A DNA stretch of 64,000 nucleotides, taken from NCBI GenBank assembly GCA_024790105.1, contig GCA_024790105.1_3053.1; one strand, 5' to 3'. This document shows positions 1-64,000 of the stretch, piece after piece. A program made the position numbers and the translations under genes. The notes under the pieces are model-generated. The model searched no databases and had not been told where the DNA came from. It saw only the letters and a list, made by a program, of their open reading frames with translations. Numbering within the stretch: position 1 is the first letter of the stretch; each line of letters begins with the position of its first letter. Source of the DNA: a phage.

Positions 1-50
1 ACTTATTATAACCATCAAGATTAAAAGCAATGCTGTTATAATTTTGCTTT

Positions 51-302
51 TCATTCCTTCTCTCTGATGATAATTACCTGATTTGGCTGCGCAGACTTTT
101 TAGTTTCACCTGCAATTGACCAAATAAATGTAATAAACCAACCAATAATTGACCAGTTAAACAGTAAAGATGTGAAAAAGATTCCTACTGTCGATTTTGA
201 CCCACGCATCAAGGCGATAAACCATGGAAGCATGTATATAATAATAGCCAACACGCCTGAAACTAAAACCATAAAAATTGAACCTGCTACTAAAGTTTCC
301 AT
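51..302 (-). CDS. imm: Imm-like small membrane protein (superinfection immunity position)
   Basis: 83-aa ORF with two hydrophobic helices; lies downstream of gene 43 and the imm.1-like ORF as in T4. Confidence 0.55.
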   Translation of the reverse strand: METLVAGSIFMVLVSGVLAIIIYMLPWFIALMRGSKSTVGIFFTSLLFNWSIIGWFITFIWSIAGETKKSAQPNQVIIIREKE

Positions 303-309
303 GTTTTCC

Positions 310-702
310 TCACTTAGTTAAATTTTTTACGCATGAATTATAAGAATTCACTACATACTCCATCGGAGCATTTTTACCAGTACGCCATTGGTAATTATTA
401 GCCCAATTAGCCCAAAGTTCTGCACAGTAATTTTCAATTTTTTCTTCGCGTGTAATTACATCCGAATTACGATATGCTTGAGCAGATTCATCTGGACGAA
501 TAGCTTCGTCAAAATTCGCCTGCATTTGTTCTACTGTTTGCTTTGGAGCTTCTTTATAACACTTGACATTAGGATTATAAAATTTGCTTGAACAGTTTAC
601 AATTTTTCCTACATCAGACTGATTTACTACCGGTCCTTGAGCTACACAACCAGTAAGACCTAATGCAATAACCAAAATAGCGATTTTCATTTCATTCTCC
701 AA
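310..702 (-). CDS. Predicted lipoprotein (T4 imm.1 position)
   Basis: 130 aa; N-terminal signal peptide with lipobox LTGC; immediately downstream of a promoter cassette. Confidence 0.5.
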   Translation of the reverse strand: MENEMKIAILVIALGLTGCVAQGPVVNQSDVGKIVNCSSKFYNPNVKCYKEAPKQTVEQMQANFDEAIRPDESAQAYRNSDVITREEKIENYCAELWANWANNYQWRTGKNAPMEYVVNSYNSCVKNLTK

Positions 703-727
703 ATCCGTATCAGTAGTTGATAGTTGT

Positions 728-757
728 ATAGTACCATAGAAGAACAGGGATGTAAAC
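728..757 (-). promoter_or_regulatory. T4 early-type promoter (-35 GTTTAC, 18-nt spacer, -10 TACTAT) within repeated cassette
   Basis: Reverse complement reads GTTTAC ... TGGTACTAT; A/T-rich UP region upstream; same cassette repeated elsewhere in window. Confidence 0.5.
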
Positions 758-843
758 AGTTTTGTGAAAAAAAAATTTTTAGGGAATCAAAAGGGTCCAG
801 AATCATCTCTTTTTCATAAGTATAGATTTATATTACTTGTATG

Positions 844-864
844 AAAAAGGGACCTGGAGGTCCC
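844..864 (-). terminator. Rho-independent terminator downstream of gene 43
   Basis: GGGACC-tgga-GGTCCC hairpin followed by T5 on the minus-strand transcript. Confidence 0.6.
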
Positions 865-877
865 TAGATTTATTCTA

Positions 878-3574
878 TCAGCCAAACAGGAAGTCTAACG
901 AAGCTTTTTCTTCATAGTCCATGCCAGCCGATTCACACATACCCGCAAGCGGTTTAACAAACGATTTTTGGAACAAAGTTGAGTGGTCAATCCAAGATAG
1001 TACGTCAGAACGAATTTCTTTTGGAAGTTCTGTACCCGACGGCCAAGCAATGCACTTGTCACCAAATGGATTTCCTTCACGTAATGGAAGAACCATTACC
1101 TTATTTCCATCCAAAATTGGAGCTACACCTAGACCACTAACAGCTCGACGATAAGTTAGCACCCCACGAATGTGGAACGGGCATTTAAATCCTGGCCAAC
1201 CTTTATCATCATATTTCGCTATATCGTTCGCAGTTTTTACTTCAGCAATAACTTTATAGTCGAGTTGACGATATTCTTTCTCGAAGTTCTTGTAGTATTC
1301 TTGGACAGACTCTTCGCCTTCCTGAAGAATACGACGAATACTTTCTTCGAGAGCTTCTTGTACTGCTTTTGGTGTTGAACTCTGCTGAGTTTCCATACCC
1401 ATGATTTTTAGATGCGGTTCAGCAAATCGCTTATCTTCCATATCATAAACGTTCAGAGCATAACGCTTTTTCGCTTTCCAAAATCCACCAACGCCCTTTG
1501 AACCAAGCGGAGGGCAAGAAATAGCTTCACGGTCCATATGCATCAGATGCTCGCGGTTATTCATATAATCACATAACTCACGATATGCAACATCAATCAT
1601 AGGTTCCATCTTTTTCTTACCGAACTGATTCATGAATTCAACTAAATCGTTCTGCTCTTTGAATCGGTCAAGACCAACTTTTTCAATAACTTTATCTACG
1701 CAAACATATACCGAATCAGTATCACCTGCTGCGATGAAATCTTCATCATTAGTTCCGCATACTTTATTCAGATATTCATTAATTTTACGAGCAATCCACT
1801 GAATACCAACTTGGCCGAAAATTGTGATAGCAGTAGCATTTCGCAAATCATAGTAACGGAAATGAATATTACCAAGAGCACCATAAAGACTGTTAATAAG
1901 AATTTTACGGTTCAGCTGATTTGTATTAGCAAGTGTAGCTGCTTTTTCACATTCTTCAATCAGACTATTAAGAACAGATTCAGTATAATTCGATAGTTCA
2001 TTTAAGAAATCATCATTGAACTTAACATATCGTTCAACTTCTGGTTTAGTTGAACAAGACCCTGCGCCTTTCATAATAATCTTTTTAATAGCTTCGGCAT
2101 TCATTTCTTCAGCGAACATTTTCTTTTTCCAGTCTTTACGCTGGAAAAATACTTTAGCAATTTCCTTTGGAATGATACCTTCTTGATGCTTATCATACAT
2201 CCATCCATTCGGAGAACAAGAATATTCATCACTCGGTTTAGGAGCTGTTCCTGCGATATATTCATGAATTGGATGAACTTTAAACTGACCACGAATAGTC
2301 TCAGGACTAATGTTAACCTGACGAATAATGCTCGGATACAGAGACGTCAAGTCAAAACTCATAATATATCGACGAGCAATTGGTTTAGGTTCAAACACAA
2401 ATGCACCCGGAAAACTTTGTTTAACGTGCGAACCTTGTTGAGGAATAACCTTATGTTCACCTTTCAATGAGTTAAAAATAATAGCATCCCAAGTTTTAAT
2501 AGGACTCATTACACCGGAAAAAGGCATTTTAGCGTAATAAGACATACTTAAAACTAGATCGATAAACCCGCGAATTTTATCAATTGCTTGAACTGATTCT
2601 ACGTCAATGATGTTATAACTAATGTATCGTTGATGATTAGTCTCACGAAGTTTATTAATAGGACCGTCGTATGGTAATTTACCTTTTTTGGTTTCATGCT
2701 GAGCAACTGATTCCAAAGAGAATGACGGCAAATTAGTAAAAGCGAATTTCTTGTACAAATCTAAATAATCAAGAATAGATACGCCATCAATAGAATAAAT
2801 TTCTTTGCTACCGTACACATTTTGAATTAGTTTAGATTTTACTCGACCGATTGGAGAGAAGCGTTTCATACTACGTTCACCGAGAACCATTTTAACACGA
2901 TTCATGATATATGGAACGTCAAATCCCTCAATATTCCAACCGGTAAAAATAGCAGGTCGTTTCTGTTCCCAAAGATTAATATATTCCATGAGCATATCAC
3001 GCTCATTATCAAATGGCATATAAATTACTCGGTCAAGAATTTCTTGAGGAACTTCATCACCACCTTCACAGTCAAGCTTAGCAGCTAACTTTGCATCCCA
3101 TTTTGATACTGAACCGTACATTGAATTCAAAAGGTCGAAAACATAAAAACGATCATCAATTGAATCGTAATGAGTGATAGCATCAATTTCATATTCAGCT
3201 TTCATTGGGTCAGGAAATTTATCACCAGTAACCTCAATGTCGCAGTTAGCTACACGAACAAATTTTCGGTCATAAACAATTTCTGAACCATATGTATCAC
3301 TGATGTAAGCGAGTTTAAAATCGTTCATACCGAGAGCTTCGAGACCGATGTCTTCCATTCGCTTCATCCAGTCTCGAGCATCTTTCATTGATGGAAATTT
3401 TTGAGGAGCGCAGTTTTTACCATAGATGTCTTTGTACTTTGACTCTTCCTTACAATGTCTAAACATAGTCGGAAGATATTCTACTTCGCGAGTACGTTCC
3501 TTTCCGTTTTCATCAATATAACGTTCAACAATGTTATTTCCGACTGTTTCAATAGAGATATAAAATTCTTTCAT
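878..3574 (-). CDS. 43: DNA polymerase gp43 (family B)
   Basis: 898 aa, same length as T4 gp43; DTDS polymerase and exonuclease motifs; synteny. Confidence 0.95.
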   Translation of the reverse strand: MKEFYISIETVGNNIVERYIDENGKERTREVEYLPTMFRHCKEESKYKDIYGKNCAPQKFPSMKDARDWMKRMEDIGLEALGMNDFKLAYISDTYGSEIVYDRKFVRVANCDIEVTGDKFPDPMKAEYEIDAITHYDSIDDRFYVFDLLNSMYGSVSKWDAKLAAKLDCEGGDEVPQEILDRVIYMPFDNERDMLMEYINLWEQKRPAIFTGWNIEGFDVPYIMNRVKMVLGERSMKRFSPIGRVKSKLIQNVYGSKEIYSIDGVSILDYLDLYKKFAFTNLPSFSLESVAQHETKKGKLPYDGPINKLRETNHQRYISYNIIDVESVQAIDKIRGFIDLVLSMSYYAKMPFSGVMSPIKTWDAIIFNSLKGEHKVIPQQGSHVKQSFPGAFVFEPKPIARRYIMSFDLTSLYPSIIRQVNISPETIRGQFKVHPIHEYIAGTAPKPSDEYSCSPNGWMYDKHQEGIIPKEIAKVFFQRKDWKKKMFAEEMNAEAIKKIIMKGAGSCSTKPEVERYVKFNDDFLNELSNYTESVLNSLIEECEKAATLANTNQLNRKILINSLYGALGNIHFRYYDLRNATAITIFGQVGIQWIARKINEYLNKVCGTNDEDFIAAGDTDSVYVCVDKVIEKVGLDRFKEQNDLVEFMNQFGKKKMEPMIDVAYRELCDYMNNREHLMHMDREAISCPPLGSKGVGGFWKAKKRYALNVYDMEDKRFAEPHLKIMGMETQQSSTPKAVQEALEESIRRILQEGEESVQEYYKNFEKEYRQLDYKVIAEVKTANDIAKYDDKGWPGFKCPFHIRGVLTYRRAVSGLGVAPILDGNKVMVLPLREGNPFGDKCIAWPSGTELPKEIRSDVLSWIDHSTLFQKSFVKPLAGMCESAGMDYEEKASLDFLFG

Positions 3575-3634
3575 AGATATTCCTTAGTTTATAGCCCGAG
3601 TTATTAGGCTCTTGATATATTATACTCCAAATAA

Positions 3635-3646
3635 GGGCCGAAGCCC
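3635..3646 (-). promoter_or_regulatory. Intercistronic C(UUCG)G tetraloop hairpin on transcript
   Basis: Plus strand GGGCCGAAGCCC = GGGC-UUCG-GCCC on the minus transcript, between regA and 43. Confidence 0.45.
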
Positions 3647-3652
3647 CATTGC

Positions 3653-4021
3653 TTAATTACCAATCGTATATTTAGGAACGAGTTTCCATTCATGTTTTTG
3701 TTTAAAAGAAATAACTCGGAAGTTATTAGTTAAATCTTTCATAAAAGTTCTTTGACCAGGAACGATTTCAATCAGTCCCCAATCTTCTAATAGCCATGCA
3801 ATCGAATCACGACGAACTTCATCTTCTTCTGTCATTTCAACTTGACGACCATCCATACGAAGCATTTCTTTAAAATGAACGATATAGTATAGTCCTTTTT
3901 TCTGAAGAATATGACAGGATTGATACAGAACTTTATCTTTATTATTAGCAATTCCCATACGAGTCAAAGTTTCTTTTACTTTCAGAAAATCTTCAGGTTT
4001 TTTAAGAGTAATTTCAATCAT
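3653..4021 (-). CDS. regA: Translational repressor RegA
   Basis: 122 aa; sequence matches T4 RegA as recalled; position between 62 and 43. Confidence 0.9.
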   Translation of the reverse strand: MIEITLKKPEDFLKVKETLTRMGIANNKDKVLYQSCHILQKKGLYYIVHFKEMLRMDGRQVEMTEEDEVRRDSIAWLLEDWGLIEIVPGQRTFMKDLTNNFRVISFKQKHEWKLVPKYTIGN

Positions 4022-4022
4022 T

Positions 4023-4586
4023 TTACCATTCCAATGCTAGTTTTTTGAGTTGTTTCTGTTCTTTTACGTTCTTAGTCACTTCTTTCAAAAAATCATCCGT
4101 GACTAATCCTTTAAGTTCTTTTAATACTAAAGGAAGTTTTCCATTTTTAGTAAGAATTGATTTATAGTTAATTGCATCATTTGTATTAACTTGATACCGC
4201 TTAGCAAGTAACTTAATAATCAATACTTCGGTGGAATCTTCAACTAGTTTTGCCCATTTACCATATCTTTTACCACGAGGAACTGCAGCCATTAGATAAT
4301 TAAAATGAGCTTCATCACTTAAGCCTGATCCAATTAAATTCATAGCATATACAGCTGGCATGCACTCTGGAAATTGTGATAATGCATTTTCAACCATGAA
4401 TTTTGAATAATCTTTTTGAGCAATAGAGCATTTAGTTTTATTATTAATAGCTCCAATTATTTCAAAAAACTCATTTTCAGCTTTTTCTTTAAAAGAATCA
4501 GCAGCGGATTGGACAGCTGTCCAATCTTTTGAATACCAAGCAACTTGATGCTCGTTTAATTGAATATCATCTTCAAATAAGCTCAT
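4023..4586 (-). CDS. 62: Clamp loader small subunit gp62
   Basis: 187 aa from Met MSLFEDDIQ; T4 gp62 synteny and length; ORF track start lies 21 nt upstream. Confidence 0.85.
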
Positions 4587-4587
4587 A

Positions 4588-5547
4588 TCACTTCCACTGC
4601 ATTTCACATGCTAACTGAATGAAAAGATAAGCTAGATGCAATTCAGTATTAGCTGCAATACCATGATACTGGTTATTTTCACCAACAATTTCATACATAC
4701 GAATAATACTTTGCGGAGTTACGCGTGTATAAATTTCTTCGGCAAGTTTACCAACGAACCACGAATAATCAGCCGCATATTTTGGTGCTAAAGCTCTGAG
4801 TTGTTTAACATCTTTATTTTTGAGAGACTCAAGAACATCATCAATAGCACCACGATCGTTAGTAACCAGTGATAAAATACCAGCATCCAAAACACCTTTA
4901 GATGAATAACTATCGAGCTCGCCAATAGTTTTACGAAAATCAGGAAAATTCTTTTTAACCAAAGCTGCTACAACTTTCATATCAGCTATAGCAATTCCTT
5001 CATGCTTACAGATTTCAGTCAACCGACGAATCATCTGCTTCATCATTTCAATTTTATCTTCATCGGTCGGTTGACCGAATGTAATAACTCGGCAGCGTGA
5101 CTGAAGCGGTTTAATAATACCATCAATATTGTTAGCAGTAATAATAATACTACAGTTTGAACTATAAGCTTCCATAAAGGAACGAAGATGTCGCTGAGAC
5201 TCTGCTAATCCTGAGCGGTCAAATTCATCAATAACGATTACTTTTTGACGACCATCAAATGAAGCGGCGCTGGCAAAATTAGTCAAAGGACCGCGAACGA
5301 AATCAATTTTACAATCTGATCCATTCACAAACATCATATCAGCATTTACATCATGACACAATGCTTTTGCTACAGTTGTTTTACCTGTTCCTGGAGAAGG
5401 AGAATGAAGAATAATATGTGGAATCTTACCTTTACTTGTAATAGATTTAAAGGTTTCTTTATCAAAGGCGGGAAGAATACATTCATCGATAGTAGATGGA
5501 CGATATTTCTGTTCAAGAATGTGTTCTTTTTCATTTACGGTAATCAT
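4588..5547 (-). CDS. 44: Clamp loader ATPase gp44
   Basis: Walker A GTGKT, SRC motif; start chosen at [11 protein letters not shown] (319 aa) by recall of T4 gp44; ORF track start at 5562. Confidence 0.9.
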
Positions 5548-5582
5548 AATTTCCTCATTCAAGTTTTAGTGTAAATTATAAA

Positions 5583-5594
5583 GGGCCGAAGCCC
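5583..5594 (-). promoter_or_regulatory. Intercistronic C(UUCG)G tetraloop hairpin on transcript
   Basis: GGGCCGAAGCCC between gene 45 stop and gene 44 start. Confidence 0.45.
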
Positions 5595-5598
5595 TCTA

Positions 5599-6285
5599 TT
5601 AAAAATCGTGGGTAGAATCAGCTTCAAGAGCTACTACATAATTCGCGTGTTCACCTTCAAATTTAGCAGCGCCTTGTTTACCTTTTGCCCAAAGCAGAAG
5701 TTTATAATTTCCTGGTTGCATTTTCATATTTGCCATATTGATAATGAAATTAAATGTATTTTCACCATCATAATCACCAAGAGTCAAAGAATATTTAACA
5801 CGGGTAAGAGCAGAATCTTCTACTTTATTAAAACCGTTAATTACGATTTTACCTTCTTTTACCGTGATAGCAATTGTATCAATTTGCAGACCACGAGATA
5901 CACGCAATAGTTGTTGAAGGTCTTCAGCTTTAATTTCAGTAACAACAGATGCTACCGGGAATGGAATTGGTTTATTAGGAGCAACTACTGTACTCGGATC
6001 GGCTGCTGGCCAAAAAATTGTTGAACGAGCATCAGCAATTTTAATATTTCCATCTTCTGACTGGGAAATTTCTGCATCGTCATTAACTAGAGACAGAATA
6101 CCGAGAAAACCGTTCAAATCGTAAATTGCTACATCAAAATCAATAACGTCAGAAATATTTGCTTCCGCATAAGTTGTACCATTAACTGCGCGAGTCATAA
6201 TAAATTGACCAGATTTAAGCATAATGCCAGAGTTAATAGTAGCGAAATTTTTCAAAATATTCAGTGTGTCTTTAGATAATTTCAT
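5599..6285 (-). CDS. 45: Sliding clamp gp45
   Basis: 228 aa, same length as T4 gp45 and sequence matches as recalled. Confidence 0.95.
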   Translation of the reverse strand: MKLSKDTLNILKNFATINSGIMLKSGQFIMTRAVNGTTYAEANISDVIDFDVAIYDLNGFLGILSLVNDDAEISQSEDGNIKIADARSTIFWPAADPSTVVAPNKPIPFPVASVVTEIKAEDLQQLLRVSRGLQIDTIAITVKEGKIVINGFNKVEDSALTRVKYSLTLGDYDGENTFNFIINMANMKMQPGNYKLLLWAKGKQGAAKFEGEHANYVVALEADSTHDF

Positions 6286-7169
6286 TTCAATTTCCTATTT
6301 ACATAATAGTTAGACCAGGACCGTACAGCACCCTGATAAGATTCGTCGTTAAACCCATTAGCTACTGCAATTTTACGAAATTTATTATAACTCGGTTTTC
6401 CGTAAGCATGCCATAAAGATTTTAATTCATCTTCATGTTCAATCCAAGTTCCTCTAGCTTTAGATTTTCTAAATTTTGATTTGAATTCCGGTAAATTATT
6501 TCTAACAGTTGCTTGAATTGAAGCTCTCTGTCTTCTTTCAGCATTATTCCATAATTCTTTTTGAGATTTAGAAATTTTTGATCTTACACTTTCTGAATTC
6601 ATTATATCACTAAACTTTTTAGCATAACTACAATCAAGATATTTCAATTTCATCTTATTTGAGAGTTTAAGCTTTTTCTCATCGGTCCAGTGATTCTTCA
6701 TTGAATTAGATATTTTGTATTTTACCTCAGAACTATGTTTGTAACCTTTACGAATACCGACATACTCAGGCGTAATTTCAGATTGCGAAAGCTTTACAAT
6801 TTTTCCAGTTAAAACATTTTTATATGTTCCATATCCTTTAGCACCAATTAAAGTATTTTCATCCGCGTATGCTTTATTAAAATATTTTATATTACTTTTT
6901 GCTTTAACTTTTAATTGAAAAAATCTTTCCAATTTTCTTGGATCTAATATAGTTTCAGCTAAAATTTTGACGGTATATTTAGTGGTTTTAATAAGCTCAA
7001 AATATTCATCACTATAACTAGATGACACGCTTCCAGTATAAATCTTTCCAGCTGAATCAATTATATTTGTTCCATCGAAAATTGCGTTAATTTTTGAACC
7101 TATATAATAACACGGAAAAATATTTTTAGCTTCCCGCTCTGGAAAGCTAATAAGATATACTAAATTCAT
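6282..7169 (-). CDS. Seg-like homing endonuclease (degenerate GIY-YIG N-terminus, NUMOD3-like repeats)
   Basis: N-terminal VYLI...YYIGS pattern; C-terminal K/R-rich repeats of the S-x-x-K-I-S type; inserted between rpbA and 45 with 4-nt overlaps. Confidence 0.5.
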
Positions 7170-7555
7170 TTATTAAAATCAGCTGCGATTGTTTCGGCAA
7201 CAATTTGTGCAGCAACAATTAGACGTTCATCTGCATTACCGCAATATTCATCTTCTAAACGTTCACCGCATGAAGTCATAATAAATTTAGCAGCGGCGTT
7301 TAGGGATTCTGCAGTATGTTTGCGCATTAGTTCAATCCATTTATTACTTACTTCACGATCGATAGCTTCATAATACGCATGACGAGCAGGTGCAGATTTA
7401 ATTTTGTTCTGAATAACTTCCATTGCGTTATCAGAAAGAGACGAAACCCATGCGCGACGAATTTTATTTTGGTTTTGCGGATTTGAGTCAGAACGCACGT
7501 GTTTTGGCTGAATATCTTTTACATCAACAGTATAATTCACAGTAATTTTAGTCAT
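7166..7555 (-). CDS. rpbA: RNA polymerase binding protein RpbA
   Basis: 129 aa, T4 RpbA length and position upstream of gene 45. Confidence 0.7.
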
Positions 7556-7564
7556 AATACACCT

Positions 7565-7756
7565 TTAGTCATAATAATCAGTAACAGTCCAAGCTTCATT
7601 TCTATTGGACATTATTTTTGTATATTCTGCTTTAAATGCATTCCTAAGCATAGATTCAGTAACTATATGCTCTTCATTAGAAAAATTATTTCTCAGAATA
7701 TATCGTTTTATTTCAGGAAAAGTTAATAGATGCTGTCCAGTTGAATATTCTGCCAC
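7565..7756 (-). CDS. Small hypothetical protein (T4 45.2-like position)
   Basis: 63-aa ORF in operon orientation. Confidence 0.4.
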   Translation of the reverse strand: MAEYSTGQHLLTFPEIKRYILRNNFSNEEHIVTESMLRNAFKAEYTKIMSNRNEAWTVTDYYD

Positions 7757-7766
7757 AGTTCCTCCG

Positions 7767-7774
7767 TATAAATA
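7767..7774 (+). promoter_or_regulatory. T4 late promoter TATAAATA upstream of plus-strand HNH gene
   Basis: Exact TATAAATA about 33 nt upstream of ATG at 7808. Confidence 0.5.
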
Positions 7775-7807
7775 TGCTTATCACTCGCTGTATCAAAAGG
7801 ATATGTT

Positions 7808-8524
7808 ATGAATTATAAACTAATTTATGAAAAGTTAATATCTAATGCTAAATCTCGAAAACTTGATTGCTATACTGAATCTCATCACATTATACCGCGC
7901 TGTTTAAATGGAAGTGATGATGCTTCAAACTTAGTAGATTTAACACCAGAAGAGCACTATGTAGCTCATCAACTTTTAGTAAAAATTTATCCTTCTGAAC
8001 CAAAATTAGTCTATGCTGCTAACATGATGACAGTTTCTACGAAATACGCTAAACGCAACAATAAAACTTTCGGTTGGATTCGTCGTAAACTCTGGGAAAT
8101 AGAAAAGAACAAAGAATTCTCCCAGGAGACACGAAAGAAAATGTCTGATGCAGTAGCTAATAAAGCAAGACTAACTTGTCCTCATTGCGGTAAGTCTGGA
8201 TTAAGCGGGAATATGAATCGTTGGCATTTTGATAACTGCCCAAATCACCCTAATCCTAAAGTTAGACCACCAATGTCTAAAGAACACAGAAATAATATCT
8301 CAAACGGGCTTAAAGCAATCGTTCTTGAAGAAACATCCTGCGAATTCTGCGGAATGATAGGCAAGAAATGCGTTATCGCAGCGCATAGAAATTTCTGCAA
8401 GAAAAATCCAAATGGACGCAAGAAAACTGAAAAGACTGGTACTTGCGTCCATTGCGGTAAAGTTACCACTTTCGGAAATTTATCAAGGTGGCATAATGAT
8501 AACTGTAAATATAAACCTAGCTAA
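7808..8524 (+). CDS. HNH homing endonuclease with three C-terminal Cys-rich repeats
   Basis: HNH core ESHHIIPRCLNGSDDASNLVDLTPEEHYVAH; three repeats of C-x2-C-G-K...RWH-x-DNC; opposite strand to the surrounding early operon. Confidence 0.75.
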   Translation: MNYKLIYEKLISNAKSRKLDCYTESHHIIPRCLNGSDDASNLVDLTPEEHYVAHQLLVKIYPSEPKLVYAANMMTVSTKYAKRNNKTFGWIRRKLWEIEKNKEFSQETRKKMSDAVANKARLTCPHCGKSGLSGNMNRWHFDNCPNHPNPKVRPPMSKEHRNNISNGLKAIVLEETSCEFCGMIGKKCVIAAHRNFCKKNPNGRKKTEKTGTCVHCGKVTTFGNLSRWHNDNCKYKPS

Positions 8525-10205
8525 TCTTAGCTAAACTAAATCTACCAACTTTTTCCATCTGAATATGCTGACCATATTCTTGTGGGTCATGGTCTTTATG
8601 CGAAATTATGAAGAAGTTGGTATCCTTCAAACCATCTAAAATTTTAGCTACATTTTTAATGCCTTCAGCATCAAATGCACCATCATACACTTCATCAAGA
8701 AATAAACAACTTATTTTAACACCTGAAACTTTTTCAGCAATATCACGCCAAGTAAATAAAAGAGCAATATCAATTCGTGCTTTTTCGCCTTGACTAAATG
8801 AAGCATAACTAAAATCTTCACGACCACGGGATTTAATTGTCTCATTAAATTCTTCATCTAATGTAAACACATAATCCGCTTCCATTATTTTAAGATAATG
8901 GTTAATCTGCTTATTAAATAATGGAATGTACTTTTTAATAATAGCACCTTTAATACCAGAATCTTTGAGCATATCAGTCAAAATTCCTCGGTGGTATTTT
9001 TCCATTACTAAATTAGTTTTTGTCTTAACAATTTTATCAAGTTCTTCTTGAAGCAGTGCTATTTCATCAGCATGGTCAATAAACTCAGAAGATGCTTTTT
9101 CTATAGCTGCTTTAACTTTTTTAGCTTTATCTACCGTCGTGATTAGAGATTGCTTTTTATTGCGAATATCATTTGCCAACGACTGCTGGGTTTTAATATT
9201 ATCTCGGTATTCATCAACAAGAACTTTTAAATTATCACGATGTGTTGAAAGCTGTTCAAACGAATGCGTACATTCAGAAACTTTATCTTTAATTTTAGAA
9301 ACAACTTTATCACCGGAACTTAATTGTGACAGACAGGTTGGACATAATCCGCCTTCGTGATACATATTAATGACTTTATTATACGAGTCAATTTTTGATT
9401 TAATTAAAACTGCTTCTTGACCGATTTTATTAAATGCATCAGTCGGGTCTTCATCCAAAACAATATTAACTAATCTTTCATTAGCTTCTTCTATTTCCGA
9501 TTTTAGCGTTCTAGCTTCTTTTGCCAAATCATCATACATATTTTGTAGACGAGTAAGGTTGTCACCCGTTAATTTTTTCTGGCGTTCAACGTTATCATTA
9601 TATATTTTAATTTGTTGGATAATACTATCTTTTTTAACATCAAGCACTTGGTTTTGTGAATTTAATTCACGTATTAGTGCTTTATTAAGCTTATCCATTT
9701 CAGCTAATGTTCCTACCTCAAGCAGGTCTTCCACAAGCTTTCTTCGCGCAGGGGTCGACAAACCCATGAAAGGGGTATACCCTGCTGTACCAAGGACAAC
9801 AATCTGCTTGAAACTGGCATATGACATTCCGATAAGCTGTTCAAATTCTGCTTGGAAATCTTTACTGCTGGCAGATTCATTAAGACGTGTACCGTTAACG
9901 GTGATTTCGAAAACGTTTGGTTTTTGTCCTCTTTTGATATAGTACTTTTTCTCATCATATTCCATCCACAGTTCAACTAAAAGTTCTTTCTTATTTGTGC
10001 TGTTTATTAATTGACCTTTCTTTACATCACGAAATGGCTTGCCAAAAAGCCCAAATGTGATGGCTTCTAACATAGTAGACTTACCACCGCCATTTCGTCC
10101 AGTAATAAGAGTTTTTTGAACCTTATCTAATTGAATGTCAATCCCATTTTGACCAACTGACATTATATTTTTATATTTTACTCTGTTAAGTTTAAAATTC
10201 TTCAC
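8517..10205 (-). CDS. 46: Recombination exonuclease subunit gp46 (Rad50/SbcC-like)
   Basis: 562 aa; Walker A GRNGGGKST, coiled-coil middle, C-terminal signature and D-loop; synteny. Confidence 0.9.
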   Translation of the reverse strand: MKNFKLNRVKYKNIMSVGQNGIDIQLDKVQKTLITGRNGGGKSTMLEAITFGLFGKPFRDVKKGQLINSTNKKELLVELWMEYDEKKYYIKRGQKPNVFEITVNGTRLNESASSKDFQAEFEQLIGMSYASFKQIVVLGTAGYTPFMGLSTPARRKLVEDLLEVGTLAEMDKLNKALIRELNSQNQVLDVKKDSIIQQIKIYNDNVERQKKLTGDNLTRLQNMYDDLAKEARTLKSEIEEANERLVNIVLDEDPTDAFNKIGQEAVLIKSKIDSYNKVINMYHEGGLCPTCLSQLSSGDKVVSKIKDKVSECTHSFEQLSTHRDNLKVLVDEYRDNIKTQQSLANDIRNKKQSLITTVDKAKKVKAAIEKASSEFIDHADEIALLQEELDKIVKTKTNLVMEKYHRGILTDMLKDSGIKGAIIKKYIPLFNKQINHYLKIMEADYVFTLDEEFNETIKSRGREDFSYASFSQGEKARIDIALLFTWRDIAEKVSGVKISCLFLDEVYDGAFDAEGIKNVAKILDGLKDTNFFIISHKDHDPQEYGQHIQMEKVGRFSLAKIS

Positions 10206-10465
10206 AAAAGATTCCTTTTAATGTATCTTTTAGACCATTCTATCATATCATCATAATCTAAAAAGTATTCATCAAATTCAGCCATGCAAACAACACCTTG
10301 TGCTGTTTTTGATGTGATATAAATTATTCCAACATATCTAGAATCTTCTTCGGTATAATCAATATTTGCTATGAATTCATCGTTAATGTCAAATGTCGAA
10401 AACTTCACAGTATGCATCCTTAATACAAGATACAGCCATATCTCGTAATGATTTGGGTGTGTCAT
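10202..10465 (-). CDS. Hypothetical protein (46.1-like position)
   Basis: 87-aa ORF between 47 and 46; overlaps neighbour in another frame, so the start is uncertain. Confidence 0.4.
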   Translation of the reverse strand: MTHPNHYEIWLYLVLRMHTVKFSTFDINDEFIANIDYTEEDSRYVGIIYITSKTAQGVVCMAEFDEYFLDYDDMIEWSKRYIKRNLL

Positions 10466-10652
10466 TATCTAAAATGTTGAAGTTAAAAGATACAGCCCAG
10501 TCAGTGCAGACCGTAACCTTTTTAATACAATTATCTTCAACCTCTAGCGGTTCAAACCAATATTCAATAATTTCTTTATGCCCAATATCATCTTTTACTT
10601 CGCATTCAAAATGCTGACTCATCATAACATTTTTAAATTCATCAAAAGTCAT
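10389..10652 (-). CDS. Hypothetical protein (46.2-like position)
   Basis: 87-aa ORF between 47 and 46. Confidence 0.4.
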   Translation of the reverse strand: MTFDEFKNVMMSQHFECEVKDDIGHKEIIEYWFEPLEVEDNCIKKVTVCTDWAVSFNFNILDNDTPKSLRDMAVSCIKDAYCEVFDI

Positions 10653-11668
10653 TGTGTTGCCTCTACATATAACTGATTTGCATATTGAATAAGTGCTTCA
10701 CGGTCAGAATCAGTGATGTCTGGAATTGCATTAATGTATTCTTCCATCAACGTCTGAAGAGATTGAACTTCAACTTCTTCACTATCATCTGACTCGACAG
10801 AGTTATCAATCTTTGACACAACTCGTAATGAATGCACAACTTTTTCTAGTTCAGATTCGAACTTCGTTAGATTTTTGTCTACCTCAGTTACTATAACACG
10901 TACTGATAGATTTGTAAAATCTTTATAGTCAATTTTTCCCTTAAATGGATATTGAATTCGACGATGCCAGGTGGTGTTGTTTGGAATAAATTCCATTCGT
11001 TCTGTTTCTGTATCAAACATCCAGAACCCACGAGGGTCATTCTCGTCACCTGCAGTTAGTGTCCATGGTGTCCCAATATATCTGACGTTAGCAGCCTCAG
11101 AGATAGTATGGAAGTGACCAGACCACACCTCTTTATAAGTCTTAAGGAAATCAGGTTCAAGACCGTGAGATTTCATTCCTTTATAAAAATAAAATCCATT
11201 CAATTCCCAGTGACCAACACAAAAAGAAGCAGATGAAGTTTTGATGTGTTCAAGAATTTCACCAGTGTTTTCTTCACACATCCAAGGAATCAAATCAATC
11301 AAACATCCGTCAAAATCTACTGTAGTAGGCTTATCATATACTTTAACATTAGGATATTTAGCCAAAAGCTCAGTAGAGGCATTTGGATGCATTACATTTT
11401 TGTAGTGAAGATCGTGATTTCCTACAATAGTATGTAATGTGATTCCAGCACCATCAAGCATTTGAACTATTTCACGGGCAAACTCCATAGTTTTATGCGT
11501 GATTGCTTTTCGCACATCAAAAATATCACCGTATTGAATCCAGGTAGTAATTCCATTTTTCTTAGAATATTCTATTGCTTGTTTAATTCCATCAATTTGA
11601 ATACCGCGAATCCACTCATCATCAGCTTTAACGCCTAAATGCCAATCACCTAAATTTAAAATTTTCAT
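10649..11668 (-). CDS. 47: Recombination nuclease subunit gp47 (Mre11/SbcD-like)
   Basis: 339 aa; calcineurin-like phosphoesterase motifs (GDWH, GNHD); T4 length. Confidence 0.9.
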   Translation of the reverse strand: MKILNLGDWHLGVKADDEWIRGIQIDGIKQAIEYSKKNGITTWIQYGDIFDVRKAITHKTMEFAREIVQMLDGAGITLHTIVGNHDLHYKNVMHPNASTELLAKYPNVKVYDKPTTVDFDGCLIDLIPWMCEENTGEILEHIKTSSASFCVGHWELNGFYFYKGMKSHGLEPDFLKTYKEVWSGHFHTISEAANVRYIGTPWTLTAGDENDPRGFWMFDTETERMEFIPNNTTWHRRIQYPFKGKIDYKDFTNLSVRVIVTEVDKNLTKFESELEKVVHSLRVVSKIDNSVESDDSEEVEVQSLQTLMEEYINAIPDITDSDREALIQYANQLYVEATQ

Positions 11669-11831
11669 ATATCAAGAACCGTCATTGAAATGCAAAATAA
11701 AATTATTGAAATAAATCCATCTGGAGTGCTAAAGAACCCAATCCAACATGCTCTAGTGAATAGATAAAATGCAAGAAAAAGTATCACATATCCAAGAAAT
11801 ATCATTATATCAAACTCTGTATAAAGCTAAA

Positions 11832-11843
11832 GGGCCGAAGCCC
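11832..11843 (-). promoter_or_regulatory. C(UUCG)G tetraloop hairpin at 3' end of agt
   Basis: GGGCCGAAGCCC immediately after the agt stop codon. Confidence 0.45.
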
Positions 11844-11844
11844 T

Positions 11845-13047
11845 TTATTTTGTAATAATGTCAAACTGTTCTTTAAAGCAGAAGCTTGAATCTTGGTGCT
11901 GATACAAAAATTCATATGCTTTTTCTCGCTCGCGGTCATAAAGAGCTCGGTCAGATGACAGTTCTTTAATACGTTCAAATGTTGATTCCATGTCATTTTC
12001 ATCAAACCAAATGATACCGCTATCATGCGAGGTCAAAGGAGTATTATCAACACGGAATTTTAAATTTTCGCCAGTAGATTTCCAAAATACCGGAATTGTT
12101 CCACATGCACCAAGCTCGAGATGAGTATATTCTAAAGAACGTTGCAGATATTTTTTATCCAACTTACTCAACTGATAACCAAAACCGGATTTACTCATGC
12201 GTTCAAGCATTTCGCTATTTACATAACGGTCAAGAATTTGCGTTGGCAAATTAGGAGCAATTTTAATTTGGTCTACTTGATGAAGACGATAATACTCGTA
12301 TGGAATTCCCTTTTCTTTAATAGGAATGAACGCTGGAGAACGTTCCAGACCTTCCATAATAGTACTTAGTCCTGCAGGTTTAAGATGTTTTTCGTGAAAA
12401 TCAAACATCTGATAAAAGCCTTTCCATGTAGTAGTACGACCAATCCAACGGTTGATATTCATGTTAATTTCAGAAACATCTTTCCAATAGGTTGATCGAA
12501 CCTTCGCAATATCCATAGGAGGCTGGAAGTTATATACGGTCGGTGCTTCTTCAATATCATCAAACAGAGAAACTGTTTCTGGATACCATTCTTTCATTAA
12601 AACTTTATTAAAATCACCATTATCAGAATGACTAAAAATAACATCAGCTCGACGAACAGTTTCTTCTAATCCCAAATTTCGGCGCAAAGAAAGAGAAGAA
12701 TGGTCATGCTGATAAACTACAACACGAACCGAAGGTTTAATGTTATCAATAATTTTTTTATAGTTATTGATGGTGTCTTCTTCAACCGAAGTAGCAGGAA
12801 CTGAATTGATAATTAGAATATCACAATCATTTACCAGCTTAAGTGTTTTATCATATTCTTTTGCCAATAAAACCGGAATTGAAAATGATTTATAATCATG
12901 CGCGCAATTACGAGTAAATGATTTATCTTTAGCATAAACCAAAGTTACTTCATGACCATTTTTAATAAACCAATCACGTTGCTCGAGTGAGAATTTTGTT
13001 ACACCACAACCTTCAAGACCTCGAGCCAGAAAAATGCATACTTTCAT
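11845..13047 (-). CDS. agt: DNA alpha-glucosyltransferase
   Basis: 400 aa; N-terminus (M)KVCIFLARGLEGCGVTKFSLEQRDWF matches T4 AGT as recalled. Confidence 0.9.
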   Translation of the reverse strand: MKVCIFLARGLEGCGVTKFSLEQRDWFIKNGHEVTLVYAKDKSFTRNCAHDYKSFSIPVLLAKEYDKTLKLVNDCDILIINSVPATSVEEDTINNYKKIIDNIKPSVRVVVYQHDHSSLSLRRNLGLEETVRRADVIFSHSDNGDFNKVLMKEWYPETVSLFDDIEEAPTVYNFQPPMDIAKVRSTYWKDVSEINMNINRWIGRTTTWKGFYQMFDFHEKHLKPAGLSTIMEGLERSPAFIPIKEKGIPYEYYRLHQVDQIKIAPNLPTQILDRYVNSEMLERMSKSGFGYQLSKLDKKYLQRSLEYTHLELGACGTIPVFWKSTGENLKFRVDNTPLTSHDSGIIWFDENDMESTFERIKELSSDRALYDREREKAYEFLYQHQDSSFCFKEQFDIITK

Positions 13048-13099
13048 TTAATATCCTCATTGTTTTGGTTTATTTTACCAAAAAAATTATAAAGCAATA

Positions 13100-13117
13100 T
13101 AGGAGCCGAAGCTCCTA
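13100..13117 (-). promoter_or_regulatory. UUCG-type stem-loop upstream of agt
   Basis: TAGGAGC-cgaa-GCTCCTA palindrome in the intergenic region. Confidence 0.4.
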
Positions 13118-13291
13118 TCCACATAATACGCCATACAGAGGCTCGTTAGAACTTTTAAATTTTATGCGCTTATATGTTATAGTTCCTTCTGCTTTAGCTT
13201 TATCATGAGACTCTTTAAAGCGTCTCATCATTTCTACTTTAGAGGAACGAATTTTATTATAATCTATTTCAGAAGTCTGGGTGTTCATCTT

Positions 13292-13498
13292 TCACAGTTG
13301 CCACCATTTTTTGACTTGATAAGAATCAACCCACACTTTCATATTAGGGTCTGCTCTTACAATAGGAGGATTAACTTCTTTAATTGAACTATCATGGTAT
13401 TCTTTTTCAGAAATTTTCACACAAAGATGACCATTCAAAGATTCAGTAAATCCTGCATTAATTTTAAGACGCTTGAATTTTACGTGTGTAAGCATCAA
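13292..13498 (-). CDS. Small hypothetical protein
   Basis: 68-aa ORF in operon orientation. Confidence 0.3.
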   Translation of the reverse strand: MMLTHVKFKRLKINAGFTESLNGHLCVKISEKEYHDSSIKEVNPPIVRADPNMKVWVDSYQVKKWWQL

Positions 13499-13781
13499 TC
13501 ATATCCTCAATTTGCGATCTAGTAGTCTTCCAAAGAATACTGATGAGTTCATCGTTATATGGCTGTTTTAGAATATCCCGACTTTTCTTGATAGCATATT
13601 CGTATTGAGCAAAATTATTGTTTTCAGCTGCAATCTGAGCGTGCTTATAAAGACGATTCAGTTCGCGTTTGTTTTTAGACAATAACTTATTTGCTTTTCT
13701 TTCTGCTTCAAGACGGTTCTTTTCTTCAATAGAAGAAATAAGCTTTTCCACTTCATCATTAATTTCGGGTTTATCAGTCAT
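13464..13781 (-). CDS. Hypothetical protein
   Basis: 105-aa ORF, charged/helical. Confidence 0.4.
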   Translation of the reverse strand: MTDKPEINDEVEKLISSIEEKNRLEAERKANKLLSKNKRELNRLYKHAQIAAENNNFAQYEYAIKKSRDILKQPYNDELISILWKTTRSQIEDMIDAYTRKIQAS

Positions 13782-13782
13782 A

Positions 13783-14001
13783 TTATTTCTCTAATATAAA
13801 ATAAAAATCATCATCTGTTAAATGATACCGATAGTTTAATTCTACACCATTAGATTTAAAAGCGGTATCATACGGATTTTCTGGATCAATATCAATGTCA
13901 AGAGCTAAAACTTCCCTGAGATACATTTTAAGTAAATAGGGAATAGCTTCAACTTCAGGTATTTCTTCCAAGAATCCGGAGAGGTTAATCGTTAGCCTCA
14001 T
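13783..14001 (-). CDS. Hypothetical protein
   Basis: 72-aa ORF immediately downstream of gene 55. Confidence 0.4.
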
Positions 14002-14542
14002 ATAAAAAATCCAAACTAGGAGAATCGTCTACAACACTTTTCTTTTCAGCCCCCGGTGTTCTATAGGTTGATTCTTCGTAATGCGTCATTTTATCGTAGA
14101 TGTCTTGAATAAAAGTTTCATCTACTAACGCAACCATATCGTCGTCACGACTGTCATAGACATTGTGAACGAAGTAACTATATTTCTTTGCAACTTCCTT
14201 ACGTTCTTTTTTAATACGCTGGACGAATGCATTAAAACAAGCTTGAGTTATATATGCATGCGGGTTTTTATATTTCGTTTCATCAAAATTGTGAAGCCCC
14301 TTAATAGAAGCTTCTATACCATCTGCAATCATTTCTTGTTTCCAAGACTGGGTGTATCCTGAAAAGTTGAAACGTTTAGATAAGCCTTCTGCAATAAGCA
14401 TAATGGCTAATCCGATAGTATCATTCTGACGAACTACTTTATTTGGGTCTTTATTATTTGCTAATTCTGTTTTCCAATCAATAATAGCTTGTAAAAGCTC
14501 TTTATTGTTTACGTAATTATATTTAGGCTTAGTTTCTGACAT
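13985..14542 (-). CDS. 55: Late-transcription sigma factor gp55
   Basis: 185 aa from [21 protein letters not shown]; matches T4 gp55 as recalled. Confidence 0.9.
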
Positions 14543-14620
14543 TTTCACCTCTTAGCTCAATTCATAGATCTATTATATCATAATATTTGAAGATCTATCT
14601 TAAAGCATAGAGGATATCAG

Positions 14621-14890
14621 TTATCTAAGTAAACAGTATGCTTGGAACACTTTCTCCATCATCTTTTTAAATTCATGAATATCTATATAATGACTAGTTA
14701 AATCAGCATGATATAAAAAGTCTAAAAACTTTTCATGTGTACTAACATATTCACTTTCATTTAATTCAGAAACATGGCTTTCCCAATATCCAACACCAGT
14801 CTTATTTGGGAAAAATGAAATTTTCATGTATTGGTCAACATAGAAAATGCCATAATTTTCAATAGTAATAGAAATATTAATAAATTTCAT
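14621..14890 (-). CDS. Hypothetical early protein (55.x region)
   Basis: 89-aa ORF. Confidence 0.4.
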   Translation of the reverse strand: MKFINISITIENYGIFYVDQYMKISFFPNKTGVGYWESHVSELNESEYVSTHEKFLDFLYHADLTSHYIDIHEFKKMMEKVFQAYCLLR

Positions 14891-15102
14891 ACATTCATCA
14901 ACTTAGCCGCTTCAAGAGCTGCATCTAGTGAATCAAATTGGTCAACATATTCAATCAATTCGCCGTAATTGGCATATAACCACCATTGGCTAAATTCATA
15001 CTCAAGGATGAATCCGTTTCCTTCAATTTGAGTTAAACCAATGCCATTTGTATTTACTTCATATCCAGCAAGACGCAAATCGTTAATAAGAGCTTCGTTC
15101 AT
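14887..15102 (-). CDS. Hypothetical early protein
   Basis: 71-aa acidic ORF. Confidence 0.4.
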   Translation of the reverse strand: MNEALINDLRLAGYEVNTNGIGLTQIEGNGFILEYEFSQWWLYANYGELIEYVDQFDSLDAALEAAKLMNV

Positions 15103-15104
15103 AA

Positions 15105-15431
15105 TTATACCTTAGTAATTTTCAGGTCTGCAAATTTTTTCTTACGTTGATTTTTCATGCGACGAATAGTTTTATCGGAAATTTCATGCTTTTGATAAGC
15201 TTTAGATTCTACACCAAAAGCTTTAACATCAAATTCTGACAAGATATATTGAACCAACAATTCACGGACAGTATTGCGTCCAATCTTCTGATCATTCTGT
15301 TTCATCGTCTGATGAAGCTCTTTTTCCCATTTATCCAAAATTTGAGGAGTTACAATATCGCCTTTTTCTAGCAAAGAAACTACTTTATCATATGCGTAAG
15401 AATTGATGGCGTTTTTAATTTGAATAGTCAT
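15105..15431 (-). CDS. Hypothetical early protein
   Basis: 108-aa ORF. Confidence 0.4.
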   Translation of the reverse strand: MTIQIKNAINSYAYDKVVSLLEKGDIVTPQILDKWEKELHQTMKQNDQKIGRNTVRELLVQYILSEFDVKAFGVESKAYQKHEISDKTIRRMKNQRKKKFADLKITKV

Positions 15432-15471
15432 ACATTATCCTCAATTACGTTAAAATTTTATTATCCAAAAA

Positions 15472-15483
15472 GGGCCGAAGCCC
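15472..15483 (-). promoter_or_regulatory. C(UUCG)G tetraloop hairpin
   Basis: GGGCCGAAGCCC in a gene junction. Confidence 0.4.
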
Positions 15484-15684
15484 TTAGCTAAACTTTTTGG
15501 CACCCTTCCAGCCTTCGTACATCATTGCGACTGACAATGACAATGCTCCTTCACATGCTGCATACTTATTATTCCAGAACCAATTTAGAAAAACTTCATC
15601 CTCAATACCATTGTGTTTCATGTTCTGGAAAAATTTGGCGCGTTCTTCAGCAATTCGCTGCGATAATTTAGATTCAGGATTCAT
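15484..15684 (-). CDS. Hypothetical early protein
   Basis: 66-aa ORF. Confidence 0.35.
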   Translation of the reverse strand: MNPESKLSQRIAEERAKFFQNMKHNGIEDEVFLNWFWNNKYAACEGALSLSVAMMYEGWKGAKKFS

Positions 15685-15900
15685 TTAAATTTCCCAATTA
15701 CCATTTTCATCAATAAATTTAATCCAGTCATTTACTGACCACTTAGTTGTATCGCCTTTTGGAGTAGCATTTAAAGTATATAGCCCTTGCTTAAAAAGCA
15801 TTCGTTTGGTATTCATATTTTCCTCAGCTGTAACGATAGCACTCGTTTGATTTACGTTTAGCAACTCGTTGAGAAATATTATAATCAAAATCATCGTCAA
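15685..15900 (-). CDS. Hypothetical small membrane protein
   Basis: 71 aa with N-terminal hydrophobic helix. Confidence 0.35.
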   Translation of the reverse strand: MTMILIIIFLNELLNVNQTSAIVTAEENMNTKRMLFKQGLYTLNATPKGDTTKWSVNDWIKFIDENGNWEI

Positions 15901-16117
15901 TGTAAACTGATTTTTTCAACTTTCTTACTTCACCACGTAATTGACGATTCAATTCATTCTTAACCTCTGAATCAACACCTCGCATACGTCGCCATTTATC
16001 TGAGCGAAAAATGTTTTCAACCATATCTTTATGACTTACACCATCAGGAGCTTTACGCTTTCCGAAATAGTCATAATCACGAACTTTCAAGTCTTTACGA
16101 CGATACGTTTTACCCAT
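15824..16117 (-). CDS. Hypothetical basic protein
   Basis: Start placed at internal Met (MGKTYRR) to avoid a long overlap with the upstream ORF. Confidence 0.35.
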   Translation of the reverse strand: MGKTYRRKDLKVRDYDYFGKRKAPDGVSHKDMVENIFRSDKWRRMRGVDSEVKNELNRQLRGEVRKLKKSVYIDDDFDYNISQRVAKRKSNECYRYS

Positions 16118-16292
16118 GGAGTTTAATTTCCTTAGCAACTGAACTAAATGCAGCACGATCGCAAATCATGCGTTTATGTAACTTGAGTATAATATAGCAA
16201 ACTTCAAAACTATTTACATGAGTAACACGAACAGCATTACCATTAATGAGATAATACTGTCCATTTTTAATTTCTTTATCAACCATAACCAT
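16110..16292 (-). CDS. Hypothetical small protein
   Basis: 60-aa ORF directly downstream of promoter cassette at 16323-16352. Confidence 0.35.
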   Translation of the reverse strand: MVMVDKEIKNGQYYLINGNAVRVTHVNSFEVCYIILKLHKRMICDRAAFSSVAKEIKLHG

Positions 16293-16322
16293 ATCAATTC
16301 CTCAAAGGCAATTCATATGTTA

Positions 16323-16352
16323 ATAATACCACAGTTTGAGCTTGTTGTAAAC
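16323..16352 (-). promoter_or_regulatory. T4 early-type promoter cassette
   Basis: Reverse complement GTTTAC - 18 nt - TGGTATTAT; A/T-rich UP region. Confidence 0.5.
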
Positions 16353-16424
16353 AACTTTGTGAAAATTATTTTAGGGAATGATAAGAAGGGAACGATAGCT
16401 TAGAATGGTAATATACAGAATGTG

Positions 16425-16447
16425 AGAAAGAAAGGCCCAGAGGGCCC
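16425..16447 (-). terminator. Stem-loop terminator after nrdH
   Basis: GGGCCCTCTGGGCC hairpin followed by a T-rich tract on the minus transcript. Confidence 0.45.
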
Positions 16448-16450
16448 GTC

Positions 16451-16774
16451 TTAGTCTTCTATGATATCTCTATCATATCCAAGTGAAATGAGAGTTTCTT
16501 TGAAGTGTTTAATGTTCTTTTGTCTAGAATCATTAATGAAAATGACTGGATAACGAATGTTAAGAGATGTGAATCCAGCGCGTTTAGCAAGAGATACAAT
16601 CAGCGGACGATCATACTCAATCTTACCGTTATTTGTAAGAACTTTATAGAAAGTAAAAGGAGCATTGAGCTCCTTTAGAAGTTTTGTAACTGATTGACAT
16701 CCAGGACAACGACCTACTTCTTCGGGGATGCCATAGATTTCAATCTTATTCTTTAAGTTCGAGTTTTGTTCCAC
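16451..16774 (-). CDS. nrdH: NrdH-like glutaredoxin
   Basis: Glutaredoxin fold with CPGC active site; start assigned to in-frame GTG with AAGGA Shine-Dalgarno; ORF track shows a longer 150-aa frame. Confidence 0.5.
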   Translation of the reverse strand: MEQNSNLKNKIEIYGIPEEVGRCPGCQSVTKLLKELNAPFTFYKVLTNNGKIEYDRPLIVSLAKRAGFTSLNIRYPVIFINDSRQKNIKHFKETLISLGYDRDIIED

Positions 16775-17057
16775 GAGAAATAATTCCTTGATAAGCCCAG
16801 TATGGCGGGTTAACAGAATCCTCACCAGAGTTTTCTTCAGGAAAATAAACCTGGATAACAAATCCAGATGCATCAAAGGTAAAATAAACCGTAGGCAGTT
16901 CACCTAACAACTCGGCACGAGCGTTGATTTCTTCGAGGTCTTGTTCACGTCCAGCCCAGAAGCTTGGGTTCAGACTACATTCATAGAAATAATAGTCATT
17001 ACCGAACATATCAAAACCCTTCCAACTCTCTACTACATACCGCTCAAAACTAATCAT
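16746..17057 (-). CDS. Hypothetical protein
   Basis: 103-aa ORF between nrdG and nrdH. Confidence 0.4.
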   Translation of the reverse strand: MISFERYVVESWKGFDMFGNDYYFYECSLNPSFWAGREQDLEEINARAELLGELPTVYFTFDASGFVIQVYFPEENSGEDSVNPPYWAYQGIISRGTKLELKE

Positions 17058-17059
17058 AA

Positions 17060-17275
17060 TTAAGCCTTTTTATCAAGAACAGCATTCAGCTTGTTAATAA
17101 TTTTATCCAGACGCTCATTAAACTCACTAGAAGATAAGCCCTTTTCTGGAGAAATTAAACTAATCACGAAAAATATAGCAATAAAAGGAATAAGGAAAAT
17201 AGCTCCAACTGCCATAAACAGAAAGAATGTTACAGTTGTAAGAAAATCAGCTAAACCTTTACGAAATTTATACAT
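17060..17275 (-). CDS. Small membrane protein
   Basis: 71 aa; central hydrophobic helix. Confidence 0.4.
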   Translation of the reverse strand: MYKFRKGLADFLTTVTFFLFMAVGAIFLIPFIAIFFVISLISPEKGLSSSEFNERLDKIINKLNAVLDKKA

Positions 17276-17391
17276 ATTTTACCCTTAATTGATTAACCAA
17301 GCATTGATAAGCACTAAACTATATTGGGAATAAAATTCTGGACCAAAAATGAAAAATCATATCATTTATAGTATCCATAATGTAATTCAAT

Positions 17392-17862
17392 TTAATCATG
17401 TTTCCACACCCCATCGGTATTTGACCAAAGTCGCTGATTATCTGATCCTCGCCACAGCTTTTTAGTCGGAAGATTTTTCTCATACTTCCCATCAATAATA
17501 ACATCAACATATTTAAGCATTTCTAGTTGTTTAATATCCTCAAACTTATATCCTGTCCACAACCAAATGCTTTTATTTGGATAAAGATTTTTTACTGTTT
17601 GAACAATGCAATGAATAACATCTCGGTTATCAGGATAGAGAGGGTCTCCTCCAGTTATAGTCAATCCTTCTATATAATCATTATTCAAACATTCAATTAA
17701 TTGTTCCAGTGTTTCACCAGTGAATGGAACGCCATTTCTAGCATTCCATGTTGATTTATTATAACACCCTTCGCATTTATGCAAACAACCAGTAACGAAA
17801 AGAACTGTCCTGCATCCAGGACCATTAACAAAGCAGCACGGGTATATTCTGTCATAATTCAT
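17392..17862 (-). CDS. nrdG: Anaerobic ribonucleotide reductase activating enzyme NrdG (radical SAM)
   Basis: 156 aa; Cys motif C-x3-C-x2-C near N-terminus; T4 length. Confidence 0.9.
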   Translation of the reverse strand: MNYDRIYPCCFVNGPGCRTVLFVTGCLHKCEGCYNKSTWNARNGVPFTGETLEQLIECLNNDYIEGLTITGGDPLYPDNRDVIHCIVQTVKNLYPNKSIWLWTGYKFEDIKQLEMLKYVDVIIDGKYEKNLPTKKLWRGSDNQRLWSNTDGVWKHD

Positions 17863-18691
17863 TTATATATTTCCAATTATAGCCTTCAACACTTTTACGT
17901 TCGCCATTTAAACATTTTAAAATATTTCCTTTGCTAGAAATATTAAAATATTTTGCTGCGTCTGGTATATAATTAAATGTTTTTAAAAGAACACCATCTT
18001 TATATGCGCCAAATAAATTAAGAGTATATTTTTCTCGAAGACGCTGATGTTTCCTTTTCATAACCTCAGGATTTGCATACGCCAACTTCAATGAATTTCT
18101 GTGTTTTTCTTTTACTTCAGGTTTTTGCATTGCTAACTTAGTTAGCCTGGAAATTTTATTTCTAACTTCGTCAGTTTTCATTGCATTTGACAAATTTAAT
18201 AAAGTTTTATTTCTAACTTCAGGTTTTTGCATTGCTAACTTAGTTAGTTCTCTATGTCTTTTTCTAAAATCGTCATCCTTCCATATATTTTTCGATAATT
18301 TTGACATAGAGCGGTGAAATAATTCCTTTTCACTGGAATACAATTTAAAAATTTCATCCAATTCATCCGCATTAAATCTATCGGTATTCGAGTTTATCAT
18401 TCTATGAAAGGCATAACACATTTTACTATTGCTTGTTTTAGCTAAATAGTAATGAGCTAACGCATGGTCATAATATGACAAATTAACAATATTCCATTTA
18501 TCTGTTTTATATTCAGGAAATATAGATTTGGGAAGCACGTGATGTGCTTCCGTTTTTCCTTTTATTTTAGGATTATTATAATTTTTTGTTATCAAATCAA
18601 CATATGACAATAGTAAATCATTATTTTCTTCAAATATTAAAGATAATTTATCATTCACAAAATCGCAAGGATAAAATCTATCATAATTCAT
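17852..18691 (-). CDS. HNH homing endonuclease (MobD-like)
   Basis: HNH-type His motif AHHVLPKS...YYDHALAH; C-terminal NUMOD-like repeats; located between nrdD and nrdG. Confidence 0.7.
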   Translation of the reverse strand: MNYDRFYPCDFVNDKLSLIFEENNDLLLSYVDLITKNYNNPKIKGKTEAHHVLPKSIFPEYKTDKWNIVNLSYYDHALAHYYLAKTSNSKMCYAFHRMINSNTDRFNADELDEIFKLYSSEKELFHRSMSKLSKNIWKDDDFRKRHRELTKLAMQKPEVRNKTLLNLSNAMKTDEVRNKISRLTKLAMQKPEVKEKHRNSLKLAYANPEVMKRKHQRLREKYTLNLFGAYKDGVLLKTFNYIPDAAKYFNISSKGNILKCLNGERKSVEGYNWKYINEL

Positions 18692-18703
18692 TGGTGTTTA
18701 ACC

Positions 18704-20004
18704 CTATGCATGTTTTACTCGTTTTACCATTTCTTTCATTTTACCTAAATTCCATGGGACAACGCTAGGAGTTCCAAGATATCCGCATGTTCTTCTTATT
18801 GTGTTCATCTTTTTAGGATCAGTTTCTCCACAAATAGAACAAACAAATCCGTTTTCAGTAGGAGTCATTTCATGGGTACTTCCACATGTAAAACATTTAT
18901 CTACTGGCATGTTAACACCAAAATAATCTAAATGTTGTACAGCATAATCCCATACAGCCTCAAGACCTTTTAGGTTATTTTTCATATCAGGAAGTTCAAC
19001 ATAAGAAATGTGACCACCTGTCGCAATGAAATGATATGGCGCTTCACGAGAAATCTTTTCAAACGGAGTAATATTTTCTTCTACTGAAACATGGAAACTG
19101 TTAGTGTACCAGCCTTTATCGGTAACATCCTTTACACTTCCATATTTTTCTGTATCAAGTTTACAGAAGCGATAACAAAGGTTTTCAGCAGGAGTCGAAT
19201 ATAAACTAAAAGCAAATCCAGTTCTTTCAGTCCACTGTTTAAGATGAGCATTCATTTTAGTTAAAATTTCCTGTCCAATATCACGACCGACAAGAATATT
19301 CAATTCATGAATACCAATGTATCCTAGGGACACTGAACTTCTACCATTTTTAAATAACTCAATTATATCGTCATCAGGTTTAAGACGAACCCCGAATGCA
19401 CCTTCTTGGTAAAGAATAGGAGCAACAGTCGCTTTAACTCCTTTTAAGGAACTAATTCTACACATCAAAGCTTCAAAACACAGATCCATTCGTTCATTGA
19501 ATAATTCAGTAAATTTCTGTTCATTGAACTGTGTTCCAATATAAGAATCTAACGCAATACGAGGAAGATTCAGTGTTACAACACCAAGATTATTACGTCC
19601 ATCAAGAATTTCATTACCAGTCGAATCTTTCCATACGCTCAAGAAACTACGGCAACCCATTGGAGAAACAGGAACAGATGAACCAGTGATAGCTTTATTG
19701 TTCTTAGCTGAAATAATATCAGGATACATCCTTTTGCTTGCACACTCTAGAGCAAGCTGTTTAATATCATAGTTCGGATCGTCTTTGTAAAGATTAACGC
19801 CTTCTTCGACGAACATAACAAGCTTAGGGAAAATAGGAGTTATCCCATCACGACCGAGACCTTTAATACGATTTTTCAGAATTGCTTTCTGAATCATTCG
19901 TTCAGTCCAGTCAGTTCCTGTACCAAATGTAATTGTTACAAAAGGTGTTTGTCCGTTTGAACTGAAAAGTGTATTTACTTCATCATTATATTCAGCATGA
20001 GTCG
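18704..20004 (-). CDS. nrdD: Anaerobic ribonucleotide reductase NrdD, exon 2 (approximate 5' boundary)
   Basis: C-terminal Cys-rich zinc site and glycyl radical region; 443-aa frame; exon boundary not determined. Confidence 0.8.
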
Positions 20005-21049
20005 CAAATTCATGCCCGTTTATATGAAACGACAAAATTTGGATAGTCCATAGATATGCAACGTTCTTTTATAGTGCTAGGATGAAAATTTAGCGCTTTA
20101 GCTGCTTCTATATAAGACGTATACTTAATACCGTCAACAACCACATATTCAGGAACTTTATGAATAGTAGTCTTAATACTCAAAACAAGAGGATGAGTTT
20201 CGACTTCACTTTCAGTGCAATTTAAATATTCCGCTGCTTTTTTAAAACTTCTAAAAGTTTTATTTTTAAGCTTTATCGATACTTGTTTTTTACTTTTTCG
20301 ACTATTGATATTATTTTGCACATGTTCCTTAGATCTTCTGTTTTTAGCATAATATTCAGCCACAGAAGATTTTATATTGTTTTTATGAGATTCGGATAAC
20401 ACTTTACCCTTATGAGCATCTCTTAATTTTTGAATATGTTCTTCAGTATCCGGATGCTTATAAAACTTTTTACCGCCTATGGATTTATTTAAACATTTTT
20501 TGCTATAAAAATATTTACGTATGACCTCTTCTTCATGTTTTAATGCATCTTTATAACTATCAAATGTTTTTAAAATTATCCATTTAGTAGGTGTATCAGT
20601 TTTTAAGCGTTCATTTATATACTTAGATGACGTTGTGTAAGTTTTCCAGTTTGTGGGCTTGTTTTTAACTGTTCTAAATTTTTTATAACCGATATAAATG
20701 TCGCCATTAGAAAACTTAACTAAGTATGTAAATGCGTCTTTATCTTTTATTTTAGTACAACGTCTTTTTATCCATTTCATTGTTTCACCTCGTATTCATA
20801 AGATAATCTTATTTATACAAGATGACTGCTGCATGTCGCCATGCAGATTAGACTATATCTTCATCTTTCGATGCCGGCCGTTTCGAATAGCATTAGCTTC
20901 TATTCTACACCGCTACATTCATCACGGTTAGTCGTTAGGCATTTAGTTCAAAAGAACATTTAGCACGGGATTGTCTACTAGAGAGGTTCCCCGTTTAGAC
21001 CGGTTTTACATGAGCCTGAATTAAATTAACTCATACGCCTGGAATGCAT
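20005..21049 (-). mobile_element. Group I self-splicing intron in nrdD (approximate boundaries) carrying a homing endonuclease ORF
   Basis: NrdD reading frame is split into 181-aa and 443-aa pieces separated by about 1 kb containing a GIY-YIG ORF and a GC-rich structured segment at 20780-21020; matches T4 nrdD intron arrangement. Confidence 0.75.
20010..20780 (-). CDS. Intron-encoded GIY-YIG homing endonuclease (I-TevII-like)
   Basis: 256 aa; N-terminal GDIYIGY motif; inside nrdD intron; TATAAATA late promoter on minus strand at 20810-20817. Confidence 0.8.
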   Translation of the reverse strand: MKWIKRRCTKIKDKDAFTYLVKFSNGDIYIGYKKFRTVKNKPTNWKTYTTSSKYINERLKTDTPTKWIILKTFDSYKDALKHEEEVIRKYFYSKKCLNKSIGGKKFYKHPDTEEHIQKLRDAHKGKVLSESHKNNIKSSVAEYYAKNRRSKEHVQNNINSRKSKKQVSIKLKNKTFRSFKKAAEYLNCTESEVETHPLVLSIKTTIHKVPEYVVVDGIKYTSYIEAAKALNFHPSTIKERCISMDYPNFVVSYKRA

Positions 21050-21566
21050 CGTATACGTCTTTTTCTGTTTTAGATTGAGCATAATTCAACGCATCAGCGA
21101 TTTGCCATTTTTCTGCATCTTCAATATGTTTTGCATAGGTGCGTTTAACATAAGGAGAAAGTACTTTATCTACATTAGCAAAAGTCGTTCCGCCGTATTG
21201 GTGAGAAGCAACCTGTGCAGTAATTTGCGCCATAATTGCAGTAGCAACGCCAATTGATTTAGGAGTTTCAATCTGCGCATTACCAAGCTTAAATCCGTTC
21301 TCAAGCATTCCTTTTAAATCTACTAAACAGCAATTAGTAAAAGGAAGAGCAGGGGAATAATCAATATCGTGCACGTGAATAATTCCGCTTTCATGCGCTT
21401 TCATAATAAAAGACGGGACCATATTTTTGGCAATGTGTTTAGACACAATACCAGCCATAAGGTCCCGTTGAGTTGGAAAAACACGAGAATCTTTATTAGC
21501 ATTCTCGTTTAAAAGGTCTTTATTAGTTTTATGAATCAATCCTTCAATTTCTTTTTCAATTGTCAT
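21050..21566 (-). CDS. nrdD: Anaerobic ribonucleotide reductase NrdD, exon 1 (approximate 3' boundary)
   Basis: N-terminal NrdD segment; ORF runs into the intron until stop at 21021. Confidence 0.8.
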
Positions 21567-22036
21567 TTTAAACTCTTTCTAAGCTGCTTCTTGAATGAAG
21601 CTATTAATTGTGTTTTGGTGTCAGATTCATTATATTCAAATCCTCTTTGAAGCATCTCGGCCATCATTTCCTCTTTTCCTAAACGAGAAAATTCCTTTGA
21701 TTTATCTCCAACAAAGTTAGGGTGAATATTATTTTGGGTGTAATCGGATTTTAAATAAGTAAGTAAATTTTCTAACCATTCAAGATAATCAACACCTTGT
21801 CCCTTTAAGCCAGAACGATTAAATTTATGCTTCATTTGACCTTCTGCGGCATTGCATAGATTACAAAGCAATCCACGTACCTTTCCTGCTTTTGGTCCAT
21901 TTAATTCATGGTCATGATCAAGATGATTAGCTTGAACATCAGGATTTAGTTCTCGTTGGCAAATTAAGCATTTACCATTTTGTGCATCATAAAATTTCTG
22001 TTTTTCTTCTTTATATAATTTGCCAGTCAATAACAT
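21563..22036 (-). CDS. 49: Endonuclease VII (Holliday junction resolvase) gp49
   Basis: 157 aa, T4 length; zinc-binding C-x2-C ... C-x2-C and HNH-like core. Confidence 0.9.
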   Translation of the reverse strand: MLLTGKLYKEEKQKFYDAQNGKCLICQRELNPDVQANHLDHDHELNGPKAGKVRGLLCNLCNAAEGQMKHKFNRSGLKGQGVDYLEWLENLLTYLKSDYTQNNIHPNFVGDKSKEFSRLGKEEMMAEMLQRGFEYNESDTKTQLIASFKKQLRKSLK

Positions 22037-22077
22037 AATAAACCCTTACCTTAAATAGATAAGGGTATTTATTATTT

Positions 22078-22581
22078 TCAAGTATTGTAAAACATTTGAT
22101 TCAATCGCTTATATTGCCGAATCTTTTGGTCAGAAAAAGAAATTTGAGTTTCAAGCCATTCAATATATTCTGCCGCAGCTTGCATCAGGTTACCTTCATA
22201 GCCATCGTTATTTTCTTGTGCAGCTAATTTAGCTAATGCGTATGAAATACGTTCACCTTGAAAAGCGGCTTTAGGTATTTGAACATCTTGACTAGTTCTC
22301 TCTACAACTTCTTCAATTTCGCCATTTTCGACTGATTCAGTATTCCACAAGCACCAATACGTAATTGGCTTATCGTAGATGTTAATAATCTTTCCGTCGG
22401 AAAGTTCAATTTCAATAATTCCAGTATCAGGTTCTATATCATCTTCACATTCTTTTGCAAGTTCACGAACTTTAAAGACAGTACCTGCGCTAAGTTCCGG
22501 CCAGTAATTACATAGCCCTGTATCAGCACGATTAATTCTAAACCACTTATCTACTGTAATCATGTCCCATCTCCATATCAA
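22078..22581 (-). CDS. Hypothetical protein (49.x / pin region)
   Basis: 167-aa acidic ORF; identity not resolvable without search. Confidence 0.4.
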   Translation of the reverse strand: MIWRWDMITVDKWFRINRADTGLCNYWPELSAGTVFKVRELAKECEDDIEPDTGIIEIELSDGKIINIYDKPITYWCLWNTESVENGEIEEVVERTSQDVQIPKAAFQGERISYALAKLAAQENNDGYEGNLMQAAAEYIEWLETQISFSDQKIRQYKRLNQMFYNT

Positions 22582-22685
22582 TTAAGTCATTTATTGTAGG
22601 TTCATTATATACTGTTTCTTCATCAGTGTAAACCGGTTCTTCCGGCTCTGGCTCTACAGTTTCCCATCTAACCGCCCACCAGGGT

Positions 22686-22895
22686 TTAACCCCGAAGCTT
22701 ATTAAGTTCTTCATAATCAATCCAGGATTCTAATCCTGATGGCAAATCAGATTCAATTTCCCAAAGAAGTTCTTCAATTTTCTGAAGACGATCTAATTCT
22801 TCGGCTGGAATAGTAACCATTGACGGAGTTCTTGATACATTAATATCGTAAATCATATTTACCCCAGTTTGACCATGCAATCGCCGTATTTCCAT
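22686..22895 (-). CDS. Hypothetical small protein
   Basis: 69-aa ORF. Confidence 0.35.
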   Translation of the reverse strand: MEIRRLHGQTGVNMIYDINVSRTPSMVTIPAEELDRLQKIEELLWEIESDLPSGLESWIDYEELNKLRG

Positions 22896-23074
22896 TTAGA
22901 AATAGACTTTTCGCCATTAGAATAATAAACTTCGAGTTTAGCACGATTATTTTTAATTTGAATAACCTTGGCTGTCATCAAAGTTCCATACCCATAGTAA
23001 ACTGCAACTTCATCACCTACATATACCGCGCTTCCACGGTAATCATGGATATAGTCAGTTCCTTCGAGCATCAT
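22859..23074 (-). CDS. Hypothetical small protein
   Basis: 71-aa ORF. Confidence 0.35.
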   Translation of the reverse strand: MMLEGTDYIHDYRGSAVYVGDEVAVYYGYGTLMTAKVIQIKNNRAKLEVYYSNGEKSISKWKYGDCMVKLG

Positions 23075-23334
23075 TTAAAGTATTCCCGCAATTGGTCAAA
23101 TCCACCAATATGACTTCCATCAGGAGCAAATACCTGAGGCATTGTCAAGCCGATTTGAGTATCACGACCTAGTTTAGTCAGAAGCTCAGCAATTTTCTCA
23201 TCATCAAAAACACCTTTTTCCGGCATAATGTTGATAAATTCAAATGGCTGTTTCTTCACGGTCAAAAGACGTTTTGCATTATCGCAATACACACATTTAT
23301 GGATGTTGCTATCATAACCATATACTTTAAACAT
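23071..23334 (-). CDS. nrdC: Thioredoxin/glutaredoxin NrdC
   Basis: 87 aa with CVYC active site; matches T4 thioredoxin as recalled. Confidence 0.9.
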   Translation of the reverse strand: MFKVYGYDSNIHKCVYCDNAKRLLTVKKQPFEFINIMPEKGVFDDEKIAELLTKLGRDTQIGLTMPQVFAPDGSHIGGFDQLREYFK

Positions 23335-23335
23335 A

Positions 23336-23578
23336 TTATTCCTTAATTCCTAGTACTTGTTTAAAAGTCTCGTCGTAATCAAGACTTTGGCCCGTTTGTT
23401 CTTTATGTTTGTATATAATATCACTTACTTCTGATAGCATATTTTTATATGAACGAGTTAAAGCAGATTTAAGCACGCTGTATCTATCAGGAAATTTACC
23501 ATGTTCATTATAATACGCTATTGCTAATTCACGGACTGCCTTTTCAGCAGCCTCCATATATTCTTTACGCTTGGTCAT
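23336..23578 (-). CDS. Hypothetical protein
   Basis: 80-aa ORF. Confidence 0.4.
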
Positions 23579-23735
23579 TTTTAATCCAAAATATTATTAG
23601 GCATTGGTTGAACACTCACAAGTTCTTTAAAGAACTCAGTAGAGTCAGGCAATTTAACCATTTCCGGAGCATGCTTACTGAATTTATGTTTACATTGACG
23701 GCATTTATATTCAAGCTCTGGTTTACGCCAGTTAA

Positions 23736-24584
23736 TCAATTGAACTTGTTCAGCACCGCATTCAGGGCAATTAGGAACGTTTTTAGAAGCTCTTCAATTT
23801 GCTTATTAAAATAATCAATTTGTTCAGAATGTTTTTCATTACTACGAACTGGTACAGGTTTTGTAGGCAATTTAATTGAACTGGATTCATCCGGGCGATA
23901 AATTAAAATACAACTTGAACCAATAGGGCATTTTGCACTAGATGAATATTCTAATGTTCCGGCTTCTTTTAAAATTTCAAAAGCTAAACAGAGATGATGA
24001 CCCATATTGGCATAATCTGTAGAGTGAGCTCTAACGTAATAATCATCTCCACGAGTGCTAAATTTAAAGCATTTAAGGTCTTCTGTATTATTAGTTTTAA
24101 AAATCATTTGTTTATCTAGACCTTTAGCCAATCGAGCACCTAATGCTAATAATCGTCGTTGATTTTCCCACAAATCCGCAATCATTTGATCGAATGACAA
24201 TTTCGGCATTAGTCGACCATAAAGGTCGTATCCTTTATTATAATTGCGAAGGATTTCACTCGCGTTAATACGAGACAATGCTCCAATTTTATTAAGGGCT
24301 TTCATAATGCGATTAGATAAACTCATTCCAGATCCGTTTGTTCGCTGTAAATGTTTTTCTAATCCAAATCCAATATCAACTTTAAACTTATCTAAAATTT
24401 CGGCATGAACATCTTTATCAATAACATTCAAATCCAAAGTTGGGTTAAATCTATGAAAAAATTTATCTGGCTCTCCACGACGAAGTACAGTCCATTCATT
24501 CATCATTTTCTTATTAACTAAAGATTTAATTACTGCATTGACATTATTAATTACTACTGACATATTTTCCTCACTCAATTTCAA
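23736..24584 (-). CDS. Hypothetical protein
   Basis: 282-aa ORF, no motif recognised. Confidence 0.45.
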   Translation of the reverse strand: MKLSEENMSVVINNVNAVIKSLVNKKMMNEWTVLRRGEPDKFFHRFNPTLDLNVIDKDVHAEILDKFKVDIGFGLEKHLQRTNGSGMSLSNRIMKALNKIGALSRINASEILRNYNKGYDLYGRLMPKLSFDQMIADLWENQRRLLALGARLAKGLDKQMIFKTNNTEDLKCFKFSTRGDDYYVRAHSTDYANMGHHLCLAFEILKEAGTLEYSSSAKCPIGSSCILIYRPDESSSIKLPTKPVPVRSNEKHSEQIDYFNKQIEELLKTFLIALNAVLNKFN

Positions 24585-24978
24585 TTTTACTAAATATACA
24601 GAATAAGATGGAACAGACTATATAAGCACCACACACAGATTGAACTAATACCATTCCAAAGAACCAAACAATATTATCAAACAATGTCTGTTTTACGTCG
24701 AAAGGACGTAAACTTACAGTAATATTATCACCTTTTTCTATTGATGAATACATCTCTGGCGAAATATATTCGCTAAATCTATAACCGTCTTTGAGTTCAT
24801 ATACGGCAATAAACGATAAACTAGATCCCTTTCCTTGTGTTCCTGTAATGGTATTAACTACAGTAACATCATAATCTTTATAATGCATATAATCATTAAT
24901 TGCGTAATAACCATATGCAATTACTATACATAAACAACATATCAATAAATTCAATCTTTTAATTATCAACTGTTTCAT
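24571..24978 (-). CDS. Membrane protein
   Basis: 135 aa; hydrophobic helices at both ends. Confidence 0.45.
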   Translation of the reverse strand: MKQLIIKRLNLLICCLCIVIAYGYYAINDYMHYKDYDVTVVNTITGTQGKGSSLSFIAVYELKDGYRFSEYISPEMYSSIEKGDNITVSLRPFDVKQTLFDNIVWFFGMVLVQSVCGAYIVCSILFCIFSKIEIE

Positions 24979-25033
24979 AATAATCTCAATTAAAAGGGCT
25001 TAGAACCATTATACCATCCTTGGTATAAAGCGG

Positions 25034-25561
25034 TTATGCGAGTACCGTCTTTAACCGTTCTTCAAATTTCCGAAGAGTATTCTGGCGTTCAGCTCTTTGC
25101 TTTTTGTAAGTTTCAATACGCTCTGAAATGAGAGTGTATCGTTCATTTACTGATTCTTTCATAAAATCAGGAATTTCACGAGAAGCTTTAATCTCATCAA
25201 ATTTATCAATAACAGCTTGCTCTTCAGCAATTAAGTTATCATACATCAAAATATCTTTCTTGATGAACTCAATATCTTCTTGAGTTACACGAGATAATTT
25301 AGATGCTTTATCCTTTTTGTACTGCTCATTGGTGTCACGAGACCAGTGTAATGTACGATTTTTATTCGTATTCTTGTAAATTTCTACAATACCAATCTCA
25401 TCGATAATAACGATCCAATTCCAACGAGATTTGTAAATTTGTCCTCCATCAACAGTGATTTCACCTCCGATTGAGATGTCATTAAAGAACTTGCTTTGAG
25501 CTTCAGATTTAAATTTACCATCGTTATAATTTACCAGGTTGAAAATATCTTTAGCGTTCAT
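25034..25561 (-). CDS. Hypothetical protein
   Basis: 175-aa ORF immediately downstream of promoter cassette. Confidence 0.45.
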   Translation of the reverse strand: MNAKDIFNLVNYNDGKFKSEAQSKFFNDISIGGEITVDGGQIYKSRWNWIVIIDEIGIVEIYKNTNKNRTLHWSRDTNEQYKKDKASKLSRVTQEDIEFIKKDILMYDNLIAEEQAVIDKFDEIKASREIPDFMKESVNERYTLISERIETYKKQRAERQNTLRKFEERLKTVLA

Positions 25562-25588
25562 TTTTGTTCCTCCGTAGTTGATAGTTGT

Positions 25589-25618
25589 ATAGTACCACAG
25601 AGGAACGGTCTTGTAAAC
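25589..25618 (-). promoter_or_regulatory. T4 early-type promoter cassette
   Basis: GTTTAC - 18 nt - TGGTACTAT on minus strand. Confidence 0.5.
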
Positions 25619-25620
25619 AA

Positions 25621-25935
25621 CTAAAAGAAACTTCTTTCACAATTTTTTCCACTGAACCAAGCGCTCACTGCTTTCTTAGTCTCAGGAGCCGTGTTATCCA
25701 TAAACCACTCAAAGGCAGCCTTTTTATGATTCTGGAGAGCTTCTCGGGCTTTAATCTGCTCACGGTCTATTAACACTAACATATGAGCCTTTCTTGTCAC
25801 CAGGGGCTTCTTATGATTCTTGGAGTATTCCCAGTCATTTGTCCATCGCATTGTTGTTGCGAATTGAAGCACAGCTTCTTTAATCTTAGTTTCGTAAATT
25901 TCACGAGCCTTTGAGTATAACATCATTACCTCCAT
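25621..25935 (-). CDS. Hypothetical protein
   Basis: 104-aa ORF. Confidence 0.4.
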   Translation of the reverse strand: MEVMMLYSKAREIYETKIKEAVLQFATTMRWTNDWEYSKNHKKPLVTRKAHMLVLIDREQIKAREALQNHKKAAFEWFMDNTAPETKKAVSAWFSGKNCERSFF

Positions 25936-26025
25936 TCACCAGTTTAATTCTAGTCATCTTTTTAATGGCAGTCCATATAATCTATTTCTGAACTGCCTTT
26001 TTGTCTTAGAAGGCCTCTTATGAAT

Positions 26026-27006
26026 TTATTTCAGAAGAGTAACCTCAGCGATTTCTTGCCAACCGTTTTTGTCGGTCATAATAAAGTCAGCAAGATAAAG
26101 TGCAGTACGCAGTGAAACATTGCGTAAACGATTAACATTGACTTTCATCCATGATAATGCTTTATAAGTTTCTTCATCAGAAAGACCGCGCTTTTGCATC
26201 ATGTCAGTTGAAAGAATAACATCTTCAACCCTGACCATAATTTCTTCATTAGTGTGAACACCCAAATCCAAATAAACTGAGCGGGACACTAATGCTTGTA
26301 AATGTGGAGCAAGTTTAGTACCACGGTCTAATTCGCGGTCAATGTCAACGTTTGTGATAAAAACAATCGTTCCTTTAAATTCAAACTCACGCTCAATGCC
26401 TTTTTCTTCTAAGTAAGAAGATGCGGTGCTCCAGCAGACTTTACGGGTCTCTCCAGTGTCCAGAGCAGCTTTTAGAAGATTAAGAATGTCCATATCAGAG
26501 AAAACATCCACATCGTCAATCAAAAGGACAGAATTCTCTTCACGATTATTCCAGAGTTGTTCATAAAGACCGATACCGGAGATTTTACCGTTAATGCTTT
26601 TATATTCAATGTATCCAATATCATTTGCTTTATTTAAAGCTTTATCTAAAGAATACGTTTTACCAATACCCGCCGCACCAGAGATAATTAATGAACGAAT
26701 GTTTCCGTTAATAATACCATTCGTCATCATTCCCATAACATTAAATCTTTTATTAATGCGGGTTTTCATATCTTCATATGATTCTTTAACTTCTTCAACT
26801 TTTACACCATCATATGAAATGTCTGATTTGTAAACCCAAACACCGCGACGCTTACCGTCAATTTCAACAAAAACTTTACCATCTCCTTGTGCATCTACCG
26901 GAGCATTATCTGGGAACCATTCACCTAAGAGCTCAAAAGTTCCAGAGATTTCTTTACCGAAGTAGATACCCTTATTGATAGTTACAGTTTTCATTTTATT
27001 CTCCAA
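26026..27006 (-). CDS. P-loop ATPase of unknown function
   Basis: Walker A GAAGIGKT and Walker B LLIDDVD; N-terminus MENKM fused to the cassette leader. Confidence 0.6.
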   Translation of the reverse strand: MENKMKTVTINKGIYFGKEISGTFELLGEWFPDNAPVDAQGDGKVFVEIDGKRRGVWVYKSDISYDGVKVEEVKESYEDMKTRINKRFNVMGMMTNGIINGNIRSLIISGAAGIGKTYSLDKALNKANDIGYIEYKSINGKISGIGLYEQLWNNREENSVLLIDDVDVFSDMDILNLLKAALDTGETRKVCWSTASSYLEEKGIEREFEFKGTIVFITNVDIDRELDRGTKLAPHLQALVSRSVYLDLGVHTNEEIMVRVEDVILSTDMMQKRGLSDEETYKALSWMKVNVNRLRNVSLRTALYLADFIMTDKNGWQEIAEVTLLK

Positions 27007-27031
27007 ATCTGTATCAGTAGTTGATAGTTGT

Positions 27032-27061
27032 ATAGTACCATAAAGCTTTATGCTTGTAAAC
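27032..27061 (-). promoter_or_regulatory. T4 early-type promoter cassette
   Basis: GTTTAC - 18 nt - TGGTACTAT. Confidence 0.5.
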
Positions 27062-27084
27062 AGTTTTGTGAAAAAATTTTTGAA

Positions 27085-27112
27085 ATAAAAAGGGGGACCT
27101 CTAGGGCCCCCT
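27085..27112 (-). terminator. Stem-loop terminator upstream of promoter cassette
   Basis: AGGGGGCC...GGTCCCCCT hairpin followed by T-tract on minus transcript. Confidence 0.55.
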
Positions 27113-27120
27113 TTATGCTT

Positions 27121-27621
27121 TTATTCCATTTCTATTATATGCATGTTCTTTTTGCTATCAAAATATATGTTTTTAACTGTTAACTCCGAATTAATTGGCA
27201 ATAAAAACTCTCTTTCATAATCTACCATACAAAGGTTATCATAAAGCTTGTTAAGCTTATCATCATCAGTTTGGCCAGATTCTTCAATTGCGATTAAATT
27301 TTCTAAAATGTCAATCATAGCAGTTGAATAGTCAAAAACGTTTGCATTTTTTAACACTACTAAAACATTAGTCATATAGCGTTCTGCAGCAAACGTTTCA
27401 GCTATATGAGACTCACTGCTAAAGGAAGTTATTCTTTTAAATTTGATTCTCCTATTAACTTCAAACTTATGAGATAGTACTTCCTCTATTGTAAGTCCTC
27501 TAAAAAGCACGTCTTTAATCTCAAGTTTGTCTTTAATGTAATCATTAACACGCTTATGATTAAAATCATTAATTTTGTTGCCAAGGCATTTCATTAAAAT
27601 ATGCATTGTGTTTCTCTTCAA
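27121..27621 (-). CDS. Hypothetical protein
   Basis: 166-aa ORF bounded by cassettes on both sides. Confidence 0.45.
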   Translation of the reverse strand: MKRNTMHILMKCLGNKINDFNHKRVNDYIKDKLEIKDVLFRGLTIEEVLSHKFEVNRRIKFKRITSFSSESHIAETFAAERYMTNVLVVLKNANVFDYSTAMIDILENLIAIEESGQTDDDKLNKLYDNLCMVDYEREFLLPINSELTVKNIYFDSKKNMHIIEME

Positions 27622-27653
27622 TTTTTAAAGAACAATTAATTAACTACAAATAT

Positions 27654-27683
27654 ATTATAATATGCTTTATGATAGAAGTAAAC
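27654..27683 (-). promoter_or_regulatory. T4 early-type promoter cassette
   Basis: GTTTAC - 18 nt - TATAAT. Confidence 0.5.
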
Positions 27684-27707
27684 AACTTTGTGAAAAATTT
27701 TTGAAAT

Positions 27708-27731
27708 AAAAAAGGGAGCCCGAAGGCTCCC
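27708..27731 (-). terminator. UUCG-loop stem-loop terminator
   Basis: GGGAGCC-cgaa-GGCTCCC followed by T6 on minus transcript. Confidence 0.55.
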
Positions 27732-27733
27732 TA

Positions 27734-28612
27734 TCATTTATAATAACTTCGGTGGTTTTCAAGATAGACCTTCTCAAGGAAGTCATCCCAGAAACTCATG
27801 TCTACTTTTTGCTGCATACCGTTCTTAGAAGCTTCAGTAGATGCTGCTTCTACTTGATCGACCACATCTTCCAAAAACTCTTGAACTGTTTTAAATGGAT
27901 GTTTACCCAACTTCACGTCGAGAATAAATGGAGCGTCTTGAAGTGGATAAACCAAGTCACCAGTTTTGTAAATTTCCAATAGTTGAAGTCCACCACGACA
28001 AGCATGGCTCAGAGCTTTCCAGTCGATGCCTTCATTGGCTTCGGCCTTACGAGCGCGTTCACCATATTCAGCATTTAATTTGTTCAGTGACTGCTTAAGC
28101 TCAATAAGAGAAAGCGTTGTCTGATATTTACGACCCAACACAGTGTAGAACGTTTGTGGGCCTGTTTTCTCATGATTATGGAACACCCATTCACAGAATT
28201 CGTTTTCTGGAAGACGATGCTTAATATCTTCAACTTTAGTGCGACGCTGCTTAATGGAACCGTCTTCTTGGTAATCAACCCATTGCTCGGGGATTTGATT
28301 AACTACTTTCAATACATCACGTAATGCAGCCAAACGAGAACCCTTGACACCGTATTTAGAAGCTTGCTTGCGGACATATCCTAAATATGATTTCATGTTA
28401 GTCGTATAAAAACGAGAACGGTTGTCTTGAATAAACTTCCACACATCAGGCAAATCAGATTTAACCACTAGTTCAGGTGGAGTGTGAAGCATATCCAATG
28501 CTGCAGTTTCACCATCTGCTGCTAATTTAAAGAAATACTTAAGACTATACAATTCGTGGTCAATATCATCTTTAGTGTTTTTAGATGATGTGTTGTTAGT
28601 GTTTTTACTCAT
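27734..28612 (-). CDS. Hypothetical protein
   Basis: 292-aa ORF, no motif recognised. Confidence 0.45.
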   Translation of the reverse strand: MSKNTNNTSSKNTKDDIDHELYSLKYFFKLAADGETAALDMLHTPPELVVKSDLPDVWKFIQDNRSRFYTTNMKSYLGYVRKQASKYGVKGSRLAALRDVLKVVNQIPEQWVDYQEDGSIKQRRTKVEDIKHRLPENEFCEWVFHNHEKTGPQTFYTVLGRKYQTTLSLIELKQSLNKLNAEYGERARKAEANEGIDWKALSHACRGGLQLLEIYKTGDLVYPLQDAPFILDVKLGKHPFKTVQEFLEDVVDQVEAASTEASKNGMQQKVDMSFWDDFLEKVYLENHRSYYK

Positions 28613-28727
28613 GTGCTCTTTGACGTTTCCGATAAGAATATCGCGAGCAGGAGGAACAAAAATTTCTTTAAAATCTACATCAGATTCTGGGGTAGAAGTT
28701 CCATAAAGATGACTACCAAAATAAGAC

Positions 28728-28916
28728 TTAACTACTCCACCTAATCATTTCAAGATATTGAACTAACTTAGCTTTAGATTTATCCAAATCCTTTTTAGCT
28801 GCTTCTATACCGTCGTATGAATATCCTTCACAATGCTCAACTGCTAATTGATATGAATCTATTTCAATATCACGTGCTAATTTAATGATTTTTTCAAACT
28901 GTTCGCATGTTAGCAT
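28728..28916 (-). CDS. Hypothetical small protein
   Basis: 62-aa ORF. Confidence 0.35.
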   Translation of the reverse strand: MLTCEQFEKIIKLARDIEIDSYQLAVEHCEGYSYDGIEAAKKDLDKSKAKLVQYLEMIRWSS

Positions 28917-28918
28917 AC

Positions 28919-29137
28919 TTAAACTCTCGTATTATGATCGATAATTTCATCAAGAAACATATCTAACGCTTCTAAAGCATTATCAACTTTAGCTTCAAAT
29001 TCTTCAATACCTGATAAGGCAAAGTTAATGCGCTCCTCATCTGCTTTACGAATTAAAGCTACCAATTCCTTAATTTTATCAGCTTGTTCGATACTAATCA
29101 TTATTCCACCACATATGAAAGAGAGAATATTGCACAC
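28919..29137 (-). CDS. Hypothetical small protein
   Basis: 72-aa ORF. Confidence 0.35.
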
Positions 29138-29334
29138 GCCATGTGAGTTGCAACTTCATCACACATATTATAACGTTTCTTAAGAAGTTCTACAAGTTCT
29201 TCACTAGTAACTTCATCCATGTCGACGAAAAAATCACCATTAATGATGACGTAGATATTTCCTTCTTGATTGAGTGCTTCAATTTTCATGATGTTCTCCT
29301 CTTTATCCGATAGTTGTATAGTACCACAGCTCAA
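29101..29334 (-). CDS. Hypothetical small protein
   Basis: 77-aa ORF directly downstream of promoter cassette. Confidence 0.35.
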
Positions 29335-29347
29335 ACGGAAAGTAAAC
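29318..29347 (-). promoter_or_regulatory. T4 early-type promoter cassette
   Basis: GTTTAC - 18 nt - TGGTACTAT. Confidence 0.5.
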
Positions 29348-29358
29348 CGGTAAAATGA

Positions 29359-29379
29359 AAAAAGTCTCCCGAAGGAGAC
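29359..29379 (-). terminator. UUCG-loop stem-loop terminator
   Basis: GTCTCC-cgaa-GGAGAC followed by T5 on minus transcript. Confidence 0.55.
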
Positions 29380-29384
29380 TAATG

Positions 29385-29771
29385 TTATTCGAGGGAAAGA
29401 AGATACTTACTCTGGTAAAACATTCCAGTAATATCATCTATCGTGCTTTGAATGGCTGGAGGCATTTCTTTATAAATGCTGTTAGATTGGTCTAGTATGT
29501 GATCAATCATTTTAATTGTGTCGGTAGGAAGTTTACTGGCATCTGGAATTGAAGGTGTGTATTTTCTACCAGAATACCCCAAATATTGCTCACCAAATTT
29601 ATCAATCAAATCTGGCAACTCGGAGAAAATAAAATCGTATGCTTTGTGTCTAGCATAACTTTTAGTTTCAAAATGTGCAGAATGAAAATAAGCTTGTGCA
29701 GCCATTAATAAACCTAAGTATTCATCTGCCTTTGAAGGTTTTCCACTTTGTGAAAAGTCGCTGAATTTCAT
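29385..29771 (-). CDS. Hypothetical protein (rI.-1 position)
   Basis: 128-aa ORF upstream of rI. Confidence 0.4.
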
Positions 29772-30061
29772 TCAGTCTCCAATTTAATGTTCATAATTCT
29801 AGCGTATGATTGTGCCATCTCCGCGCCTCGTTCTATACATTCAAAATCAGAAGAGCACGGGTCATTTTTATAGGTCGTTCTCATAAAACTATAGAATTGT
29901 TCAGACGATTCTACGCTTTTATTTTCAAAAAGCATATAAACGTGCCTAATACCAGATTCCATAAATTTATCAAAATGAGGATCGACATTCGCTTCAATTG
30001 ATGGAGATAAAACAAATGACAATCCTAGCATGGCAAATAGTGCCGTTGCTTTTAAGGCCAT
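29768..30061 (-). CDS. rI: Lysis inhibition regulator rI-like secreted protein
   Basis: 97 aa with N-terminal signal-anchor; T4 rI length and position upstream of tk. Confidence 0.65.
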   Translation of the reverse strand: MALKATALFAMLGLSFVLSPSIEANVDPHFDKFMESGIRHVYMLFENKSVESSEQFYSFMRTTYKNDPCSSDFECIERGAEMAQSYARIMNIKLETE

Positions 30062-30073
30062 AAAGGCCTCCTA

Positions 30074-30286
30074 TCATTTTTGTCCTGTATTTACTTTATG
30101 CCGATGCACGGCCTTAACTTTATCAAGGTATTTTTCAAAATTTCGCAATCTAGTATAGTCTGCCGGAGATTGGTTGAGTGATACTTCTCGACGCAAAGCT
30201 GAAATGATATTTCCAACTTCCCTACGAATTTCATCTAATTGAAGCACAGTAAGATTGCGAAGTTGCTTTTCAGTTAATTGTAGCAT
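30074..30286 (-). CDS. Hypothetical protein
   Basis: 70-aa ORF. Confidence 0.4.
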
Positions 30287-30328
30287 ATATACCCCTTTAG
30301 TTAGATAAACCTATTTATAACTTTTGCA

Positions 30329-30910
30329 CTAACCGAGCTTTTTAGTTAATTCATTCCAATGTTTTCTGCACAAAGAAACATAAATTTCATCACCAATACA
30401 GATTTGATTACCTTCTTTAACTGGTGTTCCATCTTCCATTAATCGAGCTGTCATAATCGCTTTTTTGCCGCAATGACAGACTGCTTTCAGTTCAATAAGT
30501 TTATCTGCAATCGCTAAAAGTTCTTTAGAACCTTCAAACAATTTTCCAGCGAAATCAGTCCTTAATCCATAAGCCATAACAGGAACATTATATGTATCAA
30601 CAATTCGGCTCAATTGATGTACTTGTTCAGTTTTTAAAAACTGAGCTTCATCTACAAATACGCAATGAATATCTTTTTGTGCTTCAGCCCATTTATAGAA
30701 TTCGAAAATGTCCATATCATCTGTAATAATATTCGCTTCCTGCTTAATTCCAATGCGAGAAACGACTTCACAGACAGAATCGCGAGTATCAATAGCAGGC
30801 TTAAGAACTAATACACTCATTCCACGTTCTTTATAATTATGTGCAGCAGTCAAAAGAGAAGCAGATTTTCCAGCATTCATTGCTGCATAAGTAAAAATTA
30901 AACTCGCCAT
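30329..30910 (-). CDS. tk: Thymidine kinase
   Basis: 193 aa; P-loop AAMNAGKS; zinc ribbon Cys pairs; T4 length. Confidence 0.9.
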   Translation of the reverse strand: MASLIFTYAAMNAGKSASLLTAAHNYKERGMSVLVLKPAIDTRDSVCEVVSRIGIKQEANIITDDMDIFEFYKWAEAQKDIHCVFVDEAQFLKTEQVHQLSRIVDTYNVPVMAYGLRTDFAGKLFEGSKELLAIADKLIELKAVCHCGKKAIMTARLMEDGTPVKEGNQICIGDEIYVSLCRKHWNELTKKLG

Positions 30911-30919
30911 ATCACCTTC

Positions 30920-31105
30920 TTAAAGCGTATTCACATAAGCTATTAATTCGTTTTCTTTCTTATCAAACCGATCAGCAAATTCTTCCTGCTGTTCGGGAGA
31001 TAGCGGGCCATATTCATCATAAAAGGTGTTTGCTTCTGTATGCTCATCTAGAAGTTCATGGATAAGCTCAAACAATTTATCTTTTTGTTCTTTACTTAGA
31101 CTCAT
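30920..31105 (-). CDS. Hypothetical acidic protein
   Basis: 61-aa ORF. Confidence 0.4.
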   Translation of the reverse strand: MSLSKEQKDKLFELIHELLDEHTEANTFYDEYGPLSPEQQEEFADRFDKKENELIAYVNTL

Positions 31106-31271
31106 ATATTAATTTCCAGGAGTTTTAAAATAATTCGCTTTTGCTTAAATATTTCCATAGTTAAATGACCAGTATCTTTTTGACCGATTCCAATGGCAAA
31201 ACCTTTATTAACAGCGAGTTCAATTAAATTATCAAGCTCACGTAACACTTCGTATTGTAACTCAAAACTAT

Positions 31272-31499
31272 TCATTTTGGTTTACCTTCTTTAACGAAAT
31301 CAGGATAAGGATAAAATCCTGAATAAAATCCTTCACCTTTATGATTGATGCATCCTTTATTAGAACAATAGCACCAATAATCGAAATCACAAGCCATTTC
31401 ATCGTTGCATAAAGCAAAAACAACAGGCCACTTACACTTTTCACAGTGGGCATTTTTAAGAATACTAGTTTGGCTCATAACCATGTAACCTTTAAGCAA
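31272..31499 (-). CDS. Cys-rich small protein
   Basis: 75-aa ORF with nine Cys; start uncertain. Confidence 0.35.
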   Translation of the reverse strand: MLKGYMVMSQTSILKNAHCEKCKWPVVFALCNDEMACDFDYWCYCSNKGCINHKGEGFYSGFYPYPDFVKEGKPK

Positions 31500-31687
31500 T
31501 ATTCTTCTACATGTTGTTTACGACCTTTCTTATCAATAAAGGTATATTCAACGAATGTTCCAATGTAGTCTTTATCTACATCATGTGGACTATTAATTGG
31601 ACATTTAGTACGGCAAATGCGTTCCCATTGACGAATAATTTCCACTTTGTTTTTAGGATCAAACGGATGTGGGTAATGTACTTTCAT
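31475..31687 (-). CDS. Hypothetical protein
   Basis: 70-aa ORF. Confidence 0.4.
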   Translation of the reverse strand: MKVHYPHPFDPKNKVEIIRQWERICRTKCPINSPHDVDKDYIGTFVEYTFIDKKGRKQHVEEYCLKVTWL

Positions 31688-32138
31688 AATCCACCACTAT
31701 TAAATCAATATCAGGAGTAAACATGTCGATTAATTTAGAAACCTTATCCCAATCACCGCCAGCAATACCACAACCTATGCGTGGAATATAAATTACTGGT
31801 TTAAACAAAAGGGTTTCTGCCTGTAGATTTAATTCTATCATGCAGTTTACTAAAGCACCATAATCAAGATTAGGACCTGGTTCGTATTGCGTATACAAGT
31901 TATAACATATGCCAAAACCATTAGGTTTATGTTTAAAAACAATAGACATATCACCGAGTTTTTCACGCGAACCATATTCAGTTGTGGTCTTATCTATTTC
32001 TAAAATTTTGGGATAGGCTCTTGCTAATTGACCCGCTACACCTGAACCCATAGTATGAAAACAATTGCACCCGTGCGCAATAATATTACCTTGAAGAAAT
32101 AGGGCGACAATATCGCCCTTGATATATTTTACAATCAT
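31659..32138 (-). CDS. Macro-domain protein (candidate ADP-ribose hydrolase)
   Basis: GDI...NIIAHGCNC...GSGVAGQL...IYIPRIGCGIAGGD aligns by eye with macro-domain motifs GDIT / VNAAN / GGGVDGAI / AFPAISTGVYGYP. Confidence 0.6.
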   Translation of the reverse strand: MIVKYIKGDIVALFLQGNIIAHGCNCFHTMGSGVAGQLARAYPKILEIDKTTTEYGSREKLGDMSIVFKHKPNGFGICYNLYTQYEPGPNLDYGALVNCMIELNLQAETLLFKPVIYIPRIGCGIAGGDWDKVSKLIDMFTPDIDLIVVDYESTLPTSV

Positions 32139-32482
32139 CTAGTACTCAATCCTCGATTATAAGAATCTACCAAACGGTCAACCATTGAATGACAAGCGGC
32201 TTTATCTTTCTCCTCCGCAACTGAACATTCTAAGGTATTCCACTTTTTAGCATATCGTTTTAATAATGTATCGTTTTTGTATCTGCTTGATTTATCTCTT
32301 TCTCCAACTTTATATGCATATATTAATTTCTGCGCAAATTCAGCTTGGCATGCTTTATTTTTCCCACAATAATCTGCCGCAGTGCGGTTTACATATTCTC
32401 TAATTTCAGTATATGATGTATCTGCTGACGCAGAAGCAGAAAATGAAATTAATCCTATACATAAAACCAAAATTTTAGTCAT
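32135..32482 (-). CDS. Secreted protein (T4 vs position)
   Basis: 115 aa with signal peptide; positional only. Confidence 0.4.
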   Translation of the reverse strand: MTKILVLCIGLISFSASASADTSYTEIREYVNRTAADYCGKNKACQAEFAQKLIYAYKVGERDKSSRYKNDTLLKRYAKKWNTLECSVAEEKDKAACHSMVDRLVDSYNRGLSTR

Positions 32483-33020
32483 TTACTATTTCCAAAAGTT
32501 TATTATTTTTAAGGTAATTAGCCTTTTCTAGGACTTCAAAAGCATATTTAGAACCAGCTTTAACATTCCATCCCGAATTATAAGAGGATATTGCTTTTCT
32601 TATATCGCCCTTATGTATATTTAACCAATAAGAAAGTTCAATGTACGCCCAGGAAGCTGAATTGGATCGTTTATTCAACATTCTTTTTATTTCAGCATCG
32701 GTCATATTATAACCAAGTTCCTTAACTCTTGCTCGCATAGTAGGCAAATAATTTTGGAACATTCCGTAGGCGTGATGCTTTGGTTTAGATTTTAAATTAA
32801 CTCCGCCAGAGCTTTCTTGCCATAAAATAGCAGCCATTATATGACCTAATCCGCTCTTGTGGATATTTTTGTGTGTTTTATATTTTCCATCCTTAGAAAA
32901 CTGTTCCCCGAATTGATACGCGTAACGCATGTTATCGAGTTGGACATTACTGAAAGTATGCTCGGAGCTATGTGCCATCATAGAAATAGCCAATAGACCA
33001 GCGAGTAGTGCTTTTCTCAT
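32475..33020 (-). CDS. Lytic transglycosylase-like secreted protein
   Basis: Signal peptide; SLT-like E-S...GMFQ catalytic motif (WQESSGG ... YGMFQ). Confidence 0.6.
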   Translation of the reverse strand: MRKALLAGLLAISMMAHSSEHTFSNVQLDNMRYAYQFGEQFSKDGKYKTHKNIHKSGLGHIMAAILWQESSGGVNLKSKPKHHAYGMFQNYLPTMRARVKELGYNMTDAEIKRMLNKRSNSASWAYIELSYWLNIHKGDIRKAISSYNSGWNVKAGSKYAFEVLEKANYLKNNKLLEIVND

Positions 33021-33027
33021 GCTTACC

Positions 33028-33489
33028 TCATTGAGTTTTAATTACTGCTTTAGAAGCCTTTCCTGGTAAACGACGACTGTTAATAATTGCCATCCTGCAT
33101 TGAAGTAACGGGTTTTTGAACTTCTCATTAGGCTTACAAACCGTAAATCCAAGCCAAAGATTTCCATCTGTGATTTCTAAACGTCCAGGACGATATTCAA
33201 CCCCATCAATAAAATCCTCGTCAATGTCAGGACGCGGAGGCATACTCAGGAATTCATTAACTTCTAAAACATGGTCTTTTATTTTATGGAATAATTCAAA
33301 AACATATGTCTCATCAATCTCCCGTTGAATTGCACGATCAAGAAGATGTTGAGAATATTTTAGATGAAACGATGAGACCCCTGCTGCTTTTGATGCCTCA
33401 CGAATCTCATTGTTAATTTGACGAAACTCCGACTCAAAATGACGACGAAGCTTATTTCGACGGATAAAAACTTCTGTATTGATAGTCAT
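33028..33489 (-). CDS. regB: Endoribonuclease RegB
   Basis: 153 aa, T4 RegB length and sequence as recalled. Confidence 0.85.
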   Translation of the reverse strand: MTINTEVFIRRNKLRRHFESEFRQINNEIREASKAAGVSSFHLKYSQHLLDRAIQREIDETYVFELFHKIKDHVLEVNEFLSMPPRPDIDEDFIDGVEYRPGRLEITDGNLWLGFTVCKPNEKFKNPLLQCRMAIINSRRLPGKASKAVIKTQ

Positions 33490-33516
33490 GTTATTCTCCT
33501 CTTAACTGATAGAAAA

Positions 33517-33546
33517 ATTATACCACAGTCAAGAGGAAAAGTAAAC
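33517..33546 (-). promoter_or_regulatory. T4 early-type promoter
   Basis: GTTTAC - 18 nt - TGGTATAAT (extended -10) upstream of regB. Confidence 0.55.
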
Positions 33547-33548
33547 AG

Positions 33549-33869
33549 TTATTCTTTAAATCTGATCAATTTATTCATAGACTTTGAGACTTCTGCACGA
33601 ACCTCATGTAGATTTTTGAGCTGTTCAAGACGCTGCGCATAGTAAGCAATTTCATCTTCTTCTAGACAGTCCTGTGAATCTTCTTTAAGATAACGCGCAT
33701 AGTCCTGGAAAGCATTACGAATTACTTCTTGGAAGTCATCAAGACTTTGAATTTTCTTAGGAGCAACAGATACACGACGAGGGGCAGTATAATACTCATA
33801 ACCAAACCCTGCGCTTAATTGAGCCATTAGTATTTTTCCTCTGGTTGGAACACAGCACGGCAAGCCCAC
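33549..33869 (-). CDS. Hypothetical protein
   Basis: 106-aa ORF, start uncertain. Confidence 0.4.
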
Positions 33870-34129
33870 ATACTGGCTTCTTTGAGTTTCGTTTTAGCAA
33901 TAGTTAACTGATCTAGGCTTTCAGCATAATTCTTTGCGAATTCGTAGTCTTCACAATTATCTAGTGCTTCCCAGAATTCATCATATAAAGCGTCAAAGAT
34001 AAGTCCTAAACGAACTTCAGCGTCTTTGATAGCATTCACTTTACCGATTTTCTCTTCAGTATGTGGTTTATAACCCTTAATATCTTCAATCATATTTGAC
34101 TTCCTCGCCCGTTCCCAAATCATATTCAA
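33827..34129 (-). CDS. Hypothetical small protein (T4 vs.4 position)
   Basis: About 88-100 aa depending on start; positional candidate only. Confidence 0.4.
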
Positions 34130-34307
34130 CTAAACGAATAGGTTCATGAATGCCATATCCCTGAACAGAAATTTCTGTCGTAGGATAAATTCCATTAATA
34201 TCACCCATGTTCCATGCTTCGTTAAATTGATGTTCGCCTGAATTACTAAACCATTTGGCGAAAGCATTTAGCACATCTTCAGAACCTTCAATAATTATCT
34301 TTGCCAT
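34086..34307 (-). CDS. Hypothetical protein
   Basis: 73-aa ORF. Confidence 0.4.
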   Translation of the reverse strand: MAKIIIEGSEDVLNAFAKWFSNSGEHQFNEAWNMGDINGIYPTTEISVQGYGIHEPIRLVEYDLGTGEEVKYD

Positions 34308-34669
34308 TACAAACTCTCGGTAAAGGTACGAGCGATAACGTCGCGCTGCTGTTCCGGAGTCAGAGAGTTAAAGCGAACTGCATAACCGGATACACGGATA
34401 GTCAGCTGCGGATATTTTTCCGGATGCTTAACTGCATCTTCCAGAGTTTCACGACGCAGAACGTTAACGTTCAGGTGTTGACCACCTTCAATTTTAACTG
34501 TAGGCTGTTGCTCAATTTCAATTTCACGGGCATGCAAACCGTAGAAAATTTCTGGGTCTACAAAAGAGTCCTCTTTAAAGGTTTTAGAGACAATAATTCG
34601 TGCTTGAATACCATCTTCAAAATAAATAGTACCTTTATGTGTGCCTTCAAGAATTTGATATGCTTTCAT
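34307..34669 (-). CDS. Autonomous glycyl radical cofactor GrcA/YfiD-like protein
   Basis: C-terminal half contains glycyl radical motif RVSGYAVRF and matches E. coli GrcA C-terminus as recalled. Confidence 0.8.
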
Positions 34670-34676
34670 ATAAACC

Positions 34677-35606
34677 TCAATTAGAAAATAAATTTATCCA
34701 AGATTGTTCTTTAATTAAAAATGGCTCAGAATCATATGCCATTAAACTCTGTGTGATTAGTCCTTTAAAAGGCCCATCAATAAATTCCATGGTAAAATAT
34801 GGAATTTTATTCATTAGCCGTGCATTAGGAGCAGTACACAAAACTCTGCATCCTTTGAATACGCCTTTTTGTAATTTGTATTGCTTGGGATAAAATTCGC
34901 TTAAAATGTTGTTATTTGCCAAAATTTCAAAATGATTCACCAATTTATTTTTAATAGTTTTTGGCGAAAAATAAAGATATTCGAAAAGCTGAGTGTCTGT
35001 CATCATTGCATTCCGATTACGAAAAAACTGTGGACGAGTAATACCACCAATACAACATTTAATATTACAGCAGCAGTGTACAGTGTCAATATGGACACTA
35101 TAAATCTTATCCATATCAGGAGATTTGACAGGCTCATCAATTATATACAAAATTCGCGAAAGCGATAAACCTCTGAACTTGCTTCCTTTATTACCAATAA
35201 AACTGCGCACAGAATCAGTAAATAAACGAAAACGTATATCATCATTAGAATAACGCGAAAATTCCTTTTTAATGTTATTTGCAGAAATTTTAGCGTAAGC
35301 TGAAGTATTAGAAAGAACAATAACTGTTCCACCGTCATACAACCAATTAGCGGCAAAATTAGTTACTGCAATTGATTTACCGGATTGACGTCCACCATCT
35401 ATACGAAGTGTGCAGTACTGTTTAAGTAATTCTTCAAATGGTGGGATATAATCGTTTTTACAAATTTCTTCTACTCTAGCGTCAGAATGGTGTGTAAAAG
35501 CATTCATCAGGGATAGATAAGGACCAGTTAAAAATGTTCTCATTTTATTCTCTCTAAATTTGGGCCATTCCATGGCGCATGAATTGTCCATTTCTGTATT
35601 TACCAC
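34677..35606 (-). CDS. P-loop NTPase of unknown function
   Basis: Walker A GGRQSGKS and Walker B-like LYIIDE; Cys cluster HCCCNIKCC; occupies region where T4 has vs.7/denV. Confidence 0.5.
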
Positions 35607-35623
35607 TCCAAGTAATTATGAAT

Positions 35624-35653
35624 ATACTATCACAATTCTAGGAGAAAGTAAAC
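35624..35653 (-). promoter_or_regulatory. T4 early-type promoter cassette (downstream flank of ipII)
   Basis: GTTTAC with A/T -10 region; near-identical to copy at 36020-36049. Confidence 0.45.
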
Positions 35654-35655
35654 TG

Positions 35656-35958
35656 TTATTTATCTTTAATTACTTTAGCTGCTTCGATAGCCGCTTGCTG
35701 AAGGTCATCCATAGACATACCGAATTTAGAAGCAAAGTTATCAATTTTCTTTTCGACAGCATTCAAAGGCTTGGCCTGTTTACCTTCATTAGCGCCAGGA
35801 AGAGCGAGAATACGCTCTTTGTCAATATAAAGGCTTACAAGTTTCTTACGGTCTTTATCGGACAAATCATGAAATGAATGGGCCTTTTTATTTATAGCGG
35901 CTTCTAATTTACCTGCACTCACTCGCGCTTCAGTAATAAATTCTTGATATGTTTTCAT
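35656..35958 (-). CDS. ipII: Internal protein II-like (capsid-targeted)
   Basis: 100 aa; N-terminal MKTYQEFITEA capsid targeting sequence typical of T4 internal proteins. Confidence 0.7.
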   Translation of the reverse strand: MKTYQEFITEARVSAGKLEAAINKKAHSFHDLSDKDRKKLVSLYIDKERILALPGANEGKQAKPLNAVEKKIDNFASKFGMSMDDLQQAAIEAAKVIKDK

Positions 35959-36019
35959 ATGTTTCCTTTAAATGTAAATATTTTAATTGGTAATTGACTG
36001 TTCAAATAACTGTGAATAT

Positions 36020-36049
36020 ATATTATCACAATTCTAGGAGAAAGTAAAC
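36020..36049 (-). promoter_or_regulatory. T4 early-type promoter cassette (upstream flank of ipII)
   Basis: GTTTAC - 18 nt - TAATAT. Confidence 0.45.
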
Positions 36050-36053
36050 AACT

Positions 36054-37022
<969 letters not shown>

Positions 37023-37041
<19 letters not shown>

Positions 37042-37511
37042 TCAGTGATAAAGTTATTTAAATTTTGAGTATATTTCTTTTCATCAAAAATCTTTTGCTG
37101 TCTGCGTAACCGCCATGGCATTTCAATGAACATACGCCATATTCCTGATAATACTGCTGCTGTAAAAATATTAACAAGTATAGTTAAAAGAACCCAATCT
37201 CCTATTCTGTCCATTGGATTTTTTATAAAAAAGTAAAATACGAACGATGATATAGGAAGACTAATGATATACCACAGAAGAACCTTCTTATCTGTGAACC
37301 AATCAGCATTCGTTAACTTAGCGCGACCGTTTTGAATACATACGAACTTATCATCTGTTACAGTAAATGGCTTAGCTGCTTGATATCCCATTCTAAACTC
37401 CCTAATCAACAAATTTTTCATATCTTCGGAACAACCATTCCAGTCAACTCTATCAACTGAAATGCCATCATCCCCATCATCTAAATCATACCAGCGAGTT
37501 TTTAAAATCAT
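37023..37511 (-). CDS. Membrane protein
   Basis: 162 aa with two central TM helices. Confidence 0.45.
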
Positions 37512-37870
37512 TTAATTTTCCTACAATCACTCACAAACTCTTCCATTGATTCTTTTTCAATATAAGACATGTAGCTATTATATTCTTTTAATTGTATTTT
37601 GTAATCTTTTTTTCTTTGCCAATTTATTTTAAAATTATCATAATGAAAATATAACATGGTACCAAAGAATGAAAATAATGAAATAATTTTAGTATAGTGA
37701 AGTTCACTCCAAACTTCTATTATATTTACTGTGCCGTCAATGTTTAAAATAAGACAGTCAATTAACAATCCAAAAAGACTACCCGCAAGAGCTGCAGCCA
37801 ACGCCACAGCAAAAATTAAAAATGACTCAGGAAGCGAATATTTGACTTTATTTAGTTTTGGCTTTTGCAT
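37508..37870 (-). CDS. Membrane protein
   Basis: 120 aa with two TM helices. Confidence 0.45.
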   Translation of the reverse strand: MQKPKLNKVKYSLPESFLIFAVALAAALAGSLFGLLIDCLILNIDGTVNIIEVWSELHYTKIISLFSFFGTMLYFHYDNFKINWQRKKDYKIQLKEYNSYMSYIEKESMEEFVSDCRKIK

Positions 37871-38265
37871 CGTGATTCCTTAACAAATTTCATAATTTCA
37901 TCAAATTCATACGCAGCAAGTTTAAGCTGATGTTCCTTTTTAATCTTTTTACACTGAGCTTTCCATTCGCGTACGCGTTTACGATAATGTCTTCCTTGAT
38001 ACCAGTATCCTACCCAATTTACAGGTACTAATAAAAATGGAACTATTAATGGAAGAATTAGCATTAATACAAGTATTTCGCCAGAATCAATATCAGTCAT
38101 AACATCTAAAACACCTCCAATAATCAATAGAATTACAAATGATATGAGTATAACAGGACCTATTAACACATCAGTAGAAATTATCTGACGCTTTAATTCA
38201 TATTTCAGCGGTTTACTTGGAAGGTATAGTGATGGTTTTGACATATTCTCTACACTCCTTAACAA
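37852..38265 (-). CDS. Membrane protein
   Basis: 137 aa with two TM helices. Confidence 0.45.
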   Translation of the reverse strand: MLRSVENMSKPSLYLPSKPLKYELKRQIISTDVLIGPVILISFVILLIIGGVLDVMTDIDSGEILVLMLILPLIVPFLLVPVNWVGYWYQGRHYRKRVREWKAQCKKIKKEHQLKLAAYEFDEIMKFVKESRCKSQN

Positions 38266-38821
38266 ATTTTTCTAGTAATAAATCACTTTCAAAATTAGGA
38301 TTTTCCACTAATTTATCAAAAAGATCATCAACAATAGTTAAGATATTCTTTTTACTAAGAATACGTTTATTTTCATGCTTCGTTTCAGAATCAACTATAA
38401 GAGTAAAGAAATATTTCTTGCCCTGAAATTTTACAGTAGTATCAATATAAAATAAATTTGACTTTTGTAAATTACGTCTAAACCCCGCGTCACTTAAACT
38501 ATAAATGCCAAGATAGTCATAATCGTCGTTTAAATAACAAACTGTCCATTCAGGAGAAATGAAATCAGTAAATTCAACATCAAAATCACATGTCAATGAA
38601 TTAATTGATTCAATACTGTTAATAAGTATTCCAGGACGTATTAAAGACTTTTTACCTCTATAAAATCTTCCAGAAAGACTTTCGTCAGTTTCATATGAAG
38701 ACCCCCAATAGTAATTACGTCCTTCTGCCATACGTTTAAGAACATTTAGTAATTGGTCTGGAACATCAACATGTCTTTGGAACTCTTCAAACATTGAATT
38801 GAAATCATTTTGCATTCTCAT
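38213..38821 (-). CDS. Hypothetical protein
   Basis: 202-aa ORF. Confidence 0.45.
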   Translation of the reverse strand: MRMQNDFNSMFEEFQRHVDVPDQLLNVLKRMAEGRNYYWGSSYETDESLSGRFYRGKKSLIRPGILINSIESINSLTCDFDVEFTDFISPEWTVCYLNDDYDYLGIYSLSDAGFRRNLQKSNLFYIDTTVKFQGKKYFFTLIVDSETKHENKRILSKKNILTIVDDLFDKLVENPNFESDLLLEKFVKECREYVKTITIPSK

Positions 38822-38841
38822 TCCTATTTACTCCAGTAATA

Positions 38842-38855
38842 GGGGCCGAAGCCCC
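38842..38855 (-). promoter_or_regulatory. C(UUCG)G tetraloop hairpin
   Basis: GGGGCCGAAGCCCC between two ORFs. Confidence 0.4.
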
Positions 38856-38861
38856 TTATCA

Positions 38862-39455
38862 TTATTTCAGAGAATTAATGTATTCCTGAACATCGGCAGA
38901 AGTGGTTTCAACCCCAGAAATATTACCGTTAAAGGTTTCAACTCGAGCAAGAGTATCTTCAATATCAACCTTAGTTAGCGCTGCGATTTCAACTACATCA
39001 TCGGCAGTACTAATTCCAAGGGCATTTGCCGCACGAGTTTCACGGATATATTCCAATTTAACTGCAAGTTCTTGGCGAGCATCATCTAACTCAACTACTT
39101 TCTTGGCGATTTCAATTCGCATTTCAGCATAACCATCAGCCTTAGTAGTCAACTGTTCAGCTGTTCGACGATATAGCAAACCGAGTTTAGCATGCATTGT
39201 TACATCTTGACCCTCGGAAAGAAGCTTGCGAATTTCACGCTCTTTTGATTCGGCTTGTCGATTCTTTTCGATAACAAGTTCACGAATACGTTTTTCTTCA
39301 TTAATAGATTTAACAGAAGCAGTTTTTAGATCTTTAATTTTATCAAGCAGTTTTGCTGCTGCAGCAGTATACTGTTCTTCAACAGATAGATTTTTAGCCA
39401 TAGCAGAACCAAGTTTAGTGCGAATAAACTCAACAATTTTCTTCAGTGTGTTCAT
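38862..39455 (-). CDS. Coiled-coil protein (PspA-like?)
   Basis: 197 aa predicted largely helical/coiled-coil; weak resemblance to PspA/IM30 by eye. Confidence 0.45.
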
Positions 39456-39556
39456 AGTATTTCCTTAGGTTAATTGAGATTTAAAATCCGTAGGAGTATA
39501 ATACTCTATCGTCAAATTATAGGCTCATAATATCTCAATCATGAGCCTGTGTAAAC

Positions 39557-39832
39557 TTATTTCATATTATTGAAATATTCTTCTGCAATTTCGTCGTTAT
39601 CATGATAAACTTTAGAAGACAGTTTAACATAACCTTCAGCAGTGAACATGTTAATCACAACCTTTACAGTATACCACTGACCGTCTTCATTACCCATTAC
39701 TGCGTAAGTTTCAAACATCGGATGGTCAGGACCGATAACTTTAATATCATTCACTGTACGACCAAAATCTTCTGAAACACATTTCATAAAGAAGTTGAAC
39801 AGTTCGCCGTAATTATCCATTTCATTCTCCAA
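39557..39832 (-). CDS. Hypothetical protein with MENEM N-terminus
   Basis: 91-aa ORF fused to the conserved cassette leader. Confidence 0.45.
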   Translation of the reverse strand: MENEMDNYGELFNFFMKCVSEDFGRTVNDIKVIGPDHPMFETYAVMGNEDGQWYTVKVVINMFTAEGYVKLSSKVYHDNDEIAEEYFNNMK

Positions 39833-39863
39833 GTTGTTTTCTGTATCAGTAGTTGATAGTTGT

Positions 39864-39893
39864 ATAGTACCATGGAAGAACAGGGATGTAAAC
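39864..39893 (-). promoter_or_regulatory. T4 early-type promoter cassette
   Basis: GTTTAC - 18 nt - TGGTACTAT. Confidence 0.5.
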
Positions 39894-40022
39894 AGTTTTG
39901 TGAAAAATTTTTTAAAAAGTTTTGGGGAATTCTAGGGCAAGGAGGGGAAATCAAAGGATAGGATAATATATTATAAAGGGTAGAAACTAAATGATGCCTA
40001 GAGAGGCCTGGAAAGGCCTAGA

Positions 40023-40058
40023 TACCAAAAAGCCCCAACCTTTTGGTCGGGGCTAAGA
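40023..40058 (-). terminator. Rho-independent terminator (copy 1 of 36-bp direct repeat)
   Basis: AGCCCCGACC-aaaa-GGTTGGGGCT hairpin followed by T5 on minus transcript. Confidence 0.6.
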
Positions 40059-40061
40059 ATG

Positions 40062-40535
40062 TTATTTGATTTGTTTAGCAGACCAAATGCGGTCTTTAAT
40101 AATTTTTTGGATGTCTTCAACATACTCTAGGTCATGAGCATGTGGGTTATCTTTAAAGCTATGAGCACGAGCTAGCTTTTGGCCTTCAGTTTTGATTACT
40201 AAAAGCTCTTTAAGGATAGCTTCATATTTGGAGATAATTCCTTTAACGATATTTTTTTCTTGTGTGACTTTAGGATCTGCTTTAGGAGCAGGTTTACCCG
40301 AAGCCTTTGCAAAAGCAGCGCCAGTAGCAACTAAACTTTTCCAGGCCATACTAACTGCATTTCCCGTAAATCCTTCCGCTTTCATGTCGCGTGCGAACTG
40401 AAATCGCGATTCATTAGAAGCATCTTTGTAAGAATATTTACCCGCTGCAATGGCTGCTTTTGCAACAGCTTGAATTTCGGTGCTAGATGCTTCATTTAAC
40501 ACCGCTTCATTTAAAAATTGAGTATATGATTTCAT
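40062..40535 (-). CDS. Internal-protein-like protein with capsid targeting sequence
   Basis: 157 aa; N-terminus MKSYTQFLNEAVLNE resembles T4 IP capsid targeting sequence plus protease site; Ala/Lys-rich. Confidence 0.5.
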   Translation of the reverse strand: MKSYTQFLNEAVLNEASSTEIQAVAKAAIAAGKYSYKDASNESRFQFARDMKAEGFTGNAVSMAWKSLVATGAAFAKASGKPAPKADPKVTQEKNIVKGIISKYEAILKELLVIKTEGQKLARAHSFKDNPHAHDLEYVEDIQKIIKDRIWSAKQIK

Positions 40536-40580
40536 CTTATTTCCTGTTTTAATTCGTGGTTTTAATATACTACTATATTT

Positions 40581-40616
40581 ATACCAAAAAGCCCCAACCT
40601 TTTGGTCGGGGCTAAG
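40581..40616 (-). terminator. Rho-independent terminator (copy 2 of 36-bp direct repeat)
   Basis: Identical hairpin and T5 as at 40023-40058. Confidence 0.6.
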
Positions 40617-40663
40617 CCTTGCGGCAACCTTGTCGGGGTTCCACCTGCTAAGGCAAGTGTTTG

Positions 40664-40757
40664 TACGAAACGCCGGGATTCGAACCCGGTTATTAAGTAG
40701 TTGACGCTACTCAATATTTTTAAAAGGCCATATCTCGACCATATCCGAACGTTCCGT
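40664..40757 (-). ncRNA. tRNA-like small stable RNA candidate (T4 species 1/2 RNA region)
   Basis: Perfect T-arm (CCGGG-TTCGAAT-CCCGG) and pairing acceptor-like ends but no canonical anticodon arm; 94 nt. Confidence 0.35.
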
Positions 40758-40929
40758 CAAAAACGCTACTCGGCTTACGGCAAAGATATTTCCTCGAATC
40801 GATAATTCGGTGCGCCGTTTCTGCTGTGATATAAGGGGACATTAACAAAACATAAAGATTTGTTAATGCCAGTCCTTAAACAGGGAACATCAGTCCGACG
40901 ACTTACCGGTAGCGACCCGGCTTCTTGTT
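40758..40929 (-). ncRNA. Structured small RNA candidate
   Basis: ORF-free segment downstream of tRNA-Arg with 10-bp hairpin (CATTAACAAA/TTTGTTAATG). Confidence 0.3.
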
Positions 40930-41006
<77 letters not shown>

Positions 41007-41009
41007 TAG

Positions 41010-41675
41010 TTAAAATTTCATTTTTCGACCTTTAAACCATCCTTCTGGAATTGGGTCAGTTTTCTTAATACGTTTAGAAACTTTTTCATCTAATGAATGA
41101 ATCCACATCATGCCAAATTGGGAATTCTTTTCACCTTGTTGGTGTTTATTTCTGGCGTGAGATTCTTTCATTTTATTAATAGTTTCAGGAGTATGGGTCT
41201 TACCCAAGAAAGATTTAGTATTTAAAAATTTCTCTCTATACTTAGGATTATCCCAAAGCTGTTTAAACCTTTCTGAACCCATTTTACGATATTTTTCTTT
41301 AAGGTCTGGGTCGTTCTCAAATCTGGTTTTAAAAGCAGCAGCCCCTTTTAAGGAAGCTTCTTTCTTTTTATCCAAATATTCTTTAGTGTTTAAATGGTCC
41401 CAACCACCTTCACCACCTAATTTCAAATTATAAACATCAGGGCGCTTTAAAAACTCTTCAGTCACAATATTCTTTTCTGACTCAAACATAGAGGTTTTAT
41501 CGTCAAAGAACTCTAATATTTCTTTAGAGAAATTTTCTATACCATACTTGTCTTGGGCTCTTTTTAATAATTTACCAGAACCCATATATCCATCATCTAA
41601 ATTTTCGGTAGAATGAGCGCCTATATAGATTTTATTATTAATTTTATTTGTTATTTTATAAGTGTAATGGAACAT
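41010..41675 (-). CDS. segB: GIY-YIG homing endonuclease SegB-like
   Basis: 221 aa; N-terminal YTYKITNKINNKIYIGAHS GIY-YIG motif; located in the tRNA cluster as T4 segB. Confidence 0.8.
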   Translation of the reverse strand: MFHYTYKITNKINNKIYIGAHSTENLDDGYMGSGKLLKRAQDKYGIENFSKEILEFFDDKTSMFESEKNIVTEEFLKRPDVYNLKLGGEGGWDHLNTKEYLDKKKEASLKGAAAFKTRFENDPDLKEKYRKMGSERFKQLWDNPKYREKFLNTKSFLGKTHTPETINKMKESHARNKHQQGEKNSQFGMMWIHSLDEKVSKRIKKTDPIPEGWFKGRKMKF

Positions 41676-41716
41676 AAATATCTCCTATTTCTAAGAGTAT
41701 TTATGTTCCCAAAATA

Positions 41717-41788
41717 TGGCCCTGGGTGGAATTGAACCACCATCTGGCGATTATGAGTCGCTTGCTTGAACCTTCCAGCTACAGGGCC
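41717..41788 (-). tRNA. tRNA with CAU anticodon (Ile if C34 is lysidinylated, otherwise Met)
   Basis: Manual cloverleaf: acceptor GGCCCTG/CAGGGCC, anticodon loop CTCATAA, T-arm GTGGTTCAATTCCAC. Confidence 0.7.
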
Positions 41789-41794
41789 TTGATA

Positions 41795-41850
41795 TGCTGA
41801 TTGACGGAATCGAACCGCCGACATCCTCATTACAAGTGAGGTGCTCTACC
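41795..41850 (-). pseudogene. tRNA-Thr (UGU) 3' portion; 5' acceptor and D-stem replaced by HNH gene end
   Basis: Anticodon arm CCTCA-CTTGTAA-TGAGG, T-arm and 3' acceptor AATCAGC present; no complementary 5' acceptor strand; stop codon of HNH ORF overlaps D-arm. Confidence 0.5.
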
Positions 41851-42307
41851 ACGCTTCCGTTATTTTGTTTTTATATGCTCTATTCCTTGATTTATACGTA
41901 TCAAGTTGAGAGTCACAATTGGAACAAACAAATCTCAGATTTTCTAATCTATGGTCATTGTTTATTCCATTAATATGATCGAGAATTAAAGGCATTGGTT
42001 TGCCATTCCATACTGCTTCTATTCCACAGATAGAGCACTCATATGGTAATATTTTGTCTTCTATAAGTCTTTTTCTAAGATGGCTTCTGCCGTAAGAAGA
42101 ATTTTCAACCATTACATCACTAAGATTATATCTGTTGGTTTTTGGACCAGTCTTAAGTCCTTTATTCCAGATTTTGCAACCTTTTTGAGCTCCGGCTCCC
42201 TTCCCTCTCACATATTCAGCTTTATTTGGATTAAGTTTGCAATATTTTTCATGCACACTTTTTCCGCCAGCTTGTTTAAATTCTTTATTACAAAATTGAC
42301 AATTCAT
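41846..42307 (-). CDS. HNH homing endonuclease (inserted in tRNA cluster)
   Basis: 153 aa from ATG (MNCQFC); C-terminal HNH motif LDHINGINNDHRLENLRFVCSNCD; ORF track TTG extension rejected. Confidence 0.7.
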   Translation of the reverse strand: MNCQFCNKEFKQAGGKSVHEKYCKLNPNKAEYVRGKGAGAQKGCKIWNKGLKTGPKTNRYNLSDVMVENSSYGRSHLRKRLIEDKILPYECSICGIEAVWNGKPMPLILDHINGINNDHRLENLRFVCSNCDSQLDTYKSRNRAYKNKITEAW

Positions 42308-42323
42308 TATCTTCTCATTTAAT

Positions 42324-42400
42324 TGGGGTGACCGATGGGATTTGAACCTACGACATTCTGCTCCCAAAGCAGACGCTCTACCAAACTGAGCTACACGGAG
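42324..42400 (-). tRNA. tRNA-Pro (UGG)-like; 3' acceptor strand does not pair (possibly defective)
   Basis: Acceptor 5' CTCCGTG, D-arm GCTC/GAGC, anticodon arm TCTGC-TTTGGGA-GCAGA; T-stem has mismatch; 3' strand CGGTCAC not complementary to the 5' acceptor. Confidence 0.5.
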
Positions 42401-42412
42401 TAAATTAAATTT

Positions 42413-42484
<72 letters not shown>

Positions 42485-42490
42485 AAACTT

Positions 42491-42577
42491 TGGTACGAGA
42501 AGTGGGACTCGAACCCACAAGGAAATCATTCCGCAGCATTTTAAGTGCTGTGCCTTTACCAATTTGACCATTCTCGC
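42491..42577 (-). tRNA. tRNA-Leu (anticodon UAA), long variable arm, CCA encoded
   Basis: Acceptor GCGAGAA/TTCTCGT, anticodon arm CAGCA-CTTAAAA-TGCTG, T-arm GTGGG-TTCGAGT-CCCAC. Confidence 0.75.
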
Positions 42578-42583
42578 GTTATA

Positions 42584-43192
42584 TTATTTATTACGTGAAA
42601 AAGACTGTTCTATCAATTCTGGACACTTTCGTTCTATCCATTTTCTAGCTTTTTGTGGGCTTATACCTATTATTTTAGCAGCTTTACTAACCCATCCAAA
42701 TTTAGAATAATCGATTTTAACTAATTCTTCGTAAATTTCATCAGTTAAAATCTTTTCATTAATATTTACCAGTAAATGATATAATTTGTTATCATTAGCA
42801 ATTTTAATGAATCTTTTATAGTTTCCGCCTTTACTTAAACCTAATGAAGTAATTGCAGATGATATAGTAGCCGAATTTAATAATGCGTTTAAAATTTCTT
42901 CATCACTAACATTATAACGCTTTTTATTATTTTTAATATTTTTACCAGCAAAAGTATCAGTTTGCGAGTGACAGTTTGGACATAATAATCTTAAATTTGA
43001 TTTAAGATGATTTTTGTTATTTCCATCAATATGGTCTAATTGCAGAACAATATGCTTATTTTGCCATTTTGAAATTTTACAAATTGCACACTCATATGGA
43101 AAAATATTTTCTTTTATTATTTTGTCTTTCAGCTTTCCTGTGCTAAAATTTGGGTGTTTTCCTTCAAAAATTTCAGCTAATTTAGTATCCAT
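42584..43192 (-). CDS. HNH homing endonuclease with C-terminal helix-turn-helix-like domain
   Basis: HNH motif LDHIDGNNKNHLKSNLRLLCPNCH; paralogous core to ORF 41846-42307; start set at ATG (ORF track begins at upstream TTG). Confidence 0.7.
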   Translation of the reverse strand: MDTKLAEIFEGKHPNFSTGKLKDKIIKENIFPYECAICKISKWQNKHIVLQLDHIDGNNKNHLKSNLRLLCPNCHSQTDTFAGKNIKNNKKRYNVSDEEILNALLNSATISSAITSLGLSKGGNYKRFIKIANDNKLYHLLVNINEKILTDEIYEELVKIDYSKFGWVSKAAKIIGISPQKARKWIERKCPELIEQSFSRNK

Positions 43193-43302
43193 AATATGAT
43201 TCCCAATTATTAACAAAGGCTCTCAAGCAAGAACCCTTGATGATAGAGGGTATTAATCAGTGCGATATGAGTTAATAATAACAAATAATTCTTAAAGCAT
43301 AT

Positions 43303-43590
43303 TTACCATTTATGATAATACATATTTACGATGCATTCAAGACCCAAAGGATTCTTGAAAATATCATATTCAAGAGGACCTTTTTCTGTTTCAATAAAGA
43401 AATCAAAATTTACTGTATTAAATTTACGGTCTTCCTTCACTAATTTAACTTGAGAAGATGAACGGTCAATGTAAACCTTTTCAACTTCAAAACATGTTAA
43501 AACGCCATAATCATCAATCAAGGCTTTAGCCGCGTCTTGATCATATTTATATCCATTTTCAATGGATGATACTTTCGCATAAAGAATCAT
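43303..43590 (-). CDS. Hypothetical protein
   Basis: 95-aa ORF. Confidence 0.4.
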   Translation of the reverse strand: MILYAKVSSIENGYKYDQDAAKALIDDYGVLTCFEVEKVYIDRSSSQVKLVKEDRKFNTVNFDFFIETEKGPLEYDIFKNPLGLECIVNMYYHKW

Positions 43591-43592
43591 TA

Positions 43593-43997
43593 TTAACCTT
43601 TATCAACAATAGTATGTGTATGGGCATTTACGATTTGCCACCAGTCAAAACTATCGCCAAATCGTTTTGATTTATTGTCTTCAATAATTTGGCGTAATTC
43701 ATCTTCTGTTTCAGCATACGCAATCAAATCATCATATCCACCGCAAGGATAGTAATTATCGCCTGCGAACAAAAGAAAATTTACTTTAGATGGGTCTATA
43801 TAATAATGCTCTTTAGGATATTTAGTTCCTTTCCAATCAGTTACTTCAACATAATGGTAAGAAAATCCATTTTTACTTTCAACCCAACTCCACGCTTCAA
43901 AAGGAGTATTAAAAACTCTATCAGGTATTAAATTACCTTCAAAATGAGAAGGATTTGCATAATCCCCAGCATAAACATAATATTCGTTAATATTCAT
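43593..43997 (-). CDS. Hypothetical protein
   Basis: 134-aa ORF rich in aromatic residues. Confidence 0.45.
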   Translation of the reverse strand: MNINEYYVYAGDYANPSHFEGNLIPDRVFNTPFEAWSWVESKNGFSYHYVEVTDWKGTKYPKEHYYIDPSKVNFLLFAGDNYYPCGGYDDLIAYAETEDELRQIIEDNKSKRFGDSFDWWQIVNAHTHTIVDKG

Positions 43998-44183
43998 TTA
44001 TTCACCTTTAGAAATTTTATCCATAACGATAGCAATTAAACCAATTAAAAATGCTACTACAAGTGAAAACACATTTTCTGCTGTAGTTAATAATCCACAT
44101 ATAAATCCAACAAACATTGAAAAACTAAAAGCGGAAGCAGAAATTGCAATAGCAACATTTCGAATTAATTCACAACGTTTCAT
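43998..44183 (-). CDS. Small membrane protein
   Basis: 61 aa, two hydrophobic helices; directly downstream of promoter cassette. Confidence 0.4.
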   Translation of the reverse strand: MKRCELIRNVAIAISASAFSFSMFVGFICGLLTTAENVFSLVVAFLIGLIAIVMDKISKGE

Positions 44184-44211
44184 TTTATTCTCCTCGGTAG
44201 TTGATAGGGTA

Positions 44212-44241
44212 ATAGTATCACAACTAAAACCCTATGTAAAC
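44212..44241 (-). promoter_or_regulatory. T4 early-type promoter cassette (downstream flank of ipI-like gene)
   Basis: GTTTAC - 18 nt - TACTAT, with -10 embedded in an inverted repeat. Confidence 0.5.
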
Positions 44242-44253
44242 AACTTTGTGAAA

Positions 44254-44511
44254 TTATTTTAAATCTTCTAATCGTTTCTTCATCTTAGAACCATTTTTAG
44301 CAATTTCTCCTGCATCGGAGCATAATGCTAAAAGTGCTTTAACTTTAGTTTGGTCTCCTTTAAAAGATGAAGGATCGACTGCAGCAGCAAGTTCTTTAAT
44401 ACGAGAGAAAAGACGCTCAGCTTCAGCTAAAGCCATTCCAAGCTTTACTTCCATGCCATGAGAAGATTCAGTAATAGTAGTTTTTGTAGCAAACTCTTTG
44501 AAAGTTTTCAT
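44254..44511 (-). CDS. ipI: Internal protein I-like (capsid-targeted small protein)
   Basis: 85 aa; N-terminus MKTFKEFATKTTITE resembles IP capsid targeting sequence; adjacent to 57B as T4 ipI. Confidence 0.55.
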   Translation of the reverse strand: MKTFKEFATKTTITESSHGMEVKLGMALAEAERLFSRIKELAAAVDPSSFKGDQTKVKALLALCSDAGEIAKNGSKMKKRLEDLK

Positions 44512-44541
44512 TTTATTTTCCTAATTAATTTTGATGAGGTA

Positions 44542-44571
44542 ATAGTATCACTACCTCATCAGTATGTAAAC
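44542..44571 (-). promoter_or_regulatory. T4 early-type promoter cassette (upstream flank of ipI-like gene)
   Basis: GTTTAC - 18 nt - TACTAT inside inverted repeat GATGAGGTA...TACCTCATC. Confidence 0.5.
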
Positions 44572-44583
44572 AACTTTGTGAAA

Positions 44584-45280
<697 letters not shown>

Positions 45281-45281
<1 letters not shown>

Positions 45282-45994
45282 TATAGTACCTTTAGTGTAT
45301 TTTTAATTTTAGAAAAAAGTTCTTCAAGAGAACCATCGTTTGTAATTACTAAATCGCCATCACGAATTGGCAATCCAGCTTCTGTAATATGTGTATCATT
45401 GGATTTTTGACCAGGACGAACTACATGAATTACTGTAGCACCCATCGCCCTAGCCGCATCCATTTCATGATCTTGACGAGTATCAGGAACGATATAATAA
45501 TCATAACCTGAGTTAAATTTATCAAGATAATCTAAAGCAAATAATTTTACCCAATACATGCGGTCGAAGTTATTAACAATCAAATCCGTACCTAGGGCTT
45601 GCATCAGACGACGGACTGACCATTGATCTTCAATATTATTTATAACGTCAGCAATCTTGTTAAATGCTACGAAATTAACTGCGTCATCAAAAACAAACAC
45701 ACCTTTAATTGGGCTTTTACTATTAAGATAGCAAAATGCTTGTTCCATAATCGTAATTACTTCTAATTTAGTCAGATTTAAATTAGTTTCACGATCATAG
45801 TCAATTCCTTCAAACTCTTTACGAGTTAAACAAGGATAGTCAGTGTTTTCTGCAAATACACCCCATGCATAAGCCAATGCATCTTTAATAGGACCAGCAA
45901 GTTGATATTTAACTGCAGAATAATTATTCATGATAAAATCTGCAGTAGTATCTTTTCCACTGCGCTTTACACCACTTAAAAAGATTAGTTTCAT
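45281..45994 (-). CDS. 1: Deoxynucleoside monophosphate kinase gp1
   Basis: P-loop GVKRSGKDT; start set at MKLIFLSGV by recall of T4 gp1. Confidence 0.9.
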
Positions 45995-46043
45995 GTGTTT
46001 CTCCTCAAATTTAATTAAGATTATAACACACAAAACTGAAGCA

Positions 46044-46574
46044 TTAAACTTCTGCTATAATTTTTCCATCTTTTTCTACTTGAAAATAGGTGTAAGGAAT
46101 CGTTGCAGTACATACTAAAGCCGGGTCTGAATCTTCCGTGTAGCTAAATTCTACTTCAGACAGATCAGAAACCCAAGGCTTATAAAAATTTATTGACATC
46201 ACGATTTCAGTTTTACTATTATCTAAAATGTAAAGCGTAATGTATTCAGGACCTGTTTTTTGGGCAGTATTTTCGCCTGTAAGATAGTTGCTAGTTCCTA
46301 GCATCCATTCATACATTCCTATCCATGACTTAAGTTCTTCATCAACTATAAATCTCACGATGAGTGGGTCGTACTCAAATGTAACACCTGGACGTTGTGC
46401 TCGGCCTAGTCCAAACGGCCCAGTCACGGTATCAGTAACAGGTATCCTAATTCCCGGAATAGGAACTGACTGAGCATTTAAAGTAAAAGCAGATGTAGTA
46501 TTACTATGTGGTATTGATACTACAAAGTTAGTTGTATTTGCTTGGTTAAAAATTTGTTGCAGAGCTTGCGACAT
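46044..46574 (-). CDS. 3: Tail completion / sheath stabiliser gp3
   Basis: Start set at internal Met giving 176 aa (T4 gp3 length); synteny 1-3-2-4. Confidence 0.75.
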   Translation of the reverse strand: MSQALQQIFNQANTTNFVVSIPHSNTTSAFTLNAQSVPIPGIRIPVTDTVTGPFGLGRAQRPGVTFEYDPLIVRFIVDEELKSWIGMYEWMLGTSNYLTGENTAQKTGPEYITLYILDNSKTEIVMSINFYKPWVSDLSEVEFSYTEDSDPALVCTATIPYTYFQVEKDGKIIAEV

Positions 46575-46680
46575 ATATTCCTCATAATGCTTTATAACTG
46601 TTAGTGGTATAATGGGTCTAAGTCCCTTCCATTCAATTCCATTTAGAACAAACAACAGAAAAGAATGGAAGATAATAGAA

Positions 46681-47505
46681 TTAGATATTTGACCAGACTT
46701 TGTTTGCAGAGAAACGTTTTCCTTTGGAGTAGAAGCTTTGGAGTGGCATCAACACAACGTTCGCCCAGTCTTTCGGGGCGATTTCAACAAGGCTACCCAT
46801 AATATTACCGGGTATATATGCCTTAATCATTTGGTCTGCACCCCTAAATCCTTTCACTTGACTCCAATCAATTTTTAATTTCGTTTTATTAGTAATAGTA
46901 GGTGTATTTGAATATTGCTTTAAAAGCTCTTCTAGAAATTGCTGACGAGCTTTAGGTGGAATATAGTGCAAGTTTAATCCGTACATTAAATTATGCTTAC
47001 CTAAACCAAGGTAAATTATCAAAGGAAATTTATCCCAGTAAGGAAGAGTTTCCTTGTGTTTAGCATCATAAGCAAAAGCATATATTCGTCCCGGCTGCGG
47101 GCGAACAACTTTATGTCCTTTTACTTGCTTAATAGTTTCAGCAAACCATTTTCTGGTTTTATTATTAATTGCTGCGCCTTCATTACGAATTTTATCACGC
47201 AATGTTTGTCTGAATGAATTTATCATAAGCAGTTGTCTTTCTTGCTTATTGAGCTTATTCATTGGTTTTGATTCAAGCTTTTGAATCTTTTCAGCTGTTT
47301 TAATTCCTGAAGCATATTTTGACATTGCTGAAGTAAACGTAGAGTATTTGATTCCTCTTTCTTCAGCAAATTGCTTTCCTGTCATTCCTTTTGCTTTGGC
47401 CTTTTTGTATTCAAGACCTATCTGAATCCATTTCTTTTCGTTTAATGATTGCTTAACCTTTGGAACTTGGGGAGTGCTTTCATTAATTATTTGAAAAATA
47501 GCCAT
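46681..47505 (-). CDS. 2: DNA end protector gp2
   Basis: 274 aa, T4 gp2 length; synteny. Confidence 0.8.
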
Positions 47506-47957
47506 TATGCCCCCTTAAAGCCAAGAGCTCGTAATCCATCTTCTGTTAAAATTCTAAATTTTATTCCGCGCTTTTCAGCTAAAGCTTGAGCTGCTTTCCA
47601 TTTATCAGTATTAACGGAATATGTATAAATTTCATTCATAAATCTTTTCTTCGCTGCAGTTGTTAGATGTGCTGGTTTAACTGGTGGTTGTGTTTCTTTT
47701 TTAGGTTTTATTTCAATAAAAAATTCTTGTCCAGAAGAATCTTTCATCCAAATATCCATGAAGTATCTACGTTTTTTCCCTTCTGCATTACAAAAATAAG
47801 GAATTACTGCTGTTTCACTACCCCATGCAATAATTTCTGGATTTTTATCTAACCATTCAAAAAAGAATTTTTCCCAATTTGATCTATACGTAATTTTTTT
47901 AGGGTCACCTCTATATTTTGATATATTTTTAGGAACCCATTTTCCAGAATATGCCAT
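47505..47957 (-). CDS. 4: Head completion protein gp4
   Basis: 150 aa, T4 gp4 length; synteny. Confidence 0.8.
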
Positions 47958-47968
47958 TGGATTCTCCT

Positions 47969-47976
47969 TATAAATA
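47969..47976 (+). promoter_or_regulatory. T4 late promoter TATAAATA for gene 53
   Basis: Exact TATAAATA 28 nt upstream of gene 53 start. Confidence 0.6.
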
Positions 47977-47983
47977 GATAATA

Positions 47984-47991
47984 TATTTATA
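47984..47991 (-). promoter_or_regulatory. T4 late promoter TATAAATA for gene 4 (divergent)
   Basis: Plus strand TATTTATA, 27 nt upstream of gene 4 start on minus strand. Confidence 0.6.
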
Positions 47992-48004
47992 AACAGGAGG
48001 GCCC

Positions 48005-48595
48005 ATGCTCTTTACATTTTTTGATCCGATTGAATATGCGGCCAAAACGGTGAATAAAAACGCGCCGACTATTCCTATGACAGATATTTTTAGAAACTAT
48101 AAAGACTATTTCAAACGCGCTCTTGCTGGATACCGCTTACGTACTTATTATATTAAAGGTTCACCACGCCCGGAAGAATTAGCAAATACTATATATGGAA
48201 ATCCACAGTTGTATTGGGTTTTATTGATGTGTAATGATAATTATGACCCGTATTATGGATGGATTACTTCGCAAGAAGCTGCTTATCAGGCATCTATACA
48301 AAAATACAAAAACGTAGGTGGAGACCAAATAGTATATCATGTAAATGAGAACGGTGAAAAATTTTATAATTTAGTATCATACGATGATAATCCATATGTT
48401 TGGTATGACAAAGGTGATAAAGCTAGAAAATATCCTCAATATGAAGGAGCACTTGCTGCTGTTAATACGTATGAAGCTGCTGTTCTTGAAAATGAAAAAC
48501 TTCGTCAAATAAAAATAATAGCAAAATCAGACATTAATTCATTTATGAACGACCTTATACGTATAATGGAGAAATCTTATGGAAATGATAAGTAA
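48005..48595 (+). CDS. 53: Baseplate wedge protein gp53
   Basis: 196 aa, T4 length; precedes gene 5. Confidence 0.85.
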   Translation: MLFTFFDPIEYAAKTVNKNAPTIPMTDIFRNYKDYFKRALAGYRLRTYYIKGSPRPEELANTIYGNPQLYWVLLMCNDNYDPYYGWITSQEAAYQASIQKYKNVGGDQIVYHVNENGEKFYNLVSYDDNPYVWYDKGDKARKYPQYEGALAAVNTYEAAVLENEKLRQIKIIAKSDINSFMNDLIRIMEKSYGNDK

Positions 48596-50309
48596 TAACC
48601 TTAATTGGTTTGTTGGTGTTGTTGAAGATAGAATGGACCCATTAAAATTAGGTCGTGTTCGTGTTCGTGTGGTTGGTCTGCATCCACCACAAAGAGCACA
48701 AGGTGATGTAATGGGTATTCCAACTGAAAAATTGCCATGGATGTCAGTTATTCAGCCTATAACTTCGGCAGCTATGTCTGGAATTGGAGGTTCCGTTACT
48801 GGACCGGTAGAAGGAACTAGAGTTTATGGTCATTTTTTGGACAAATGGAAAACTAACGGAATTGTCCTTGGCACGTATGGTGGAATAGTTCGCGAAAAAC
48901 CGAATAGACTTGAAGGATTTTCTGACCCAACTGGGCAGTATCCTAGACGTTTAGGAAATGATACTAACGTACTAAACCAAGGCGGAGAAGTAGGATATGA
49001 TTCATCTTCTAACATTATCCAAGATAGTAACTTAGACACTGCAATAAATCCTGATGATAGACCACTATCAGAGATTCCAACTGATGATAATCCAAATATG
49101 TCAATGGCTGAAATGCTTCGCCGTGATGAAGGATTAAGACTAAAAGTTTATTGGGATACCGAAGGATATCCGACAATTGGTATTGGTCATCTTATCATGA
49201 AGCAGCCAGTTCGTGATATGGCTCAAATTAATAAAGTTTTATCGAAACAAGTTGGTCGTGAAATTACTGGAAACCCAGGTTCTATTACAATGGAAGAAGC
49301 GGTAACTTTATTTGAACGCGATTTGGCTGATATGCAACGTGACATTAAATCACATTCTAAAGTAGGACCAGTCTGGCAAGCTGTCAACCGTTCTCGTCAA
49401 ATGGCATTAGAAAATATGGCATTTCAGATGGGTGTTGGCGGTGTAGCTAAATTTAACACAATGTTAACTGCTATGTTAGCAGGAGATTGGGAAAAAGCAT
49501 ATAAAGCTGGTCGTGATTCATTGTGGTATCAACAAACAAAAGGCCGTGCATCCCGTGTTACCATGATTATTCTTACGGGGAATTTGGAATCATATGGTGT
49601 TGAAGTGAAAACTCCAGCTAGGTCTTTGTCGGCAATGGCTGCTACTGTGGCGAAGTCTTCTGATCCAGCTGACCCTCCTATTCCAAATGACTCAAGAATT
49701 TTATTCAAAGAACCAGTTTCTTCATATAAAGGCGAATATCCTTATGTGCATACAATGGAAACTGAAAGTGGACATATTCAGGAATTTGATGATACCCCTG
49801 GGCAAGAACGATATAGATTAGTTCATCCAACTGGAACTTATGAAGAAGTATCACCGTCAGGGAGAAGAACAAGAAAAACTGTTGATAATTTGTATGATAT
49901 AACCAACGCTGATGGTAATTTTTTGGTAGCCGGTGATAAAAAGACTAACGTCGGTGGTTCAGAAATTTATTATAACATGGATAATCGTCTTCACCAAATA
50001 GATGGAAGCAATACAATATTTGTACGTGGCGATGAAACTAAGACGGTTGAAGGTAATGGAACTATCCTAGTTAAAGGTAATGTTACTATTGTAGTTGAAG
50101 GTAATGCTGACATTACAGTTAAAGGAGATGCTACTACTTTAGTTGAAGGAAATCAGACTAATACAGTAAATGGAAATCTTTCTTGGAAAGTTGCTGGGAC
50201 AGTTGATTGGGACGTTGGTGGTGATTGGACAGAAAAAATGGCATCTATGAGTTCTATTTCATCTGGTCAATACACAATTGATGGTAGCCGTATAGACGTA
50301 GGTTTATAA
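48579..50309 (+). CDS. 5: Baseplate hub / tail-associated lysozyme gp5
   Basis: MEMISNNLNWFVGVVED N-terminus, internal lysozyme domain (DEGLRLKVYWDTEGYPTIGIGHL), C-terminal VxGxxxxx beta-helix repeats; matches T4 gp5 as recalled. Confidence 0.95.
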   Translation: MEMISNNLNWFVGVVEDRMDPLKLGRVRVRVVGLHPPQRAQGDVMGIPTEKLPWMSVIQPITSAAMSGIGGSVTGPVEGTRVYGHFLDKWKTNGIVLGTYGGIVREKPNRLEGFSDPTGQYPRRLGNDTNVLNQGGEVGYDSSSNIIQDSNLDTAINPDDRPLSEIPTDDNPNMSMAEMLRRDEGLRLKVYWDTEGYPTIGIGHLIMKQPVRDMAQINKVLSKQVGREITGNPGSITMEEAVTLFERDLADMQRDIKSHSKVGPVWQAVNRSRQMALENMAFQMGVGGVAKFNTMLTAMLAGDWEKAYKAGRDSLWYQQTKGRASRVTMIILTGNLESYGVEVKTPARSLSAMAATVAKSSDPADPPIPNDSRILFKEPVSSYKGEYPYVHTMETESGHIQEFDDTPGQERYRLVHPTGTYEEVSPSGRRTRKTVDNLYDITNADGNFLVAGDKKTNVGGSEIYYNMDNRLHQIDGSNTIFVRGDETKTVEGNGTILVKGNVTIVVEGNADITVKGDATTLVEGNQTNTVNGNLSWKVAGTVDWDVGGDWTEKMASMSSISSGQYTIDGSRIDVGL

Positions 50310-50328
50310 ATAATTCCAGAGGTGAATT

Positions 50329-51195
50329 ATGAAAAAATCTAACACAGTTCAATTTAGATACATATATAAAACAACCGTTACTAATCCGAAAGGATTAGTA
50401 CGTGTTTATATTGGTAAACATGAATCTAGATATTTTGATTTAGAAAATGATAAGTATAGAGGTTCCGGTGATTATATTAAAAAGATACGTAATAAACCTG
50501 GTTATAAAATAGATTTTGAAATAATTGAATTTGTTTCTACTTATGAAATTCTCAATTCAAGAGAAAGATATTGGATTTCGAAATATAAATCATCTGATAT
50601 TCTATGTACCAATATAAAATCCGGCGGTGATGGTTTTTCATCCGAAGATTTGAAGAGAATGTGGTCTAATCCTGAATATAGGAAAGCTCAATTGAAGGCA
50701 TTAGCTAAATCAACGTCAACTAAAGAATTTTCAGAGAAAATATCTAAAATAAACAAAGAAAGATGCGCATCGCCAGAATATCGAAAGAAAATGAGTAATG
50801 CGATGAAAACTGCTTTTGAAAATGATCCAACATTAAAAATTCGTATTTCTAATACCGTTAAATCTTTATGGAAATCCGATGAATATAGAAACAAATTAAT
50901 TAATCATCCAGGAAAAATAGAAGGAACGAAACAATCATGGAATGATCCTTTGATAAGAAAATCGAGATTAGATGCTAGAAATAAAAAACTAAGATCAGTT
51001 GAACCTTGGATTAGTATAGAAAAAGTCAAAAAACTTTGGGAGGATTTGGGAAAACCACATCCACAGAAATACAAATGGTTTAGAGAAAAAGCAATTGAAC
51101 ACGACCTCCCGGATGTAAGTTATAACGCAATTTTAAAAGCGTTGAAAAAATGTGATTATAAATTTACATCATTAGAGAATTCAACAATTGGCTAA
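50329..51195 (+). CDS. Seg-like GIY-YIG homing endonuclease
   Basis: N-terminal RYIYKTT...VRVYIGK motif; C-terminal NUMOD-like repeats (KISKINKER, KIRISNTVK). Confidence 0.65.
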   Translation: MKKSNTVQFRYIYKTTVTNPKGLVRVYIGKHESRYFDLENDKYRGSGDYIKKIRNKPGYKIDFEIIEFVSTYEILNSRERYWISKYKSSDILCTNIKSGGDGFSSEDLKRMWSNPEYRKAQLKALAKSTSTKEFSEKISKINKERCASPEYRKKMSNAMKTAFENDPTLKIRISNTVKSLWKSDEYRNKLINHPGKIEGTKQSWNDPLIRKSRLDARNKKLRSVEPWISIEKVKKLWEDLGKPHPQKYKWFREKAIEHDLPDVSYNAILKALKKCDYKFTSLENSTIG

Positions 51196-51724
51196 CATAC
51201 TTCCAATGAGCGCTGATTTAGGAGAATCCATGGAAGGTTCTTCTATCGACGTCACCTTTACCGCTCAATTAGAAACAGGTGAAACGTTAGTATCTATAAA
51301 TATAACTAGTTACGAAGAAACTCCTGGGGTTTTAGTAGAAGAAAATCGTTTATATGGAACGTATGAATCTGTATTTGGATTTGGAAATGACGCGTTGAAA
51401 TATCGTTTAGGCGATGAATTTAAAACTGCTGCTTCATGGGAAGAACTTCCTACTGATTCTGACACTCAGTTGTATTTGTGGAAAGCTCCTCAAAATCTCC
51501 AGAAGACATTCACTTACGAAGTAACATTAATATATGACTACCAAGAACAAAGTGAATCTGGAGGTTCTGGCAGTAATTCTAGGTCATCTTCTGATACTAC
51601 TGAACCGACAGATCCTCCTACTCCAGTAAGAAAAACTCTCGTTAAAAATTATACTAAAACTATAGTTGGAAATTGGAGTCGTTGGGCTAATAAATTAAGA
51701 AGCTATGTGTATGAGAGGTCATAG
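51188..51724 (+). CDS. Hypothetical baseplate-region protein (T4 5.1-like position)
   Basis: 178-aa ORF between seg-like gene and 5.4. Confidence 0.45.
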   Translation: MANILPMSADLGESMEGSSIDVTFTAQLETGETLVSINITSYEETPGVLVEENRLYGTYESVFGFGNDALKYRLGDEFKTAASWEELPTDSDTQLYLWKAPQNLQKTFTYEVTLIYDYQEQSESGGSGSNSRSSSDTTEPTDPPTPVRKTLVKNYTKTIVGNWSRWANKLRSYVYERS

Positions 51725-52018
51725 ATGTCAGGATTAAGTTATGATAAGTGTGTTACTGCTGGCCATGAAGCGTGGCCTCCAACAGTTGTGAATGCTACAC
51801 AAAGTAAAGTATTCACTGGAGGAATTGCTGTTCTAATAGCAGGCGATCCAATTACAGAACATACAGAAATCAAAAAGCCATATGAAACACATGGCGGAGT
51901 GACACAACCCAGAACTTCTAAGGTATATGTCACTGGAAAGAAAGCTGTTCAAATGGCTGATCCAATATCATGCGGTGATACTGTGGCTCAGGCATCATCT
52001 AAAGTATTCATTAAATAG
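51725..52018 (+). CDS. 5.4: PAAR-repeat spike tip protein gp5.4
   Basis: 97 aa, conserved position before gene 6; Gly/Thr-rich PAAR-like fold. Confidence 0.75.
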
Positions 52019-52026
52019 GATTTAAA

Positions 52027-54009
52027 ATGGCAAATACCCCTGTAAATTATCAATTAACAAGAACAGCAAATGCTATTCCCGAGATATTCGTCGGGGGTAC
52101 GTTTGCTGAAATAAAACAAAACCTCATTGAATGGCTTAATGGCCAAAATGAATTTTTGGATTATGATTTTGAAGGCTCAAGATTAAACGTTCTGTGCGAC
52201 CTTTTAGCTTATAATACATTGTACATTCAGCAGTTTGGTAATGCTGCTGTATATGAAAGCTTCATGCGTACTGCTAACTTACGAAGTTCAGTTGTTCAGG
52301 CTGCACAAGATAACGGATATTTACCTACTTCAAAATCCGCTGCGCAGACCGAAATTATGTTAACATGCACCGACGCATTGAATAGGAATTACATTACTAT
52401 TCCTCGCGGAACTCGCTTTTTAGCATATGCAAAAGATACTTCTGTTAATCCATATAACTTCGTTTCTACCGAAGACGTTATTGCTATTCGTGATAAAAAT
52501 AACCAATATTTTCCACGATTAAAATTAGCTCAAGGACGTATAGTAAGAACTGAAATCATTTATGATAAATTAACACCTATTATCATTTATGACAAAAACA
52601 TAGATAGAAACCAAGTTAAACTATACGTTGATGGAGCAGAATGGATTAACTGGACAAGAAAGTCAATGGTTCATGCTGGTTCTACATCAACAATTTACTA
52701 CATGCGTGAAACTATTGATGGAAACACTGAATTCTATTTTGGCGAAGGTGAAATTTCTGTTAATGCGGCAGAAGGAGCTCTAACTGCTAACTATATTGGA
52801 GGTCTTAAACCTACCCAGAACTCTACGATTGTTATTGAGTACATCAGTACTAACGGTGCAGATGCGAATGGTGCAGTCGGATTTTCATACGCAGATACAT
52901 TAACAAATATAACTGTCATCAATATTAACGAAAATCCAAATGATGACCCAGATTTTGTTGGGGCAGATGGCGGTGGCGATCCAGAAGATATTGAGCGTAT
53001 TCGCGAATTGGGTACTATTAAACGCGAAACCCAGCAACGCTGCGTAACTGCGACCGACTATGATACATTCGTTTCAGAGAGATTTGGTTCTATTATTCAA
53101 GCTGTGCAGACTTTCACCGATTCTACTAAACCTGGGTATGCATTTATTGCTGCTAAACCTAAATCAGGACTATATTTAACTACTGTGCAACGTGAAGATA
53201 TTAAAAATTATCTCAAAGACTATAATTTAGCGCCTATTACACCGTCAATTATTTCTCCTAATTATCTTTTTATTAAGACTAATTTAAAAGTCACATATGC
53301 TTTAAATAAACTACAAGAATCCGAACAGTGGCTTGAAGGTCAAATAATTGATAAAATTGATCGCTATTATACCGAAGATGTAGAAATTTTTAACTCATCT
53401 TTTGCCAAGTCTAAGATGTTAACTTACGTAGATGATGCAGATCATTCTATCATTGGTTCATCAGCGACTATTCAAATTGTTCGTGAAGTACAAAACTTCT
53501 ATAAAACGCCTGAAGCAGGTATTAAATACAATAATCAAATAAAAGATCGTTCTATGGAATCTAATACGTTTTCATTTAATTCTGGACGAAAGGTTGTAAA
53601 TCCTGATACTGGTTTAGAAGAAGATGTATTATATGACGTTCGTATAGTATCAACAGACCGAGATTCTAAAGGAATTGGTAAAGTTATTATTGGTCCATTT
53701 GCTTCTGGCGATGTTACAGAAAATGAAAACATTCAGCCGTATACAGGCAACGATTTTAACAAATTAGCAAATTCTGATGGACGCGACAAATACTATGTTA
53801 TCGGTGAAATAAATTATCCAGCTGACATGATTTATTGGAATATCGCTAAAATTAATTTAACATCTGAAAAATTTGAAGTTCAGACTATTGAATTATATTC
53901 TGACCCAACCGATGATGTTATCTTTACTCGCGATGGTTCACTGATTGTATTTGAAAATGACTTACGTCCACAATACTTAACTATCGATTTGGAGCCTATA
54001 TCACAATGA
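52027..54009 (+). CDS. 6: Baseplate wedge protein gp6
   Basis: 660 aa, T4 gp6 length; synteny. Confidence 0.9.
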   Translation: MANTPVNYQLTRTANAIPEIFVGGTFAEIKQNLIEWLNGQNEFLDYDFEGSRLNVLCDLLAYNTLYIQQFGNAAVYESFMRTANLRSSVVQAAQDNGYLPTSKSAAQTEIMLTCTDALNRNYITIPRGTRFLAYAKDTSVNPYNFVSTEDVIAIRDKNNQYFPRLKLAQGRIVRTEIIYDKLTPIIIYDKNIDRNQVKLYVDGAEWINWTRKSMVHAGSTSTIYYMRETIDGNTEFYFGEGEISVNAAEGALTANYIGGLKPTQNSTIVIEYISTNGADANGAVGFSYADTLTNITVININENPNDDPDFVGADGGGDPEDIERIRELGTIKRETQQRCVTATDYDTFVSERFGSIIQAVQTFTDSTKPGYAFIAAKPKSGLYLTTVQREDIKNYLKDYNLAPITPSIISPNYLFIKTNLKVTYALNKLQESEQWLEGQIIDKIDRYYTEDVEIFNSSFAKSKMLTYVDDADHSIIGSSATIQIVREVQNFYKTPEAGIKYNNQIKDRSMESNTFSFNSGRKVVNPDTGLEEDVLYDVRIVSTDRDSKGIGKVIIGPFASGDVTENENIQPYTGNDFNKLANSDGRDKYYVIGEINYPADMIYWNIAKINLTSEKFEVQTIELYSDPTDDVIFTRDGSLIVFENDLRPQYLTIDLEPISQ

Positions 54010-57000
54010 CAGTAAAAGCACCTTCAGTCACTAGTCTCAGAATTTCCAAGTTATCCGCTAATCAGGTGCAAGTACGCTGGGATGACGTTGGTGCTAATTT
54101 CTACTATTTTGTAGAAATCGCTGAGACAAAATCAAACTCGGGAAAAAATCTCCCGAGTAATCAATATCGTTGGATTAATTTAGGATATACAGCAAATAAT
54201 AGTTTCTTTTTTGATGATGCTGATCCATTGACATCATATGTTATTAGAGTAGCTACAGCTGCACAAGATTTTGAGCAGTCTGATTGGATTTATACCGAAG
54301 AGTTTGAAACTTTTGCTACAAATGCTTATACATTTCAAAACATGATTGAAATGCAATTAGCCAATAAATTCATTCAGGAAAAATTTACTCTTAATAATTC
54401 TGATTATGTTAATTTCAATAATGACACAATAATGGCTGCGTTGATGAATGAATCATTTCAGTTCAGCCCATCGTATGCTGATGTCTCATCAATCAGTAAT
54501 TTTATTATTGGTGAAAATGAGTATCATGAAATACAAGGTTCTATTCAGCAAGTATGTAAGGATATTAACCGAGTTTATTTGATGGAATCAGAAGGGATTC
54601 TATATCTTTTTGAGCGTTATCAACCCGTAGTTAAAGTATCAAATGATAAAGGACAAACTTGGAAAGCTGTAAAGCTCTTCAATGACCGTGTAGGATATCC
54701 TTTATCTAAGACTGTATATTACCAATCTGCAAACACAACATACGTTCTAGGATACGACAAGATTTTCTATGGCCGTAAATCGACTGACGTTAGATGGTCA
54801 GCAGATGATGTCAGATTCAGTTCACAGGATATAACATTTGCTAAATTAGGAGACCAACTTCATTTAGGATTCGATGTTGAAATCTTCGCTACTTATGCTA
54901 CTTTACCAGCGAATGTATACCGTATAGCTGAGGCTATTACTTGCACAGATGATTATATTTACGTTGTCGCCAGAGACAAAGTTAGATACATAAAAACGAG
55001 TAATGCACCTATAGATTCTGATCCATTATCTCCAACATATTCGGAAAGACTTTTTGAACCTGATACCATGACTATAACCGGAAATCCTAAAGCAGTATGC
55101 TATAAAATGGATTCTATCGGTGATAAAGTTTTTGCTCTTATTATTGGTGAAGTTGAAACATTAAATGCTAATCCTAGAACATCAAAAATAATTGATTCCG
55201 CTGATAAAGGAATATATGTTTTAAATCATGACAAAAAAACATGGAAAAGAGTTTTTGGCAACACTGAAGAAGAAAGAAGACGTATTCAACCAGGGTACGC
55301 TAATATGTCAACTGATGGTAAATTAGTTTATCTGTCTTCGAGTAATTTTAAATTTTTAAGTGATAATGTTGTTAATGACCCTGAAACTGCAGCAAAATAT
55401 CAGTTAATTGGTGCTGTTAAATATGAATTTCCTCGCGAATGGTTAGCTGATAAACATTATCATATGATGGCGTTTATAGCGGATGAAAAATCTGACTGGG
55501 AGACTTTTACTCCTCAACCGATGAAATACTACGCAGAACCGTTCTTTAACTGGTCTAAAAAATCTAACACACGTTGTTGGATAAACAACTCCGATAGGGT
55601 TGTAGTAGTTTATGCTGATTTAAAATATACTAAAGTTATTGAAAATTTTCCGGAAACATCACCAGATAGATTAGTTCATGAATACTGGGATGACGGCGAT
55701 TGCACTATAGTAATGCCAAATGTTAAATTCACTGGATTTAAAAAATACGCATCTGGGATGCTTTTCTATAAAGCCTCCGGTGAAATAATTTCTTACTATG
55801 ATTTTAGCTATCGTGTGAGAGATACAGTAGAAATTATTTGGAAGCCAACTGAAGTATTTTTAAAAGCATTTTTACAAAACCAAGAGCATGAAACTCCTTG
55901 GTCGCCTGAAGAAGAGCGTGGATTGGCTGACCCTGATTTAAGACCATTGATTGGCACAATGATGCCTGATTCTTATTTGTTACAGGATTCGAATTTTGAG
56001 GCATTTTGCGAAGCATATATTCAATATCTTTCTGATGGATATGGAACTCAGTATAACAATTTACGAAATTTAATTCGTAACAAATATCCACGAGAAGAGC
56101 ATGCGTGGGAATATTTGTGGTCAGAGATATATAAAAGAAACATTTATTTAAATGCTGACAAACGTGATGCTGTTGCGAGATTCTTTGAATCACGTAGCTA
56201 TGATTTTTATTCTACTAAAGGAATTGAAGCATCATACAAGTTTCTTTTTAAAGTTCTTTATAATGAAGAAGTTGAAATTGAAATTGAATCTGGGGCTGGT
56301 ACTGAATATGACATAATCGTTCAATCTGATTCTTTGACTGAAGATTTAGTAGGACAAACGATTTATACAGCCACAGGAAGATGTAATGTTACTTATATAG
56401 AAAGAAGCTATTCTAATGGTAAATTGCAATGGACCGTAACTATTCATAATCTTTTGGGAAGATTAATTGCTGGTCAAGAAGTTAAAGCAGAAAGACTCCC
56501 TAGTTTTGAAGGCGAAATTATTCGTGGAGTTAAAGGAAAGGATTTGCTTCAAAACAATATAGACTATATTAATAGAAGTAGATCATACTATGTAATGAAA
56601 ATTAAATCCAATTTACCTTCTTCCCGCTGGAAATCTGACGTTATTCGTTTTGTTCATCCAGTAGGATTTGGATTTATAGCAATTACCCTTTTAACGATGT
56701 TTATTAATGTTGGTTTAACTCTTAAACATACAGAGACTATAATTAATAAATACAAAAATTATAAATGGGATTCTGGATTGCCTACTGAATATGCCGATAG
56801 AGTAGCTAAATTGACTCCAACTGGTGAAATTGAGCATGATTCAGTAACAGGCGAAGCAATTTATGAGCCTGGCCCAATGGCTGGTGTAAAATATCCTCTT
56901 CCTGATGACTATAATGCTGAAAATAATAATTCAATGTTTCAAGGTCAATTGCCGTCTGAACGACGTAAATTAATGAGTCCTCTATTTGACGCATCTGGAA

Positions 57001-57104
57001 CAACATTTGCGCAATTTAGAGATTTAGTTAATAAACGTCTAAAAGATAATATAGGAAATCCAAGAGACCCTGAAAATCCAACACAGGTTAAAATAGATGA
57101 ATGA
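54006..57104 (+). CDS. 7: Baseplate wedge protein gp7
   Basis: 1032 aa, T4 gp7 length; synteny. Confidence 0.9.
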   Translation: MTVKAPSVTSLRISKLSANQVQVRWDDVGANFYYFVEIAETKSNSGKNLPSNQYRWINLGYTANNSFFFDDADPLTSYVIRVATAAQDFEQSDWIYTEEFETFATNAYTFQNMIEMQLANKFIQEKFTLNNSDYVNFNNDTIMAALMNESFQFSPSYADVSSISNFIIGENEYHEIQGSIQQVCKDINRVYLMESEGILYLFERYQPVVKVSNDKGQTWKAVKLFNDRVGYPLSKTVYYQSANTTYVLGYDKIFYGRKSTDVRWSADDVRFSSQDITFAKLGDQLHLGFDVEIFATYATLPANVYRIAEAITCTDDYIYVVARDKVRYIKTSNAPIDSDPLSPTYSERLFEPDTMTITGNPKAVCYKMDSIGDKVFALIIGEVETLNANPRTSKIIDSADKGIYVLNHDKKTWKRVFGNTEEERRRIQPGYANMSTDGKLVYLSSSNFKFLSDNVVNDPETAAKYQLIGAVKYEFPREWLADKHYHMMAFIADEKSDWETFTPQPMKYYAEPFFNWSKKSNTRCWINNSDRVVVVYADLKYTKVIENFPETSPDRLVHEYWDDGDCTIVMPNVKFTGFKKYASGMLFYKASGEIISYYDFSYRVRDTVEIIWKPTEVFLKAFLQNQEHETPWSPEEERGLADPDLRPLIGTMMPDSYLLQDSNFEAFCEAYIQYLSDGYGTQYNNLRNLIRNKYPREEHAWEYLWSEIYKRNIYLNADKRDAVARFFESRSYDFYSTKGIEASYKFLFKVLYNEEVEIEIESGAGTEYDIIVQSDSLTEDLVGQTIYTATGRCNVTYIERSYSNGKLQWTVTIHNLLGRLIAGQEVKAERLPSFEGEIIRGVKGKDLLQNNIDYINRSRSYYVMKIKSNLPSSRWKSDVIRFVHPVGFGFIAITLLTMFINVGLTLKHTETIINKYKNYKWDSGLPTEYADRVAKLTPTGEIEHDSVTGEAIYEPGPMAGVKYPLPDDYNAENNNSMFQGQLPSERRKLMSPLFDASGTTFAQFRDLVNKRLKDNIGNPRDPENPTQVKIDE

Positions 57105-58101
57105 TTCAAGTGTTATCTATCGTGCGATAGTTACTTCAAAATTTAGAACAGAAAAAATGTTGAATTTTTATAATTCAATTGGAAGTGGTCCGGATAAAAA
57201 CACTATCTTTATCACATTTGGAAGATCAGAACCGTGGTCATCAAATGAAAATGAGGTGGGCTTTGCCCCACCTTATCCTACCGATTCTGTATTAGGTGTA
57301 ACTGACATGTGGACTCATATGATGGGAACAGTAAAAGTTCTTCCATCAATGCTTGATGCTGTTATTCCTCGCAGAGATTGGGGAGATACTAGATATCCGG
57401 ATCCATACACATTTAGAATTAACGATATTGTAGTGTGTAACTCAGCTCCTTACAACGCTACTGAATCAGGCGCAGGCTGGTTAGTATATCGTTGTTTAGA
57501 TGTTCCTGATACCGGAATGTGTTCAATCGCATCTTTAACTGATAAGGATGAATGCCTCAAATTAGGTGGAAAATGGACTCCTTCTGCTAAGTCAATGACT
57601 CCGCCTGAAGGCCGAGGAGATGCTGAAGGAACAATTGAACCTGGAGACGGATATGTTTGGGAATATCTATTTGAGATTCCGCCTGATGTATCTATAAATA
57701 GATGCACAAATGAATATATCGTGGTTCCTTGGCCTGAGGAATTAAAAGAAGACCCGACTAGATGGGGGTATGAAGATAATCTCACTTGGCAACAAGATGA
57801 TTTTGGATTAATTTACCGTGTTAAGGCAAATACTATCCGTTTTAAAGCATATTTAGATTCAGTTTACTTTCCTGATGCTGCATTACCAGGAAATAAAGGA
57901 TTTAGACAAATATCAATAATCACCAATCCTCTTGAAGCTAAAGTTCATCCAAATGACCCAAACGTTAAAGCTGAAAAGGATTATTATGATCCGGAAGATT
58001 TAATGAGGCATTCGGGCGAAATGATTTATATGGAAAATAGGCCACCTATTATCATGGCAATGGATCAAACAGAAGAAATCAATATTCTGTTTACATTTTA
58101 A
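57097..58101 (+). CDS. 8: Baseplate wedge protein gp8
   Basis: 334 aa, T4 gp8 length; synteny. Confidence 0.9.
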   Translation: MNDSSVIYRAIVTSKFRTEKMLNFYNSIGSGPDKNTIFITFGRSEPWSSNENEVGFAPPYPTDSVLGVTDMWTHMMGTVKVLPSMLDAVIPRRDWGDTRYPDPYTFRINDIVVCNSAPYNATESGAGWLVYRCLDVPDTGMCSIASLTDKDECLKLGGKWTPSAKSMTPPEGRGDAEGTIEPGDGYVWEYLFEIPPDVSINRCTNEYIVVPWPEELKEDPTRWGYEDNLTWQQDDFGLIYRVKANTIRFKAYLDSVYFPDAALPGNKGFRQISIITNPLEAKVHPNDPNVKAEKDYYDPEDLMRHSGEMIYMENRPPIIMAMDQTEEINILFTF

Positions 58102-58106
58102 CTTAA

Positions 58107-58130
58107 GGGAGCCCATGGGCTCCCTTTTTC
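58107..58130 (+). terminator. Rho-independent terminator after gene 8
   Basis: GGGAGCCCATGGGCTCCC hairpin followed by TTTTTCTTT. Confidence 0.6.
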
Positions 58131-58132
58131 TT

Positions 58133-58140
58133 TATAAATA
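58133..58140 (+). promoter_or_regulatory. T4 late promoter TATAAATA for gene 9
   Basis: Exact TATAAATA 25 nt upstream of gene 9 start. Confidence 0.6.
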
Positions 58141-58164
58141 CTATAAACTCATAAGGAAACCGCT

Positions 58165-59031
58165 ATGTTCATTCAAGAACCAAAGAAATTGATTGATACC
58201 GGCGAAATTGGTAACGCTTCTACTGGTGATATCTTATTCGACGGTGGTAATAAAATTAATAGTGATTTTAACGCAATTTATAATGCGTTTGGCGATCAAC
58301 GTAAAATGGCAGTAGCAAATGGCACTGGAGCAGATGGCCAAATTATTCATGCTACTGGATATTATCAAAAACACTCTATTGCGGAGTACGCAACTCCAGT
58401 AAAAGTTGGCACTAGGCATGATATTGATACCTCTACTGTAGGTGTTAAAGTTATCATTGAAAGAGGCGAACTTGGTGACTGCGTTGAATTTATTAACTCA
58501 AATGGATCTATATCAGTTACTAATCCTTTAACGATTCAAGCAATTGATTCAATTAAAGGTGTTTCAGGCAATTTAGTAGTAACTAGCCCATATAGTAAAG
58601 TAACTTTACGCTGTATTTCATCTGATAATTCTACATCTGTTTGGAATTATTCTATTGAAAGTATGTTTGGACAAAAGGAATCACCAGCTGAAGGTACATG
58701 GAATATTTCTACATCCGGATCAGTTGATATTCCATTATTTCATCGTACTGAATACAATATGGCTAAATTGCTAGTTACATGCCAGTCAGTAGATGGAAGA
58801 AAAATTAAAACAGCAGAAATAAATATTCTTGTGGATACTGTTAATTCAGAGGTAATTTCTTCTGAATATGCTGTCATGCGGGTTGGAAATGAAACCGAAG
58901 AAGACGAAATCGCTAATATTGCATTTAGTATTAAAGAAAATTATGTAACGGCGACTATAAGTTCTTCTACTATTGGCATGAGAGCAGCAGTTAAAGTTAT
59001 CGCTACGCAGAAAATCGGGGTGGCTCAATAA
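58165..59031 (+). CDS. 9: Baseplate protein gp9 (long tail fibre socket)
   Basis: 288 aa, T4 gp9 length; synteny. Confidence 0.9.
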   Translation: MFIQEPKKLIDTGEIGNASTGDILFDGGNKINSDFNAIYNAFGDQRKMAVANGTGADGQIIHATGYYQKHSIAEYATPVKVGTRHDIDTSTVGVKVIIERGELGDCVEFINSNGSISVTNPLTIQAIDSIKGVSGNLVVTSPYSKVTLRCISSDNSTSVWNYSIESMFGQKESPAEGTWNISTSGSVDIPLFHRTEYNMAKLLVTCQSVDGRKIKTAEINILVDTVNSEVISSEYAVMRVGNETEEDEIANIAFSIKENYVTATISSSTIGMRAAVKVIATQKIGVAQ

Positions 59032-60836
59032 TGAAACAAAATATTAATATCGGTAATGTTGTAGATGATGGTACCGGTGACTACCTGCGTAAAGGTGGTA
59101 TAAAAATAAATGAAAACTTTGATGAACTTTATTATGAGCTTGGTGATGGGAATGTTCCATATTCAGCCGGTGCCTGGAAAACTTATAATGCTTCATCAGG
59201 ACAAACACTAACAGCAGAATGGGGAAAATCATATGCCATTAACACTTCATCTGGAAGAGTAACTCTACAACTTCCTAAAGGAACCGTTAATGATTATAAT
59301 AAAGTAATTAAAGCTAGGGATGTATTTGCAACATGGAATGTTAATCCAGTTACTCTAGTAGCCGCTTCTGGTGATACTATTAAAGGATCATCGTCATCAG
59401 TTGAAATTAATGTTCAATTTAGTGATTTAGAATTAGTTTATTGTGCTCCAGGACGTTGGGAATATGTCAAAAACAAACAAATTGACAAAATTATTAGTTC
59501 AGATATTAGTAATGTAGCACGTAAAGAATTTTTAGTCGAAGTTCAAGGACAAACAGACTTTTTAGATGTTTTCCGTGGAACTAGCTATAATGTTAATAAC
59601 ATCCGAGTAAAACACCGCGGTAATGAATTATATTATGGCGATGTATTTAGTGAAAACAGTGACTTTGGCTCTCCTGGGGAAAATGAAGGAGAATTGATTC
59701 CTCTTGATGGATTTAATATTAGATTAAGACAGCCTTGTAATGTTGGTGACACTGTTCAAATTGAAACATTTATGGATGGTGTATCGCAGTGGAGAAGTTC
59801 ATATACAAGACGCCAAATAAAAGTATTAGATTCAAAATTAACATCAAAGACTTCTTTAGAAGGAAGCATTTATGTTACTGATTTATCAGCGATGAAATCA
59901 ATTCCATTCTCCGCATTTGGATTAATTCCTGGCGAACCCATTAATCCTAATTCTCTTGAGGTTCGTTTTAATGGAATTTTACAGCAGCAGGCTGGAACAG
60001 CTGGATATCCTCTGTTTTTGTGCGAAGGCGCTAATTCAGATACGCAAGAAGGATGTATATCTCTTGGCGGCGAATGGAAAGAATCAAACACCGATTATTC
60101 TATAGAATATGAAGACGGAAAACCTATCAGTCTTTTATTTGATAGAAAATTTGAATCCGGTGACATTATCGTTATAACATGGTTCAATAATGATTTAGGA
60201 ACTCTTTTAGAAAAAGATGACATCATTGAATTGACTGATGACCGTTATGTTAGTAAAGGATCATCTACTGAAGTTACTGGTGATGTGGCCTTAACAGATT
60301 TTGATAAAATCGGTTGGCCAAATGTTGAAAAAGTTGATTCTTATACTAGAACGTATAATTCAATATCATCTATTTTCGACAGCATTTATCCTGTTGGTTC
60401 AATTTATGAAAACGCTATAAACCCAAATAATCCGGTGACTTATATGGGATTTGGTTCATGGAAATTATTTGGTAAAGGACAAGTTTTAGTAGGATGGAAT
60501 GATGATGTTACGGATCCAAACTTTGCTTTAAACAATAATGATTTAGATTCTAGCGGAAATCCTTCACATACGGCAGGTGGAACGGTTGGAACAACATCAG
60601 TAACGCTTGAAAACGCAAATCTTCCTGCAACTAAAACCGACGAAAGAGTTTTAATTGAAGACGAAAATGGATCGGTTATTATTGGAGGTTGCCAATATGA
60701 CCCAGATGAAACTGGTCCTATATATACAAAATATCGTGAAGATTACGCAACAACAAACTCTTCACATACTCCTCCTGCTAATATTAGTAATATTCAACCG
60801 TCTATTACTGTATACCGTTGGATAAGGATTGCATAA
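59031..60836 (+). CDS. 10: Baseplate wedge protein gp10
   Basis: 601 aa; synteny. Confidence 0.9.
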
Positions 60837-61495
60837 TGAGTTTACTTAATAATAAAGCGGGAGTTATTTCCCGCTTAGCAGATTTTCTTGGTTTTAGAAC
60901 TAAGAAAAATGATATTTCGGTTATGAATAATCAACCGGTCGGCGCCGTAACAATATCACAAATAGCAAAAGGTTTTTATGACCCAAATGTCGAATCAGCT
61001 ATTAATGATGTTAGAAATATGGCAGAGCAACAGGTTGGAGCTGTATTAGTTAATATAAGCGGCTTATCTCCTACTGGCGTGCAACAAACAGACTATTGGT
61101 CATTTGAAGGAACTGTTACTGACACTTCAGCCAAACCAGGTGACCCAGTTATTGTTAACATGTTTGGTATTCCAGTTAAAGCTACTAATGGAATGACTTC
61201 AATCGAATTCACGAGTGCCGTTAGAACAGCTCTACAGGAAATGGTTGCAAAATTTATTGCAATTGATTCATTTGAAGACCATCCTACTATAGGAAATAAA
61301 ATACAAGTTAAGTATTTAGATAACCAAGAACATATCTTAGAACAATACTCTGATAAAGGAATTACTTTCAAACAAGAAATAATTTCTCCTTCTAAACCTG
61401 GGTATGGAACTTGGCAATTATTAGGTGCGCAAACTGTTACGCTAGATAGTCACACACAACCTACAGTATTTTATTATTTTGAGAGAATAGCATGA
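60836..61495 (+). CDS. 11: Baseplate wedge / short tail fibre attachment protein gp11
   Basis: Start set at MSLLNNKAG (219 aa) by recall of T4 gp11; ATGA overlap with gene 10 stop. Confidence 0.85.
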
Positions 61496-63042
61496 GTAAC
61501 AATACATATCAGCACGTATCAAATGAATCAAAATATGTTAAATTCGATCCAGTAGGATCGAATTTTCCTGACACTGTCACGACAGTGCAGTCTGCATTAT
61601 CAAAAATAAGTAATATTGGCGTAAATGGTATTCCTGATGCAACTATGGAAGTTAAAGGAATAGCAATGATTGCATCAGAGCAAGAGGTTTTAGATGGAAC
61701 TAATAATTCTAAAATCGTTACACCGGCTACATTAGCAACAAGATTATTGTATCCAAATGCTACTGAAACTAAATATGGTTTAACGCGCTATTCAACAAAT
61801 GAAGAAACTTTAGAAGGCTCAGATAATAATTCGTCGATAACTCCACAAAAATTGAAATACCATACTGACGATGTATTCCAAAACAGGTATTCATCTGAAT
61901 CATCAAATGGAGTTATTAAAATATCATCTACACCTGCGGCTTTGGCTGGTGTAGATGATACTACGGCAATGACTCCATTAAAAACCCAAAAACTTGCAAT
62001 AAAATTAATTTCACAAATAGCTCCTTCAGAAGACACAGCATCAGAATCTGTTAGAGGTGTAGTTCAGTTATCAACTGTCGCTCAAACTCGCCAAGGAACT
62101 CTTCGCGAAGGATATGCAATTTCTCCGTATACCTTTATGAATTCTGTTGCAACACAAGAATATAAGGGTGTTATACGTTTAGGAACACAATCGGAAATTA
62201 ACAGTAATTTAGGAGATGTTGCAGTAACAGGTGAAACACTAAATGGTCGAGGAGCTACTGGTTCTATGCGCGGTGTAGTAAAATTAACGACGCAAGCCGG
62301 TATTGCCCCCGAAGGTGATGGCTCTGGAGCATTAGCATGGAACGCAGATGTAATTAATACTCGCGGTGGACAAACTATTAACGGTTCTTTAAATTTAGAC
62401 CATCTTACAGCAAATGGAATTTGGTCACGTGGCGGTATGTGGAAAAATGGCGATCAACCTGTTGCCACTGAAAGATATGCGTCTGAAAGGGTTCCAGTTG
62501 GAACTATTATGATGTTTGCGGGTGATTCTGCACCTCCAGGTTGGATTATGTGCCATGGTGGAACCGTGTCAGGAGATCAATATCCTGATTATAGAAACAC
62601 AGTTGGAACGAGATTTGGTGGTGATTGGAATAACCCTGGCATTCCTGATATGCGAGGTCTTTTCGTCAGAGGAGCTGGCACAGGAGGTCATATTTTAAAT
62701 CAACGAGGACAAGATGGTTATGGAAAGGATAGACTTGGCGTAGGATGTGACGGAATGCATGTTGGCGGTGTTCAAGCACAACAAATGTCATACCATAAAC
62801 ATGCTGGTGGCTGGGGAGAATACCAAAGACATGAAGCTCCATTTGGCGCGTCCGTTTATCAAGGATATCTTGGAACTAGAAAATATGCCGACTGGGATAA
62901 TGCTTCATACTTCACTAATGATGGATTTGAATTAGGTGGACCGAGAGATGCCCTTGGTACACTTAATCGTGAAGGATTAATTGGTTATGAAACTAGACCA
63001 TGGAATATATCATTAAACTATATTATTAAAATTCATTACTAA
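61492..63042 (+). CDS. 12: Short tail fibre protein gp12
   Basis: 516 aa; conserved N-terminus and C-terminal receptor-binding domain with His-rich metal site; synteny. Confidence 0.9.
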
Positions 63043-63051
63043 GGATTACAA

Positions 63052-64000
63052 ATGATTGAATTAAAAGAGTTACCTTTTGTTGATAGCGTTCCTGGCGAAG
63101 GTCAGGAACGTATTTCATGGATTAAAAATGGTGAAGAAATATTAGGAGCTAGTACTAAGTATGGAAACGATGGGTCAATGAATAGACCAACTGTTTCCGT
63201 GTTTAAAAACGTCGAGGTTCTCGACGAAAATGTAGGAATTCTTAAAACTGCCATTGAAACATCTCAGGAAGATATTAAAACTATTCAAGGCATTTTAGAT
63301 GTATCAGGAGATATAGAAGCGCTATCACAGATCAGCGTTAATAAAAATGACATATCAAATTTAAAAACGCTTACGAGCGAACATACTGATATATTAAATG
63401 GTACAAATACTACTGTTGATAATATTCTTTCTGATATTGGTCCATTTAATTCGCAAGCAAATTCAGTTTATAGAACGATTAGAAATGATTTGTTATGGAT
63501 TAAAAGGGAATTAGGACAATATGCTGGACAAGATATTAATGGTCTTCCTGTTGTAGGAAATACCAGCACGGGAATGAAGCATCGTATTATTAATAATACA
63601 GATGCTATAACTTCCCAAGGAATACGTCTAAGTGATTTAGAAGAAAAATTTATTGAATCTGATGTAGGTTCGCTTACAATCGAAGTAGGAAATCTTAGAC
63701 AGGAATTAGGACAAAGACCACCTTCATTTAGTGAAAGTATATATTCACGTGTGCATAATTTAGATCAATCTCAAATTAATCTTAGTTCCGAAATTAAATC
63801 TATCAAAACTTCTATTGGATATCCAGGAAATACTTCAATAATCACAGATGTTAACACTAATACACGAGAAATTTCAGCTTTAACTGATGAGCTAAATAAA
63901 AGCGGAGGTGTTAAACAGCGATTAACTGTCATTGAAACATCGATTGGCTCAGATGATATTCCTTCTAGTATTAAAGGTCAAATTAAAGATAATACTACCT
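63052..64000 (+). CDS. wac: Fibritin (whisker) Wac, 5' partial, continues past window end
   Basis: N-terminus ...LPFVD...RISWIKNGEEILGA...SMNRPTVSV followed by coiled-coil heptads; no stop in window. Confidence 0.85.
   Translation, partial: MIELKELPFVDSVPGEGQERISWIKNGEEILGASTKYGNDGSMNRPTVSVFKNVEVLDENVGILKTAIETSQEDIKTIQGILDVSGDIEALSQISVNKNDISNLKTLTSEHTDILNGTNTTVDNILSDIGPFNSQANSVYRTIRNDLLWIKRELGQYAGQDINGLPVVGNTSTGMKHRIINNTDAITSQGIRLSDLEEKFIESDVGSLTIEVGNLRQELGQRPPSFSESIYSRVHNLDQSQINLSSEIKSIKTSIGYPGNTSIITDVNTNTREISALTDELNKSGGVKQRLTVIETSIGSDDIPSSIKGQIKDNTT

Follow-up and report, generated by a model that had tools for sequence, protein, structure and literature searches.

The 64,000-nucleotide stretch of phage DNA that is considered here, henceforth the 'window', encodes a real macrodomain protein, one whose resemblance to known macrodomains is far past chance and which is the ortholog of phage T4 Tk.4, a protein since renamed AdfM. 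As an AdfM ortholog, this protein is probably a glutamine-type ('Gln-type'), ALC1-like hydrolase, that is, one removing from phage DNA the thymidine-linked ADP-ribose which is made by the toxin DarT2. The present analysis shows the open reading frame (ORF), the macrodomain fold, an active site with the signature of the Gln type, and a gene that is orthologous to and syntenic with T4 tk.4, while published papers supply the DarTG2 phenotype of the T4 knockout as well as the biochemistry of the bacterial macrodomain SCO6735. The gene as such is already known, i.e., it is an annotated T4 tk.4 ortholog, and to call its product a macrodomain, as an earlier note on this DNA did, is correct but ordinary. 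There is little novelty in the call because hundreds of phage genomes have the family annotated and because a phenotype has been published for the T4 ortholog.

The gene, its neighbors and the T4 ortholog

The window is that of a Tequatrovirus, with the region in question 98-99% identical to many Tequatrovirus genomes and with Shigella phage Phaginator the closest. As the earlier note had claimed, the ORF listing shows a 159-aa frame that is ATG-started and found on the minus strand, and this frame lies between tk and regB (Table 1). The four segments which that note had quoted are indeed all present in the translation: GDIV at residues 8-11, NIIAHGCNC at 18-26, GSGVAGQLARA at 31-41, and IYIPRIGCGIAGGD at 116-129.

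Whether T4 possesses an ortholog had been left unconfirmed. It does, however, this being tk.4 (NP_049723.1, 155 aa), which is found at the equivalent position. In the T4 genome (NC_000866) the slot consists of tk.3, tk.4 and vs, with the tk.4 product annotated as 'phosphatase; contains A1pp phosphatase motif', and the window protein and T4 Tk.4 share 57% identity over the latter's full length (155 aa; E=1e-69). It is because of this shared slot in combination with full-length identity that the window gene is viewed as the tk.4 ortholog. Also in common are the motifs AHGCNC and NLYTQ as well as an ATGA shared with vs, the 4-nt vs/tk.4 overlap being identical by T4 coordinates. The two proteins are of similar length, with the window version possessing a 4-aa C-terminal extension. 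More broadly, homologs are found by tblastn in about 2,770 phage records spanning many genera, and among the names under which these have been annotated are 'phosphatase', 'macro domain protein', 'Appr-1-p processing protein' and 'RNase III inhibitor'.

The ATGA in question combines the vs stop codon with the tk.4 start codon, and at the other end of the gene the first 29 nt of tk.3 lie within the 3' end of tk.4. Because of the ATGA stop/start overlap, the sequence suggests that the vs-tk.4-tk.3 gene string may be translationally coupled.

Table 1. Features of the tk.4 region: positions in the window, protein identity to phage T4, and basis of assignment
Feature	Position	Strand	Protein identity to T4	Basis
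rI			100%	
rI.1			100%	
tk	30329..30910		99%	
tk.3 ortholog, 70 aa, downstream of tk.4	31475..31687	-	93%	
tk.4/adfM ortholog CDS, stand-alone 159-aa macrodomain protein	31659..32138	-	57%	ORF, Pfam, AF2, Foldseek, T4 match
vs (valyl-tRNA synthetase modifier) ortholog, upstream of tk.4	32135..32482	-	99%	
vs.1			99%	
regB	33028..33489		99%	
ATGA overlap, vs stop codon and tk.4 start codon	32135..32138	-		read from sequence
Motif A21-H22-G23-C24-N25-C26	32061..32078	-		translation; hhalign and MAFFT equivalences
Loop 1, M30-G-S-G-V-A-G-Q37, Gly-rich ADP-ribose-binding loop	32028..32051	-		alignment
Motif N80-L-Y-T83-Q84	31887..31901	-		hhalign versus DarG, TARG1, SCO6735
Phosphate-binding loop 2, P119-R-I-G-C-G-I-A-G-G-D-W130	31749..31784	-		alignment
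Divergent segment versus T4	31640..32000	.		sliding identity on MAFFT alignment

Macrodomain assignment and active-site residues

The macrodomain identity put forward in the earlier note, for which a Pfam Macro profile search and structure prediction had been proposed as checks, holds up to both of these and to a fold search as well. Pfam PF01661 (Macro), for which the gathering cut-off is 22 bits, matches with 34.4 bits and E=2.4e-8 over nearly the whole of its profile (positions 2-117 of 118), and PHROG_335 matches with E=1.5e-71. Among solved macrodomains, phmmer returns sequence matches to BT1257 (1e-10), Poa1p (1e-9), DarG (2e-5) and TARG1 (7e-3), with SCO6735 also found. An AlphaFold2 (AF2) model, as based on an alignment of 53 homologs from which the T4 sequence was left out, has a pLDDT of 94.2 and a pTM of 0.89, and displays the three-layer alpha/beta/alpha macrodomain fold. 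Foldseek comparison with the PDB then gives 157 matches at E<=0.001, with the best 50 of these 157 consisting entirely of macrodomains or, instead, of designed enzymes whose sequences match the macrodomain TTHA0132.

Leading the Foldseek matches, at TM scores of 0.7-0.8 (0.72-0.82 at the very top), are TARG1, BT1257, Poa1p, the DarG proteins of T. aquaticus and M. tuberculosis, and SCO6735. These proteins make up ranks 1-18, with coronavirus Mac1 first appearing at rank 27. It is because TARG1, BT1257, Poa1p, DarG and SCO6735 rank first, with Mac1 far behind, that the protein is assigned to the ALC1/TARG1-like macrodomain class rather than of the MacroD, PARG or viral Mac1 classes.

Profile-sequence alignments (hhalign), with the 53-member family compared with each of four characterised relatives, give probabilities of 98.7% for SCO6735 (E-value 3e-16), 98.5% for TARG1 (1.7e-15), 98.3% for Poa1p (1.4e-14) and 97.5% for DarG (8.4e-12), i.e., SCO6735 has the lowest E-value of the four. 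The TARG1 and Poa1p reference sequences were verified against PDB chains (PDB 2LGR for TARG1), those of DarG were taken from PDB alignments with PhiKZ gp104 as query, and those of SCO6735 and BT1257 came from alignments for which a homolog on a Streptomyces plasmid served as the query. A plasmid search for a DarG sequence found no annotated DarG, and with residues 56-159 alone as the query against the PDB, DarG was absent among the alignments listed.

Residue roles for the AHGCNC equivalences are as given for SCO6735 (PMC9411070) and for DarG, in which Asn22 plays a role in the active site (PMC13309987). By hhalign and MAFFT, H22 is equivalent to His24 of SCO6735 and His23 of Poa1p, G23 to Val25 of SCO6735, and N25 to Asn22 of DarG. 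Invariant across the 53 homologs are H22, G23, N25 and C26 of this motif, G33 and A35 of loop 1 (the counterpart of which is MGKGVA in DarG and WGKGF in SCO6735), and N80, Y82 and Q84 of NLYTQ. The GCG.AGG.W of loop 2, which is the core of PRIGCGIAGGDW, is invariant or nearly so across the same 53, and the loop as a whole is near-identical to PRIGCGLAGGTW of SCO6735 and to PRIGCGLAGGKW of BT1257.

All four hhalign alignments place NLYTQ upon the segment which in DarG (NFPTK80) and TARG1 (LITK84) carries the catalytic Lys, with Gln84 falling upon that Lys (K84 of TARG1, K80 of DarG) and also upon the essential Gln85 of SCO6735. Ala126, by hhalign, is found at the position of TARG1 Asp125. A HMMER alignment to BT1257 pairs NLYTQ instead with HGIYKD, treating NMIGQ as an insertion. 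That pairing is rejected as a misalignment because hhalign pairs NLYTQ with NMIGQ of SCO6735, which is a close BT1257 homolog, and because the phage phosphatase Adpp, as discussed below, has NVYGQ. Judging from these residues, Tk.4/AdfM is Gln-type, i.e., SCO6735- and Adpp-like, rather than Lys-type as is DarG, a point that possibly is not yet in print. As Gln84 along with His22 and Asn25 match SCO6735 and Adpp and not Lys-type DarG, mutants of the DarG K-to-A style would be meaningless for the window protein, and the comparison should be useful to anyone planning biochemistry with it.

SCO6735 of Streptomyces coelicolor (PDB 5E3B) is a very efficient DNA hydrolase of thymidine-linked ADP-ribose that rescues cells from DarT toxicity, of which the Q85A variant is inactive, and in which the Val25 backbone is proposed to hold the catalytic water, with K34 and K89 positioning the DNA (PMC9411070). 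Like the window protein it is a stand-alone single domain with Gln at the catalytic-Lys position (NMIGQ versus NLYTQ), with a matching His24-Val25 turn (AHVCND versus AHGCNC), and with a near-identical PRIGCG.AGG.W loop that includes Gly128. Unlike the window protein, to which it is only ~25% identical, SCO6735 is bacterial and DNA-damage-inducible rather than a phage gene product. Its Lys34, furthermore, aligns by hhalign to Ser32, and the region of its Lys89 is in the window protein Q-Y-E-P, with no Lys.

DarG (PDB 5M31, 5M3E, 5M3I) is similar to the window protein in fold, in class, in its active-site Asn (as the invariant Asn25), and, as is proposed here, in a role of undoing what DarT2 does. 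DarG also supplies the best PADLOC and NCBIfam models, but by way of its N-terminal macrodomain only (model positions 2-142 of 338). The window protein is not, however, DarG proper (NCBIfam NF048014, PADLOC DarG): it scores 28.1 bits versus a cut-off of 250, has T-Q where DarG has T-K, Lys80 thus being replaced, and at 159 aa versus the 329-338 positions of the DarG models it is without the C-terminal, DarT-binding domain of DarG. Nor is it TARG1 proper, as Gln84 is invariant at the Lys site and Ala126 replaces Asp125, so that the catalytic residues which define TARG1 and DarG, in the case of TARG1 the dyad Lys84/Asp125, are absent. Human TARG1 (OARD1) and yeast Poa1p nevertheless both are top Foldseek matches with hhalign probabilities above 98%, TARG1 sharing the H of the H.C motif and Poa1p the full motif, as HSCNC; Poa1p differs at the position of Gln84, which in it is Ser, and by a long insertion ahead of loop 2. 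Chimallivirus PhiKZ gp104, which also is named AdfM, can in vitro strip DNA of the ADP-ribose that DarT2 attaches (PMC13309987). It differs from the window protein in being Lys-type (N23/K78, with a T-K motif), and its sequence similarity to that protein is marginal.

Proposed role against DarTG2 and alternatives to it

In a HIDEN-SEQ transposon screen, tk.4 was the sole T4 gene that was significantly depleted on a DarTG2 host, and a clean T4 tk.4 knockout is DarTG2-sensitive (bioRxiv 10.1101/2025.11.20.689424). As T4 thus needs tk.4 to resist DarTG2, which ADP-ribosylates DNA, the gene was renamed adfM, for anti-DarT factor Macrodomain, with the enzymatic removal of ADP-ribose from DNA by AdfM proposed in the same preprint as something that 'seems likely'. 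According to a preprint, the T-even phages examined in it are all DarTG2-resistant, and the window-type allele is carried by BASEL Tequatroviruses such as AugustSocin, FriedrichMiescher and PaulHMueller. Earlier reports had T2 and T4 as still DarTG2-resistant without adfN, with T4 being so without adfA as well, and a tk.4 phenotype fits with this. The value of the gene, in terms of context, is that T-even phages stack anti-DarT factors, i.e., AdfA, AdfN and AdfM. The earlier note had proposed that the protein could either reverse ADP-ribosylation or degrade an immune-signaling nucleotide. Reversal of ADP-ribosylation as a counter-defence is supported by what is reported of the T4 ortholog and DarTG2, while immune-signal degradation is without support.

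Under the proposed mechanism, Tk.4 would be expressed from the vs-tk.4-tk.3 gene string, would bind the ADP-ribose which the host toxin, DarT2, has placed on thymidine of single-stranded phage DNA, and would hydrolyse the N3-C1'' bond, yielding free ADP-ribose along with replicable DNA. Restoration of phage DNA in this manner would neutralise the abortive-infection defence that is DarTG2. Tk.4 would be acting upon the product of DarT rather than upon the toxin, as it possesses no DarT-binding C-terminal domain. By analogy with SCO6735, catalysis would proceed without the Lys of DarG and TARG1, with Gln84 instead holding the distal ribose and with a water, as positioned by the backbone at the His22-Gly23 turn, starting the cleavage of the bond.

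Thymidine-N3-ADP-ribose is presumably the likeliest substrate because of orthology with T4 AdfM in combination with the SCO6735 precedent. That the window allele, at 57% identity, shares both substrate and phenotype with T4 AdfM is something that we infer, and it is because hydrolysis of the DarT2 product is so arrived at, for this allele, that this role is described as probable rather than in stronger terms. Our search of the literature found no experiment on the window-type tk.4 allele, with the DarTG2 phenotype being that of the T4 allele only. Pointing away from a DNA hydrolase, the genetic evidence stems from the T4-type allele only, the loop 2 of which differs (GAGIGKGNW); the closest relative to have been characterised biochemically, i.e., Adpp (39%), the one phage member of the family of which this is true, is an ADPR-1''-phosphate phosphatase and not a DNA hydrolase; the DNA-holding K34 and K89 of SCO6735 are unconserved in the window protein; and the DarG model scores only 28 bits.

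Adpp is the basis as well of a reading which we consider to be unlikely but hardly negligible, that the window protein mainly is an ADP-ribose-1''-phosphate phosphatase like Adpp or Poa1p, one converting to ADP-ribose the ADPR-1''-P that is generated by RES-domain NAD+ phosphorylases (aRES, RES toxins). The window protein shares 39% identity (E=1e-27) with gp176 of Vibrio phage Athena, which in turn is 98% identical to the Adpp of Vibrio phage Gary and is placed between Adps and Namat. When purified, the Adpp of Gary turns ADPR-1P into ADPR, and aRES is not overcome without it (bioRxiv 10.64898/2026.01.28.702374). The motifs AH.CNC, N..[TG]Q and GCG[IL]AGGDW are common to the window allele and Adpp (as H.CNC, N..GQ and GCGLAGGDW in the latter), and in loop 2 the window allele is nearer to Adpp than is the T4 allele. 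The near-equal tblastn record sets of the two, 2,768 versus 2,709 records that are spread over the genera in almost the same numbers, point to a single family. Consistent also with a phosphatase are the hhalign match to Poa1p, in which His22 falls on His23, the long-standing T4 annotation with its A1pp motif, and the naming of PHROG_335 as 'phosphatase'.

Adpp is useful, however, only since NARP1 then rebuilds NAD+ from ADPR, with Adpp found, in the NARP1-AP operon of Gary and Athena, flanked by Adps and Namat, whereas the window gene is flanked by tk.3 and vs. No homolog of Adps or Namat is found in the window, that is, tblastn of the Athena proteins against these 64 kb gave no match with E below 0.2. 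To our knowledge, T4 as well has no Adps or Namat homolog. The substrate that has been demonstrated for Adpp, furthermore, is not DNA but ADPR-1''-phosphate, which is an NAD+ breakdown product and not a signal (bioRxiv 10.64898/2026.01.28.702374), and DarTG2, which modifies DNA, is the one system against which a Tk.4 phenotype has been reported (bioRxiv 10.1101/2025.11.20.689424). Phosphatase and DNA-hydrolase activities could also coexist, since in both reactions the distal ribose loses the group that is attached at its C1''.

Reversal of protein or RNA ADP-ribosylation, a non-catalytic role, and the degradation of immune signals are each less likely than is either a DNA hydrolase or a phosphatase. 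It is quite improbable that the protein serves to tune the marks which are made by the phage's own Alt, ModA and ModB, or instead to undo the action of host ADP-ribosyltransferase toxins on proteins or mRNA, even though SCO6735 (PMC9411070) and TARG1 also strip ADP-ribose from acidic protein residues. T-even phages do encode three ADP-ribosyltransferases, but Alt and ModA modify arginine. The arginine-ADP-ribose linkage, so far as we know, is not cleaved by macrodomains of the ALC1/TARG1-like class. In the T4 screen, in addition, tk.4 was found under DarTG2 only (bioRxiv 10.1101/2025.11.20.689424). Very improbable is that the protein is not an enzyme at all, but instead a reader of ADP-ribose or a direct inhibitor of DarT2. 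Inhibition of DarT in vitro persists with catalytically dead versions of SCO6735, DarG and TARG1 (PMC9411070), and the classical catalytic Lys is missing from the window protein, which also, however, is without DarG's DarT-binding C-terminal domain. The Gln that is essential to SCO6735, moreover, is invariant across the 53 homologs, as are His22 and Asn25, which points to selection for catalysis. The related notion that a Lys-less macrodomain should be inactive, or purely of a phosphatase type, is weakened because SCO6735, to which its Gln is essential, is a very active thymidine-ADPr DNA hydrolase.

Scarcely credible is the idea that the protein breaks down or sequesters an immune signal derived from ADP-ribose, e.g., the cyclic ADP-ribose isomers of Thoeris. 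All that speaks for it is that macrodomains in general have an affinity for derivatives of ADP-ribose, while the conserved residues match those of hydrolases for which C1'' of terminal ADP-ribose is the site of action. No report was found, among the papers that were retrieved, of a macrodomain degrading or sequestering such signals, nor was homology found that would support degradation of Thoeris signals, and the 2025 T4 transposon screen reports no Thoeris link for tk.4 (bioRxiv 10.1101/2025.11.20.689424).

Two alleles of tk.4

The low identity of the window Tk.4 to that of T4, as compared with its neighbors (Table 1), is concentrated within a single segment that spans Tk.4 residues ~47-159 along with the first tk.3 codons. 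Within this segment, nucleotide identity in 60-nt windows is 37-78%, versus flanks that are 97-100% identical to T4. Intragenic cassette exchange is common in T-even genomes, and such an exchange is, going by the alignment, the nature of this divergence. The window-type segment is found, at >=80% coverage, in 307 phage records, with carriers including RB5, PP01 and HY01 as well as the BASEL phages AugustSocin, FriedrichMiescher and PaulHMueller.

Loop 2 of the window protein reads GCGIAGGDW, which is the wider-family consensus, as seen also with Adpp and SCO6735, versus GAGIGKGNW in T2, T4 and T6 (all PRIGAGIGKGNW). There are, that is, two sharply different tk.4 alleles among Tequatrovirus phages, only one of them with a published phenotype, which is a second point that possibly is not yet in print. 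The window carries the less-studied of these two common AdfM alleles.

That the two alleles differ in function, whether by acting on another substrate or by countering other DarT variants, is doubtful. If they did so differ, then the substrates might be thymidine-ADPr DNA for one and ADPR-1''-phosphate or another ADP-ribose conjugate for the other, the published AdfM phenotype would not simply be copied by the window-type allele, and a 57%-identity cassette found within 97-100%-identical flanks would be the mark left by a swapping of alleles that defence had driven. Relative to the window-type loop, GAGIGKGNW of the T2/T4/T6 type adds a Lys. A chimeric protein of metagenomic origin, P0005, indicates further recombination inside of tk.4.

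Recombination and truncation within tk.4

The overlap between tk.4 and tk.3 is 29 nt long in the window, compared with the 4 nt seen in T4, and this is because the window allele possesses a 4-aa C-terminal extension, i.e., Tk.4 ends there in STLPTSV versus in PLL in T4. As a result, the divergent tk.4 cassette takes in the first codons of tk.3, with the drop in nucleotide identity to T4 beginning at approximately 31640.

Two metagenomic homologs of Tk.4 provide additional variants. P0005 is a chimera, that is, it matches the window allele exactly over its approximately 85 C-terminal residues while its N-terminal portion differs, and this indicates, as judged from sequence, recombination within tk.4 itself. 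P0081 (95 aa) is instead a T4-type allele which is truncated after approximately 88 residues, so natural loss-of-function variants of tk.4 appear to exist.

Small genes of the surrounding region

Upon comparison with T4, genes tk.1 and tk.2 are found to be replaced in the window, between tk and tk.3 (30920-31499), by small open reading frames. Extra small genes are present between tk and tk.3 in T2 and T6 as well.

Coordinates of features in and around the tk region, and of plasmid matches
Feature	Location	Size	Remarks
tk.4-tk.3 overlap	window 31659-31687	29 nt	
ORF	window 30920-31105	61 aa	only 54% identity to T4 Tk.2
ORF	window 31102-31275	57 aa	no T4 counterpart in tk-tk.3 region
Cys-rich protein ORF	window 31272-31499		small; CEKCKW...C...C.F.YWCYC...C
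Alternative ORF	window 31268-31453		membrane-like; overlaps Cys-rich ORF
vs.1	window 32475-33020	181 aa	intact, as in T4 (181 aa)
CDS at vs.1 position	T6 (AP018814) 7936-8166	231 nt	short, as annotated; gap follows, before regB
Plasmid match	CP057073.1 19856-20308		
Plasmid match	NZ_CP013278.1 145452-145904		

In T6, vs.1 may be disrupted, at least as the AP018814 sequence reads. GenBank product names in the tk region of the T2 (AP018813) and T6 records have largely been mis-transferred, with vs.6, for example, named 'tail sheath monomer', rI named 'HNH homing endonuclease', and small ORFs labelled 'terminase small subunit'. These names should not be used as a basis for calling function.

Plasmid-borne homologs

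The plasmid search returned, in addition to other matches, the two that are tabulated. One homolog, 42% identical and annotated as hypothetical, is encoded on a 137-kb E. coli plasmid record. Several Bacillus thuringiensis plasmids carry an approximately 30%-identical macrodomain lying beneath a gene that is labelled 'SLOG family protein', an arrangement suggestive of macro-SLOG fusions or neighbours.

Follow-up and report, generated by a model that had tools for sequence, protein, structure and literature searches.

Genomic setting of the locus

The locus examined here is a run of five genes, regB, vs.3, vs.4, vs.5 and vs.6, on the minus strand (33489..34669) of a 64,000-nt stretch of phage DNA, referred to below as the window, and their order is that of the T4 annotation. 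The vs.4 gene, called acb2 (anti-CBASS 2) in what follows, lies where it does in T4, between vs.5 and vs.3, upstream of regB and on the early-gene strand. The features of the locus, together with a second anti-CBASS gene elsewhere in the window, are:

33489..33031, minus strand: regB, located by tblastn
33517..33545, minus strand: sigma-70-type early promoter of regB, read 33545->33517, TTTACT-17-TATAAT with TG upstream
33549..33827, minus strand: vs.3 (92 aa; phrog_2037 in PHROGs, function unknown), tblastn match 33827..33552
33827..34093, minus strand: coding sequence assigned as acb2 (vs.4), ATG start, 88 codons, TAA stop at 33829..33827, translation verified
34094..34129, minus strand: 36-nt 5' extension of the longest ORF (TTG start), which is vs.5 coding sequence and lies outside acb2
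34100..34106, minus strand: Shine-Dalgarno-like GAGGAAG, 6 nt 5' of the acb2 ATG and within the 3' end of vs.5, as seen in the sequence itself
34086..34307, minus strand: vs.5 (73 aa; phrog_1986 in PHROGs, function unknown), tblastn match 34307..34133
34669..34310, minus strand: vs.6, located by tblastn
44584..45039, minus strand: acb1 (gene 57B), 99.3% identical to T4 57B by tblastn and identical to T4 over residues 2-152

When the proteins of T4 were searched against the window with tblastn, the minus strand returned, in order, tk, tk.2, tk.3, tk.4, vs, vs.1, regB, vs.3, vs.4, vs.5, vs.6, vs.7, vs.8, ipII, e, nudE and e.2, and beyond e.2 the order of T4 continued with e.4-e.6, e.8, segB, trna.2-4, 57B, 57A and genes 1, 3, 2 and 4. 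From tk to e.2 the matched proteins were mostly 92-99% identical to those of T4, with lower values for tk.2 (54%), tk.4 (57%) and a frameshifted vs.5. On this gene content and order the window belongs to a T4-like phage genome (Tequatrovirus) and is collinear with T4 over the stretch tk to gene 4. A 2-kb query around acb2 matched 808 phage records (best, 97.8% identical), nearly all of them T4-like phages of Escherichia, Shigella, Yersinia or Klebsiella.

The genes on either side of acb2 are packed against it. The vs.5 stop and the acb2 start overlap by 8 nt (ATGATTGA), and the acb2 stop has one base in common with the vs.3 ATG (TAATG). Because these stop and start codons overlap, the arrangement suggests co-transcription and translational coupling of vs.5, acb2 and vs.3, with vs.5 and acb2 probably coupled in translation. 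Neither vs.3 nor vs.5 had a Pfam match above threshold, and PHROGs placed both in families of unknown function only. The 222-nt vs.5 coding sequence is likewise annotated in phage 232Ecol030PP.

The same gene is drawn differently in T4, where vs.5 is annotated as a frameshifted 58-aa product that ends 36 nt before vs.4, whereas the vs.5 of the window has 73 aa and runs into acb2. The 73-aa ORF (34086..34307, minus) is shared with 232Ecol030PP, and the T4 reference (L001 4382..4558) lacks 1 nt of it in the vicinity of codon 21. T4 DNA beyond this point still keeps the 73-aa frame open and conserved, through to the same ...EEVKYD* end overlapping vs.4, so that a mutation or a sequencing error may lie behind the way vs.5 is annotated in the T4 reference.

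Reading frame and start of acb2

The ORF listing of the window contains a minus-strand ORF at exactly 33827..34129, of 100 aa with a TTG start. This is the ORF that an earlier note on the same DNA had singled out by counting from regB to the vs.4 slot, giving its length as about 88-100 aa; the ORF is real, the count agrees with the tblastn order and the T4 annotation, and the range of lengths spans both the ATG (88 aa) and the TTG (100 aa) version. With T4 Vs.4 as the query, tblastn covered residues 1-88 at 98.9% identity (34093..33830).

The frame is open back to 34129, so that the true product could in principle be a 100-aa form of Vs.4 extended at the N-terminus by a start at the TTG, yet we consider this extremely improbable. 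The 12 codons of the extension are poorly kept against T4, where the same frame reads LNTYYVLVRKSN, while translation of these bases in the vs.5 frame (16 residues compared) gives a sequence conserved against T4. The Shine-Dalgarno-like motif stands before the ATG at 34093 and is invariant in T4 and 232Ecol030PP (alignment columns 214-229), the vs.4 product is annotated as 88 aa in both of these phages, and the functional T4 Vs.4 that was crystallised comprises residues 1-88 (Jenson et al., PMC10097602). The TTG start at 34129 was rejected on the grounds that the extension is unconserved in its own frame and is the conserved C-terminus of vs.5. Because of this pattern of conservation and the 88-aa annotations in T4 and 232Ecol030PP, we take 33827..34093 (minus) as the biological gene and the 100-aa version as merely the mechanical longest ORF.

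Identity of the product

Against all PDB chains, phmmer matched the 88-aa protein to 7UQ2 chain A, 'Vs.4' of T4 solved with cGAMP, at 87 of 88 residues (E 8.1e-56), and more weakly to the Acb2 of phage PaMx33 ('p26'; 8H2J, 8H2X, 8IXZ and others) with an E-value of 0.03. The Pfam family PF24729, Acb2_Tad1_hairpin ('Acb2/Tad1, hairpin domain'), was matched over the whole of its profile (positions 1-58 of 58) with 71 bits (E 9.2e-20), the curated cut-off being 27 bits. The PHROGs profile matched was phrog_717 (E 3.8e-32), the family from which Jenson et al. gathered homologues of Vs.4 (PMC10097602). A single-sequence AlphaFold2 model predicts a two-helix hairpin (helices 13-45 and 50-81; mean pLDDT 80.5), and a Foldseek search of the PDB with this model placed 7UQ2 on top, followed by PaMx33 Acb2 (8H2X/8H2J), with TM scores of only 0.52-0.57. 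The superposition on the 7UQ2 chain is moderate (TM 0.56, rmsd 5 A), which makes the model usable for rough topology only; at that level it has the fold of two long helices in about 90 aa that is a feature of the Acb2/Vs.4 family.

The ORF is not a chance reading frame, as its product matches a crystallised protein at 99% identity, and the gene at 33827..34093 (minus) is almost certainly the orthologue of T4 vs.4, a cyclic-dinucleotide sponge. Every testable feature of the Acb2 family is present, namely the profile score, the pocket residues, the interface residues, the fold and the synteny. The earlier note had guessed at an Acb2-type sponge from position alone and had named similarity to Acb2 (T4 Vs.4) as the thing to look for; the guess is borne out by the match to 7UQ2, by PF24729 and phrog_717 and by the retained contact residues, and the similarity is clear.

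Biologically, the gene is nothing new, being the already characterised gene of T4. The identical protein is already public in 20 contigs and has been deposited, for example, from Escherichia phage vB_VIPECOOM01 (WAE77455.1), under the label 'hypothetical protein' in GenBank and 'Acb2/Tad1 hairpin domain-containing protein' in UniRef; one phage record labels the orthologue 'anti-CBASS protein 2'. No exact DNA match to the gene was found in the phage collection (best, 97.4% over the gene). Hundreds of Tequatrovirus genomes have the gene, 491 records covering at least 80% of it.

Functional residues and predicted ligand spectrum

T4 Vs.4 (NP_049728.1; PDB 7UQ2) binds 3',3'-cGAMP with a Kd of ~30 nM as a hexamer with three ligands (Jenson et al. 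2023, PMC10097602), and a second study gives a Kd of ~84 nM (PMC10312549). In its pocket the bases stack against Y8 and F82 while Y8, H11, K23 and R79 make polar contacts, L29, A66, A73 and A77 form the hexamer interface (F33 with a milder effect), and T12I, S74N and A77I were the mutations that abolished activity in a screen (PMC10097602). Knockout of vs.4 lowered the titre of T4 ~50-fold on CBASS cells with an inactive Cap2 (PMC10097602). The protein of the window retains all of the ligand residues (Y8, H11, T12, K23, S74, R79 and F82) and all of the hexamer and screen residues (L29, F33, L60, A66, A73 and A77), so that the cGAMP-contact and hexamer-interface residues are identical to those of T4, and the differences between the two genes consist of residue 50, Cys in T4 and Tyr in the window, and nine synonymous changes.

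The PaMx33 Acb2 (8H2J, 8H2X, 8IXZ; Huiting et al. 2023; PMC10312549) has in common with the protein of the window PF24729, the hairpin fold and the hexameric sponge mechanism, and its dinucleotide-binding Y11 and K26, the Tyr and Lys found family-wide, align to Y8 and K23. The two differ in sequence, at 23-26% identity in the Foldseek alignments, and in that the PaMx33 protein has a second pocket that binds cyclic trinucleotides, which the T4 type does not. T4 Acb2 binds cyclic dinucleotides and not cA3, which its D61R mutant fails to bind as well, and Cao et al. attribute the closed trinucleotide pocket of T4 Acb2 to Y37, A57, L60, D61 and T64 (PMC10312549). All five of these residues are as in T4 here, and the position of the PaMx33 Arg (R67) is D61. 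The second pocket of the broad-spectrum (CDN + CTN) Acb2 proteins, with R67 and T74 in PaMx33 and a kinked helix admitting cA3, was not found, and on these residues the protein is placed outside the broader-spectrum PaMx33/JBD67 subtype that also takes trinucleotides. Because the pocket-closing residues of T4 are unchanged, a dinucleotide-only spectrum is expected, with cA3 left unbound as by T4 Acb2.

The hairpin domain PF24729 is shared as well with Tad1, the anti-Thoeris sponge, which differs in binding Thoeris gcADPR signals (PMC10680739); nothing here points to such a specificity.

By extension from the work on T4, the 88-aa helical-hairpin protein would assemble into a hexamer with three pockets, each between two protomers and each clamping one 3',3'-cGAMP or other cyclic dinucleotide. 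The purine bases would be stacked on Y8 and F82, with hydrogen bonds and salt bridges from Y8, H11, K23 and R79. The signal would be sequestered and not destroyed, such that the effectors of CBASS, the phospholipase CapV among them, would stay inactive and the phage could complete its cycle. That the Y50 variant sequesters cGAMP and other cyclic dinucleotides and protects against CBASS is something we infer from the C50 protein of T4 at 99% identity.

The same affinity may carry a cost. The decoy 2',3'-c-di-AMP is another ligand of T4 Acb2, and its binding triggers Panoptes, from which phages escape via loss of acb2 or F82C (Sullivan et al., PMC12657218). By analogy, the Acb2 of the window is expected to bind 2',3'-c-di-AMP, and the phage would then be sensitive to Panoptes.

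Residue 50 and selection on acb2

The sole amino-acid difference from T4 Vs.4 is C50Y, encoded by TAC in the window and TGT in T4, and in 232Ecol030PP the residue is Phe (TTT). Across an alignment of 15 close relatives, in which 70 of the 88 columns are invariant, residue 50 is the most variable column (C/D/Y/F). Compared with T4 there are nine synonymous codon differences and one non-synonymous, an excess indicating purifying selection on acb2.

One reading of the substitution is that it changes the function of Acb2, whether in affinity, in the range of ligands or in the stability of the hexamer, or that it lessens capture of the decoy and so weakens triggering of the Panoptes type. In favour of such an effect, the crystallised protein differs at position 50 and nowhere else, the variability of this position among close relatives could reflect diversifying pressure, and ligand spectra vary among other members of the Acb2 family (PMC12393519; PMC10312549). 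We nevertheless regard it as very unlikely, as residue 50 is absent from the contact and interface lists published for T4 Vs.4 (compared with PMC10097602), and the model, in which its placement is approximate, puts it in the first turn of helix 2 by the hairpin loop, at the opposite end of the helices from Y8, K23, R79 and F82, the pocket residues near the two termini, and far from them. Residues as chemically disparate as Cys, Asp, Tyr and Phe in near-identical proteins also make neutrality likelier than tuning. A more specific and highly improbable proposal is that Tyr50, common to few Tequatrovirus phages (e.g., vB_VIPECOOM01), is not neutral and that position 50 is an arms-race hot spot; if so, the choice among C, D, Y and F would tune the stability of the hexamer or the discrimination between the CBASS signal and the decoy 2',3'-c-di-AMP, shifting sensitivity to Panoptes-like systems. 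The gene might, at the other extreme, be a decaying or unexpressed remnant without current function, for which it could be said that the consensus scan described below assigned no promoter to acb2; this has almost no probability given the undamaged, full-length frame and its Shine-Dalgarno motif, the ratio of synonymous to non-synonymous changes, the retention of all functional residues and the presence of the gene in hundreds of Tequatrovirus genomes. A functional orthologue of T4 Vs.4, with its sponge activity carried over, is by far the likeliest reading.

Promoters and the region upstream of regB

RegB cleaves GGAG motifs, including one in its own leader, and regB has its own early promoter. 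The promoter at 33517..33545 is downstream of acb2 and vs.3 and directly 5' of regB, and serves regB and not acb2. The whole 59-nt spacer between vs.3 and regB is base-for-base that of T4, including the ribosome-binding site of regB, AAGAGGAGAA (alignment columns 771-833). A promoter at 33517-33546 had been described in the earlier note and taken as a sign that the region was remodelled; the promoter is real, read as 33545->33517 on the minus strand, and the remodelling is rejected because the spacer, promoter included, is identical to that of T4, which leaves 33517..33545 to be read as the native regB promoter region. A consensus scan for a promoter of acb2 across 33000-37300 returned 15 sites against 17.1 expected in shuffled sequence, and hence no excess.

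Variation in the surrounding genes

Several differences from T4 were seen elsewhere in the window. On the minus strand, vs.8 and vs.7 form one continuous ORF of 309 aa (34677..35606), joined by one extra T in a run of T at ~35026..35031, ~24 nt before the vs.7 ATG, whereas T4 has them in separate frames that overlap at ATGA. The join may reflect a genuine fusion, or else a sequencing error in the homopolymer. Neither denV (endonuclease V, UV repair) nor ipIII had a match anywhere in the 64-kb window, and vs.8, ipII and e directly adjoin one another (35607..35655 and 35959..36053) without them. Because Salmonella phage Manna and Escherichia phages JEP6 and vB_Eco_F26 align to this same layout without a break, the arrangement lacking denV is interpreted as a natural variant.

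No match was found in the window for T4 e.7 or ipI, and their places are occupied by two minus-strand ORFs, 40062..40535 (157 aa, MKSYTQFLNEA...) and 44254..44511 (85 aa, MKTFKEFATK...). Both resemble IpII (MKTYQEFITEA...) at the N-terminus, which makes them candidates for alternative internal head proteins, and no Pfam match was obtained for either. Four tRNAs were detected in the tRNA cluster (40930..43216, minus; Arg-tct, a cat-anticodon Met/Ile, Gly-tcc and Leu-taa) versus eight in T4, and the gaps of the cluster hold ORFs at 41846..42367 (173 aa) and 42584..43216 (210 aa) with weak, sub-threshold matches to HNH endonucleases. A SegB-like gene at 41010..41675 is 84% identical to T4 SegB.

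Just downstream of the vs genes, the poorly matching tk.2 and tk.4 (30923..31105 and 31674..32138, minus) have neighbours that are 93-99% identical to T4, and this is read as local replacement or rapid evolution. In T4, tk.4 is annotated with an A1pp phosphatase motif. A match to tk.1 was not obtained in the window by tblastn of the T4 proteins.

Anti-CBASS genes and implications

In addition to acb2, the window has acb1. The first ATG of T4 57B is ATA here (44584..45042, minus), which shifts the start by one codon and turns the overlap of 57A and 57B from ATGATG to TAATG. Both Acb1 and Acb2 occur in T4, where Acb1 degrades cyclic nucleotides (Cao et al., PMC10312549). Though the two have an anti-CBASS function in the same genome, they are unrelated proteins, one degrading the signal enzymatically and the other sequestering it (PMC10312549). 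The phage thus carries both of the known anti-CBASS genes of T4.

The result is foremost a correction of annotation, in that what most related phage records call a 'hypothetical protein' is to be named acb2, an anti-CBASS cyclic-dinucleotide sponge. The presence of acb1 together with acb2 predicts a T4-like evasion of many CBASS systems. The phage is also predicted to be vulnerable to decoy systems of the Panoptes type, which would be useful to know in work on host range and in the choice of therapeutic phages.

Follow-up and report, generated by a model that had tools for sequence, protein, structure and literature searches.

A vs.6 gene of a T4-like phage encoding a GrcA-type cofactor with an apparently host-converted glycyl-radical domain

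An open reading frame (ORF) of 120 codons in a T4-like phage raises two questions: how a protein whose C-terminal half is that of the E. coli autonomous glycyl radical cofactor GrcA came to carry a divergent N-terminal half, and whether its radical-bearing domain would serve an enzyme of the host or one of the phage. The ORF lies in the window (the whole stretch of phage DNA analysed here, 64,000 nucleotides), begins with ATG, ends with TAA, and is preceded at a distance of 5 nt by GAGG, a putative Shine-Dalgarno sequence assigned by position that overlaps the stop codon of the vs.7-like ORF upstream; its own stop codon shares bases with the ATG of the gene that follows (TAATG). A preliminary description of this DNA held that the C-terminal ~60 residues match E. 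coli GrcA, and a comparison with GrcA and with the C-terminus of pyruvate formate-lyase (PflB) bears this out, in that residues 61-120 (EGGQHLN...TFTESL) are identical to GrcA at 60/60 positions and the DNA of this part is 97-99% identical. The glycine of the RVSGY motif, on which that description depended, is intact; this residue, Gly95, lies in the sequence RVSGYAVRF of a PFL-type C-terminus and corresponds to GrcA Gly102 and PflB Gly734 in alignments to 6OWR and 1H16. The coordinates of these features are collected in Table 1.

Table 1. Features of the vs.6 locus, with positions in the window and the basis of each assignment.
Feature	Position	Strand	Basis
vs.6 / grcA-like CDS, 120 aa, orthologue of T4 Vs.6 (Y06I)	34307..34669	-	ORF; Pfam, NCBIfam, PDB and PHROG matches
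5' segment, gene nt 1-178, residues 1-59/60, AT-rich phage-lineage N-terminal region	34492..34669	-	Divergence from bacterial GrcA; phage synteny
Host-derived tract, gene nt 179-350, residues ~60-117, glycyl-radical domain	34320..34491	-	Near-identity to E. coli grcA DNA
Gly95 codon GGT (RVSGY), predicted radical-bearing glycine	34385..34387	-	Sequence reading; 6OWR and 1H16 alignments
Putative Shine-Dalgarno sequence GAGG	34675..34678	-	Position, 5 nt before the vs.6 ATG

Profile and structure searches place the protein in the GrcA/YfiD family. Its sole Pfam domain is Gly_radical (PF01228, E=2.5e-18, residues 60-101), and among NCBIfam models the GrcA equivalog TIGR04365 (IPR011140) scores best, with residues 20-120 aligned to positions 25-126 of a 126-position profile. 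The score of 154.9 bits is below the curated cutoff of 170 because the N-terminus is divergent and 7 residues shorter than that of E. coli GrcA. Among solved structures, the top match is E. coli GrcA (6OWR, E=9e-42, residues 22-120 against 28-127), followed by the C-terminus of PflB (1H16 and others, E=5e-26), where residues 58-120 are ~80% identical to PflB 697-759, including RVSGYAV around Gly734. Only these last ~63 residues of PflB are matched. The protein has neither the 10-stranded barrel of PflB nor its catalytic Cys418/Cys419, and the ~750-residue barrel and catalytic cysteines of full-length glycyl radical enzymes (PFL/TdcE) have no place in an ORF of 120 aa; it is a cofactor module, not an enzyme. 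What it shares with GrcA/YfiD (6OWR, TIGR04365) is the same layout, in which an N-terminal region leads into a PFL-like glycyl-radical domain, in a small stand-alone protein of the ~14 kDa class. Over its full length, the protein also matches the phage family phrog_1209 (E=5.7e-63, residues 1-120, profile of 121 positions), and this match, together with a conserved gene position, places it in the T4 vs.6 group.

The source phage is T4-like and belongs to Tequatrovirus. Searched against phages, the 3.6 kb around the gene has matches in 869 records and is 96-97% identical in DNA to Tequatrovirus genomes, T4 included, and the gene order in the window (regB, vs.3, vs.4, vs.5, the vs.6 ORF, vs.7/vs.8, ipII, e) agrees at vs.6 with that of T4 and JEP6, where the gene likewise lies between the vs.5 and vs.7 homologues. 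The orthologous position in T4 is gene vs.6 (AF158101.6, 63557-63919), and tblastn searches of phages indicate a single copy of a vs.6-type locus per T4 genome. T4 Vs.6 (Y06I) resembles the window gene in length (120 aa), neighbours, orientation and mosaic breakpoint, and 118/120 residues (98%) are identical; the window protein has Q54 where T4 has P, and R73, as in E. coli GrcA, where T4 has H. By contrast with enterobacterial grcA, which adjoins ung, vs.6 sits in an AT-rich cluster of early phage genes. Taken together, the ORF is almost certainly the Tequatrovirus orthologue of T4 vs.6, that is, a phage autonomous glycyl-radical cofactor of the GrcA/YfiD type that is mosaic and carries a host-converted radical half. 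Its occurrence has been recorded before as a Gly_radical ORF of T4-like phages in a 2006 comparative paper (PMC1524935), and many GenBank and RefSeq records already label the phage gene "autonomous glycyl radical cofactor GrcA". Other labels on orthologues vary ("pyruvate formate-lyase", "2-ketobutyrate formate-lyase", "formate acetyltransferase", "hypothetical protein"), and those that name a pyruvate formate-lyase are misnomers. PHROG 1209 is annotated as of unknown function despite containing a T4 member characterised in 2001.

The two halves of the gene have different relationships to the bacterial gene. At the DNA level, the maximum chi-square for a breakpoint is 126, reached by 0/2000 permutations, and falls at gene nt 178|179 (34492|34491). 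To its left, identity to E. coli grcA is 77/178 (43%), in the N-terminal half that the preliminary description had called divergent, and to its right it is 177/182 (97%); GC content rises from 0.34 to 0.49 at this point. In a codon-aware alignment, the tract of nt 179-350 is identical to E. coli grcA at 171/172 positions, with one mismatch, and its 3' boundary lies at approximately gene nt 350. When 5426 complete E. coli genomes were searched with blastn, only gene nt 179-363 matched, at 96.8-97.3% and in every genome, and the 5' half had no match in any of them. Counted over codons 61-117, the window gene differs from E. coli grcA at 2/171 nt and the T4 gene at 1/171, corresponding to dS values of 0.048 and 0.000, respectively. 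For reference, dS is 0.048 between E. coli and another Escherichia species, 0.38 between E. coli and Citrobacter, and 0.60 between E. coli and K. pneumoniae. In a neighbour-joining (NJ) tree of the 3' half, Tequatrovirus and Mosigvirus fall inside Escherichia with 95% bootstrap support, and among the phage homologues compared these two genera alone carry the E. coli tract. Most of the phage-specific changes within the tract turn a third-position G/C into A/T, which fits amelioration in an AT-rich genome. On these sequence comparisons, the 3' half was overwritten very recently by E. coli grcA through homologous recombination, and the nucleotide comparison thus bears out a recent host origin for that half. 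A transfer from host to phage is the direction indicated, since the divergence of E. coli grcA from its counterparts in Citrobacter, Klebsiella and Salmonella is of a similar degree in either half and since the composition of the tract is host-like; the presence of grcA in all 5426 E. coli genomes was counted for the same direction. The breakpoint lies at the 5' edge of the domain because the conserved domain alone is similar enough between phage and host to recombine.

Near-identity of a short and conserved domain could in principle arise from extreme constraint on the protein, or from convergence, and the C-terminal domain is indeed highly conserved in all phage and bacterial homologues. Homologues with nearly the same peptide are nonetheless far apart in DNA, the identity to E. 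coli being 63% in the jumbo phage Yen9-04 and 71% in T5-like phages. At the codon level, 55/60 same-amino-acid codons of the window gene are identical to those of E. coli, as compared to 44/60 for Citrobacter and 17/49 for the jumbo-phage homologue, with 17-24 of ~49 across the Yen9-04 and T5-like homologues, and the tract dS to E. coli (0.048 for the window, 0 for T4) is low in the same way. Constraint or convergence without DNA transfer was rejected on this codon-level comparison with other phage homologues and is regarded as scarcely tenable. A second concern is technical: host DNA is carried along in phage lysates and the tract scarcely differs from E. coli, so that during assembly reads of the host might have been built into the phage contig where the two have homologous genes. 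Against this, the same mosaic and the same breakpoint recur in independent genomes of Tequatrovirus and Mosigvirus by the hundreds, Sanger-era T4 records such as X04567 among them, and phage-specific substitutions are found inside the tract of those genomes. The probability left to an assembly artefact is vanishingly small.

The preliminary description further proposed that the gene as such was recently captured from an enterobacterial host. This holds for the 3' tract (171/172 nt, chi-square 126) and fails for the 5' half, which belongs to an old phage lineage. The 5' 178 nt show only 39-51% nucleotide identity to 82 bacterial grcA genes, a divergence at saturation, and the 60 N-terminal residues are divergent yet alignable to GrcA (for example against ARCIVAKAGFAED). 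Among phages, nucleotide identity of the 5' half is 89% to Mosigvirus, 73-74% to Jiaodavirus and Karamvirus, and 58-62% to Slopekvirus and Pseudotevenvirus. Its dN/dS among phages is 0.12-0.29, and it therefore encodes something functional. The vs.6 homologue also occupies the same neighbourhood (vs.4/vs.5, regB) across T4-like genera. A 5' half that is old, syntenic and shared among phages indicates that the gene is a long-standing phage resident, of which only the radical domain is recently host-derived. It might be argued instead that the whole gene is a recent capture in which the 5' half then diverged fast as a disordered and unconstrained region; E. coli YfiD does have a disordered N-terminus (PMC8683613), and the 3' half is clearly host-like. 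Such a history would require 39-51% identity to every bacterial grcA tested immediately beside a tract with a dS of about 0-0.05, a step across one codon boundary that is beyond any rate difference, and it would leave a 5' half under purifying values of dN/dS (0.12-0.29) that is shared at 73-89% nucleotide identity, in synteny, with Mosigvirus, Jiaodavirus and Karamvirus. Whole-gene capture was rejected on the breakpoint analysis and on the similar sequence and conserved position of the 5' half from one phage genus to another, and it is given hardly any credence.

Homologues were detected by tblastn in 1592 phage records, including those of T5-like, Aeromonas and jumbo phages, and the homologues of Jiaodavirus, Slopekvirus, Karamvirus, Krischvirus, Pseudotevenvirus, Tequintavirus/Epseptimavirus, Aeromonas phages and Eneladusvirus are the same two-part protein. 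Their 3' halves differ from that of the window gene and range from Klebsiella-like (Jiaodavirus, 95-97% identical to K. pneumoniae) to fully phage-like (63-80% identical to any bacterium tested). In the Yersinia jumbo phage fHe-Yen9-04 (Eneladusvirus), the grcA homologue (595..957 of the extracted segment) lies two genes downstream of nrdD and is fully AT-adapted, with a GC content of 0.33 in the radical domain and 63% nucleotide identity to E. coli.

The Klebsiella-like tracts indicate that the overwriting of the radical domain is not confined to phages of E. coli. When K. pneumoniae grcA (taken from CP125156.1, a 5.37-Mb record of the PLSDB plasmid collection) was compared with phages, 77 records matched at 95-99% identity over grcA nt 199/202-374. 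It should be noted that CP125156.1 is a complete K. pneumoniae chromosome that is filed in PLSDB as "plasmid unnamed2". The Klebsiella-like tract shares its position and its 5' edge with the E. coli-type tract, and nearly all of the K. pneumoniae-grcA-like phages among the matches listed are Klebsiella phages of the genus Jiaodavirus. The 3' half of the Nispero gene matches K. pneumoniae grcA at 170/180 positions, as compared to 153/180 for E. coli, and contains a perfect run of >100 nt with the K. pneumoniae gene; the count for its 5' half is 71/180, and GC content is 0.36 in the 5' half versus 0.58 in the 3' half. Phage tracts matched to Salmonella or Enterobacter were also sought, and none exceeded 90% over the tract. 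In Klebsiella phage KPV15, a frameshift after ~42 codons breaks the grcA homologue (1325..1686 of the extracted segment) into two annotated CDSs, and the 3' part retains the K. pneumoniae-like tract.

Differences between closely related phages bear on how often such replacement has taken place. Nispero and KP179, both Jiaodavirus, are identical at 178/180 positions in the 5' half and at 168/180 in the 3' half, and their tracts differ from K. pneumoniae grcA at 5/171 and 15/171 nt, respectively. The dS values that separate the window gene from that of a Mosigvirus are 0.42 (5' half) and 0.15 (3' half); for T4 and the same Mosigvirus, the codon counts are 12/54 (5') and 4/59 (3'), with a Fisher p of 0.03, and the synonymous-rate contrast of this pair is marginal (p=0.03-0.06). 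The clade of Jiaodavirus and K. pneumoniae in the NJ tree of the 3' half has a bootstrap value of only 54%. Drawn as they are from tracts of 171-180 nt, these comparisons argue well for two independent host-specific conversion events, one involving E. coli and one Klebsiella, and more weakly for multiple conversion events inside one genus. The broader reading, namely that the grcA allele of the current host overwrites the radical half of phage grcA time after time, that tract ages differ even within a genus, and that vs.6 is therefore a datable conversion reporter and maybe an instance of adaptive matching, is considered fairly probable. Conversion to the host allele may keep the spare part exactly matched to host PFL and its activating enzyme (PFL-AE) while the phage N-terminus is retained. 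No prior report of recurrent host-specific conversion was found in the searchable literature, and one could already stand in the 2001 BBRC paper or the 2003 review of the T4 genome.

The function of the T4 protein has been addressed biochemically. According to passages in PMC8683613 that summarize the work of the Knappe group (Wagner et al., 2001, BBRC 285:456), T4 Y06I (~14 kDa) and E. coli YfiD both receive a glycyl radical from the PFL-activating enzyme, and both bind O2-cleaved PFL and restore its activity in vitro. These two are the only validated spare-part proteins; the C-terminal part of YfiD duplicates the PFL C-terminus, and YfiD residues 1-60 are disordered, and PFL-AE needs them to install the radical (PMC8683613). 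Both the gene and what its product does biochemically are thus already known from T4 Y06I (2001), and no new kind of system is at hand. By analogy, given the 98% identity to Y06I, the window protein would be activated by PFL-AE and would restore PFL that has been cleaved by O2. An in vivo phenotype of a vs.6 mutant was sought in the searchable literature and none was found.

Which enzyme is served is a further point on which the preliminary description was only partly right. It proposed that a phage-borne GrcA rescues oxygen-cleaved glycyl radical enzymes of host or phage; the host half of this proposal agrees with the Y06I literature and the 98% identity, by analogy, and the phage half does not agree with the comparison with phage NrdD. 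As it had described, NrdD and NrdG are encoded by the same phage, and both were located in the same window as vs.6: nrdG at 17392..17862 (-), with domains Fer4_12/Radical_SAM, and the 3' exon of nrdD at 18704..20035 (-), with domains NRDD and Gly_radical. The nrdG gene and the 3' part of nrdD are separated and flanked by homing-endonuclease-like ORFs (17392..20780, -), one with an I-HmuI/NUMOD-like domain (17852..18691) and one of the GIY-YIG SegE-like type with NUMOD1 (20010..20780). The co-occurrence of nrdD and nrdG with vs.6, the position of the fHe-Yen9-04 homologue two genes downstream of nrdD, and a speculated role in nucleotide metabolism in the 2006 comparative paper (PMC1524935) would be compatible with a protein that partners or repairs phage NrdD, activated by NrdG, in place of host PFL. 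Several observations make this very unlikely. First, the vs.6 protein has no significant BLASTP similarity to the NrdD exon of the window (E=3.9) and does not belong with NrdD-type domains, and a role as spare part for phage NrdD was dropped on this comparison. Second, its radical domain is identical to that of GrcA and ~80% identical to PflB 697-759. Third, the tract has repeatedly been exchanged for the grcA of the host, a gene whose product mimics host PFL. Fourth, vs.6 lies ~14 kb from nrdD/nrdG in T4-like phages, and the biochemistry reported in passages of PMC8683613 uses PFL and PFL-AE. Host PFL is therefore, on the domain sequence, the likely client of the vs.6 protein, and TdcE is plausibly a further one, with the host activase PflA.

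The following model would accommodate these observations. Host PflA, the radical SAM PFL-activating enzyme, would install a radical on Gly95 of the vs.6 protein, the C-terminal domain of which copies the C-terminus of host PFL and would dock on PFL that has been cleaved by oxygen at Gly734; the docked protein would then restore the conversion of pyruvate to acetyl-CoA and formate. T4 shuts off host gene expression, and in this model the phage would therefore supply its own spare part, which may keep fermentative energy and the supply of acetyl-CoA going in a gut host under fluctuating oxygen. The conserved radical domain recombined with E. coli grcA while the old phage N-terminal half was retained, and the same replacement took place independently in Klebsiella phages with Klebsiella grcA, tracking the host. 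A different use of the same chemistry can be envisaged, in which the protein manipulates host PFL, PFL-AE or formate metabolism, for example by titrating PflA or by activating full-length, inactive PflB. The phage N-terminal region is distinct and conserved among phages, and the corresponding region of YfiD controls activation (PMC8683613), which would suit such a role; passages of the same source, however, report that Y06I acts like YfiD in vitro, and manipulation of the host enzymes is accordingly held to be unlikely as compared with the spare-part function set out above.

The aspect of vs.6 for which no description was found in the searchable literature is the recurrent host-specific conversion of its radical domain. 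The locus is an unusually clean case of recent and apparently recurrent host-to-phage conversion that is limited to one domain and takes place in strictly lytic phages, and the E. coli and Klebsiella cases could serve to measure how frequently lytic phages recombine with host DNA. If the reading of repeated overwriting is true, vs.6 would offer a natural record, open to dating, of conversion from host to phage in virulent phages that break down the DNA of their host. The mosaic also raises the question of whether selection favours a radical domain that matches the host enzyme exactly, or whether the match is a by-product of recombination. Annotation of the family in databases is poor despite a characterised member.

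Several features of the neighbourhood merit mention. A scan for promoters and terminators over 33000..36700 was uninformative on expression (14 versus 13.9 expected and 3 versus 2.2, respectively, against shuffled sequence). Two genes downstream of vs.6, the vs.4 homologue (33827..34129, -) matches the Pfam family Acb2_Tad1_hairpin (E=1.3e-19), which is taken here to be a family of cyclic-nucleotide sponges countering CBASS and Thoeris defence. Upstream, a single ORF of 309 aa (34677..35606, -) comprises vs.8 (phrog_1488, residues 24-195) and vs.7 (phrog_2049, residues 201-309); the two are fused by an extra T in the T-run at 35022..35027 (6 versus 5 in T4 and JEP6), just before the vs.8 stop, and the fusion could be real or a homopolymer sequencing error. 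Finally, T4 ipIII and denV are absent from ~35606..36054; as in JEP6, ipII (35656..35958) is the one gene lying between the vs.8 homologue and e (36054..36548).

What the first reader, a model, noticed from the sequence alone, without database searches (positions are those of the whole stretch)
40023..40616. Internal-protein-like gene relocated next to the tRNA cluster and flanked by a duplicated 36-bp terminator
ORF 40062-40535 begins MKSYTQFLNEAVLNE, which resembles the capsid targeting sequence and prohead protease site of T4 internal proteins, yet it lies beside the tRNA/small RNA region rather than at the ipII-ipIII locus next to e. It is bracketed by two identical copies of ATACCAAAAAGCCCCAACCTTTTGGTCGGGGCTAAG (40023-40058 and 40581-40616), each a hairpin plus T5 terminator on the minus strand. 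Between the lower terminator copy and the downstream promoter cassette lies a ~100-nt GC-containing spacer (39921-40022) that carries an EcoRI site and two StuI sites. This looks like a cassette insertion delivering a candidate injected protein, possibly an anti-defence factor.
Basis: partly seen in the sequence, partly recalled or inferred. Interest (0 to 1): 0.6.

Follow-up and report, generated by a model that had tools for sequence, protein, structure and literature searches.

The report
Unannotated internal-protein gene cassette in T4-like phage
A small, self-contained late gene that is present in about 500 T4-like phage genomes but missing from T4 itself very probably encodes a protein that is packed into the phage head and injected with the DNA, which makes it a new candidate inhibitor of bacterial defences; it has never been named or tested.

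Summary
ORF 40062-40535 (minus strand, 157 aa) is bracketed by two identical 36-nt hairpin+T5 terminators.

The window is a Tequatrovirus. T4, T2, T6 and PST have an empty site with one terminator copy, so the unit is a 559-bp indel cassette. The EcoRI/StuI spacer is shared with T4 and lies outside the cassette.

- **N-terminus:** MKSYTQFLNE|AVLNE|A carries all four residues shown experimentally to drive capsid targeting (4, 7) and prohead-protease processing (8, 10) of T4 IPIII. These residues are kept across divergent homologues.
- **Promoter:** a perfect late promoter, TATAAATA, abuts the upper terminator.
- **Selection and properties:** the gene is under purifying selection (dN/dS 0.05-0.18). 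The predicted mature protein is basic (pI 9.6), like known internal proteins.
- **Second cassette:** in other phages a second targeting-sequence gene occupies the same slot.
- **Annotation:** every record examined calls the gene "hypothetical".

"Relocated" is misleading. T4 ipI also lies by the tRNA cluster, and this is a third, syntenic locus found in several genera.

Packaging, cleavage and anti-defence function are inferred, not shown.

Verdict: new member of a known kind; interest 0.5.

The parts
40581..40616 (-). Upper copy of the 36-nt repeat. It is the intrinsic terminator (hairpin 40590-40613, then U5) that ends the tRNA / rnaD / rnaC transcription unit. Its last three bases (TAT on the minus strand) form the start of the late promoter.
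   Evidence: Exact repeat. Terminator scan and fold, -24.1 kcal/mol. Homologous to the single T4 copy at 70825-70859.
40576..40583 (-). T4-type late promoter TATAAATA (gp55-dependent consensus), 40 nt upstream of the ATG and directly abutting the terminator.
   Evidence: There are only 9 such octamers on the minus strand of the 64-kb window. The octamer is perfect in RB32, fPS-90, HMD-9 and Klebsiella phage AM_K6, and 7/8 in Mosigvirus and Marfavirus. The fPS-90 annotators also predicted a late promoter here.
40542..40545 (-). Shine-Dalgarno AGGA, 6 nt before the ATG.
   Evidence: Read directly from the sequence.
40062..40535 (-). Coding sequence of 157 aa (stop codon included). Predicted layout: propeptide, three-helix N-domain (about 18-75), Lys/Pro-rich linker (76-87), helical hairpin (88-155).
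   Evidence: dN/dS 0.05-0.18. phrog_2280, unknown function. Found in 512 phage records.
40491..40535 (-). Codons 1-15, the predicted capsid targeting sequence and propeptide MKSYTQFLNE|AVLNE|A. Two L-x-E sites lie after E10 and E15. E15 is the site conserved throughout the family.
   Evidence: M1, Y4, F7 and E15 are invariant in alignment A1. They match the IPIII determinants. pLDDT is below 50 for residues 1-15. The motif scan finds only ipII and this ORF.
40022..40057 (-). Lower copy of the 36-nt repeat. It terminates the cassette's late transcript (hairpin 40031-40054, then U5) and insulates e.8.
39864..40021 (-). Context, not part of the cassette. This is the spacer shared with T4 (EcoRI 39927, StuI 40004 and 40014) together with the early-type promoter of e.8 (TTTACA-17-TACTAT, 39892-39864).
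   Evidence: 95.5% identical to T4. Promoter scan. Restriction sites.
40664..40925 (-). Context: homologues of T4 rnaC (40664-40802, 99.3% identity) and rnaD (40809-40925, 85.6% identity) immediately upstream of the cassette. tRNA-Arg follows at 40930-41006.

Best explanation
The ORF encodes a previously unnamed T4-type internal head protein (an "Ip"), carried on an autonomous late-transcription cassette at a third ip locus just downstream of the tRNA/rnaD/rnaC unit.

**Proposed mechanism**
1. Early and middle transcripts of the tRNA operon stop at the upper terminator (shown: terminator structure).
2. Late in infection, gp55-RNA polymerase starts at the TATAAATA that abuts that terminator. 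The transcript ends at the lower terminator copy (shown: motifs; inferred: use).
3. The N-terminal MKSYTQFLNE acts as a capsid targeting sequence that brings the protein into the scaffolding core of the prohead (inferred from matching the experimentally defined determinants).
4. The gp21 prohead protease removes the propeptide at L-N-E10|A and/or L-N-E15|A. This leaves a mature protein of about 15.5 kDa with pI 9.6 inside the DNA-filled head (inferred).
5. The mature protein is injected with the DNA and acts at the very start of infection. Its most likely role is to inhibit a host nuclease that attacks modified T-even DNA, as do all four targeting-sequence proteins with a known function (inference by analogy; about 0.4-0.5 on its own).

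The duplicated terminator lets the cassette be lost or gained by homologous recombination, which explains the empty site in T4, T2, T6 and PST. The confidence given here refers to steps 1-4, that is, a packaged and processed head protein.
For: **Targeting sequence**
- Y4 and F7 (targeting) and L8 and E10 (processing, L/I-x-E) all match the residues defined by mutagenesis of IPIII. The 10-residue sequence alone suffices to package foreign proteins (PMC9026906).
- M1, Y4, F7 and the cleavage Glu are invariant in a family alignment whose members are as little as 40% identical to the window protein.
- Homologues from other genera keep the motif: MKTYNEFLMTE|A, MKSYAEFLTE|Q, MLKFNEFLAE|G, MKFKEFLIE|A.
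- Among 916 candidate starts in the window, only ipII and this ORF fit the pattern. No hit was found in 100 shuffles. A looser pattern adds only the Ip5 gene at the ipI locus.

**Expression**
- A perfect TATAAATA lies 40 nt upstream and is conserved across phages.

**Protein properties**
- Residues 1-15 are predicted to be disordered.
- The mature protein is small and basic, pI 9.6. Named Ips range from 8.2 to 9.65.

**Real gene**
- dN/dS is 0.05-0.18.

**Accessory and cassette behaviour, as at the ipI locus**
- T4, T2, T6 and PST have an empty site.
- RB32 annotators noted the flanking repeat here, and also a 43-bp repeat around Ip7/Ip9.
- A second gene starting MKTYAEFLTE|A occupies the same slot in fPS-90, HMD-9 and RB69. 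It belongs to the same PHROG family.

**Functional analogy**
- Ip1, Ip2 and Ip3 each block a different GmrSD enzyme (PMC12373910).
- Bas37_0260, related only through the targeting sequence, blocks McrBC.
Against: - There is no direct evidence of virion association, cleavage or injection. I found no virion proteome that covers this protein.
- Named ip genes in T4 and RB32 are preceded by early-type promoters and lack TATAAATA. This gene's late-only design differs from theirs.
- Positions 3, 5, 6 and 9 differ from the T4 sequence (S, T, Q, N against T, Q, E, A).
- The mature part resembles no named Ip, and the fold search returns only generic helical hairpins. Nothing therefore points to a target.
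- An internal L-K-E motif at residues 108-110 could also be cut.
Confidence: 0.7

Rival explanations
1. The protein is packaged and processed but works inside the head, in scaffold-core assembly, head-size control or DNA condensation, rather than as an injected anti-defence factor. IPIII mutants of T4 show head-assembly aberrations of this kind.
For: - Late-only expression matches structural genes better than the early-plus-late pattern of the named ip genes.
- The protein is Lys-rich and basic with long helices, which fits DNA contact.
- The C-terminal domain is highly conserved (dN 0.02-0.04), which is unlike a fast-evolving inhibitor.
- IPIII is implicated in head morphogenesis (PMC9026906).
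Against: - The gene is dispensable: T4, T2, T6 and PST lack it.
- Its presence or absence varies among near-identical genomes, as is typical of accessory counter-defence genes.
- The N-domain is divergent and mosaic (dN 0.21-0.28; dS saturated against 0.24 in the C-domain).
- All four targeting-sequence proteins with assigned functions are restriction inhibitors.
Confidence: 0.2
2. The protein is late-expressed but not packaged, for example a lysis-timing, superinfection or host-modifying factor. Its N-terminal likeness to the targeting sequence would then be non-functional, arising from shared ancestry of a 5' gene segment or from selection on the translation-initiation region (the AAA second codon).
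For: - Only 6 of the first 11 residues are identical to the T4 IPII/IPIII N-terminus MKTYQEFIAEA.
- The promoter type and the locus differ from those of the named ip genes.
- No proteomic support was found.
Against: - The conserved positions are exactly the functional ones (4, 7, 8, and the Glu), not only the first codons.
- They persist in genera where the rest of the protein has diverged to 40-50% identity or has a different C-terminal domain.
- The propeptide varies in length but always ends in L/M-x-E.
- The 10-residue sequence is sufficient for packaging in T4.
Confidence: 0.1
3. The ORF is a chance or decaying reading frame between two terminators.
For: Some genomes carry frameshifted or truncated copies: SfPhi01, KpV477 and the P0006-P0008 fragments.
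Against: - Full-length copies (at least 80% of the query) occur in 468 of 512 records.
- dN/dS is 0.05-0.18 with many synonymous changes.
- The Shine-Dalgarno sequence and the promoter are conserved.
- The model has a confident N-domain, pLDDT 86-92.
Confidence: 0.01

Closest known systems
T-even internal proteins: IPI, IPII and IPIII of T4, and Ip4-Ip9 of T2, T6, RB and PST phages (Repoila et al. 1994, as cited in PMC12373910)
   Same: - An N-terminal capsid targeting sequence ending in an L/I-x-E protease site.
- Small and basic.
- Non-essential, with patchy distribution among close relatives.
- The gene is flanked by short direct repeats.
- The mature part is unrelated to other Ips, which is also true of the Ips among themselves.
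   Different: - It sits at a third locus, between the rnaC terminator and e.8, not beside 57B or e.
- It is driven by a consensus late promoter placed behind a terminator, instead of an early-type promoter.
- The propeptide has two tandem L-N-E sites.
- The protein has two helical domains.
- It is never annotated as an Ip, and there are no experimental data.
Bas37_0260, a McrBC inhibitor at the ipI locus of a T4 relative (bioRxiv 10.1101/2025.11.20.689424)
   Same: It is a newly recognised protein that shares only the N-terminal signal with IPI-III. This shows that unnamed targeting-sequence proteins can be type IV restriction inhibitors.
   Different: It lies at the classical ipI locus and has genetic proof of function.
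PeSL (promoter-early stem-loop) mobile regulatory cassettes of T4-like phages (Arbiol 2010; Comeau 2014, PMC4122927)
   Same: Repeated stem-loop and regulatory motifs bracket variable ORFs in hyperplastic regions. Recombination between the copies explains gain or loss of the intervening gene by excision or integration of a mini-circle.
   Different: The repeated element here is the terminator alone (36 nt). The promoter fused to the upper copy is a late TATAAATA, not a sigma-70-like early promoter. It is better described as a "late-promoter stem-loop" arrangement.
The second cassette of the same slot (fPS-90 g135c, HMD-9, RB69 ORF149c/148c)
   Same: - Same slot.
- Same N-terminal type (MKTYAEFLTE|A).
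- Same PHROG family (phrog_2280).
- A basic mature protein (pI 9.5).
- Followed by its own hairpin terminator.
- Annotated "hypothetical" in every record examined.
   Different: - Pairwise BLAST detects only the first 11 residues.
- It is 187 aa long.
- Its upstream motif is AATAAATA (7/8).
- It is absent from this window.

Membership tests
T4-type internal head proteins (Ip) | N-terminal capsid targeting sequence with the experimentally defined determinants: aromatic residue at position 4 and Phe at 7 for targeting. | tested here: met
   The sequence is M-K-S-Y4-T-Q-F7. Y4 and F7 are invariant in family alignment A1. The determinants are taken from PMC9026906. The motif is found only in ipII and this ORF within the window.
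T4-type internal head proteins (Ip) | The propeptide ends in a gp21 prohead-protease site, L/I-x-E followed by a small residue (positions 8 and 10 in IPIII). | tested here: met
   L8-N-E10|A and L13-N-E15|A are both present. The Glu aligned with E15 is invariant. This is a sequence match only; cleavage itself was not observed.
T4-type internal head proteins (Ip) | The protein is physically present in proheads and virions, is N-terminally processed, and is injected with the DNA. | not testable with these tools
   No virion proteome covering this protein was found. The fPS paper has no proteomics. The Jiaodavirus mass-spectrometry supplements were truncated when stored and contain no matching peptides.
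T4-type internal head proteins (Ip) | Dispensable and patchily distributed among close relatives, with the gene bounded by short repeats. | tested here: met
   Absent from T4, T2, T6 and PST, which have a clean empty site. Present in 512 phage records. Flanked by an exact 36-nt repeat. RB32 notes comparable repeats around Ip7/Ip9.
T4-type internal head proteins (Ip) | Small basic mature protein. | tested here: met
   142 aa, 15.5 kDa, pI 9.61. Eight named Ips range from 8.17 to 9.65.
T4-type internal head proteins (Ip) | Located at one of the two classical ip loci (beside 57B or beside e) with an early-type promoter. This is customary rather than defining. | tested here: not met
   The gene lies between the rnaC terminator and e.8. 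It has a late TATAAATA, whereas the named ip genes have GTTTAC...TA..AT promoters and no TATAAATA.
Type IV restriction inhibitors delivered as Ips (IPI*, Ip2, Ip3, Bas37_0260) | Inhibits a GmrSD or McrBC-type nuclease, and loss of the gene gives a host-specific plating defect. | not testable with these tools
PeSL cassettes | A stem-loop immediately followed by a sigma-70-like early promoter and Shine-Dalgarno sequence, repeated on both sides of the variable ORF. | tested here: not met
   The stem-loop is repeated. However, the upper copy is followed by a late promoter. The lower copy is followed only about 130 nt later by the e.8 early promoter.

The most novel reading that the evidence does not exclude
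T-even phages have a third, previously unrecognised internal-protein locus downstream of the tRNA/rnaC-rnaD unit. It holds zero, one or two late-promoter cassettes of a single two-domain family (phrog_2280). These packaged proteins would neutralise a host defence other than the GmrSD and McrBC targets known so far. The divergent, mosaic N-domain would recognise the target, and the conserved C-terminal hairpin would provide a common activity or a packaging or DNA-binding function.
Probability: 0.3. Interest if true: 0.7.

Novelty: new member of a known kind. Interest (0 to 1): 0.5.

Why it matters
Internal proteins are the only phage counter-defence factors that are already present when the DNA enters the cell. 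In 2025 all three T4 Ips and one new targeting-sequence protein were shown to be subtype-specific inhibitors of type IV restriction enzymes.

A widespread family with the same targeting sequence, found in about 500 genomes and several genera and always labelled "hypothetical", is therefore a ready-made candidate for a further inhibitor. The classical phages T2, T4 and T6 naturally lack it, which gives clean gain-of-function test beds.

The cassette is compact: terminator, late promoter, Shine-Dalgarno sequence, targeting-sequence ORF, terminator. It shows how such genes can be plugged in and out without disturbing neighbouring early transcription. The slot's four states (empty, A, B, A+B) extend the picture of ip-gene shuffling beyond the two known loci.

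Tried and rejected
**Searches that returned nothing useful**
- Pfam, NCBIfam and PDB sequence searches found nothing significant.
- The exhaustive representative search gave 12 hits. Four large proteins (P0016-P0019) match through repeated "AAGSYSYKA"-like motifs inside Ig-like or cadherin repeats. I treat these as spurious additive matches, not homologues.

**Literature**
- No paper in the held library names this ORF or this locus as an ip locus.
- Repoila 1994 is not held.
- The fPS phage paper has no proteomics. The primary paper on fHe-Yen9-01 is not held.
- The Jiaodavirus virion mass-spectrometry supplements were truncated when stored and show no peptides of the homologue. This is inconclusive, not negative.

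**Ideas considered and dropped**
- That the EcoRI/StuI spacer is part of the insertion: rejected, because it is shared with T4.
- That the ORF is a paralogue of Ip4, which is also 157 aa: rejected, because there is no similarity beyond the N-terminus.
- That the in-frame stop in the KpV477 homologue is a programmed feature: rejected, because the close relative AM_K6 has AAA (Lys) at that position and an intact 177-aa gene.

Full report
**1. What is in the sequence**

The window is a T4-like (Tequatrovirus) genome segment. A 1.6-kb query around the finding matches 791 phage records at 90-98% identity.

On the minus strand the gene order is:
- e.6 (38862-39455)
- e.8 (39557-39832)
- the ORF (40062-40535)
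- homologues of T4 rnaC (40664-40802) and rnaD (40809-40925)
- tRNA-Arg (40930-41006)
- segB (41010-41675), followed by further tRNAs

The ORF encodes 157 aa beginning MKSYTQFLNEAVLNEASS.

On the minus strand each copy folds into a 10-bp, G+C-rich hairpin with a 4-nt loop followed by U5, at -20 to -24 kcal/mol with z about -3.7. The EcoRI site (39927) and the two StuI sites (40004, 40014) exist.

**2. The cassette and its boundaries**

Alignment with T4 (NC_000866) gives two blocks:
- window 39518-40056 equals T4 70321-70859 (95.5% identity)
- window 40581-40933 equals T4 70825-71176 (92.9% identity)

The two blocks overlap in T4 by exactly one terminator. T4 therefore has an empty site. It carries the left flank of the upper copy, one terminator, and the right flank of the lower copy. 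T2 and T6 show the same empty-site junction in their sequence, and PST has no ORF annotated in the slot.

The window carries a 559-bp unit consisting of promoter, ORF and a second terminator copy. The "GC-containing spacer" with the restriction sites is ordinary e.8-upstream DNA shared with T4. It contains the e.8 early-type promoter (TTTACA-17-TACTAT) and is not part of the cassette. T4 lacks both StuI sites, so they carry no conserved meaning.

The RB32 annotators had already written "flanked by 34 bp imperfect direct repeat" on the 97%-identical ORF133c, but still called it hypothetical.

**3.

On the minus strand the upper terminator runs straight into GGGGCTTTTTGG-TATAAATA-TAG, then about 30 nt, then AGGAAATAAG-ATG. 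TATAAATA is the consensus T4 late promoter (established knowledge).

There are only 9 copies on this strand of the 64-kb window. Conservation of the octamer at the same position is as follows:

| Phage or genus | Octamer |
|---|---|
| RB32, fPS-90, HMD-9 | perfect |
| Klebsiella phage AM_K6 | perfect |
| Mosigvirus O157tp3 | AATAAATA (7/8) |
| Marfavirus PhiKpNIH-6 | CATAAATA (7/8) |

The fPS-90 annotators independently marked a late promoter there.

By contrast, T4 ipI, ipII and ipIII and RB32 Ip4, Ip5, Ip7 and Ip9 are all preceded by early-type GTTTAC...TA..AT promoters. None has TATAAATA within 110 nt.

The unit is therefore a self-contained late transcription unit. One copy of the terminator insulates it from the early tRNA operon. 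The other copy insulates the early e.8 gene from it.

**4. Is the N-terminus a capsid targeting sequence?**

The Black-lab experiments are summarised in PMC9026906. They show that the first 10 residues of IPIII (MKTYQEFIAE) suffice to package foreign proteins. Targeting depends mainly on residues 4 and 7, and processing depends on residues 8 and 10. The gp21 protease cuts after L/I-x-E.

The ORF has Y4, F7, L8 and E10, followed by Ala, and then a second L-N-E|A ending at E15.

In a family alignment whose members are as little as 40% identical to the window protein, the invariant N-terminal residues are M1, Y4, F7 and the Glu aligned with E15. More distant relatives keep the pattern while everything around it changes:
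- MKTYNEFLMTE|A
- MKSYAEFLTE|Q
- MLEYSEFLKELFCE|A
- MLKFNEFLAE|G
- MKFKEFLIE|A

Of 916 possible starts with at least 50 codons in the window, only ipII (35656-35958) and this ORF match ^M..[YF]..F[IL].E. No match appeared in 100 shuffles. A looser pattern adds only the Ip5-type gene at the ipI locus (44254-44511). In 26 kb of the Klebsiella phage KpV477, the only two matches are the Ip4 homologue next to lysozyme and the homologue of this ORF.

AlphaFold2 (mean pLDDT 72.8) leaves residues 1-15 unstructured. It then predicts:
- a confident three-helix domain, residues 18-75, pLDDT 86-92
- a Lys/Pro-rich linker
- a long helical hairpin, residues 88-155

Cut at E15, the mature protein would be 142 aa, 15.5 kDa, pI 9.61. 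Eight named Ips span pI 8.17-9.65.

**5. It is a real, selected, accessory gene with a conserved address**

dN/dS against orthologues is 0.05-0.18. The N-domain is much more diverged (dN 0.21-0.28) than the C-domain (dN 0.02-0.04). Between the window and HMD-9, dS is saturated in the N-domain but only 0.24 in the C-domain. This indicates recombination inside the gene.

tblastn finds the gene in 512 phage records, 468 of them nearly full length. It lies just downstream of the tRNA cluster (with rnaC/rnaD where these are recognisable) in every genus examined:
- Tequatrovirus
- Mosigvirus
- Jiaodavirus
- Marfavirus
- Winklervirus

"Relocated" is the wrong word for two reasons. T4 ipI already lies next to the tRNA cluster, on its upstream side (73591-73878). 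The mature part of this protein also resembles no named Ip (distinct PHROGs).

**6. The slot hosts a second gene of the same kind**

In fPS-90 and HMD-9 the slot holds two cassettes separated by hairpin terminators. The second gene (187 aa) starts MKTYAEFLTE|A and has a predicted mature pI of 9.5. It occurs in 165 phage records, annotated "hypothetical" in every row shown. RB69 carries it alone, frameshifted in the reference sequence as ORF149c/148c.

Pairwise BLAST sees only the first 11 residues in common with the window ORF. Both proteins nonetheless match phrog_2280 over their full lengths, at E = 4e-59 and 2e-53.

The slot therefore exists in four states: empty, A, B and A+B. This is the behaviour described for the ipI locus.

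**7. What it most likely does**

Shown here:
- the terminators
- the late-promoter motif
- the targeting-sequence and protease-site motifs and their conservation
- purifying selection
- dispensability

Inferred:
- late transcription
- targeting into the prohead core
- removal of the 10- or 15-residue propeptide by gp21
- residence in the DNA-filled head
- injection

The functional class is inferred from analogy. Ip1, Ip2 and Ip3 each inhibit a different GmrSD type IV restriction enzyme (PMC12373910). Bas37_0260, an ipI-locus protein that shares only the N-terminal signal, inhibits McrBC (bioRxiv 10.1101/2025.11.20.689424).

My estimates are about 0.7 that the protein is a packaged, processed head protein, and about 0.4-0.5 that it is an injected anti-defence factor.

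The rival readings are:
- a head-internal assembly or DNA-condensation role
- a non-packaged late protein with a vestigial N-terminus
- a spurious ORF, which the selection data exclude

**8. Comparison with what is known, and novelty**

The gene meets every sequence-level criterion of the Ip class that can be tested here. It fails only the customary criteria, locus and early promoter, which are not defining. The decisive criteria, presence in virions, cleavage and injection, cannot be tested with these tools.

It resembles PeSL-mediated cassette shuffling (PMC4122927), but it is not a PeSL. The repeat is the terminator alone, and the attached promoter is late.

No annotation among the 512 records sampled, and no cluster-member name, calls it anything but hypothetical. 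No paper in the searchable library describes it. Repoila 1994 and Comeau and Krisch 2005 could not be read, so earlier mention cannot be fully excluded.

I file it as a new member of a known kind. It is a useful, testable lead rather than a surprise, because Ip diversity is well known. Interest: 0.5.

Noticed in passing
window 41803-41855, 41846-42367 and 42333-42395 (minus strand): Two partial tRNA matches (Rfam model positions 9-63 at 29 bits and 6-65 at 45 bits) overlap the two ends of a 173-aa HNH-type ORF that lies between tRNA-Ile and tRNA-Gly. T4 has Thr, Ser and Pro tRNA genes there. It looks as though a homing-endonuclease gene has replaced or split tRNA genes.
   Followed up: no
window 42584-43216 (minus strand): A second HNH-like ORF (210 aa) sits where T4, T6 and RB32 have tRNA-Gln. 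ARAGORN finds only four tRNAs in the window.
   Followed up: no
L003:1051-1614 (fPS-90 g135c), L007:2100-2663 (HMD-9), L012:11429-11991 (RB69 ORF148c/149c): A second unannotated gene with a capsid targeting sequence (MKTYAEFLTE|A, 187 aa, same phrog_2280) occupies the same slot in 165 phage records. The RB69 reference copy is frameshifted into two overlapping ORFs.
   Followed up: partly
L008:2495-3030 (Klebsiella phage KpV477): The homologue carries an in-frame TAA after residue 78, and the homologous reading frame continues beyond it. The related phage AM_K6 has AAA (Lys) there and an intact 177-aa gene. The stop is therefore a nonsense mutation or a sequencing error, not a designed stop.
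   Followed up: yes
window 35656-35958, 36054-36548, 44254-44511: This phage has ipII directly next to e, with no ipIII. It has an Ip5-type gene (MKTFKEFATKTTITE...) at the ipI locus. It also lacks e.7.
   Followed up: partly
window 34677-35606 (minus strand): A 309-aa ORF lies immediately downstream of ipII, where T4 has the 138-aa denV gene. It was not identified.
   Followed up: no
L004:1915-2265 (F1 gp140), L010:7003-7353 (T2), L012:12421-12765 (RB69 ORF150c), L006:1772-1900 (truncated): An optional ORF of about 115 aa (MKGNVYLVVHDLTFYFNE...) is inserted next to tRNA-Arg, in the rnaC/rnaD area, in several relatives. It is absent from this window and from T4.
   Followed up: no
window 40062-40535 compared with L007 and L006: The gene is mosaic. 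Between the window and HMD-9, synonymous divergence is saturated in codons 17-80 but only 0.24 in codons 81-157. This implies recombination within the gene and a faster-evolving N-domain.
   Followed up: partly
P0009, P0015, L013:698-1231, L014:701-1234, L015:1444-2007: Homologues in Yersinia, Klebsiella and Serratia phages keep the targeting sequence and the N-domain but carry a different, longer C-terminal domain ending ...VGDVGRHYKKL. This suggests domain swapping within the family.
   Followed up: partly

Follow-up and report, generated by a model that had tools for sequence, protein, structure and literature searches.

The analysed window, a 64,000-nt stretch of phage DNA, is a Tequatrovirus segment resembling those of T6 and ACG-C40, and its relevant portion has the gene order 53, 5, [ORF], 5.1, 5.4, 6, 7. 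The ORF of interest encodes 288 residues and was located directly after the gene 5 stop codon (50307-50309), as the first-pass annotation had stated; the two are separated by 19 nt. That annotation had also placed the ORF between genes 5 and 5.4. The actual downstream neighbour is gene 5.1, with gene 5.4 following it. An overlap of the ORF's stop with the next reading frame, likewise reported earlier, holds for a mechanically called frame with a TTG start at 51188, but not for the annotated gene 5.1: in T6, vB_SsoM_113, and fPS-2, the start of this gene is assigned to the ATG at 51230, which has a GGAG Shine-Dalgarno sequence and lies 34 nt past the endonuclease stop. The coordinates of all features are collected in Table 1.

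Table 1. Features of the gene 5/5.1 region, in window coordinates.
Feature	Position	Strand	Remarks
Gene 5, baseplate hub/tail lysozyme	48579..50309	+	576 aa; Pfam Gp5_OB, Phage_lysozyme, Gp5_C; T6 annotation
Recoded gene 5 3' end	50285..50309	+	TAGCCGTATAGACGTAGGTTTATAA (GSRIDVGL*) vs ATCGAGGATTGACATTGGCTAA (GSRIDIG*) in endonuclease-less phages
Inserted cassette	50303..51191	+	889 nt; between GG and C-TAA of the gene 5 terminal Gly codon
T4 late-promoter consensus	50305..50312	+	TATAAATA; 17 nt upstream of the ATG; spans the new gene 5 stop
Shine-Dalgarno sequence	50319..50322	+	GAGG; 6 nt before the ATG; kept in all alleles
Seg-like homing endonuclease ORF (putative)	50329..51195	+	288 aa; ATG start
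GIY-YIG catalytic domain	50353..50628	+	Residues about 9-100; YIY11-13, YIG27-29, E79, N95
Perfect 9-bp stem with GAAA loop	50379..50400	.	Codons 17-24 of the ORF
Helical repeat region	50641..51012	+	Residues 105-228; W-x-x-P-E-Y-R-x-K units at 112, 146, 180, 204
C-terminal small helical domain	51013..51192	+	About 60 residues
40-nt 3' remnant surviving in scar alleles	51156..51195	+	TTATAAAT at 51156-51163
Original gene 5 end (Ile-Gly-stop)	51187..51195	+	ATTGGCTAA; supplies the final codons and the stop of the endonuclease ORF
Gene 5.1, downstream neighbour of the ORF	51230..51724	+	T6 annotation; PHROG 1168
Gene 5.4, PAAR spike tip	51725..52018	+	Pfam PAAR_motif

Elsewhere in the window, a 238-aa ORF (7808-8524, plus strand) was found in an orientation opposite to that of its neighbours, with a copy of TATAAATA 34 nt upstream (7767-7774). 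Its product had no Pfam match and matched PHROG 655 ("homing endonuclease") with E=9e-69; it is another putative free-standing endonuclease gene.

Anatomy of the insertion and expression signals

Gene 5 is the host gene of the insertion and was invaded in its last codon. In the empty alleles of T2, RB55 (T4-type), and AdolfPortmann, the end of gene 5 reads ...GATGG ATCGAGGATTGAC ATTGG C TAA (GSRIDIG*). The anchors are 13 nt apart in these three phages vs 902 nt in the window, where the junction reads ...GATGG TAGCCGTATAGAC GTAGG, followed by the cassette (TTTATAAATAATTCCAGAGGTGAATT ATG ... ACAATTGG) and then by C TAA. From the cassette, gene 5 gains GG-T TTA TAA (Gly-Leu-stop). The displaced original end, ATTGGCTAA, moves with the cassette into Mosigvirus backbones. 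The cassette terminates in ATTGG, a repeat of the 5 nt found immediately before the insertion point when the allele is empty. At the right junction, the first base past the TAA of the ORF (51193-51195) is a C at 51196, after ATTGGCTAA, and a T in all seven other phages compared; it is thus a SNP private to the window.

The last seven codons of gene 5 were also altered, with 10 substitutions in 21 nt (TCG to AGC, AGG to CGT, etc.). These result in a single amino-acid change (Ile to Val), to which the added Leu comes. Among eight phages compared, no variation was found in the 54 nt preceding the recoded codons. In all 33 records that have the recoded end (30 occupied sites and 3 scars), it is accompanied by the ORF or by a remnant of it. 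From this pattern we infer that it is an altered, immune form of the homing site. The recoded codons could also be hitch-hiking sequence from an unknown donor lineage, not an immunity determinant.

Flanked by genes 5 and 5.1, the ORF stands alone: it has a Shine-Dalgarno sequence and an ATG of its own and is associated with no intron or intein. The new TTA-TAA-ATA of the junction creates the upstream copy of TATAAATA, which was kept at 8/8 positions in all three alleles (the adjacent bases vary). A late promoter was predicted independently at the same place by the annotators of fPS-2. Because TATAAATA was not significantly enriched across the whole window (15 found vs 10.6 expected), only the position and conservation of this copy were given weight. 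Another exact TATAAATA occurs within gene 5.1 (51295-51302, plus strand); it may match by chance or may serve genes 5.4 and 6 as an internal late promoter. Hairpins that sequester the ribosome-binding site are known for I-TevI, segB, and mobE. No such RNA hairpin was found for the present ORF (fold z-score -0.16), and a scan for sigma-70 promoters and terminators yielded nothing above shuffle expectation except a hairpin inside the ORF.

The encoded protein

The ORF and its 83%-identical allele in phage F2 were compared, yielding dN/dS of 0.098 and pN/pS of 0.16 (0.19 in the nuclease half). Given these values, the ORF was judged to be translated and under selection, and not to be open by chance. 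The phage collection contains 33 full-length copies, all of them intact: each appears as one uninterrupted tblastn piece covering all 288 residues, and none was frameshifted.

A GIY-YIG N-terminus had been proposed in the first-pass annotation, as had a Seg-like endonuclease function, and both proposals gained support. The motifs quoted there are present in the protein, YIY at residues 11-13 and YIG at 27-29. The protein matched PHROG 314 ("homing endonuclease") with E=1e-25, and tblastn returned SegF, SegB, and many genes labeled "seg-like/intron-like endonuclease" at 28-30% identity. A Pfam scan of the single protein gave no GIY-YIG match at E<=1 (only a sub-threshold GerD match), and phmmer with the single protein against PDB sequences gave nothing meaningful. 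Because the protein alone falls under every Pfam GIY-YIG threshold, a profile was needed for the family assignment. The profile of 13 homologues matched the complete catalytic domain of I-TevI (1LN0, E=1.7e-6; 1MK0, E=3e-5). In this alignment, YIY11-13 and YIG27-29 are paired with the GIY/YVG of I-TevI, and E79 and N95 with its E75 and N90 (segments ERENFWI and GYNIA). All four of these elements were invariant across the 13 homologues, as were Y43-x-GSG47, K56, and G99-G100. Eight of the 13 family members matched PF19835 (SegE_GIY-YIG) and four matched PF01541. In a structure model of modest confidence (mean pLDDT 63), strands at residues 9-18 and 24-33 carry the GIY and YIG motifs on adjacent beta-strands, and the three-stranded sheet with flanking helices of the GIY-YIG fold is present; a Foldseek search with the model found no match. 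Judged by these matches and motifs, the protein belongs to the GIY-YIG/Seg group. The profile alignment has a gap at the segment containing R27 of I-TevI, and the counterpart of this residue could not be placed. No invariant Arg occurs between YIG and E79 in the 13-homologue family; R34 was kept only among the three close alleles.

Residues 105-228 were predicted to be all-helical. The earlier description of this part as NUMOD-like repeats stands as far as the repeats themselves are concerned: the summed score of the top five self-diagonals was 197 vs 109+-11 in shuffles, and was reached by 0 of 500. The NUMOD part of the description fared worse, as Pfam NUMOD3 (PF07460) had no match to the protein even at E<=1. 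An ad hoc HMM of the NUMOD3 unit scored the protein below most composition-preserving shuffles, and membership in NUMOD3 is not claimed. An exhaustive HMMER search with residues 101-288 returned 529 cluster representatives at E<=1e-3, most of them with several repeat stretches; the repeats recur every 17 residues and have K-x-x-W-x-D-P-E-Y-R-x-K-x-S-x3-K as their consensus. NUMOD3 has a similar period (ca. 17 residues) and the same E-x-[KR]-x-K-x-S-x3-K spacing, and in some homologues of the ORF the aligned region contains genuine NUMOD3 repeats. The units differ at their start, which is W-x-D-P in the ORF vs G-x-x-H-S in NUMOD3. The ORF-type repeat, like NUMOD3, is attached to many different nuclease domains. 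When 80 representatives were sampled, GIY-YIG was found in 20 and HNH in about 10; the other domains fused to the repeats were MTES_1575/DUF559 (PD-(D/E)xK-like), TnsA-like, endonuclease I, and Mom. In 47 of these 80, Pfam labels the repeats "GerD" (PF17898), an assignment that looks to be driven by repeat similarity and not by shared function. By sequence, then, the repeats are a nuclease-associated modular repeat with the charge spacing of NUMOD3. They presumably constitute an extended DNA-binding module, and the C-terminal ca. 60 residues are possibly helix-turn-helix-like.

The stem-loop within the ORF coincides with the beta1-beta2 turn of the catalytic domain, which is lineage-specific and 4 aa longer than in distant homologues. 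The corresponding sequence is AACCAACCC-AAAG-GGGTTGGTT in the F2/CEV1 allele and ACCAACCC-GAAA-GGGTTGGT in a metagenome allele (SRR10822052). The alleles are about 72% identical in this region; all three pairs at third codon positions change on both sides, and complementarity is kept. Pairing was observed in 96% of cells vs 11-52% with the partner slid. With three distinct sequences only, and with the same value reached by 41 of 500 shuffles, conservation of the stem by paired changes is only suggestive. Quasi-palindrome template-switch correction, which is well known in T4, could account for the stem without selection.

Distribution, transfer, and loss

The ORF was found in about 34 of roughly 630 T-even records (ca. 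5%), always at the gene 5/5.1 site. Comparison of the gene 5-6 interval with T4 and its relatives, as suggested in the first-pass annotation, revealed no counterpart at this site in T4 or T2. The flanks are present in 516 Tequatrovirus-type records, mostly at 95-99% identity, and the ORF in only 30 of these. Among the Mosigvirus-type backbones (about 155 records), the gene was found in F2 (two records), ZQ3, and partial CEV1 contigs. A third backbone type, the metagenome contig from SRR10822052, has a 78%-identical allele, located at the same junction. The same insertion site is therefore occupied in three backbone lineages. The protein is identical or at least 98.6% identical in T6, ACG-C40, D5505, FL12, fPS-2, PYPS2T, vB_SsoM_113, and others. 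Its GenBank labels vary among "hypothetical protein", "homing endonuclease", and "putative Seg-like homing endonuclease, GIY-YIG family"; the T6 record has "seg-like hypothetical protein". In searches for more divergent alleles, IMG/VR yielded one near-identical locus only, and the metagenome scan yielded only relatives of 25-36% identity. A flank haplotype specific to the carrier Tequatroviruses was considered and rejected: the flanks are finely mosaic, and only the linked sites +193 and +196 separate carriers, in a comparison of 4 carriers with 4 others that comprises too few genomes to interpret.

Two Mosigvirus-type phages have the appearance of natural recombinants, with co-converted T4-type flanks of different lengths. 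Up to CAGAAACAATG, F2 (L006, 2930-3900) does not differ from the empty Mosigvirus G2469. There it changes to Tequatrovirus-type gene 5 sequence for ca. 45 nt, followed by the recoded end, the ORF, and ATTGGCTAAT; Mosigvirus-type sequence resumes within ATACTTCC. In CEV1 (L018, 315-445), the allele is the same, and the T4-type tract on the left is shorter (about 9-17 nt). The presence of the cassette with short T4-type flanks in these backbones indicates horizontal transfer, and the tracts are the footprints that would be left if a Tequatrovirus-type donor had served in double-strand-break repair, with co-conversion. What invariably moves with the gene is a segment that begins shortly before the recoded codons and ends at the old stop of gene 5. 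From its extent, we infer a cut site no more than a few tens of bp away from the stop of gene 5. Later recombination may have shortened the donor tracts of F2 and CEV1. Further, cleavage hundreds of bp away from the insertion site is common among characterised Seg enzymes, so the target may be elsewhere.

Further exchange appears to have taken place within the gene. The T6-type and F2-type alleles (the latter at L006, 3001-3864) are mosaic, with about 72% nucleotide identity over codons 1-144, comparable to that of the flanking genes (69-79%), and 88-99% over codons 145-288; the DNA-binding half appears to have been exchanged recently.

Loss was observed as well. In four phages, ESh36 (L002, 2990-3045), 215Ecol030PP, LF73P1, and LF73P3, the recoded gene 5 end is joined directly to the last 40 nt of the ORF. 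The scar junction is the 8-bp direct repeat TTATAAAT, the copies of which are located at 50304-50311 and 51156-51163 in the window. These scars are clean deletions of the ORF that kept a presumably resistant site, and the four phages are viable after its loss. In phage SP21535 (L008), the ORF (1501-2367) is accompanied by a segC orthologue 0.5 kb downstream (2883-3473). The two genes are thus compatible.

A putative Seg-type homing endonuclease

In alleles that lack them, SegF and SegG cut an adjacent essential gene; they are then copied into the cut allele, and the flanks are co-converted. Like the ORF, they are free-standing genes between conserved genes, and SegF was a weak tblastn match of the ORF (30% identity, E=4e-5). 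They cut about 200-330 bp from their insertion sites and sit in intergenic DNA, whereas the present ORF was inserted within the last codon of its presumed target gene. Natural donor tracts of only about 10-55 nt suggest a cut close to the insertion point. I-TevI (1LN0/1MK0) resembles the protein in the fold and motifs of the catalytic domain and in its modular construction, in which a nuclease is followed by an extended linker or by repeats and then by a small DNA-binding domain at the C-terminus. It also has a late promoter (in the case of the ORF, a motif) immediately upstream of the reading frame. Unlike I-TevI, the ORF is not intronic and has no zinc finger and no RNA hairpin that sequesters the ribosome-binding site; the counterpart of Arg27 falls in an alignment gap, and the DNA-binding region is made of W-x-D-P-E-Y-R repeats.

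A near neighbour is T4 SegC, another free-standing GIY-YIG endonuclease, encoded one intergenic gap away. Identity of the ORF with segC was rejected: segC occupies the 5.1/5.4 gap, and the two proteins are 30% identical over 96 N-terminal residues only. They have in common the signature Y-[IV]-G-x-H-x-[ST]...Y-x-G-S-G...E...N-[IM]-K-x-G-G, but SegC has 198 aa vs 288 aa, and the C-terminal halves are unrelated. In T4, segC lies between 5.1 and 5.3/5.4 (PMC2988022 Table 1). It was listed as active in that 2010 review, where it is described as promoter-less and as overlapping gene 5.1 by 20 bp (PMC2988022). While segC, segF, and segG are described as promoter-less cassettes (PMC2988022), the cassette of the present ORF brings its own late-promoter motif, TATAAATA. 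Intronless homing with localized marker exclusion has been reported for SegF, SegG, SegE, and SegB of T4 (PMC2988022, PMC2330249).

The ORF probably encodes a free-standing Seg-type homing endonuclease that is made late in infection and homes into empty gene 5 ends with marker exclusion. This proposal draws on the fold and family, the coding constraint, the insertion anatomy, the patchy distribution among close relatives, the natural recombinants, and the scar alleles, all observed here. The enzyme would be made late, either from its own putative promoter or when the late transcript of genes 53/5 is extended by read-through. Its N-terminal GIY-YIG domain would act as the nuclease, and the helical repeats and the small C-terminal domain would bind DNA. 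In a mixed infection, the endonuclease-less genome of a co-infecting T-even phage would be cut at the stop codon of gene 5 or no more than a few tens of bp away. Recombinational repair from the carrier genome would then transfer the cassette, with short stretches of its flanks, to the cut genome, and the outcome would be localized marker exclusion around the gene 5/5.1 junction. The carrier allele would be protected by its seven recoded codons and by the splitting of the site by the insert. The first-pass annotation had named the ORF a plausible driver of such exclusion. Given the nuclease family, the ca. 95% absence, and the footprints of non-reciprocal transfer, localized marker exclusion is a reasonable expectation, by analogy with SegF, SegG, and SegE (PMC2988022).

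The protein might instead be an active GIY-YIG nuclease that no longer homes, retained for breaks that promote recombination or segmental amplification, for damage to host DNA, or for competition with unrelated phages. The strong purifying selection and the lack of pseudogenised copies among 33 would be in keeping with such a role, as would the coexistence with segC 0.5 kb away in SP21535. The SegB of T6 has been found to promote amplification of anti-defence loci (PMC13096335). A beneficial function, however, fits badly with the absence of the gene from ca. 95% of close relatives. The movement of the cassette with donor flanks into Mosigvirus backbones at exactly the homologous site, and the clean losses that left scar alleles, also argue against a nuclease that has ceased to home, and we regard this reading as unlikely.

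Very unlikely, in our estimation, is a DNA-binding protein with a crippled nuclease domain (an autorepressor or a remnant) that was kept because the cassette supplies the gene 5 stop and the late promoter; imprecise deletion would then damage gene 5 or the expression of genes 5.1-6. The unplaced canonical GIY-YIG arginine and the interlocking of the cassette with the end of gene 5 speak for it, and embedded promoters are held to favour the retention of T4 endonuclease genes (Edgell et al., PMC2988022). Yet none of YIY, YIG, E79, and N95 varies, purifying selection acts on the nuclease half, and the active SegC of T4 has the same H-x-[ST]...Y-x-G-S-G layout; moreover, four viable phages have cleanly lost the ORF. 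Location in the late baseplate gene block is the sole point in favour of a conserved baseplate or structural protein, the finding that was to have overturned the first-pass annotation. No such finding emerged from the database searches: ca. 95% of the T-even records with the same flanks, T2 and T4 among them, lack the ORF, and all of its homology is to nucleases. This reading is extremely unlikely.

A search of the accessible literature found no paper on this ORF and no biochemical or genetic data. The gene is new and uncharacterised, of a well-known kind, and already called seg-like in some GenBank records. It is doubtful that the stem-loop is a selected RNA or DNA element or that the 17-residue repeats form an undescribed, widespread class of nuclease-associated DNA-binding module. 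If selected, the stem-loop could attenuate expression of the endonuclease or transcription into the baseplate genes, or it could be a recombination or processing signal. Otherwise, the ORF is what specialists would expect in a T-even genome.

As a homing endonuclease, the ORF would add an uncharacterised and apparently active member to the T-even Seg group, and would do so in T6, a model phage. The candidate target is unusually well delimited: it comprises the last codons of gene 5, the essential spike gene. A second marker-exclusion hotspot would be predicted beside that of segC, with reciprocal cutting in co-infections of T4 with T6-type phages. The alleles form a natural series, from the empty site through the occupied site with a recoded target and the scar that keeps the recoded target to the transfer into a second genus, and would thus provide a compact example of the life cycle of homing endonucleases in phages.
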